From positions 1 through 47,323 of the forward strand of contig CAISYW010000080.1 of assembly GCA_903889795.1 (NCBI GenBank): 47,323 nt of DNA, given 5' to 3'. The translations under genes were made by a program, and so were the position numbers. Origin of the DNA: an uncultured Chlamydiae bacterium (GTDB lineage Bacteria; Chlamydiota; Chlamydiia; Chlamydiales; SM23-39). The number at the start of each line of letters is the position of its first letter. Positions within the stretch are counted from its first letter, which is position 1. Under the pieces are notes generated by a model. The model was given only the letters and a program-made list of their open reading frames with translations, was not told the origin of the DNA and did no database searches. This document shows, in pieces, positions 1-47,323 of this stretch.

Positions 1-471
1 ATTGTATTTTCACATCGAGTTTTAGAGTCGATTCTGGACTGGATGGTGCAGCAGAGTTCAAATCGTCAAATTTCTATTCAACATCGCTTAATCATTGTCG
101 ATCGAGGTCATTTTTTTCTTTTGACAAAACAAATGCCCCGTTTCGATCAGCCGCTATCGCTTTCTTTAGAGGGTTGTCGTCGATCGGGTAATTGGATGGT
201 TGAAGAGATCGCTCCTGCAGTTTATCATAGCCATTGGCAAGCTCTTTGGCGGGGCGAGCCGGTGATTCAGCGTTTTGATGGTAATCCGACCTTGCAGCTA
301 CCTCCTCTCGGCATCCGCTGGTCTGAAAAGGTTCCTCTTTTTTTGAGACGGATCTGTCCTGTCCTTATGCAAGATAATCATCTAATCGGTGATTTTGTGA
401 CTGGGAAAATGAGATCCGGCCAGAGGTGTATTAAAATTTTTGTTGATCCCAGTATTTCCGTAAGGCACTGA
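1..471 (+). CDS. 3' part of a gene truncated by the window edge; possibly tRNA(Ile)-lysidine synthase (TilS) C-terminal region
   Basis: Frame 1 is open from nt 1 to the TGA at 469-471, so the listed 43..471 ORF continues upstream of the window. The call rests only on its position directly upstream of ftsH (tilS-ftsH linkage is common). No diagnostic motif lies in the visible ~156 aa. Confidence 0.35.
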   Translation: MVFSHRVLESILDWMVQQSSNRQISIQHRLIIVDRGHFFLLTKQMPRFDQPLSLSLEGCRRSGNWMVEEIAPAVYHSHWQALWRGEPVIQRFDGNPTLQLPPLGIRWSEKVPLFLRRICPVLMQDNHLIGDFVTGKMRSGQRCIKIFVDPSISVRH

Positions 472-564
472 GGGTAGGCTTGCGAAGAAGAGTTAGTGTC
501 AGTATATGTATGTTTTTGATATAGGGGCGTTAGAGGCGGCAGGTGCTTTGTGGAGAGGGCTCTT

Positions 565-729
565 AGTACACCGTTTCAAAAGTTTTTAATGTTTGGGCTG
601 CGTTAAAGCCCCTAGAATCGACGATCGTAAACTGCCATGTATTGAATTAATACAGAGTAGTTAACGATCGTCGATTCTAGGGAACTTTCACGTCAGCCGA
701 AACACCAAAAACTTGTGAAACGGTGTACT
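565..729. repeat. 165-nt imperfect inverted repeat (long hairpin) in the spacer upstream of ftsH
   Basis: agtacaccgtttca... (from 565) is the reverse complement of ...tgaaacggtgtact (to 729). The arms are ~75 nt with a few mismatches and 1-nt bulges. The core cctagaatcgacgatcg / cgatcgtcgattctagg pairs perfectly. The apex is tgtatt-gaatt-aataca at 638-654. Confidence 0.85.
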
Positions 730-824
730 CGGGGTATCTTATTTACGAAAATGGCGTAAAGATGGTTTAATTTCATCATTAGACTGTTGCTCTAAGGCTT
801 ATAAAAAGAATAAGATAAGGTGAT

Positions 825-3584
825 ATGGCAAACGATAACAAATTCAAACCTGAATCAAAGAATAATTTTCCGGGACGATTTATTATCTTTCTGGTGGCTG
901 TGGTTGTCATTATGTTTGTAATTCAAACATTTACATCGGACAATTACGCAAAGGTTTCCTTTAGCCATCAGGTAGAGCATCTAATCAATTTGGATCTGAC
1001 AGTACCCGATGAGAATCGAAAGATCGCCCAAAGCGAAAATTTAGTCACATTCAGTGGCAAATTCCGTGACGCTGTACCCGAAGAGAGCCAACAACGTTAT
1101 CATTACCTTGAATTGTTGAACCGGTATCATCAGCAGACAGTGAGCCAAAAACAGCTCCTGCAAGATTTAGATGCACTGCAAAAAAATGTTCGCGTTTCTT
1201 CTGAATTGTTTCTTCAATTGAGTGGTCAGCCGTTGCCTCGAGGCGGTTATGTTGTCGTGGGTTCGCTCTATGATACGCCTGGCCGGGAAAACTCGATTGT
1301 TATTCGTTCCTTGTCCGATCGAGAGCTGAGTAGTTTGCCCGTCATTCAACAGGCTTTTACGATTTCTCAACAAACTCCCAGCCAAGCAAATGTTGATGAT
1401 TTGGGAAAACATTTGCGCTCGTTTGTCTCTTTGCTACGCTCTCCCGCTGTTGGAATTGGTGTTGAGTCTGTGAAGCTGGAGCTTAAAAATCTGGATAAAA
1501 AACTGGCAGCTGAAGTCGATCAGCCGATGGAACAGCAGATGACTGTCTATCGCACAGCGATTCCCCAGATCACTACGATCATTGCCGAATTAAACCGAGA
1601 GCAAGACGGTGTTCGTCTTCTAGCACTGCGCAGCGTGCGAAGCTATCATGAAGAGCTGCAAAAATATAATGCAGTGACCCAAGAATTGGGTGAAAATGAC
1701 GCTCTACTTGAAAAAGCCCGACAAAAAGCGGCTAACGTCATTTGGTATTTCAATAATCAAGAATTGTCTACGCGTAGCTTAGAAAAACAAGATCCTGAGG
1801 CATTTACCCACTGGTTTGCCCAAGCTCAGCGAGAATGGGAGAATTTCAATAACAATAAAGGCTTGGTCTATCGCGCTCCAGACCAGCCCCGCAACACAGT
1901 TTTAGAGAGAACTTTTACAAGCCAGGATCCAGCGCCAAACTATATAAGTTATGTCGTCACCGTTTTGCCTATTCTCTTGGTTATCTTGTTTCTCTATTTT
2001 ATTTTTTCACGCCAGATGAAGGGCGTGGGCTCTTCTGCGATGAATTTTGGGAAATCTCCTGCTCGATTGATGACGCGTGAAAATAATAAAGTCACATTTA
2101 AAGATGTTGCCGGATGTGTAGAAGCGAAAGAAGAGCTGGAAGAGATCGTTGACTTTTTGAAGGACCCTCAAAAATTTACTGCTCTTGGGGCTCGAATTCC
2201 GAAAGGCGTGCTTCTCGTTGGACCTCCGGGAACGGGAAAGACTCTGATTGCTAAGGCCGTGGCCGGAGAAGCCGAACGACCTTTCTTCTCCATTTCAGGA
2301 TCTGATTTTGTCGAAATGTTTGTCGGTGTCGGGGCGAGCCGTATTCGCGATCTTTTTGATCAGGCGAAAAAGAATGCTCCCTGCATTATCTTTATGGACG
2401 AAATTGATGCGGTCGGACGCCATCGGGGTTCCGGTATTGGCGGTGGCCATGATGAACGTGAACAAACGCTGAATCAGCTGCTTGTGGAGATGGATGGATT
2501 TGATACGAAAGAGGGCGTTATTTTAATGGCGGCGACGAACCGCCCGGATATCCTCGATCGTGCATTATTGCGTCCAGGCCGATTTGATCGACGGGTCGTT
2601 CTCGATTTGCCTGATGTAAAAGGACGTCTTGAAATTTTAAAAGTTCATGCGCGTAAGATCAAAATCGATGCTTCTGTCGATTTGAATGATATCGCCCGCA
2701 ACACACCCGGAGCTTCCGGCGCGGATCTTGAAAATATTCTCAATGAAGCGGCTCTTCTCGCGGCACGCAATGGACGCTCGGCTGTGACCTCTATCGAAGC
2801 AAAAGAGGCATGCGACAAGGTTCGTTACGGCAAAGAGCGCCGCAGCTTGGAAATGGATGAAAATGAGAAACGTACGACGGCTATCCATGAATCGGGCCAC
2901 GCCATTGTCGGTTTGAAGGTGGAGCATAACGATCCCGTTGATAAAGTGACCATCATTCCTAGAGGATTTTCATTAGGCGCAACGCATTTTATGCCGACGA
3001 AAAATCGATTAAGCTACTGGAAGAAAGAGGTGCTCGATAAATTGGCGGTATTAATGGGCGGCCGCACGGCTGAAGAACAATTTGTCGGCGACATGTCCTC
3101 CGGCGCACAACATGATATTGCTCAAGCGACGAAGATCGCCCGCAGCATGGTTTGCGAATGGGGGATGAATGATGTTCTGGGAACTGTTTCTTATGATGAA
3201 CGGGCTGAGACGGGTCAATATTTGGGTATGTCGAATTATCACGATAAATCCTATTCTGATGATACGGCTGAAAAGATTGATGTCGAAGTTCGTAAGTTGA
3301 TTGATGAAGCGCACCAGCGCGCCCGCGTGATTATCGAAGAAAATCGCGAAAAATTACAGCTTATGACCGACATGTTGATGGAGTTTGAAACTCTCGATTC
3401 TTACGATGTTAAGAAGATCATGGATGGAACGTGGGACGCCGAAGAGAAGAGAAAGCGCCTCAAAGATGCGGATGATTTGCAGCGCAAGCAGCCCCCTCCT
3501 GTACCGATTCGCCCAGTGATTGCTCCGGAGACAGATACGGGTGAAGCTCCCACTGATTTGCCGGGAATGGAACCGAGCGTGTAA
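825..3584 (+). CDS. ftsH: ATP-dependent zinc metalloprotease FtsH, long form with a ~340-aa insert between the two TM helices
   Basis: Walker A GPPGTGKT, Walker B IIFMDEID, and AAA second region of homology (SRH) are present, as is the HEXXH zinc site ([10 protein letters not shown]). TM helices lie near aa 17-36 and 373-394. GATAAGGTGAT precedes the ATG. Confidence 0.97.
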
Positions 3585-3620
3585 TTGTCTAATTTTGTGA
3601 CAGTTTATTTTAAGGGATCC

Positions 3621-3652
3621 CTCAACAATGAATTTTAAAAGTTATTGTTGAG
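3621..3652 (+). terminator. Hairpin downstream of ftsH (possible terminator, no U-tract)
   Basis: ctcaacaat (3621-3629) pairs with attgttgag (3644-3652), giving a 9-bp stem and 14-nt loop. There is no T-run after it, so terminator function is uncertain. Confidence 0.3.
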
Positions 3653-3827
3653 CGATCTCTAGATCTGCTTCGGCTAATACTAAAATTTTGATCTCTTTAA
3701 TTATATACTTTCTAAGTCTTTCTTTATCATAAACATATGTTCTTTCTCGCCAATCAATAGTTGATAACATTTGTAATTAAATAAAAGCATTTCTTTAATA
3801 AAAACTCTATTATTATTGAAAAATTTA

Positions 3828-3856
3828 TTGACATTTGTAATAAAATCGTTTACTAT
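3828..3856 (+). promoter_or_regulatory. Sigma-70-like promoter for the 3891 ORF
   Basis: TTGACA (3828-3833), a 17-nt spacer, then TACTAT (3851-3856), inside a very AT-rich stretch. It lies ~35 nt upstream of an AAGGAG-led ATG. Confidence 0.45.
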
Positions 3857-3890
3857 TAATATGTAACTTAAGTCATAAAAAGGAGATATT

Positions 3891-4247
3891 ATGTCAGTGT
3901 CCAGAACCTCTTCCCCGGATTTAGTGCCTGTAAACATGGACGATCGAGCCGTGTCGCCATTAATTCTAGACGAAAACGATGCTTTAGTCGGAGCCATTCA
4001 GCAAGTGGCTTTAGAAGTAATCCATTCACCCACTTTTTTACCGCTGGCTCCACCAAACGATCTGCTAGAAGCTCTGAATCTGGAACCTTTACATATTGGA
4101 GGAGAACAACCTCATATGGAGGAATGGGTCTTACATTTTGCTGACGAAAATAATGCACACCAGGTCGCGGCACAAAATATTGGGGTGTTTTTGAACCATT
4201 TATTGGTATCGTCTACACAGTTGCCAGACCAGGCTTTAGGCGCGTAA
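3891..4247 (+). CDS. Hypothetical small acidic protein (118 aa)
   Basis: Strong SD (aaAAGGAGatattATG) and a consensus-like promoter upstream. I recognise no motif. The antisense ORFs 3701..3997 and 3889..4173 lack such signals. Confidence 0.6.
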   Translation: MSVSRTSSPDLVPVNMDDRAVSPLILDENDALVGAIQQVALEVIHSPTFLPLAPPNDLLEALNLEPLHIGGEQPHMEEWVLHFADENNAHQVAAQNIGVFLNHLLVSSTQLPDQALGA

Positions 4248-4397
4248 GCACTGCGTTAATCATTCCATGACATCCCCCGTTTCTTTTAGGGGGTGTCAAT
4301 TGTATAACATTCATTCCTAGATGCTTAATCGCTTTCGACAATTTAATCCGTTTATCAATATCAAGTCTGGATAAGCGTTCACGCGAGTAGGTGCTTT

Positions 4398-5606
4398 TTA
4401 TAATGAAATCAGACCGGTCATTGCCAAGAGTTGAAAGAGGAATATAAATAATGCAAAGATGAGGACGCAGACCAACGTAGACTTACCGCCTCGGATTTGA
4501 TAAGAAGATGCAATATTCATTCGATAGCGGCCGATCCAAACCATTAAAACTGGAAAAAGGCCGAACAAAATGACCGCGCAAATTCCTCCGGCAAAATCGA
4601 TCGCCTTAAAAAAGATGTCCGGTTTCAAGATGGACAGAAGGTAGGGTGGAATCAGTACAAGTAGCATCAATGAAAGAGGTTCTTTATCTTTGGTCTGAAA
4701 ACCATCTGCTAAAAAATGGACCAAAGCCAGTGATTGGAGAAGGAGAGATGTCAATAATGAGAAAAAGGCGAGTCCTTCGGCGAAACGAGTGACCCATGAA
4801 GTGCCTAAAATTCCCGCAATGGAAATGGAGGCGTCTCTGCCCGATTTAAGCGATGCGAGCAGCCCAAATTCTCCATCAGGGGGAACGATTCCTAAAACGA
4901 TCAGATCCCACACGATGTAGACGATTAAAGCAAAAAGACTGCCTAATATGATGACCGTTTTGGTTCTCTTGAGATCCCCCTTCATATAGCAACGGATCGT
5001 GGGGATCATATTGTGAAATCCAAACGAGATCACCAAAATGGGCAATGAGAAGAGAATGGGATGGATATTTGTGCGGGCTAAAAGCGATGGAGTTACATGC
5101 ATCAGCCCGACAGCCACGATTCCTAGATAGGCGAGAATCTTGCCGGTCATTAAAAACCGGTTAAAAAAATCGACCGTTCGTGTTCCGGAGTAGAGGATGC
5201 AGCCGAAGAGCAGCACAAAAAAGAGGGTTCCGAGCCATGGCGGGATGTGGTGGGTCATCAACCGGCTGGATATCGACGAAACATCGATTCCAATTGCTGC
5301 TTGGTAAGCCACTAATAGTGAGTAGAATAAGAATAGATATAATAACCAGCTGATCTTTTGGCCCCATTTGCCGAGAGAATGGCCGACCATTGATATGATG
5401 TTGACATCTTTGGAAAACCAGCCATTGACCTCAACGGTGAGCAGGGCAGTTGTTGTCATAAAAGCCCACGCCGCAATCATCATCAAGAGAGAGGGGTAAA
5501 AGCCGCTGAGTCCGGTAACGATGGGCAACCCCAGCATGCCTGCGCCCACACAGCTGCCGCAGATGATTAAAGTTCCACCGATCAAACTGCCCGGTTTTCG
5601 TTCCAT
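4398..5606 (-). CDS. tyrP: Aromatic amino acid permease, HAAAP family (TyrP/Mtr-like)
   Basis: Collinear similarity to E. coli TyrP as I recall it: GxxIICGSCVGAGMLGLP, VDFFNRFL, ISFGFHNMIPTI, YQIRGGK. There are ~11 hydrophobic helices. I chose the ATG at 5606 (MERKPGS...), 4 nt after the ychJ stop, rather than the 5642 ATG that overlaps ychJ. Confidence 0.88.
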   Translation of the reverse strand: MERKPGSLIGGTLIICGSCVGAGMLGLPIVTGLSGFYPSLLMMIAAWAFMTTTALLTVEVNGWFSKDVNIISMVGHSLGKWGQKISWLLYLFLFYSLLVAYQAAIGIDVSSISSRLMTHHIPPWLGTLFFVLLFGCILYSGTRTVDFFNRFLMTGKILAYLGIVAVGLMHVTPSLLARTNIHPILFSLPILVISFGFHNMIPTIRCYMKGDLKRTKTVIILGSLFALIVYIVWDLIVLGIVPPDGEFGLLASLKSGRDASISIAGILGTSWVTRFAEGLAFFSLLTSLLLQSLALVHFLADGFQTKDKEPLSLMLLVLIPPYLLSILKPDIFFKAIDFAGGICAVILFGLFPVLMVWIGRYRMNIASSYQIRGGKSTLVCVLIFALFIFLFQLLAMTGLISL

Positions 5607-5610
5607 AATA

Positions 5611-6030
5611 TCATCCTGGGTGCTGATTTCTTTGCAAATCAAGTGCTTCGCGGTATAACCAGCAACCTTTAATTTTTAGGAAAAGACTTTTTTCGGTAAA
5701 GGATGCATCTCGAAGTTTTTGCTTAAGGATTGCTCGAAATGTAACCGTTGCTCTGTTTGTTTCCTCATGAAAGTCGATGATTTTCAATCCCGTAAAATCA
5801 GTCATTTGAGAAAATGTGATAATATCTTTCTTCCATTCAACCGGATCAGAGATGGCGGAGTTGTTTTCTGGATGAGTCGTTCGAATGATATAATCGGCTA
5901 ATTTCAAAGCATAGGCAGAGTAGCGCGAGCGCATGAGAATCAGAGCATTCTCAGCGATAGCTCCATCATGGTACTTCTTGCAGCAATCCTCGTAGAGTTT
6001 TTGACTATGGCAGGGGCATTCTTTATTGAT
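5611..6030 (-). CDS. ychJ: YchJ-family protein (UPF0225, N-terminal SEC-C-like CPC...CC motif); probable non-canonical ATC start
   Basis: LMRSRYSAYA matches the YchJ core. The family's N-terminal Cys motif (NKECPCHSQKLYEDCCKKY) is encoded in frame upstream of the first ATG (5934). The frame is open only back to the TGA at 6034-6036. ATC at 6030-6028 sits 6 nt after AAGGAG (6042-6037). Confidence 0.7.
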   Translation of the reverse strand: MNKECPCHSQKLYEDCCKKYHDGAIAENALILMRSRYSAYALKLADYIIRTTHPENNSAISDPVEWKKDIITFSQMTDFTGLKIIDFHEETNRATVTFRAILKQKLRDASFTEKSLFLKIKGCWLYREALDLQRNQHPG

Positions 6031-6033
6031 CGA

Positions 6034-7842
6034 TCACTCCTTTCCAAAGCGGCCGAGTTTAGCCTCAGTCAGTGATAAAAGATCTTTTGATTTCATAACG
6101 ATCGATTCCGTTGGGAGTCCGCAGTTAAAGGCCGCTCGATCATTTTCCAAAATTCGATCATCGAAATAATTATCGAGATTGAGCAGATTACCAAATGGAG
6201 GTACCCCGCCGACGATCAAACCAAAGCGCTCCAGGATAATTGCAGGCTCTTCAAATTCGCATCTTTCACCCACGGCCTCTGCGCATGCTTTCATATCGAG
6301 CTTCATATGAGAAGAAATATTGAACTGATAATTCTTTTTACTGTTTTTTCCACGGAGGATGATTGCTTTAACACCTTCCTGGAGCGATGTATTGCGCATA
6401 CGTGCGGCGTCTTGCGAGGTGGGCGTCGCGTCATGAGTCTTATGATCGAATTCATAGTCGCGATGACGTATCTGGCGGATGATTTCATTGCGGATGTTTT
6501 CTCCGCCGAAGAAGATCTTGGCTTTGATGCGAACCCCGGCGATTCGTTTTGTGTCCGAAGGAAAGAGGGATGCTTCGCGCACGTTTTTCAACTTGAGCAA
6601 GGTCATCGTCAGTCGTTCCAATCCCATGCCAAATCCGCCATGGGGAGGCATGCCATACTTAAAAATACTCAGATAATCGGTGAAATTTTGCGGATCCATG
6701 CCCTTCATGCGGATTCCTTCGAGCATCGATTCATATGTATGGCGACGCTGGCCGCCCGATGTGATTTCCGTCCCCGCGCATATTAAATCGAAGGTGTTGG
6801 TCAATAGGGGATTTTCAACTTTCGGATAGGCATAGAAAGGCCGTTTTTCTGTTTTCCAATCAATGACAAAGACGAGGTCGGTTCCATGCTTTTCTTTCGC
6901 CCAGGCTGAGAGCTCTCTTTCAGCTGCCGGGCTTAAGTCGGGCTCATTACGTTCATCAATATGGGTTCGTTCATAGTAGATCTCTTGCGCCTGTTCGAAT
7001 GTGAGCCGGGGGAATGGAACGTTGTCCGGACAGGTGATGATGCTGTTCCCTAAAGCAGCCAGATCTTCTTTCGAGTGCTGATGGAGATAGTTTACAATGA
7101 ATTTTAGAACGCCTTCCTGAATGTCGAGGACCTCATGCCAATGATGAAAGAAGCCCATTTCAAATTCAAACTGTTTTCCTTCAGATAGATGGCGCGTTGT
7201 GTGCGATGGCTCGGCACGAAAAAAAGGCATTAGAGCAAAGACCCGCTCATTGACGCCAACCATGATTTGTTTGTAGAGCTGACTGCTTTGAGCCAATGTG
7301 GCTGTATGCCCAAAATAATCGACATTGAAAAACTCTGCGCCGCCCTCAGATGAGGCGCCGATCATGTTTGGAGCAAAATATTCACTTGCATCGACCGTAT
7401 CGTGCATATAAAGCCGGTAGGCATGAGCGATTTGGCCTTGAATCCGAAAAACGGCCTGCAGTTCGCGGTTGCGCAGCGCAATCGGGCGATTGTCGAGAAT
7501 GAAGTCCAGATCCGAGTGAATTTGCGGTTTATAATATTCGATCGGAGGAACTTCCTGAATCGGATTTTCTACACTGATTTTTGGGTTGATGATCTCGACG
7601 CCGATATTGGCTTCTTTCGATGCGACTGCTGTTCCAACAATTTGTAAAATGGAGCCGGGCTGCAGTTGAGCAATTTTTTGGTTTTCACTTTTATCTTCGA
7701 TCAGAATTTGCGATAGACCGCTGCGATCTCGCAAAATAAGGAATGTGAGCTTTCCAAAAGATCGGACGTTGTTCAGCCACCCGCGTAAAAGAACGGTTTG
7801 GCCGATGGAGCGATGCAAGTCTGACGATAATGTTCGTTTCAT
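6034..7842 (-). CDS. aspS: Aspartyl-tRNA synthetase, compact archaeal/eukaryal-type class IIb core, fused to a C-terminal YbaK/ProX-like aminoacyl-tRNA editing domain
   Basis: Core motifs: OB-fold (LRGWLNNVRSFGKLTFLILRD), LAQSSQLYKQ, motif 2 FRAEPSHTTRHLSE, motif 3 GGFGMGLERL, and FPSDTKRI. No GAD insertion is present. The last ~150 aa (about nt 6037-6480) carry YbaK-like signatures: THDATPTSQDAA, KAIILRGK, KLDMKA, GLIVGGVPPFG. Confidence 0.85.
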   Translation of the reverse strand: MKRTLSSDLHRSIGQTVLLRGWLNNVRSFGKLTFLILRDRSGLSQILIEDKSENQKIAQLQPGSILQIVGTAVASKEANIGVEIINPKISVENPIQEVPPIEYYKPQIHSDLDFILDNRPIALRNRELQAVFRIQGQIAHAYRLYMHDTVDASEYFAPNMIGASSEGGAEFFNVDYFGHTATLAQSSQLYKQIMVGVNERVFALMPFFRAEPSHTTRHLSEGKQFEFEMGFFHHWHEVLDIQEGVLKFIVNYLHQHSKEDLAALGNSIITCPDNVPFPRLTFEQAQEIYYERTHIDERNEPDLSPAAERELSAWAKEKHGTDLVFVIDWKTEKRPFYAYPKVENPLLTNTFDLICAGTEITSGGQRRHTYESMLEGIRMKGMDPQNFTDYLSIFKYGMPPHGGFGMGLERLTMTLLKLKNVREASLFPSDTKRIAGVRIKAKIFFGGENIRNEIIRQIRHRDYEFDHKTHDATPTSQDAARMRNTSLQEGVKAIILRGKNSKKNYQFNISSHMKLDMKACAEAVGERCEFEEPAIILERFGLIVGGVPPFGNLLNLDNYFDDRILENDRAAFNCGLPTESIVMKSKDLLSLTEAKLGRFGKE

Positions 7843-7915
7843 AGATAAACAGATTTGTTAGAAAAACTATGAGATTAAGATAAAAAGCAATTCGGTGCAA
7901 TTGCGAGTTAAGAAT

Positions 7916-7956
7916 CCTTTCCACTGGCGGCTCTTGAGAGAGCACCGGCGGAAAGG
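7916..7956 (-). terminator. Imperfect hairpin downstream of pnp
   Basis: cctttcc (7916-7922) pairs with ggaaagg (7950-7956), with further partial pairing inside. It lies 20 nt after the pnp stop. No clear U-tract follows. Confidence 0.3.
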
Positions 7957-7976
7957 ACTCGGGAGTCAAATATTTT

Positions 7977-10073
7977 CTAGCGATTCGTTTGTTCCTGAAG
8001 CGCTTTATGGCTTAGCTTGATTTGGCCGCGGTCATTAACATCCAATACTTTAACTTCGATTTCATCGCCCTGACGGAACGAGGTGTCCTGGATGTTTTGA
8101 ATTCTTTGATGGGAAATTTCGGAAATATGAAGAAGACCCTCTTTTCCGAAAATTTCGACAAAGAAGCCAAACGGTACAATTGACGAGATTCGTCCTTTAT
8201 AGACTTTACCGATTTCAACTTCAGAAGTGAGGTTGAGGATGATCGCTTTCGCTTTCTCCATCGCTTCTGAATTTGTCGATGCAATGCTGACGAGTCCGCT
8301 ATCATTAATATCGATTTGGACACCCGTCTCTTCTACGATTGCGCGAATCTGCTTGCCGCCCGGACCGATTACGATACCGATCTTGCTTGGCTTAATCTGC
8401 AGCACTTCGATTCGAGGTGCATGGGCAGACATTTGGGCACGTGGTTTTGGACAGATTTCCAACATCTTTTGCAGAATATGAATTCGGCCTTCTTTTGCTT
8501 GAGCCAGGGCTTCACGCATGATCGCATGAGTAATTCCCTCGACCTTGATATCCATTTGGAATGCGGTGATTCCCGCTTCGTCGCCGGTGACTTTAAAGTC
8601 CATGTCGCCGAGAGCGTCTTCAGCGCCGAGAATATCAGATAAAATCGCATGCTTCTTGCCTTCTAAAACAAGACCCATGGCGATTCCCGATACGGGACGT
8701 TTGATCGGAACGCCGGCGTCCATCAGGGCTAAGCAGCCGCCGCAGACAGATGCCATTGACGATGAGCCGTTTGATTCTGTGATGTTCGACTCGAGACGGA
8801 TAACATAAGGAAATTCTTCTTGTTTGGGAAGAATCGCCATTAATGCGCGTTCCGCCAATTTTCCGTGGCCAATTTCGCGACGGCCGGGAGCTCCCATACG
8901 GCCAACTTCGCCTACTGAAAATGGGGGGAAGAAATATTGCAAATAGAATCGGTGTGTAGCGTCGCCGTGTAAATCTTCGTAGCGCTGGGCATTGCTTTCA
9001 CCGCCTAAAGTACAAACAGCGATCGTTTGCGTCTCGCCGCGGGTGAATAGCGAACAGCCGTGAGTTCTCGGAAGAATCGATTGTTCGATATCAATCGGTC
9101 GAATCTCTTTCAGGCCTCGGCCGTCGATGCGTTTTTTATCAGCGAGGATCATTTTGCGCATAAGATCGGACTGAAGATTTTTAAAAGCGAGCATGACGTC
9201 GACTTTCGCGTTTTTTGACGCTTCAGTGGGCAGGAGCTTTTCAGACATTTCTTTTTGAATGGCTCCAAGGGCTTGTTCTCGCTTTTTTTTATCCGCGATT
9301 TTTAAGGCGACTTCTAATTTAGCGGAGCAGAGATCATTCACTGCATCGGTGACTTCTTGTGGAAGCGCGTGAATAGTGTCTCGTTTTTTCTCTCGGCCGA
9401 TCTTATTTCTCCAGGCTTCGAGTTGATGGCAGATTGTGCTGATAGCGTGTTGTCCCGCTTCGATCGCTTCAATGATCTGCTCTTCCGTTAGAAAATCGCA
9501 GTATCCCTCAATCATCAGTACAGCGTCTTCGGTCCCCGCCAAAACGAGATCGAGTCGTGTTTTTTTCATTTCTTCGGTTGTCGGATTAATGACAAAGCGA
9601 TTTTCGATCAAGCCAACGCGAACGGCGCCGATCGGTTTGATGAGCGGAATGTCGCTGATGACAAGAGCGGCAGACGCGCCGCAGATTCCTAAAACGTCGG
9701 GAATGTTTATTCCATCATAGGAAAAAACAGTTGATAGGACTTGAACTTCATTGTGATAGCCCTCTTCGAACATGGGTCGTAGGGGACGGTCGATGAGGCG
9801 GCTCACCAGGATTTCTCTTTCTGTCGGTCTTCCTTCGCGCTTAATGAAACCACCCGCTGTTCGTCCAACGGAAGAATATTTTTCCTGATAATCGACGCGT
9901 AAGGGGAGAAAATCGACTCCTTCTTGAGCTATCGGAGATGCGCAAGCTGTTGAAAGGACAACAGAATCTCCGCAATGGACCATAACAGCTCCATTGGCTT
10001 GACGTGCGATTTTTCCTGTTTCAAATTTAATAGTTTTGTCACCGATCGTGACCGTGATGTGATCTCTTTGCAT
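7977..10073 (-). CDS. pnp: Polyribonucleotide nucleotidyltransferase (PNPase)
   Basis: 698 aa with two RNase PH-like domains, then KH (IGPGGKQIR) and S1 (GKVYKGRISSIVPFGFFVEI) domains. Confidence 0.97.
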   Translation of the reverse strand: MQRDHITVTIGDKTIKFETGKIARQANGAVMVHCGDSVVLSTACASPIAQEGVDFLPLRVDYQEKYSSVGRTAGGFIKREGRPTEREILVSRLIDRPLRPMFEEGYHNEVQVLSTVFSYDGINIPDVLGICGASAALVISDIPLIKPIGAVRVGLIENRFVINPTTEEMKKTRLDLVLAGTEDAVLMIEGYCDFLTEEQIIEAIEAGQHAISTICHQLEAWRNKIGREKKRDTIHALPQEVTDAVNDLCSAKLEVALKIADKKKREQALGAIQKEMSEKLLPTEASKNAKVDVMLAFKNLQSDLMRKMILADKKRIDGRGLKEIRPIDIEQSILPRTHGCSLFTRGETQTIAVCTLGGESNAQRYEDLHGDATHRFYLQYFFPPFSVGEVGRMGAPGRREIGHGKLAERALMAILPKQEEFPYVIRLESNITESNGSSSMASVCGGCLALMDAGVPIKRPVSGIAMGLVLEGKKHAILSDILGAEDALGDMDFKVTGDEAGITAFQMDIKVEGITHAIMREALAQAKEGRIHILQKMLEICPKPRAQMSAHAPRIEVLQIKPSKIGIVIGPGGKQIRAIVEETGVQIDINDSGLVSIASTNSEAMEKAKAIILNLTSEVEIGKVYKGRISSIVPFGFFVEIFGKEGLLHISEISHQRIQNIQDTSFRQGDEIEVKVLDVNDRGQIKLSHKALQEQTNR

Positions 10074-10204
10074 ATGTTCCTTCCTGTAAGAAAAAATTTG
10101 AATTATGAAAGGAAACTGTTGTGGGATAGAAATCAGAAAGAAGTCCTAGCTCTTTTGGAAGGGCTTATTTCTGCTCTCTATCAGACCCTGGTCTCCTTTT
10201 TCCT

Positions 10205-10236
10205 GGAAAACACACTGGAGAGAACTCCCCCCAGTG
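10205..10236 (-). terminator. Intrinsic terminator/attenuator between rpsO and pnp
   Basis: The minus strand reads cactgggggg-agtt-ctctccagtg (10-bp stem including two G-U pairs, 4-nt loop) followed by tgtttt. It lies 9 nt after the rpsO stop and upstream of pnp. Confidence 0.5.
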
Positions 10237-10244
10237 CGATAGTA

Positions 10245-10514
10245 CTACTTTCTTAAATTCAACCGGACGATCAAGCTTTGATAGCGCTTGGTATCCGTAG
10301 AATTAAGGTAGTCTAGTAGTTTTCGGCGTTGGCCGACGAGTTTCAAGAGTGCGAGCCGTGAGCTGTGGTCTTTTGGAGCCAACTTAAGATGATCCGTAAG
10401 TTCAGCAATGCGCTCAGTGAGGATCGCAATCTGGACATCCGCTGAGCCAGTATCTTTCTCGTGCAATTGAAATTTTTTGGTGATCTCTTCCTTGGTACCT
10501 TTATCTAGAGACAT
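10245..10514 (-). CDS. rpsO: 30S ribosomal protein S15
   Basis: 89 aa with typical S15 sequence (...[44 protein letters not shown]). Confidence 0.96.
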
Positions 10515-10651
10515 TGAGGAAGTTCTCCGTGGTAAGTTTAAGACATTTACATGCGAATTGTACCCTAAAATCTATATACTCGCAAGGATTCTTGATGTTT
10601 CCTAGAGAATCCTGCTAAAGTAGCTGCAGATATTGATTTTGAGAGCACTTT

Positions 10652-11317
10652 ATGAAAATGAATTCTTTTACCTATGTTCGTCCTTGGATGGAACAAATTT
10701 TACAAGTTATCAAGAAAGATATTAAAACGGATCACCTCCCGGGTGATAAATCTTTCTATAAGACTCATTTTGGCAATCGACCCCAGAATAAACTGACGCA
10801 AGAAGAAATTTTTGCTACGTATGAAAAAGAGCTGCTGGCGGGTAATGAGGATCTGAGTGAATGGGTGATCAATCGCTGGGTATTTAAATATGGAGACATC
10901 TATCGTCATTTTGCTGAGCGGTTGGGTGCCGTCAACCCCAATTTTCAGGAAATACAATCATTATCTGATGCTGAAGCGGACATGGTTCTTGCGGGTGCTC
11001 AGGAAAAGTTCGGTTCGGCCGAGACATATATCTTTGCCCGACTCAATGGCGTTGTGTTTTCTGATTCAGTTTTTGATCGGCTTAACCAGGTGGCTCTTCA
11101 GGAGACGCAATCGAAAACTCAGATGCAAGAGCAAAAAAATGAGCAGGAGTCATTCGAGCAGCTCAATGCGCGTCATCAACGAGAGGTGAGCCGGTTGCAG
11201 GAAAAATATGAGGATAAGCTCAGCGGTATTCAACGTAAATATACGTCTGATGTCGAGGCTTTGAAAAAACAAATCCGCTCATTACAGCAACAAATCCACG
11301 CTCAAAAAAATGTATGA
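10652..11317 (+). CDS. Hypothetical protein with C-terminal coiled coil
   Basis: 221-aa ORF whose stop overlaps the tadA start (ATGA). The C-terminal ~70 aa are Q/E/K-rich with heptad-like spacing. No motif recognised. Confidence 0.6.
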   Translation: MKMNSFTYVRPWMEQILQVIKKDIKTDHLPGDKSFYKTHFGNRPQNKLTQEEIFATYEKELLAGNEDLSEWVINRWVFKYGDIYRHFAERLGAVNPNFQEIQSLSDAEADMVLAGAQEKFGSAETYIFARLNGVVFSDSVFDRLNQVALQETQSKTQMQEQKNEQESFEQLNARHQREVSRLQEKYEDKLSGIQRKYTSDVEALKKQIRSLQQQIHAQKNV

Positions 11318-11817
11318 CGTCTCTTGTTGATGTTCAAAAGCTTGACTTTCAGCATCGGGACATTGCTTTCATGCGGGAGGCTTTAAAAGAGGCAAAAAAA
11401 GCATTTGAAGAAGATGAAGTGCCTGTGGGAGCTGTTCTCGTTATCAACCATAAAATCGTTTCTCGGGGACATAACCAGGTTGAGTTGTTGCAAGATGCCA
11501 CGGCTCATGCTGAAATCATCTGCATGACGGCTGGCGCCGGGGCAATTGGCAACTGGCGTCTCAGCGATGCGACACTATATAGTACCCTTGAGCCGTGTAC
11601 GATGTGTGCTGGGGCGATGCTCTCTTCACGTCTCAAAAGGCTTGTTTGGGCGGCTCCGGATATACGACAGGGTGCGAATGGTAGTTGGATTGATATATTT
11701 GCCATGAAACATCCGATGCATGCAATCGAAGTGACTAGGCAGGTTCTGCAAGATGAAGCATCCGAGCTTATGCGAACTTTTTTTCAGAAACAGAGAGCTT
11801 CTTCAAAACAGCAATGA
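11314..11817 (+). CDS. tadA: tRNA-specific adenosine deaminase
   Basis: CMP/dCMP deaminase zinc motifs HAE(IICM) and PCTMCAGA are present. Size is 167 aa. Confidence 0.9.
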   Translation: MTSLVDVQKLDFQHRDIAFMREALKEAKKAFEEDEVPVGAVLVINHKIVSRGHNQVELLQDATAHAEIICMTAGAGAIGNWRLSDATLYSTLEPCTMCAGAMLSSRLKRLVWAAPDIRQGANGSWIDIFAMKHPMHAIEVTRQVLQDEASELMRTFFQKQRASSKQQ

Positions 11818-11836
11818 GAACATCCTGAGCGCAGAT

Positions 11837-11888
11837 CGATTTTGTAAACTCGCTGAAGCGATTTTAGCCCAGCGAGTTTACAAAATCG
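11837..11888. terminator. Perfect 18-bp inverted repeat between convergent genes
   Basis: cgattttgtaaactcgct (11837-11854) pairs with agcgagtttacaaaatcg (11871-11888) around a 16-nt loop. The hairpin is certain. Terminator function is uncertain because there is no flanking T-run. Confidence 0.45.
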
Positions 11889-11970
11889 AATCAAATATTA
11901 TCACGCGCTGAAAAGACGATTCATTTCAGACAGGAGTTCTTCTTCATCTGAGAAATTTGCCCTTTCTGCA

Positions 11971-12363
11971 TCATTTGGATGCGTTGTTGCGGCCTTTCTT
12001 CGTTGGATGGTACAGCTCATAACGATACCAGTACTTCTGGCCGATCTTGAAGCGCGACGCTTTTTTATATTCATATGAGACGCCGTTTGGCTCGATGAGC
12101 TCGCAAAAATCATAACCCCTTTGATGCGATGCCTCGATCTGGGGTATAAAAATGTATTTGCCCTCGCGGCAAACGCGGTTGATGCGGATCGGTTCTTTCC
12201 CTGCGATGACATAATCCTCATCGTAGGAATAAACTTTTCCCGTAATGGCGCTGACCCGGCCTTCGATGAGAGATGAAGGAAGGCATTGCTCGCTGGCATG
12301 AGAGTCGATGAACTCATCCGCGGGGTTGTTGACGGCAGCCGCGATCAAAATGAAGAATTTCAA
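11971..12363 (-). CDS. Hypothetical protein with hydrophobic N-terminus, possibly a gene fragment
   Basis: MKFFILIAAAV looks like a signal peptide. The segment GRVSAITGKVYSYDEDYVIAGKEPIRINRV loosely recalls the opening motif of Rhs/YD-repeat proteins. A second frame (11901..12317) overlaps it. Confidence 0.4.
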   Translation of the reverse strand: MKFFILIAAAVNNPADEFIDSHASEQCLPSSLIEGRVSAITGKVYSYDEDYVIAGKEPIRINRVCREGKYIFIPQIEASHQRGYDFCELIEPNGVSYEYKKASRFKIGQKYWYRYELYHPTKKGRNNASK

Positions 12364-12520
12364 AAACCTGGCTGAGGATTAAATCGCATGAATAGTTATT
12401 AAGTCATGCTGCGTCAGAACTTTCGATAAATCCAAATAGGGAAGAGAAGCGAAAGATTGCCTTCCCTGCTCTACCCTCCAAATATCAGCATAATTGAAGA
12501 TACGCTGAAGTCAAGCGGTT

Positions 12521-14521
12521 TCAAGGCCCTGGGGGGGCGGATGACACGGTTGGGGGTAAAGGTGGAGAGAGAGCTATTGGGTTACCGCTGAGGTCTAGCG
12601 TTTCAATGCTTTGAAGACTGGATATCGCGGGTGGAAATAAAGATATTGTGTTATAGCTGAGATCTAGCGTTGTAAGGCTTTGGAGATTGGATACCGCGGG
12701 TGGAAGCGAAGATATTGTATTATGGCTGAGATCCAGTATTTCAAGCTTTGAGAGGCAGCCTATCGAATAAGGTATTTCCCCTATTTTATTATTGCTGAGA
12801 TCCAGTATTTTAAGTTGTACGAAATTTTCTAGCATTTTGGGATTAACAGATACAAGATTATTATTCGAGAGGTTCAAAATTTTTAATCCTGAAAATAATT
12901 TTAATTCCAGTGGTAAAGTTGTCAAACCGCAACCGCTCAGGTTTAGGTATGTAACTTCCTTCAGAACGTGAGAGTTTTTACAAAACCAACTAGCAATACA
13001 ATCTAAAATTTCATTATTTGTTAATTTGCTTTCAGAATTTGGAAACAAAAATTGTTGTTCTGGATTTAATTGTTCATTAACCGCTTCGATGAATCTACGT
13101 TTGTTTATGAAGTTTTTCTGAAGCCCGATCCTAATTAATATTTTATGAGGTACAATTTTACGTTGTTCTTCCAAAAGAGTTAATGTATCCAGATTTATAA
13201 AATATTCAATTTCACTTGGAAATGTTCTAAAAATGCATTTATGCAGATCAAGAGATGTAATTTGTTTTAGTAGCTCCTGATGTTCCCTGAGCCAGCTTCT
13301 TATTTCTTCAGAAGCTTCATAAAATGTTAAATCCTCCCTGGACGGAGAATATCGTTTATCTTCAGGGAGCTTTTCATTCACCTTTTTTATGAATTGCTGA
13401 AAAGCGTTATGTTCGAGAATTTTATCTATTGCGTCGAAAGGCGGTGTAAGTATCTCATGTTTGTCAGATGAAGGAAAAAAGTACCTGTGCGTGCTGAGTT
13501 TCTGCTGGTTCATTGCTAACCCCAAGCTGGCTTCGGCAGGAATAACACCGTCATCTTCAAAGCTCGCTATTGGGATTTTCGTGGATGGCGAGGCGCAATT
13601 ACTCTTCTGAATAATGATTTGTACAATCTTGTTATCCTCCAATTTTTTCAATGCGGCAGTGGTGTCCATTTCAAAGCCTAGCCAGGCAATCAGATTGAGA
13701 TTTATGCATAAATGAAACTTTCTAAAAATGCACTTTATTATATGATTTAAAGAATCAAAAGTCTTGTCTAGAACAACTGTGTACTGAATGTCAGACTTAA
13801 ATTCATGTTTCAAAACAGCTTGGCCGATGGCTGCTCCGCCTAACGAGTAGCCGGATAGAACAATTTTATGAGCCTTGATTGCATTTTCTAAAAATGAAAT
13901 TCCAATTTCTTGCGCATCTCCCATAGTTTCAGGATTAGCAGATCCTTTGCTTCTTCCAACACCCGGACCGTTAATTAACAAAGTATTAAAACCTCTTTTA
14001 TGATTTTTTTTTGCGAATTTTTTTGCATCTAATTCAATTAGTCCATAATTTCCTGTTGCATGCATTATCCAACAGCCGTTATTAATCGTTTCTGGATGGC
14101 CAATTAGTAATCCGCTATATCGAATTCCATTTTTTTCTAAAATAACATGACGAACAATGAACTTCTTTAGACCTTCTGCAGCACCTTTTCGAAGCGTATC
14201 AGAGTATTGTTCGCTATGACCCACGAAGATGCTTTGAGCGGGAAAGATAAATGTCATTGCAATACGCGATATCGCAACTCGACAAAGAGAATATATCCCC
14301 CATGGATAAAGAACTGTTTTTGCAATAATTAACCCAATATCTTTAGCTGTGTCTTTCCAGCTACGTATTCTTGAGTTCTCCGAATAATCTACTTTTTCTC
14401 TTTTTGCGCTAACAAGTTCTGCCTCAGAGCTGTTTAATTTCGAAGCCTCGATCGTACCAGCTTCAAACCCATCATATATAGGATTTATATAAGGTTTTAT
14501 ACAGGGTATAGTATTTGACAA
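12521..14521 (-). CDS. Alpha/beta-hydrolase (GxSxG) N-terminal domain fused to C-terminal leucine-rich repeats; effector-like
   Basis: Nucleophile elbow GYSLGGA preceded by NGPGVGRSKG. The C-terminus has about 7 LRRs of 23-24 aa (LxxLxLSxNxIxxLPxxI) and a proline-rich tail. The gene is visibly AT-rich. Confidence 0.8.
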   Translation of the reverse strand: MSNTIPCIKPYINPIYDGFEAGTIEASKLNSSEAELVSAKREKVDYSENSRIRSWKDTAKDIGLIIAKTVLYPWGIYSLCRVAISRIAMTFIFPAQSIFVGHSEQYSDTLRKGAAEGLKKFIVRHVILEKNGIRYSGLLIGHPETINNGCWIMHATGNYGLIELDAKKFAKKNHKRGFNTLLINGPGVGRSKGSANPETMGDAQEIGISFLENAIKAHKIVLSGYSLGGAAIGQAVLKHEFKSDIQYTVVLDKTFDSLNHIIKCIFRKFHLCINLNLIAWLGFEMDTTAALKKLEDNKIVQIIIQKSNCASPSTKIPIASFEDDGVIPAEASLGLAMNQQKLSTHRYFFPSSDKHEILTPPFDAIDKILEHNAFQQFIKKVNEKLPEDKRYSPSREDLTFYEASEEIRSWLREHQELLKQITSLDLHKCIFRTFPSEIEYFINLDTLTLLEEQRKIVPHKILIRIGLQKNFINKRRFIEAVNEQLNPEQQFLFPNSESKLTNNEILDCIASWFCKNSHVLKEVTYLNLSGCGLTTLPLELKLFSGLKILNLSNNNLVSVNPKMLENFVQLKILDLSNNKIGEIPYSIGCLSKLEILDLSHNTISSLPPAVSNLQSLTTLDLSYNTISLFPPAISSLQSIETLDLSGNPIALSPPLPPTVSSAPPGP
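12587..12930. repeat. 69-bp tandem DNA repeats encoding the LRR units
   Basis: gctgag[ga]tc[ct]ag... recurs at 12587, 12656, 12725 and 12794 (exact 69-bp period). More diverged units follow. Confidence 0.85.
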
Positions 14522-14699
14522 TTATAATTCCTCGCGATGTTACTATTTATAATTACTAATTATATCATTTTATAGTATTTTTTTAACACACCATATACAC
14601 AACGAACGTACCTTATTGATTATCAATATGATAAAAACACAATAAAAAACGCATCTTTGTAATTATTAAAGAGTTACCACAAATTCACAAAACCTAAGA

Positions 14700-15158
<459 letters not shown>

Positions 15159-15352
15159 TCATTTAAATTATTAACCATAAGACGCTTGCCTTTCGTTCTT
15201 GAATAAAATTACAGTTGGTGGTGAATGCGAATTTATCGAACATGACTCAAAAATCCGGTGAGGCTATCGACGTCAGAAAGTAAATCTCACTGAGAAAACT
15301 TGTTTTTTTACCTTGATGAAGCTATGCTATTTTCCATTATATTAGGTGCACT

Positions 15353-15667
15353 ATGAAAGAAAAGATTCATCCTCCCTATCAAAAAGTACTATTTGTCGAT
15401 TCTTCGACTGGCGCTAAGTTTCTCATTGGCAGTACGCTCCAGCCGAAAGAAAAAGAAAATTTTGAGGGTAAAGAATATCCTGTGATTCGTATTCCAGTTT
15501 CATCCGCATCGCATCCCTTCTTTACGAAAGCGAACCAGTTTATCGATTCTGAGGGCCGTGTTGATAAGTTCACGAAGAAATATCAACGCAAGCGCGAGCA
15601 GGATAAATTGGATCACGAAAAACAGGAAGAGGCCAAAAAAGCAAAAACGAAGGCCAAAAAGAAATAG
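15353..15667 (+). CDS. rpmE: 50S ribosomal protein L31, type B (no CxxC zinc motif) with Lys-rich tail
   Basis: MKEKIHPPY...HPFFT is characteristic of L31. Cys pairs are absent. It lies directly upstream of prfA. Confidence 0.9.
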
Positions 15668-15691
15668 GGCTTGGTCTCATCAAGTGGATTT

Positions 15692-16759
15692 ATGGAAGAA
15701 AAGGTCCAGCGGCTCTTGCTGCGGTTGCAGGAGGTCGAGCGGTTGCTGGGCCTGCCTGATGCTTTTAACGATCCAAAGAACTATCGTCAGTTATCCCAAG
15801 AACATTCTCAGCTTTCTTCATTGAGAGAAGCTTGGGATGATCTTCAATGCATTCGCAAGCAGATCGAAGATAATCGTGCGCTTCTCGCAATTGAAACGGA
15901 TCCCGAAATCTTGCAGATGGTGCGCGATGAGTTGCCCCAACTCGAATCTTCTGTCGTTGTAGCGCAAAAAAAATTAGAAACCCTTCTTGTTCCTCCGGAT
16001 CCTCGTGATAGTCGTAATATCATCTTAGAAATTCGCGCTGGTACCGGCGGCGATGAGGCGGCGCTTTTTGTAACCGACTGTGCTCGTATGTATCACAATT
16101 ATGCAGAGCGTAAAGGTTGGAAGGTTGAGATTATTTCAACATCTCCCTCTGAATTAGGCGGTTATAAAGAATATGTCATGTCCTTGTCGGGAACTAATGT
16201 GTTTCGACTGATGCAATATGAGGCGGGAACGCATCGTGTACAGCGGGTTCCTGAAACGGAGACGCAGGGTCGTATTCACACCTCTGCAGTCACTATGGCC
16301 GTTCTGTTGGAACCGACAGATGATGAAAAGGTTTTGATTGATGAGAGGGATTTAAAAATCGATACCTACCGCTCTTCCGGAGCTGGGGGGCAGCATGTCA
16401 ACACCACGGATTCTGCTGTGCGGATCACCCACATGCCAACCGGAGCTGTCGTTGCGTGTCAGGATGAGCGGAGTCAACATAAAAACCGTGAAAAAGCAAT
16501 GCGCTTGCTTGTTGCTATGATCCTTGAAACTCAGCGCCGCAAGAACGAACAAGAGATGTCCGCCATACGATCGACACAGGTCGGCAGCGGCGATCGGTCG
16601 GAGCGGATCCGTACTTATAATTTCCCTCAAAACCGCATCACAGACCATCGTATTAATTTAACTCTCTATAAGCTCGATCGCGTGATTGATGGTGATCTCG
16701 ATGATATTACAGTGGCTTTGGTTGCTCATTTTTACGCAGAAAAAATGAAGGACTCATAA
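15692..16759 (+). CDS. prfA: Peptide chain release factor 1
   Basis: [16 protein letters not shown] (GGQ motif) with class-I RF layout. The ORF track starts at a TTG (15671); the ATG at 15692 (MEEKVQ...) is more plausible. Confidence 0.95.
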
Positions 16760-16763
16760 CCGG

Positions 16764-17615
16764 ATGTTAAAAACGATCGCTGAAGTTTTGACATTATCGG
16801 CCACCTTTTTAACAGATCATCAGATCGAGCGGCCCCGACGCTGCGCTGAGGATTTGCTCGCATCGATTTTGAAAGTGAAGAGAATCGATCTCTATTTGCA
16901 GTTTGATCGTCCTCTTGTCGAATCCGAAATGGTTTTGATGCGCCAATATTTGAAGCGCACGATTGCCAAAGAGCCCATCGCTTATATTATGGGCGAAGTA
17001 GAATTTTTAGGATGTCGTATCGAAGTAACGCGCGATGTGTTGATACCGCGTAATGAAACGGAAATTCTTGCTGATTTGGTGATAAAAAAATTGAAAGTCC
17101 TTGAGCCGGCAAAGCGGGTGCTTTGGGATCTTTGTACAGGGTCCGGCTGTATTGGATTGGGGATCAAACGTGCCTGTTCTTCGATTTCGATTGTGCTTTC
17201 CGATATTTGTCCAAGAGCGATTGAGTTAGCTAAGTCAAACAGTGTCAAAAATTGCTTACAAGTAGAATGCAGGGTAGGGGATTTGCTGCAGCCTTTTTTG
17301 AACGAAAAGGCCGATTTTGTGATTTGCAATCCCCCCTATGTGTCAAAAAAAGAATTTGATCTACTCGAAAGAAGTGTGCGCGATTTTGAGCCCTCTCTGG
17401 CATTATTGGCGGGTGATCAGGGGACTGATTTTTATGAGCGCCTCTCTATCGAATTACCCCGTTTTTTAAATCCCCGTGCCCAGGTGTTTTTGGAAATTGG
17501 CCATACACAGGGCGGGGCTGTTCAAGAAATTTTTCGCAAGGTTCCTTGGCGGGGTTCTCAAATTCTCAAAGATTGGGCCGGACATGATCGATTCTTTTTC
17601 CTTGAAATTGAATGA
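16764..17615 (+). CDS. prmC: Release-factor glutamine methyltransferase
   Basis: NPPY motif (ICNPPYV), SAM-binding DLCTGSGCIG, and position after prfA. Confidence 0.92.
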   Translation: MLKTIAEVLTLSATFLTDHQIERPRRCAEDLLASILKVKRIDLYLQFDRPLVESEMVLMRQYLKRTIAKEPIAYIMGEVEFLGCRIEVTRDVLIPRNETEILADLVIKKLKVLEPAKRVLWDLCTGSGCIGLGIKRACSSISIVLSDICPRAIELAKSNSVKNCLQVECRVGDLLQPFLNEKADFVICNPPYVSKKEFDLLERSVRDFEPSLALLAGDQGTDFYERLSIELPRFLNPRAQVFLEIGHTQGGAVQEIFRKVPWRGSQILKDWAGHDRFFFLEIE

Positions 17616-17665
17616 TTTTTTGCTGTATTCTACTTCTGTAAAATAGCCTTTTTGTTGAAAACAAA

Positions 17666-19009
17666 ATGTTTCATGCTCTAACTGAAAAGCTCCAATCCGT
17701 TTTCGCAGGCCTGCGTGGGAATAAAACTCTGTCCGAAGAGAATATTTCCGATGCGGTTCGCCAGGTTCGTTTGGCTCTTCTGGATGCCGACGTAAATTTC
17801 ACTGTAGCCGGCGAGTTTGTTAAACGTGTGAAAGAAAAGGTTTTGGGCGGCACTGTGTTGAAGACCGTTTCTCCGGGTCAGCAGTTCATCAAATTGGTTC
17901 ATGAAGAGCTGGCTGATTTTATGGGCGCGGAAGAAGCCGCCTTGGATTTAAAGGGCAAGATTTCTGTTATCATGCTTTGCGGTCTACAGGGATCGGGTAA
18001 AACGACGACGTGTGCGAAGTTGTCCTCATGGATTACGAAAACAGATCCTCATAAGCGTCAATTATTAGTTGCTTGTGATTTACAACGGCCAGCTGCGATT
18101 GATCAGCTTCAAAAATTAGGCCAATCTATCCAGGTTCCGGTTTTTATGATTCCGGGAGAATCCAATCCCATCAAAGTGGCGAAAAAAGCCATGGAGATGG
18201 CCAAGAGCGAAGGTTTTGATGTTTTGATTGTCGATACGGCAGGGCGCCTTCATCTCGATCAGGATTTAATGCAAGAGTTGGAGGAGATGAAGAGCTTTCT
18301 GGAGCCGAGGGAAGTGCTATTCGTCGCCAATGCTACAACAGGTCAGGATGCGGTGCGAACAGCGGCCGAATTCGATCGGCGAGTACAGATTACCGGAACG
18401 ATTCTCACCATGCTCGATGGAAATGCTCGGGCGGGTGCCGCGATTTCGATTCGCGAAGTTACAAAAAAACCGTTGAAATTCGAGGGTGTGGGCGAGAAGA
18501 TTGGCGATCTGCAGGTTTTTAATCCTCGTTCCATGGCCGATAGGATCTTGGGTTTCGGGGATGTGATTAATCTCGTCAAGAAAGCACAAGAAAATTTCGA
18601 CGAAAAGCAAAATGATGAGTTAGAAAAGAAGCTTCGAAAGGCATCCTTTACCTATGAAGACTATCTGAAGCAGATGTCGATGGTGAAGAAAATGGGATCC
18701 TTCAAGAGCATCTTGAAGATGCTTCCCGGAATGGGATCCTTTAACGATCTCGATTTTTCGGAAAAAGAGTTTGGAAAGCTTGAGGCGATGATTCTTTCGA
18801 TGACGCCATCCGAGCGCCAGGAAACGGTTGAATTGACCCATCTCCGCCGTAAGCGCATTGCTACAGGCAGTGGAGTTCAAGTCGATGATGTGAATCGGAT
18901 GGTGAAAGGATTCAAACGAGTGAAGCAACTCTTGAAAGGTATGCCAAATTTAAAAGCGCAAGCCCAGAAGATGGGGCTAAAAGATATGATGAATGATTAC
19001 AGAGGATAG
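17666..19009 (+). CDS. ffh: Signal recognition particle protein Ffh
   Basis: NG domain with GLQGSGKTTT, DTAGR and TMLDG motifs, followed by a Met-rich M domain. Confidence 0.97.
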   Translation: MFHALTEKLQSVFAGLRGNKTLSEENISDAVRQVRLALLDADVNFTVAGEFVKRVKEKVLGGTVLKTVSPGQQFIKLVHEELADFMGAEEAALDLKGKISVIMLCGLQGSGKTTTCAKLSSWITKTDPHKRQLLVACDLQRPAAIDQLQKLGQSIQVPVFMIPGESNPIKVAKKAMEMAKSEGFDVLIVDTAGRLHLDQDLMQELEEMKSFLEPREVLFVANATTGQDAVRTAAEFDRRVQITGTILTMLDGNARAGAAISIREVTKKPLKFEGVGEKIGDLQVFNPRSMADRILGFGDVINLVKKAQENFDEKQNDELEKKLRKASFTYEDYLKQMSMVKKMGSFKSILKMLPGMGSFNDLDFSEKEFGKLEAMILSMTPSERQETVELTHLRRKRIATGSGVQVDDVNRMVKGFKRVKQLLKGMPNLKAQAQKMGLKDMMNDYRG

Positions 19010-19011
19010 CA

Positions 19012-19323
19012 ATGTTAGTGATTCGCTTGAGACAACAAGGTGCCAATAGCCGGCAGTCTTTCCGATTGGTCGTGACGGATGAGCGCAACCCACGGGATGG
19101 AAAATATATTGAAATGTTGGGATGGTATAATCCCTTTGGTGCGGAAATGAAAAATCTGCAGATCGATGTTCCCCGCTTACAGCACTGGCTGGATATGGGC
19201 GCTACGATTAGCGATCGGGCGAAAGCGCTTGTGAAACGATTTGCTCCTGAGGTTGTGCAGCAATTGACGCAGAAAAAAGTTGCGAAGATGACCAAGAAGA
19301 GAACTCGCCGCAAGAAAGAATAA
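19012..19323 (+). CDS. rpsP: 30S ribosomal protein S16
   Basis: MLVIRLRQQG...FRLVVTDERNPRDGKYIEMLGWYNP is typical S16. Confidence 0.95.
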   Translation: MLVIRLRQQGANSRQSFRLVVTDERNPRDGKYIEMLGWYNPFGAEMKNLQIDVPRLQHWLDMGATISDRAKALVKRFAPEVVQQLTQKKVAKMTKKRTRRKKE

Positions 19324-20003
19324 TGAGAATCGACATCCTGTCTCTTTTCCCTGACTATTTTCAGGGACCGTTTGATGTGAGTATCGTCAAACGTGCGCAG
19401 CAAAATGGACTGATTCAGATTCGCCAAGTCGATATTCGTGATTTTGCTGCTAATAAGAATAGGCGTGTTGATGATCGACCTTTTGGCGGTGGACCAGGCA
19501 TGGTTCTCTGTCCACAGCCCGCCGTAAGTGCGATTCGCAGTGTAAAAGATGAGCGCTCGCATGTTATCTATCTTTCGCCGCAAGGCGCGAAATTGGATGC
19601 GGCAAAGTGTAAGCAGTTGGCCCAAAAAGAGCATCTTGTCCTCCTTTGCGGTCATTATGAAGGAATCGATGAGAGGATCTTGGCGAATGATGTGCACGAA
19701 GAGATCAGCATTGGCGATTATGTGCTGACGAATGGGTGCGTTGCAGCCATTGTGCTTGTGGATGCGGTGATTCGCTTTATTCCAGGCGTGATAGGACATC
19801 CCGAAGCGGTGGAGCAAGATTCGTTTCAACAAGGGATTTTTGATGCTCCCCATTTTACCCGTCCCGAGGTGTTTGAAGGGATGGAGGTGCCGCACGTTTT
19901 ACGTCAGGGTCACCACGCAGAAATTGAAAAATGGCGCCGTGCCGAAGCAATGAAAAAAACAGCCCGGGTTCGACCCGAATTAGTGAAAGGAGTGACTCCG
20001 TGA
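19323..20003 (+). CDS. trmD: tRNA (guanine37-N1)-methyltransferase
   Basis: MRIDILSLFPDYF...DDRPFGGGPGMV...CGHYEGIDERI. The start overlaps the rpsP stop (TAATG). Confidence 0.96.
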   Translation: MRIDILSLFPDYFQGPFDVSIVKRAQQNGLIQIRQVDIRDFAANKNRRVDDRPFGGGPGMVLCPQPAVSAIRSVKDERSHVIYLSPQGAKLDAAKCKQLAQKEHLVLLCGHYEGIDERILANDVHEEISIGDYVLTNGCVAAIVLVDAVIRFIPGVIGHPEAVEQDSFQQGIFDAPHFTRPEVFEGMEVPHVLRQGHHAEIEKWRRAEAMKKTARVRPELVKGVTP

Positions 20004-20428
20004 GTCGTACACCAGTGATTGAAGAACTTGAAAAATCGTATCTCAAGAAAGATGTTCCCCTATTTTATGTTGGGGATACTATTCGCGTTCAGACGCGTAT
20101 TATTGAAGGAGACAAGGAGCGTACGCAGGCTTTTACGGGCACTGTGATTGCGAAAAAAGGTACGGGACTATCCGAGACCTTTTCGTTATATCGACATGCT
20201 TACGGCTCTAACATGGAAAGAGTTTTTCTTCTCCACAGCCCTCGGATCGCTCAAATTGAGATTGTCCGTTCAGGAAAAGTGCGTCGTGCGAAACTTTATT
20301 ATATCCGTGGAAAATCGGGTAAAGCCATTAAAGTTCGCGAGCTTTTTACATCTGGAGAAAAGGCTGAGAGCGCCGTTCCCGAAGTTTCGGGTTCCGATGT
20401 TCCTGTTGATGAAACACCGGAGAGTTAA
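20000..20428 (+). CDS. rplS: 50S ribosomal protein L19
   Basis: L19 core: GDTIRVQTRIIEGDKERTQAFTGTVIAKKG...RVFLLHSPRIAQIEIVR. I chose the GTG at 20000, which overlaps the trmD stop as GTGA and is preceded by GAAAGGAG. The ORF-track start at 19931 lies deep inside trmD. Confidence 0.9.
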   Translation: MSRTPVIEELEKSYLKKDVPLFYVGDTIRVQTRIIEGDKERTQAFTGTVIAKKGTGLSETFSLYRHAYGSNMERVFLLHSPRIAQIEIVRSGKVRRAKLYYIRGKSGKAIKVRELFTSGEKAESAVPEVSGSDVPVDETPES

Positions 20429-20464
20429 TAACTCTTTTTAAAAACTTTCTCAGCGCGTAATCTG

Positions 20465-20493
20465 TGCACCTAAAACGAGGAGTTTTAGGTGCA
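20465..20493 (+). promoter_or_regulatory. 12-bp perfect hairpin with GAGGA in its loop and the rnhB GTG start in its 3' arm
   Basis: tgcacctaaaac (20465-20476), loop gagga (20477-20481), gttttaggtgca (20482-20493). The GTG at 20489 is the first codon of the rnhB ORF. Confidence 0.45.
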
Positions 20494-21151
20494 GAGATTG
20501 ATTGATTGCGATCAACGAGAAAGAAGTCGTCTTCGAAAAATGTCCCTTCACGAACAACGTCTGTATAAGCTGGGTTATCAACATATTGCCGGCATTGATG
20601 AGGCAGGGCGAGGACCTTTGGCCGGTCCTGTGGTTGCTGCGGCATGTATTTTGCCGTGCGATTTTTTGCTTTCTCATTTAAATGACAGCAAACAGCTTTC
20701 TTCTAAACAACGCGATGAGCTATTTGCAGAAATCACTTCCGACTCCCGAATTGTCTACGGGATCGGCATTGTGTCAGTCGATCGGATTGAAGAGATTAAT
20801 ATTCTGCGTGCCACGTTTGAGGCGATGCAAGAAAGTGTAGTAAAACTATCTCGTAGGCCGGAATATCTGCTGATTGATGGTAATCAATTACCCGCTTTTA
20901 ACTATCCAAAAGAAGGGATTGTGCATGGAGATGCTGTTTCAATTTCCATTGCTGCAGCGTCCATTATCGCTAAAGTGACGCGGGATCGAATCATGATCGA
21001 AGAAGCGGCCCGATGGCCGCAATATGGTTTTGCGCAGCATAAAGGCTATGGTACAGCGCAGCATCTCGACGCCATCCGACAATTGGGGCCGTGTCCTTTT
21101 CATCGAAAGACCTTCGAGCCTATCAAAAGCTGGATTGATTCTAATTTTTAA
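20489..21151 (+). CDS. rnhB: Ribonuclease HII
   Basis: GIDEAGRGPLAGPVVAAA with DSKQL and HKGYGT motifs. An alternative start is the ATG at 20540 (MSLHEQ...). Confidence 0.93.
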   Translation: MQRLIDCDQRERSRLRKMSLHEQRLYKLGYQHIAGIDEAGRGPLAGPVVAAACILPCDFLLSHLNDSKQLSSKQRDELFAEITSDSRIVYGIGIVSVDRIEEINILRATFEAMQESVVKLSRRPEYLLIDGNQLPAFNYPKEGIVHGDAVSISIAAASIIAKVTRDRIMIEEAARWPQYGFAQHKGYGTAQHLDAIRQLGPCPFHRKTFEPIKSWIDSNF

Positions 21152-21846
21152 ATCGTACCTCGCCGCTCGTAAGGAGATCTTGGAGCTTCGGGTTTTTCAA
21201 GTATCTGTTTCATAGCTTGATTCTGTCGGCGTAATTTTCTATTTTCTTCTTTGAGAAAACTTATTTTTATTCGATCTGTACTATCCATTGTTTTGAATAC
21301 TTGTGCCGTGGTTGCAAGTTTTGTCTCGCGTATCACTCCTATGCGTTCTGCATCACTGACAATTTCGTATACCAGAGCGCGTGCATCACTGCGTTTCGCA
21401 GCATCCAATTTCTGAGATGCTGTTGTAATGGCAACTGAACATCTATTCAATTCAGATAGAGCATCATCGATAAGACGTAATTTGATTAAATCTTTTTGAT
21501 AGGAGCCTTTTAAAATTTGTAGGCCTTTGATCGCGGCATCTGTTTTGTATGCTATTCTTGCGCAATCTGTTTTTGATAAAGAATTTAACTCCGTGGGGTT
21601 GAAAAATCGACTGAGGCTACTGACAAATGGAGTTAATTCCTCAATGGAGCGGTTCCATTGACCTTTATAACCTACATAGGATCCTGCGAGACTGAGAAGA
21701 TTAGCCCCCGTTCTTGCAAGTCTCCATGATGTTCCCGGTTCAACTTTACCTTCTGCAAAACAAGGTTTTTCACCCGGCCTAAAACTGGCTAATTCATCTA
21801 ATCTCGTTTCTACGAATTGGAAATTACTTGATGCTCCAGTAGCCAT
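21148..21846 (-). CDS. Hypothetical protein (232 aa), helical with a coiled-coil C-terminus; effector candidate
   Basis: SD GGAGAAG precedes the ATG and the upstream region is AT-rich. No motif recognised. Its stop overlaps the rnhB stop at TTAA (21148-21151). Confidence 0.6.
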   Translation of the reverse strand: MATGASSNFQFVETRLDELASFRPGEKPCFAEGKVEPGTSWRLARTGANLLSLAGSYVGYKGQWNRSIEELTPFVSSLSRFFNPTELNSLSKTDCARIAYKTDAAIKGLQILKGSYQKDLIKLRLIDDALSELNRCSVAITTASQKLDAAKRSDARALVYEIVSDAERIGVIRETKLATTAQVFKTMDSTDRIKISFLKEENRKLRRQNQAMKQILEKPEAPRSPYERRGTI

Positions 21847-21957
21847 GACTTACTTCTCCGTTAAATGTTAATATTATAATTTTATCACAATTAACAAAAT
21901 AAATAAATGCAAATTGTTAAAATTTTTAGTATTAGGTTGAGTGTTTGGTGTAAAAGA

Positions 21958-22965
21958 TTATTTAAATATTCGTGCGAGTTTTTGCATCATATCTTTTGAT
22001 AAATAGGCGTGGCCATATTCTGGGCTTGTCAGCACAGAGACGTTCTCAGCCTTGGGCCGGTTTGAAACGAAGTCGGCCATTTGTGCGCCCCGCGGAATGA
22101 TTGGATCATTTTGATGGTTTAAAATCGTGACTCGGTAACCTTGTTCGATCAGATTTTTCATGGGAGCGGTCGCGTCTAACAGCGCTCCGATGGTCCATCC
22201 GATCCAGGATGCTATTTTGGGCCATTTAGGCATTATTACACTGGTGGTCGCGGTGAAGGAGTCGTGGTTGATCAACTGAACTCGATCTCGATCGAGGGGT
22301 GGTTTACAGCTCGATGCATTCATAAGAGCGGCAGTCGCAACGGCTCCTCCCAATGAACTGCCTATGGTCGTTACTTTTTTATAATTTTGTAATGCATGGT
22401 TTAAAATTCTATGTCCGTCCGTTACGATAGATGTAGCGGTAGGACGATATTTGAAAAAACGGCTTGTTTGATTTCCGGAGCTATTGAGTCCTGTTCCTCG
22501 GTAGTCATACATAATAATCGGGCATTTCGCCAAGTCTAAGAGCTTTGCAGGCGTTGAAATCAATTTTCCATTTTTAATAAAATCTGCAACTGTCGCGCAA
22601 TTCGGATTATTGTATATTATGCAGCGACTATGATCTTTTCGATTAAAATTTGGGGGATAATAGATCGTGCATTTTAATGAATTGCCATCATAATGACGTA
22701 GGTCAAGAATTTCAATTGATGCTGGATTTGATTGAACTACTTGATTGATGATTTCTTCTGATTTTTCTGCGTTCGGACATCTATATTGTGATGGGACGAG
22801 CAATGAACTTGTGAGAAAAGCAAATCCACCCCGATTTACAATTAGCCAGTAAATCGCTCCAATTGTCCCTATAAGGCCGGTAGTGAGGTAAGAATTTCTT
22901 TGATCTGATGAAGACCTTAATAAGGATCTGCTGGGTTGTGTTGTTGGTGTCGCGATGGAAGTCAT
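21958..22965 (-). CDS. Membrane-anchored alpha/beta hydrolase (GxSxG)
   Basis: N-terminal TM (LTTGLIGTIGAIYWLIV), YDYRGTGLNSSG, and nucleophile elbow GSSLGGA. Motif order is the same as in the hydrolase module of 12521..14521. Confidence 0.75.
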   Translation of the reverse strand: MTSIATPTTQPSRSLLRSSSDQRNSYLTTGLIGTIGAIYWLIVNRGGFAFLTSSLLVPSQYRCPNAEKSEEIINQVVQSNPASIEILDLRHYDGNSLKCTIYYPPNFNRKDHSRCIIYNNPNCATVADFIKNGKLISTPAKLLDLAKCPIIMYDYRGTGLNSSGNQTSRFFKYRPTATSIVTDGHRILNHALQNYKKVTTIGSSLGGAVATAALMNASSCKPPLDRDRVQLINHDSFTATTSVIMPKWPKIASWIGWTIGALLDATAPMKNLIEQGYRVTILNHQNDPIIPRGAQMADFVSNRPKAENVSVLTSPEYGHAYLSKDMMQKLARIFK

Positions 22966-23103
22966 GCTAATTCTTTAATTCAACTCATCTTTTGTAAGGA
23001 TTATATCGTTTTAGTTTGTTTTTCTCCATGCTTTATAAATGGTTTATAAACACATTCTTTACATAACGGTTATGAGACAATCGCTAACCATGAGCGGGTT
23101 TTT

Positions 23104-23145
23104 TCAAAAAATAAGGCGGGGAAGGGGTCGAATCTTCTCCGCCTT
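23104..23145 (-). terminator. Intrinsic terminator of the AAA+ gene
   Basis: The minus strand reads aaggcggagaag-attcgaccc-cttccccgcctt (12-bp stem with one G-U pair) followed by attttttg. It lies 31 nt after the stop at 23177. Confidence 0.65.
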
Positions 23146-23176
23146 AAGGCCTTGGTTTAAAGTTATTCTCTTTTGC

Positions 23177-24985
23177 CTAATTTGCTGAACTCTCAAGCTG
23201 TTTTGCAGGAGGAGTTTCAGCAGCCATGATCTCGGTCTGTTTATCTCCTAATGATATAGAAGAACCTCGATCAGAAATATCGCGCACCGTATTTGCTGAA
23301 CTCTTAGGCACTTTTGCGGGAGGAGTTTCAGCAACCATGATCTCGACCTGTTCATCCCCTAATGATATAGAAGAACCTCGATCAGAAATATCGCGCACCG
23401 TGCGCTCTTGCTCAACAATATCTCTAACCGCTTCCACAATTAATTCCTCGCTCAATTCATGATCATCAGAACATTCTTTACGCATCAAAATTTCATTCAC
23501 CAGTTTTTGCAGCTTTCTTCCTGTAAATCCTTGAGTATACTGGGCAATTTCATTGAGTGTCCGATCGTTGAAATACAACGCAATTTCTTCTGAATTGAAA
23601 TTGGCTTCAATGTTTTGCAACAAAATTTTCCGTCTTTCAGGAAGCTCTGGCGGTGAGATATGGAGAATGTGATCAAATCGCGTTAACATAGCAGGGTCAA
23701 TATCTTGTAATCGATTGGTGCTGGCCATGAAACATACTTTTCGATTCGGTGAACCTAATGCATTCAAGAGCCTGTTTTCGATCTCTAACAGTGCCTGGCT
23801 CATCCCTAGCGTGTCTCTACGTCGAGCTATGCATTCAAATTCGTCGGTAAAAACTATTGTGGGAGCTGAAATTGAATTAAACAGCCTATTAAATTCGGTT
23901 ACACCTTCTCCGCGTGCATTATACTGACATAAATCGCCTCCTGACATTTCTATTGAATTCATGCCGGATTCTTCTATTATTTGTTCAGCTACCATTGTTT
24001 TTCCGGTGCCGCCATCACCATATAAGAGAACGTTTTGAAAAAATCCGCCGCGTTTTAAAGTGTTGGCTAAACCGGACTTGATAACCTTTAGCCGTTTCGA
24101 AATAGGTTCATTAAAAACAGGTTTAATCTTTGGTAATTGTTCTTTTTTTGAACGAAATAGGTAGGAAGGATTAAGCTTCCATATCCATGAAAAAAATCCG
24201 CCGTTTTGTCTGATCCTCTGCGCCAATGGAGGACGTCCGATATTATAGCTCATTCGTCGATACAAATAGATAACCGAACACCCTGTCCCTAAGATGAGGC
24301 CCACTCCGAGAAGTAGATATGGAACTGAATGCATCAGAATTCCTTGAGAGAAATTCGCAGAAATTTGAGATAGAGCGTCGCTTAATGGCATTCCGGCGTC
24401 GAGTAAGAACCTTTGGAGCTTCTCACCGTAAATTTTTGCTGTCTCGTTGAGATTGAGTTCTTTTCCGGCAGTTAAAGCAGCGTCATTTACCTCTTTTATA
24501 ACAGTGCTCACGATGCTTTTTAAATCCATACTTTGAACATATTTAATTAATGCTTCTGAAAATTCTTTTCCGAAAACTTCACTAATGGATGTCATGTTTA
24601 ATTTTTTGATAAATTCAGGAGCCTCTCTTGCAATAAACTGTGAGATGTTTTGAGCTACTTCACTGAAGTTTGCTTCCTGAAGGGTTGCGCCACCTTCATT
24701 CATTGCAGAACGAACTATCGTGCTGGCAATTCGAGAAGTTAACTCAGTGATGTATTCAGAAGACGCTTCGCTGATGTATTCAATGGATGCATTACCTGCT
24801 GTATAGATGGGAGTAGTCATGGCTCTTAAAAAATGCTCATTTACGAAACTTCGAGTCGTCTCAGTACAAAATTGATAAGCTCCATTTACAACGTGTTCTC
24901 CTGTTGTGTTGCCTGCTGCACCCATTGCAGCTGACGCGGCTCTCATAAATTGATCGTTAAAAACATACCCTGCTATACCAGCCAT
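23177..24985 (-). CDS. ATAD3-like AAA+ ATPase: N-terminal helical region, one TM helix, AAA domain, C-terminal 2 x 37-aa repeat
   Basis: Walker A GDGGTGKT, Walker B IVFTDEFE, and TM VPYLLLGVGLILGTGCSVIYLY. Several segments resemble eukaryotic ATAD3 as I recall it: IGRPPLAQRIRQ, SGMNSIEMSGGDL..GEGVTEFNRLF. I preferred the ATG at 24985 (GAGG 8 nt upstream) over the ATG at 25027. Confidence 0.8.
   Translation of the reverse strand: MAGIAGYVFNDQFMRAASAAMGAAGNTTGEHVVNGAYQFCTETTRSFVNEHFLRAMTTPIYTAGNASIEYISEASSEYITELTSRIASTIVRSAMNEGGATLQEANFSEVAQNISQFIAREAPEFIKKLNMTSISEVFGKEFSEALIKYVQSMDLKSIVSTVIKEVNDAALTAGKELNLNETAKIYGEKLQRFLLDAGMPLSDALSQISANFSQGILMHSVPYLLLGVGLILGTGCSVIYLYRRMSYNIGRPPLAQRIRQNGGFFSWIWKLNPSYLFRSKKEQLPKIKPVFNEPISKRLKVIKSGLANTLKRGGFFQNVLLYGDGGTGKTMVAEQIIEESGMNSIEMSGGDLCQYNARGEGVTEFNRLFNSISAPTIVFTDEFECIARRRDTLGMSQALLEIENRLLNALGSPNRKVCFMASTNRLQDIDPAMLTRFDHILHISPPELPERRKILLQNIEANFNSEEIALYFNDRTLNEIAQYTQGFTGRKLQKLVNEILMRKECSDDHELSEELIVEAVRDIVEQERTVRDISDRGSSISLGDEQVEIMVAETPPAKVPKSSANTVRDISDRGSSISLGDKQTEIMAAETPPAKQLESSAN
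23181..23402. repeat. 111-bp direct tandem duplication (2 copies) inside the 3' end of the AAA+ gene
   Basis: tttgctgaac... occurs at 23181 and again at 23292. The copies are nearly identical, especially ...cctaatgatatagaagaacctcgatcagaaatatcgcgcaccgt. It encodes TVRDISDRGSSISLGD[EK]Q[VT]EIM[VA]AETPPAK... twice. Confidence 0.9.
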
Positions 24986-25323
24986 ATTAATACCTCGGTT
25001 ATTAATTTTATTAATTAACTGTACCATACTTTTTAGTTATTTAGAACAAAAAATTTAAGGTTTATTTATAAATAATAAAAAATATGTATTTATTTCTTTA
25101 ATTATATAGATATTTTTAATGATTAAAAAAAAGACTTATTAAAAGGATCGTCGGTTTTTTTTAATGAATGGGAACGGCTATACCACGCTTTTCAGCTATA
25201 CTGGGCGCGGGTGGGGTTTTATCACCGAGTTCCCTATACCCCCGCAAAGTCGAGATCAAAATCTTTTTAATAAGCGTTGTTCGTTTTTTGGGAAACGAAT
25301 GAGGCACTTGCAAAACTCCATTC

Positions 25324-25440
25324 GGAGTCAAATCCGCCCTTTTTCCGCTGGCTTCGAATTTCTCGCAAAGCGCTTATGGCCAAAAGGATATGTCGCTTTG
25401 CGAGAAATCGAACCAGCGAAAAAATCATCGAATTTGACTC
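25324..25440. repeat. Nested imperfect inverted repeat (structured element) upstream of yicC
   Basis: ccgctggcttcgaatttctcgcaaagcg (25345-25372) pairs with cgctttgcgagaaatcgaaccagcg (25394-25418), with 2 bulges. The outer pair is ggagtcaaat (25324-25333) with atttgactc (25432-25440). A direct near-copy tcgaatttgactctcaaagcg (25428-25448) could pair alternatively. Confidence 0.8.
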
Positions 25441-25540
25441 TCAAAGCGAATTTTGCAATTACCTCGAATGATTTTTTCTTGATTGTCATCTCTTCTTTGC
25501 CTATCGTGAAACATTCATTTTTCGCGGTGGATTTGTTTTT

Positions 25541-26425
25541 ATGCTCATAAGCATGACCGGTTTTGGACGAGCTATTTTAGATGCATCATTCGGCAGGATT
25601 GTCGTTGAAATCCAATGTCTGAATCGAAAATATCTTGAGGTTGCGATTTCGCTTCCCAAAGAATTGAATCGCTTTGATAACGAGATTCGAAAATGGATTG
25701 GCGAATCCATATCGCGCGGTCAGGTGAATATTCGGGTGTTTTTGACCCCCAGCGATGAAACACTTAATCAACTGTTGCCTGATCCCGCAATGCTGAAACG
25801 GTTGAAGACGGCGTGGACTCAAATTGCAAAAGAGAGCGGAACGGATCCTCAATCGATTAATCTGCCATTTTTGCTGGAGAATATGCCGCCATCGATGCTG
25901 CAAAGTTTGGCAGGAGATGAAAAGGATTGTCTCTCTGCATTAAAACAATGCATTGAAGAGGCTATCGCAGGGGTTGTGGAGATGAAGCGTCGAGAGGGTC
26001 AAGCTCTGATGCTCGATATTGGAGTGAGGTTGAAAGAGCTCGATCGGCTGGTTCATCAAATCGAAGAGCTCGCTCCCCAATCAGTCGTGAAGCAAAGAGA
26101 AAAACTCAAAGAGCGCATCTTGGAAGTGCTGGCGCCGGGGTTGGAGCTGGATGAGAGATTATTGCGTGAGTTGGCTCTATTCGCCGATCGGGTGGACGTC
26201 TCTGAAGAGATTACACGGTTTTATTCTCATATCAGCCAATTTCACGAGATTTTGAAGACCAATCGCGGTCCCGTAGGACGTAAACTCGATTTTCTGGTAC
26301 AAGAAATTGGGCGTGAGATCAATACGATCGGATCGAAATCGGCTGATGCCGGAATCACTCGCCTCGTTGTCGATGCAAAAAGCGAGCTCGAAAAAGTGCG
26401 TGAACAAATTCAAAATATAGAATGA
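25541..26425 (+). CDS. yicC: YicC-family stress-induced protein / endoribonuclease
   Basis: N-terminal SMTGFGRA and C-terminal KLDFLVQEIGREINTIGSK are typical of the YicC family (N- and C-terminal domains). Confidence 0.88.
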   Translation: MLISMTGFGRAILDASFGRIVVEIQCLNRKYLEVAISLPKELNRFDNEIRKWIGESISRGQVNIRVFLTPSDETLNQLLPDPAMLKRLKTAWTQIAKESGTDPQSINLPFLLENMPPSMLQSLAGDEKDCLSALKQCIEEAIAGVVEMKRREGQALMLDIGVRLKELDRLVHQIEELAPQSVVKQREKLKERILEVLAPGLELDERLLRELALFADRVDVSEEITRFYSHISQFHEILKTNRGPVGRKLDFLVQEIGREINTIGSKSADAGITRLVVDAKSELEKVREQIQNIE

Positions 26426-26426
26426 T

Positions 26427-46034: not shown

Positions 46035-47170
46035 CTTGATCGGCTGTTGTTTACATCGCTTTCAGTTTTTAGCTCTTGTAATTCTTCCGTTACATCGATG
46101 CCAACCGGACACCAGGTAATGCACCGCCCGCAGCCGACACATCCTGACGTGCCAAACTGGTCCTTCCATGTTCCGAATTTATGTGTCAGCCATTGGCGAT
46201 AACGCGATTTTGCTGATTGGCGTATGCTGCCGCCATGAACATATGAATGCGACAAATTGAAACAGGAATCCCAATTTTGCCAGCGATCGACATGGCTTTT
46301 ATCTAAGCTGACCCTGTCCGTGATATCGGAGCAAAAGCAGGTCGGACAGACCATTGTGCAATTGGTGCAATTCAGACAACGCTCCGCCACATGATCCCAT
46401 CGTTTGCAATTCCAGCTTTGCAACAGCATTTTATGAACATGTTCATTATCTACTTGGCGAACCATCTCTTTTTTGTTTTTTTCGACAAGATGATGGGCTG
46501 ATTGACATTTTGTTTGATCTGCGGGCGGCAATGCCAATTGATCGCAAAGAGCTTTTCCTTTAGGAGAACCGATGTCGACGATAAAATAATGATCTTTGTC
46601 ATTGATAACTTCGGTTAAAGCTAAATCATAACCCTCTTTGACCTCAGGCCCCGTGCCCATCGACGCACAAAAACAGGTGTTTACCGCCTGAGTGCAGTGT
46701 ACGGCCACCAGGAAGAGATTTTCCCTTCGCTGCTGATATTGTTGGTAGACGGCAATCTGATGATTAAAGACTTTGTCCTGGATCAATATCGCTTGCATCT
46801 CACAAGCCCTGACTCCAATAAAAGCCATTTTCTTAATGGGGGGAGTCGTTTCTTTGAAAACGATCATTCCATTATCTTGCTTGCGTGTTGAAAACAGATG
46901 CTCGCGAGGAGGAAAGAGATGTTTTTTCCAACTGTGAGGTCCTAGATTATATCCAAAATATGCTTGATCGCTGCGCCGTTTAAGACGGTAGCGCCCGGGG
47001 TCTTGTTCATCTACCCAGCCGATGGGCAAATCTTGAGCGGATTGAATCTCATCACAGATGATGACTTCATTTCGAATGGTTGGCCCTAAGAGCTTATAAC
47101 CATCGTTTTGAATCAAATTGAGTAGTTGTTGGAATTGATTGGTAGTACAGAGTAATTTTGTTTTAGCCAC
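46031..47170 (-). CDS. Hydrogenase beta subunit: 4Fe-4S dicluster protein (AsrA/HydB-like)
   Basis: Ferredoxin motifs [14 protein letters not shown] and [12 protein letters not shown]. Size is 379 aa. It is the first gene of the beta-gamma-delta-alpha order. GTG start. Confidence 0.85.
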
Positions 47171-47323
47171 ACGCTGCTCTGATAAAAATGAACGTCACAA
47201 AGAGCCGCAAAAGCGGCTTGTTGCGCAGTGTGCCACCTATATTTTTTTTTTAAAATAAAAAGTTATTTCGACGTTATTTTGTAATGTATTAACCCGCTGG
47301 CCAAATATGAGACAAATAGCTTG

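Follow-up and report, generated by a model that had tools for sequence, protein, structure and literature searches.

The window, that is the whole stretch of 47,323 nucleotides analysed here from an uncultured Chlamydiae bacterium, carries on its minus strand at positions 6034..7842 one open reading frame without interruption, from ATG to TGA, which encodes a protein of 602 aa. The gene and its parts are:

6034..7842, minus strand: complete AspRS-ProXp fusion gene, 602 aa, ATG at 7842 and TGA at 6036-6034 (ORF listing, independent assemblies)
7570..7794, minus strand: OB-fold anticodon-binding domain, residues 17-91 (Pfam PF01336; alignments)
6553..7506, minus strand: class IIb catalytic core without GAD insertion, residues 113-430 (Pfam PF00152, E 7.9e-68; NF003483; 1n9w)
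6478..6552, minus strand: junction or linker, residues 431-455, …KRIAGVRIKAKIFFGGENIRNEII (orthologue identity; AF2)
6037..6477, minus strand: C-terminal INS-superfamily (ProXp-x-like) aminoacyl-tRNA deacylase domain, residues 456-602 (PF04073; AF2; Foldseek)
6367..6369, minus strand: K492, the conserved lysine of the INS superfamily, invariant in all aligned relatives (alignments; role according to PMC11286415)
6196..6210, minus strand: G545-G-V-P-P549, the GXXXP loop of the INS superfamily, with P549 and G551 invariant (alignments; role according to PMC11286415)
6100..6435, minus strand: clade-specific polar positions H470, T473, T475, S476, R483, N573, C574, E579 and S580 (alignments)

Architecture of the gene and its junction

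An earlier note, made from the bare sequence, had described a single gene of this length, without giving its strand, in which an archaeal-type AspRS lacking the GAD insertion stands in cis with an editing domain of the YbaK/ProX superfamily. The ORF listing confirms the single gene, and Pfam, NCBIfam, AF2 and Foldseek bear out the architecture. All motifs cited in its favour are found in the translation: QSSQLYKQ (residues 185-192), GGFGMGLERL (402-411) and FPSDTKRI (427-434) in the synthetase half, KAIILRGK (492-499) and GGVPPFG (545-551) in the C-terminal part, together with FRAEPSHTTRHLSE at residues 208-221 and HDATPTS at 470-476. Likewise, the three Pfam families proposed for the product all match, tRNA_anti-codon and tRNA-synt_2 over the residue ranges listed above and tRNA_edit (PF04073) over residues 470-590 (E 7.5e-16), and Pfam gave no GAD (PF02938) match in the 602-aa product.

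A fusion could also be an artefact, produced when an error of sequencing, assembly or gene calling joins adjacent genes, and the source metagenome-assembled genome (MAG, 83% complete) is indeed fragmented into 202 contigs, but nothing else speaks for this reading. Contigs of four metagenome runs from three studies span the fusion gene with substitutions only, without indels or joints, and the frameshift or stop that the earlier note had considered at the junction is absent. The same ~600-aa open frame is kept by about 97 of the 301 Chlamydiota genomes. It also recurs in the databases, where the protein has over 6000 relatives; the 120 among the matches listed all show the same architecture. 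Besides, no segment of the protein is more conserved than the junction: among 56 chlamydial orthologues the mean pairwise identity is 91% in the linker, compared to 72% in the C-terminal domain and 62% in the OB domain. For practical purposes this refutes a spurious joining of two genes, which we hold to be next to impossible. The linker itself is basic and hydrophobic, with low pLDDT in the AF2 model at residues 427-442, and as judged from the orthologue identities both the linker and the C-terminal domain are under strong purifying selection. As had been expected, the product name masks the fusion: relatives are annotated as 'aspartate--tRNA(Asn) ligase', a label that gives no hint of the extra domain and, for organisms that contain AsnRS, probably suggests a wrong physiological role.

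Relatives of the synthetase half and of the C-terminal domain

Residues 1-434 are assigned to an archaeal-type class IIb AspRS without GAD insert. The whole protein scores 450.1 bits against NF003483, the model for archaeal/eukaryal-type AspRS (cut-off 353), and falls slightly under the cut-off of TIGR00458 (352 vs 368). The OB domain and the class II core are present; besides QSSQLYKQ, the core carries motif 2 (residues 208-221), SGGQRRH (362-368) and motif 3 (402-411), and motifs 2 and 3, QSxQLYKQ and GGQR align to 1n9w and 3nel. The best solved relative is AspRS2 of T. thermophilus (1n9w; transamidosome 3kfu), with an E-value of 2e-92 and about 33% identity. Both belong to class IIb, lack GAD and carry the same motifs; each is an archaeal-type enzyme inside a bacterium, found beside GatCAB and, usually, AsnRS. 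In contrast to the fusion, AspRS2 has no deacylase domain and stops where the linker starts, and Thermus has it in addition to the bacterial AspRS1, whereas most carriers of the fusion have no other AspRS. The two also differ at the positions of anticodon discrimination. As markers we assumed W26/K85 for the discriminating enzyme of T. kodakarensis and H/P for the non-discriminating AspRS2 of T. thermophilus; the fusion aligns there with N24 and N79, neither W/K nor H/P, and a call from these two positions was set aside as both are N.

For the C-terminal domain, the earlier note had made its claim depend on a tRNA_edit match and a corresponding fold, and both are present. PF04073 reaches 58.8 bits (cut-off 25.5) over positions 1-122 of the 123 in the model, the AF2 pLDDT of the domain is 94.8, and Foldseek aligns it to the ProXp-x, YbaK and ProX structures 2cx5, 1dbu, 1wdv, 1vki and 2dxa with TM of 0.75-0.90. 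The proposed YbaK/ProX-like character holds for the superfamily fold but not for YbaK proper: the Cys-tRNA(Pro) deacylase YbaK (1dbu, 2dxa) shares the fold (TM 0.77/0.84) and the Pfam family, whereas its sequence E-values are just 0.005-0.04 and the curated YbaK models failed (TIGR00011, 38.7 vs 153.25 bits; NF007951, 18.1 vs 243).

The nearest solved relative is ProXp-x of T. thermophilus (TTHA1699, 2cx5/2z0k), with a sequence E-value of 3.7e-8 and a fold TM of 0.79/0.85. ProXp-x is a free-standing member of the INS superfamily and deacylates Abu-tRNA and Ala-tRNA(Pro). It shares with the fusion domain the conserved Lys and the GGVPPxG loop, and K492, P549, G551 and G575 are invariant in our alignments of 86 and of 39 sequences; Lys and GXXXP are the elements used by all characterised INS members (PMC11286415). 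However, the identity to TTHA1699 is about 29%, with no clade member above 42%, and ProXp-x is single-domain, whereas the clade of the fusion domain occurs fused to AspRS or otherwise coupled with it. This clade also has its own conserved positions (TPTS, R483, NCG and ES), which are polar at sites occupied by small or apolar residues in ProXp-x; where the alignment is readable, TTHA1699 shows R-T opposite T475-S476, V opposite R483, A-A opposite N573-C574 and R-A opposite E579-S580. We infer that these polar residues line the substrate pocket. ProXp-x moreover has a broad tRNA specificity and prefers A73 tRNAs (PMC11295145), and both tRNA-Asp and tRNA-Asn of the source genome carry G73. Because of the 29% identity, the coupling to AspRS and the G73 on the partner tRNAs, we place the domain in a sister clade of ProXp-x and not in ProXp-x itself.

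An INS deacylase in cis on a class II synthetase is likewise found in bacterial ProRS (INS domain) and in protist ProXp-ala-ProRS fusions, and ProRS chains share the fold of the domain (TMq 0.6-0.7). Those domains are inserted or N-terminal and clear Ala-tRNA(Pro), whereas the fusion has its domain at the C-terminus of an AspRS. We found no earlier description of an AspRS-YbaK/ProX fusion in the literature searched, which did not cover the 2020 classification by Kuzmishin Nagy et al.; the clade might equal ProXp-8 or ProXp-9.

Distribution and genomic context

The phylogenetic distribution, whose determination had been proposed earlier, places the fusion in about 97 of the 301 Chlamydiota genomes, and a scan of named genomes recovered it in MAGs only. 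Of the 97 carriers, 66 have no bacterial AspRS (odds ratio 0.017). As these carriers have no other AspRS, the fusion has displaced the bacterial enzyme there, and we rejected as a general reading that it is a surplus enzyme of the kind found in Thermus or Deinococcus. In the source MAG, a search for a second, bacterial-type aspS, also suggested earlier, was positive, with a bacterial GAD-type AspRS on contigs C87/C114/C139. Contamination is not supported as its origin: the assembler depth of the bacterial aspS co-varies with that of the fusion locus across four samples, and contig C139 bears the only GlyRS of the assembly. Alongside a bacterial AspRS the fusion can degenerate into relics, as seen in two genomes (G188 and G170) that have the bacterial enzyme and in which the fusion is reduced to fragments. 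We count its status as sole AspRS together with these relics as support for an essential role of the fusion AspRS.

Contrary to the statement in the earlier note that Chlamydiae lack AsnRS, 258 of the 301 Chlamydiota genomes encode this enzyme, as do the sister species and about 93 of the 97 carriers; the statement is true only of the ~1.1-Mb genomes of one family (f4), which we take to be the Chlamydiaceae. AsnRS was not found in the source MAG, which at 83% completeness is probably a gap. The search for gatCAB, in turn, located GatB on contig C183. Of 39 high-quality genomes of the family, 38 encode GatB, as do 15 of the 16 non-chlamydial carriers; on these counts, Asp-tRNA(Asn) as a dead end in carriers without amidotransferase was rejected. 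The lack of AsnRS together with GatCAB that marks the indirect Asn pathway is thus not what the carriers show, as GatB is present but AsnRS is too.

The fusion domain is the only tRNA_edit domain found in this assembly. Its PF00587 matches look by inspection like ThrRS, SerRS, GlyRS and HisRS, and ProRS was not recovered in the 83%-complete MAG. The idea that the sole tRNA_edit domain replaces a missing ProRS INS domain was dropped, as no ProRS whatever was recovered there. The D-aminoacyl-tRNA deacylase DTD is found in 34% of carriers vs 67% of non-carriers, counted without phylogenetic correction; the anti-correlation is strong in one family (f1) only, and 33 carriers keep DTD. Fusion carriers tend to be without DTD, which we regard as a weak lead.

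Outside the archaeal-type fusion, the same deacylase clade is also fused to GAD-containing bacterial AspRS, and the two kinds of fusion arose independently. In CPR bacteria, a free-standing clade member begins a few bases 3' of a bacterial aspS and another stops 1 bp 5' of asnS, and several Paceibacterota and Kaiserbacteria genomes have a free-standing domain together with a single ~450-aa class IIb synthetase and GatB. Among 64 clade members with an N-terminal extension, the best BLAST hit gives an AspRS-type partner in 60 (47 archaeal-type, 13 bacterial-like), the remaining four having short unidentified N-terminal parts. The tree of the clade requires a minimum of 4 and a minimum of 5 events of fusion or fission, counted on branches with good support. 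These data show a recurrent, independent coupling of the deacylase clade to AspRS or AsnRS genes.

A putative quality-control step in Asp/Asn decoding

Most likely, the domain is an active deacylase coupled to AspRS. The explanation we favour, and consider rather probable, is that of a working AspRS with an attached, catalytically competent deacylase which removes incorrect aminoacyl-tRNA of the Asp/Asn system. An archaeal-type AspRS of housekeeping grade would charge the tRNA, and the ProXp-x-like domain, fixed to its C-terminus via the conserved linker, would hydrolyse the wrong aminoacyl-tRNA from the Asp/Asn system and spare correct Asp-tRNA(Asp). As substrate we rank the Asp/Asn cross-product first, above all Asp-tRNA(Asn) not captured by GatCAB, which could be told from Asp-tRNA(Asp) via the acceptor stem, as the 1:72 pair in the source genome is U1-A72 in tRNA-Asn and G1-C72 in tRNA-Asp. 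ProXp-ala reads tRNA(Pro) through the acceptor stem. Ranked second, the substrate may be a non-cognate aminoacyl-tRNA(Asp), e.g. D-Asp-tRNA(Asp), in lineages that lost DTD. Since many relatives have no AspRS other than the fusion, Asp/Asn decoding likely includes a quality-control step that has gone unrecognised.

Several points weigh on this explanation. We know of no mischarging by AspRS at a level that needs editing. AspRS is also not among the editing synthetases named in a review (PMC7373986). As GatB is present in carriers, Asp-tRNA(Asn) could be amidated and its hydrolysis would not be needed, and a cis deacylase for this species risks a futile cycle. Access of the CCA end to the deacylase pocket in cis is hypothetical, because the full-length AF2 model (pTM 0.50), with its catalytic core poorly modelled on a shallow alignment, gives no confident, usable domain arrangement. 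Finally, the INS mechanism depends on substrate positioning, and therefore Lys and GXXXP do not separate binding of the aminoacyl end from its hydrolysis.

The domain could instead be a non-hydrolytic binder of the acceptor end that passes Asp-tRNA(Asn) to GatCAB, as a built-in transamidosome factor, or that just raises the affinity for tRNA. Appended domains do so in other synthetases, the closest solved AspRS is a transamidosome enzyme, GatB is nearly always present in carriers, the basic linker is extremely conserved, and in Paceibacterota and Kaiserbacteria the free-standing domain is paired with a single class IIb synthetase and GatB. A domain appended to plant ProXp-ala raises tRNA binding (PMC9425024). 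However, with AsnRS in about 93 of the 97 chlamydial carriers the indirect route is superfluous for translation, members of this clade also occur fused to bacterial AspRS and next to an AsnRS gene, all catalytic hallmarks of an active INS deacylase are invariant, and an ester-binding pocket of such geometry would be expected to hydrolyse the ester; we regard a mere binder as unlikely. A different function would be that of a general trans-editing factor of the ProXp-x type, acting on Abu-, Ala- or other small residues mischarged by ProRS, ValRS or others and merely tethered to an abundant, essential synthetase. This would fit the broad tRNA specificity of ProXp-x, its nearest characterised relative (PMC11295145), and the sole tRNA_edit domain of the assembly, which has little weight as ProRS was not recovered there. 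But all 60 identifiable fusion partners are AspRS, the adjoining genes are aspS or asnS and never another synthetase, the identity to TTHA1699 is low with conserved polar residues particular to the clade, and the A73 preferred by ProXp-x is G73 in the tRNAs concerned; a general factor thus seems quite improbable to us. An active deacylase serving the Asp/Asn system remains our preferred reading.

To our knowledge, AspRS has been treated as accurate enough without editing, and the INS superfamily has been described as centred on ProRS and otherwise made up of single-domain proteins. New here are the sole-AspRS status in two thirds of the carriers, the decay to relics, the independent fusions together with the adjacency to aspS and asnS in CPR bacteria, and the DTD tendency. 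An INS-type deacylase joined to AspRS in about one third of the sampled Chlamydiota, often on the sole AspRS, and repeatedly coupled to AspRS or AsnRS genes in CPR bacteria implies that Asp/Asn decoding has a fidelity problem, or that Asp-tRNA(Asn) is handled in a new step, neither of them described so far, and the fusion makes an uncharacterised branch of the INS superfamily accessible to direct tests. More tentatively, and with somewhat worse than even chances, AspRS may be an unrecognised editing synthetase in host-dependent lineages, by which we mean non-Chlamydiaceae Chlamydiota, CPR bacteria and possibly DPANN, where this dedicated INS clade, whether fused to AspRS or lying beside aspS or asnS, would clear one specific Asp/Asn error product, the candidates being Asp-tRNA(Asn), recognised by its U1-A72 pair, and D-Asp-tRNA(Asp) where DTD has been lost. 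If this is true, a function could be assigned to the free-standing members of the clade, and post-transfer proofreading would be known from one more synthetase.

Fusion gene and its two halves

Our data confirm that the fusion of an aspartyl-tRNA synthetase (AspRS) with an INS-superfamily deacylase is a real, conserved architecture. The gene is a single ORF with an ATG start and a TGA stop, and the motifs quoted in the earlier note all lie at the expected residues of the 602-aa protein. Pfam assigned the three expected domains and gave no GAD match on the protein, in agreement with the proposed lack of a GAD insertion in the AspRS half.

Pfam domains of the fusion protein (window 6034-7842, minus strand)
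tRNA_anti-codon: residues 17-91
tRNA-synt_2: residues 113-430, E 7.9e-68
tRNA_edit: residues 470-590, E 7.5e-16, model positions 1-122 of 123 matched

Independent Logan contigs covering the gene (four runs from three studies) were checked for a frameshift or stop codon that would separate two genes close to the junction, and none is present: one single contig reproduces 6000-7900 identically, and more distant strains show base substitutions alone, with no indel letters and no joints across the gene. Downstream, a SEC-C/YchJ-like ORF (5611-6042, minus strand) abuts the aspS stop codon.

The N-terminal part is a complete AspRS, often the only one among carrier genomes. Residues 1-434 pass NF003483, the NCBIfam equivalog of the archaeal-type 'aspartate--tRNA(Asn) ligase' (450 bits, cut-off 353), and the closest solved relative is T. 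thermophilus AspRS2 (1n9w/3kfu, E 2e-92), an archaeal-type non-discriminating transamidosome enzyme, followed by the AspRS of T. kodakarensis and S. tokodaii. Motif 2, motif 3, QSxQLYKQ and GGQR all align with these structures. Two OB-domain positions, which we take to tell discriminating from non-discriminating archaeal-type AspRS (W26/K85 in T. kodakarensis, H/P in Thermus), are occupied by N24 and N79 in the alignment, a pair that fits neither pattern and gives no call on tRNA specificity.

For residues 434-602, the nearest solved sequence is T. thermophilus TTHA1699 (2cx5, E 3.7e-8), classed as ProXp-x, an Abu-tRNA/Ala-tRNA(Pro) deacylase with A73 preference (PMC11295145). The proposed YbaK/ProX-like character holds for the tRNA_edit match and the fold but not for YbaK itself, which matches more weakly (E 0.005-0.04) and whose equivalogs are clearly failed (TIGR00011, 38.7 vs a cut-off of 153). 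Predicted alone from a 39-sequence alignment (pLDDT 94.8, pTM 0.88), the C-domain adopts an INS-type fold that superposes on ProXp-x, YbaK, APE2540 and ProXp-ala-like structures with TM 0.75-0.90. All characterised INS members use a conserved Lys and a GXXXP loop (PMC11286415); the fusion has both (K492; G545-GVP-P549), and K492 and P549 are invariant even in free-standing relatives at ~30% identity. Further polar positions are conserved in the clade (H470, T473, T475, S476, R483, N573, C574, E579, S580), whereas in TTHA1699, where the alignment is readable, T475-S476 correspond to R-T, R483 to V, N573-C574 to A-A and E579-S580 to R-A. Judged from sequence, these residues would line the substrate pocket. 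Since TTHA1699 is only 29-42% identical to any member, we regard the clade as a sister of ProXp-x and not as ProXp-x itself. In two fusion-derived C-domains (P0182, P0192), the conserved TPTS…ARVR segment is missing, but the Lys remains and so does the GXXXP loop apart from its leading Gly, which is substituted; each represents either a degenerate or a divergent version of the domain.

This INS-fold domain, with Lys and GXXXP loop intact, is strongly constrained, and no other segment of the protein is as conserved as the junction.

Conservation across 56 full-length chlamydial orthologues (mean pairwise identity)
OB domain: 62%
Catalytic core: 83%
Junction, residues 435-455: 91%
Deacylase domain: 72%

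The junction segment KRIAGxRIKAKIFFGGENIRNEII corresponds to residues 431-455 (window 6478-6552); despite this conservation, the structure of residues 427-442 is predicted with low confidence. The identities argue that deacylase domain and linker are under strong purifying selection and that the linker is not a passive tether; the segment may serve for docking, be it to the tRNA, to the catalytic domain or to a partner.

Distribution in Chlamydiota and exchange of AspRS types

Searching 5.8 billion proteins gave >6000 matches. Of these, the top 120 all share the three domains and a length of ~600 aa; the named ones go by 'aspartate--tRNA(Asn) ligase' and come from Parachlamydiales, Chlamydiales, Simkaniaceae or (mis)binned Verrucomicrobiota. 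Among 301 evenly drawn Chlamydiota genomes, 97 carry the deacylase domain within the ~600-aa frame, patchily over many families. The earlier note reasoned from the absence of AsnRS in Chlamydiae. However, a true AsnRS (TIGR00457, above cut-off) occurs in 258 of the 301 genomes, including the sister species G173 and, as read from the table, about 93 of the 97 carriers; that premise is therefore inapplicable to the window's lineage. Family f4, taken to be Chlamydiaceae, lacks AsnRS in its ~1.1-Mb genomes.

Of the 301 genomes, 228 have a bacterial-type AspRS (TIGR00459), which is far less frequent among fusion carriers than among the others (odds ratio 0.017, p 4e-34, kinship ignored).

AspRS types in 301 Chlamydiota genomes
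Fusion only: 66
Fusion and bacterial-type AspRS: 31
Bacterial-type AspRS only: 197
Neither type: 7

Besides the carriers with the fusion alone, two genomes with a bacterial AspRS retain only relics of the fusion (G188, residues 321-506 plus a frameshifted 498-580; G170, residues 536-602); thus, the two types replace each other over evolutionary time. Regardless of the AspRS type, the window's family has GatB in 38 of its 39 high-quality genomes. In G073, a 76-aa fragment matching residues 526-601, ~1.1 kb downstream of an intact fusion gene (G073:C1:141000-146500, L090), looks like a relic of partial duplication.

The window's own genome (1.57 Mb, 202 contigs, 83% complete) carries the fusion, LysRS, GatB, a 290-aa orphan class IIb core protein and the second, bacterial GAD-type aspS for which a search had been suggested, broken over three contig ends.

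Pieces of the bacterial aspS in the window's genome
C87:880-1416: N-terminus
C114:5-205: N-terminus, a near-identical strain variant of C87
C139:25833-26885: C-terminus

In four samples, the assembler depth of this locus rises and falls with that of the fusion locus, and C139 holds the sole GlyRS; therefore, both AspRS genes probably belong to one population. As this is the only sampled member of its family with both types, it may be a snapshot of a replacement in progress. The suggested search for asnS and gatCAB recovered GatB but no AsnRS in this 83% complete assembly, which also yielded no ProRS; both absences are most likely assembly gaps. The orphan (C156:9167-9922, minus strand) has only the class IIb catalytic core (PF00152, E 4e-10), with no anticodon-binding domain, NCBIfam family or PDB sequence match, and might be an AsnA-, EpmA- or amino-acid-ligase-like paralogue. 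DTD was not found in this genome at its 83% completeness, and G173, of the same genus, holds two half-length fragments only (C41:14714-15004, C1:63153-63458); DTD may be decaying in the genus.

The deacylase clade beyond this gene

The C-domain was searched exhaustively against 1.84 billion representatives, which yielded 697 relatives, 169 at E < 1e-10. Free-standing members have 150-170 aa, and fusions occur i) with archaeal-type AspRS (P0219 and P0223 by Pfam, more by BLAST), ii) with GAD-containing bacterial AspRS (P0256, P0275, P0277, P0314, P0338) and iii) in a group of ~625-660 aa without GAD match that looks bacterial by best BLAST match (P0221, P0249, L069, L085). An AspRS-type partner was identified in 60 of the 64 members with an N-terminal extension (47 archaeal-type, 13 bacterial-like by best BLAST hit), and the remaining four have short unidentified N-terminal parts; none of the 64 has a non-AspRS synthetase as partner. 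The suggested survey of phylogenetic distribution adds to the 97 chlamydial genomes, among named carriers, fusions in Dojkabacteria, Saccharibacteria and Gottesmanbacteria of the CPR/Patescibacteria, with free-standing copies in Paceibacterota and Kaiserbacteria and likewise in one Micrarchaeota archaeon and one Planctomycetota MAG. Gene context was read for five free-standing relatives, one of them on a 934-bp contig. Among the four informative cases, one begins a few bases downstream of a bacterial aspS, one ends 1 bp before a gene passing the AsnRS equivalog, and two have no adjoining synthetase.

In a tree of C-domains, those from Chlamydiota make up a single clade (SH-aLRT 99) beside a Dojkabacteria fusion. 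For the AspRS half, too, no non-chlamydial sequence is closer than that of this fusion (484 bits), which points to an exchange of the complete fusion gene between the two groups, CPR and Chlamydiota. Branches with good support alone require at least four changes of the archaeal-type and at least five of the bacterial-type fusion state; we used only these conservative counts because some 'free' entries may be truncated fusions. Five Paceibacterota and Kaiserbacteria genomes of 0.6-0.7 Mb (G335, G336, G337, G340, G341; L075, L076, L078, L081, L083) hold one class IIb synthetase only (~450 aa, E < 1e-20), GatB and a free-standing member of the clade, which implies neither a class II LysRS nor a separate AsnRS/AspRS pair.

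Candidate substrates and function

The clade is specifically and repeatedly coupled to AspRS or AsnRS, and the fusion mechanism is only partly resolved. We favour the C-domain as an active post-transfer deacylase that would inspect the products of Asp/Asn synthetases. Two less likely readings are that the domain binds the acceptor end without hydrolysis or serves as a GatCAB hand-off module, against which stand the intact Lys and GXXXP loop, or that it is a generic ProXp-x-like trans-editor merely tethered to AspRS, against which stand the recurrent pairing with these enzymes and the clade's distance from TTHA1699. For an active deacylase, one candidate substrate would be an Asp/Asn cross-product, which might arise from either partner enzyme, through a tRNA error of AspRS or an amino-acid error of AsnRS. 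The acceptor stem could let the INS domain recognise it, as ProXp-ala reads that of tRNA(Pro) (PMC10164551). In the window's genome, tRNA-Asp has G1-C72 and G73, and tRNA-Asn U1-A72 and G73. With GatB in nearly all carriers, however, the most straightforward reason for hydrolysing Asp-tRNA(Asn) falls away.

A second candidate, D-Asp-tRNA(Asp), is a lead from the distribution of DTD: outside family f4, 34% of carriers have it vs 67% of non-carriers (odds ratio 0.25, p 1.5e-7, kinship ignored). The three largest families point in the same direction (f1 0.065, p 1.6e-4; f9 0.5; f6 0.31), and the odds ratio pooled by Mantel-Haenszel is 0.26 (kinship ignored); DTD is kept in 33 carriers.

AspRS is not among the editing enzymes in a 2020 synthetase review (PMC7373986), the INS clusters ProXp-7, -8 and -9 are said to be uncharacterised (PMC11295145, PMC11286415), and our full-text literature searches turned up no account of AspRS joined to a domain of the INS, YbaK or ProX type. 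The fusion thus joins two known kinds of protein, an AspRS and an INS deacylase, in a previously undescribed architecture. As it is the sole AspRS in two thirds of its carriers, it must there supply Asp-tRNA(Asp) for all translation.
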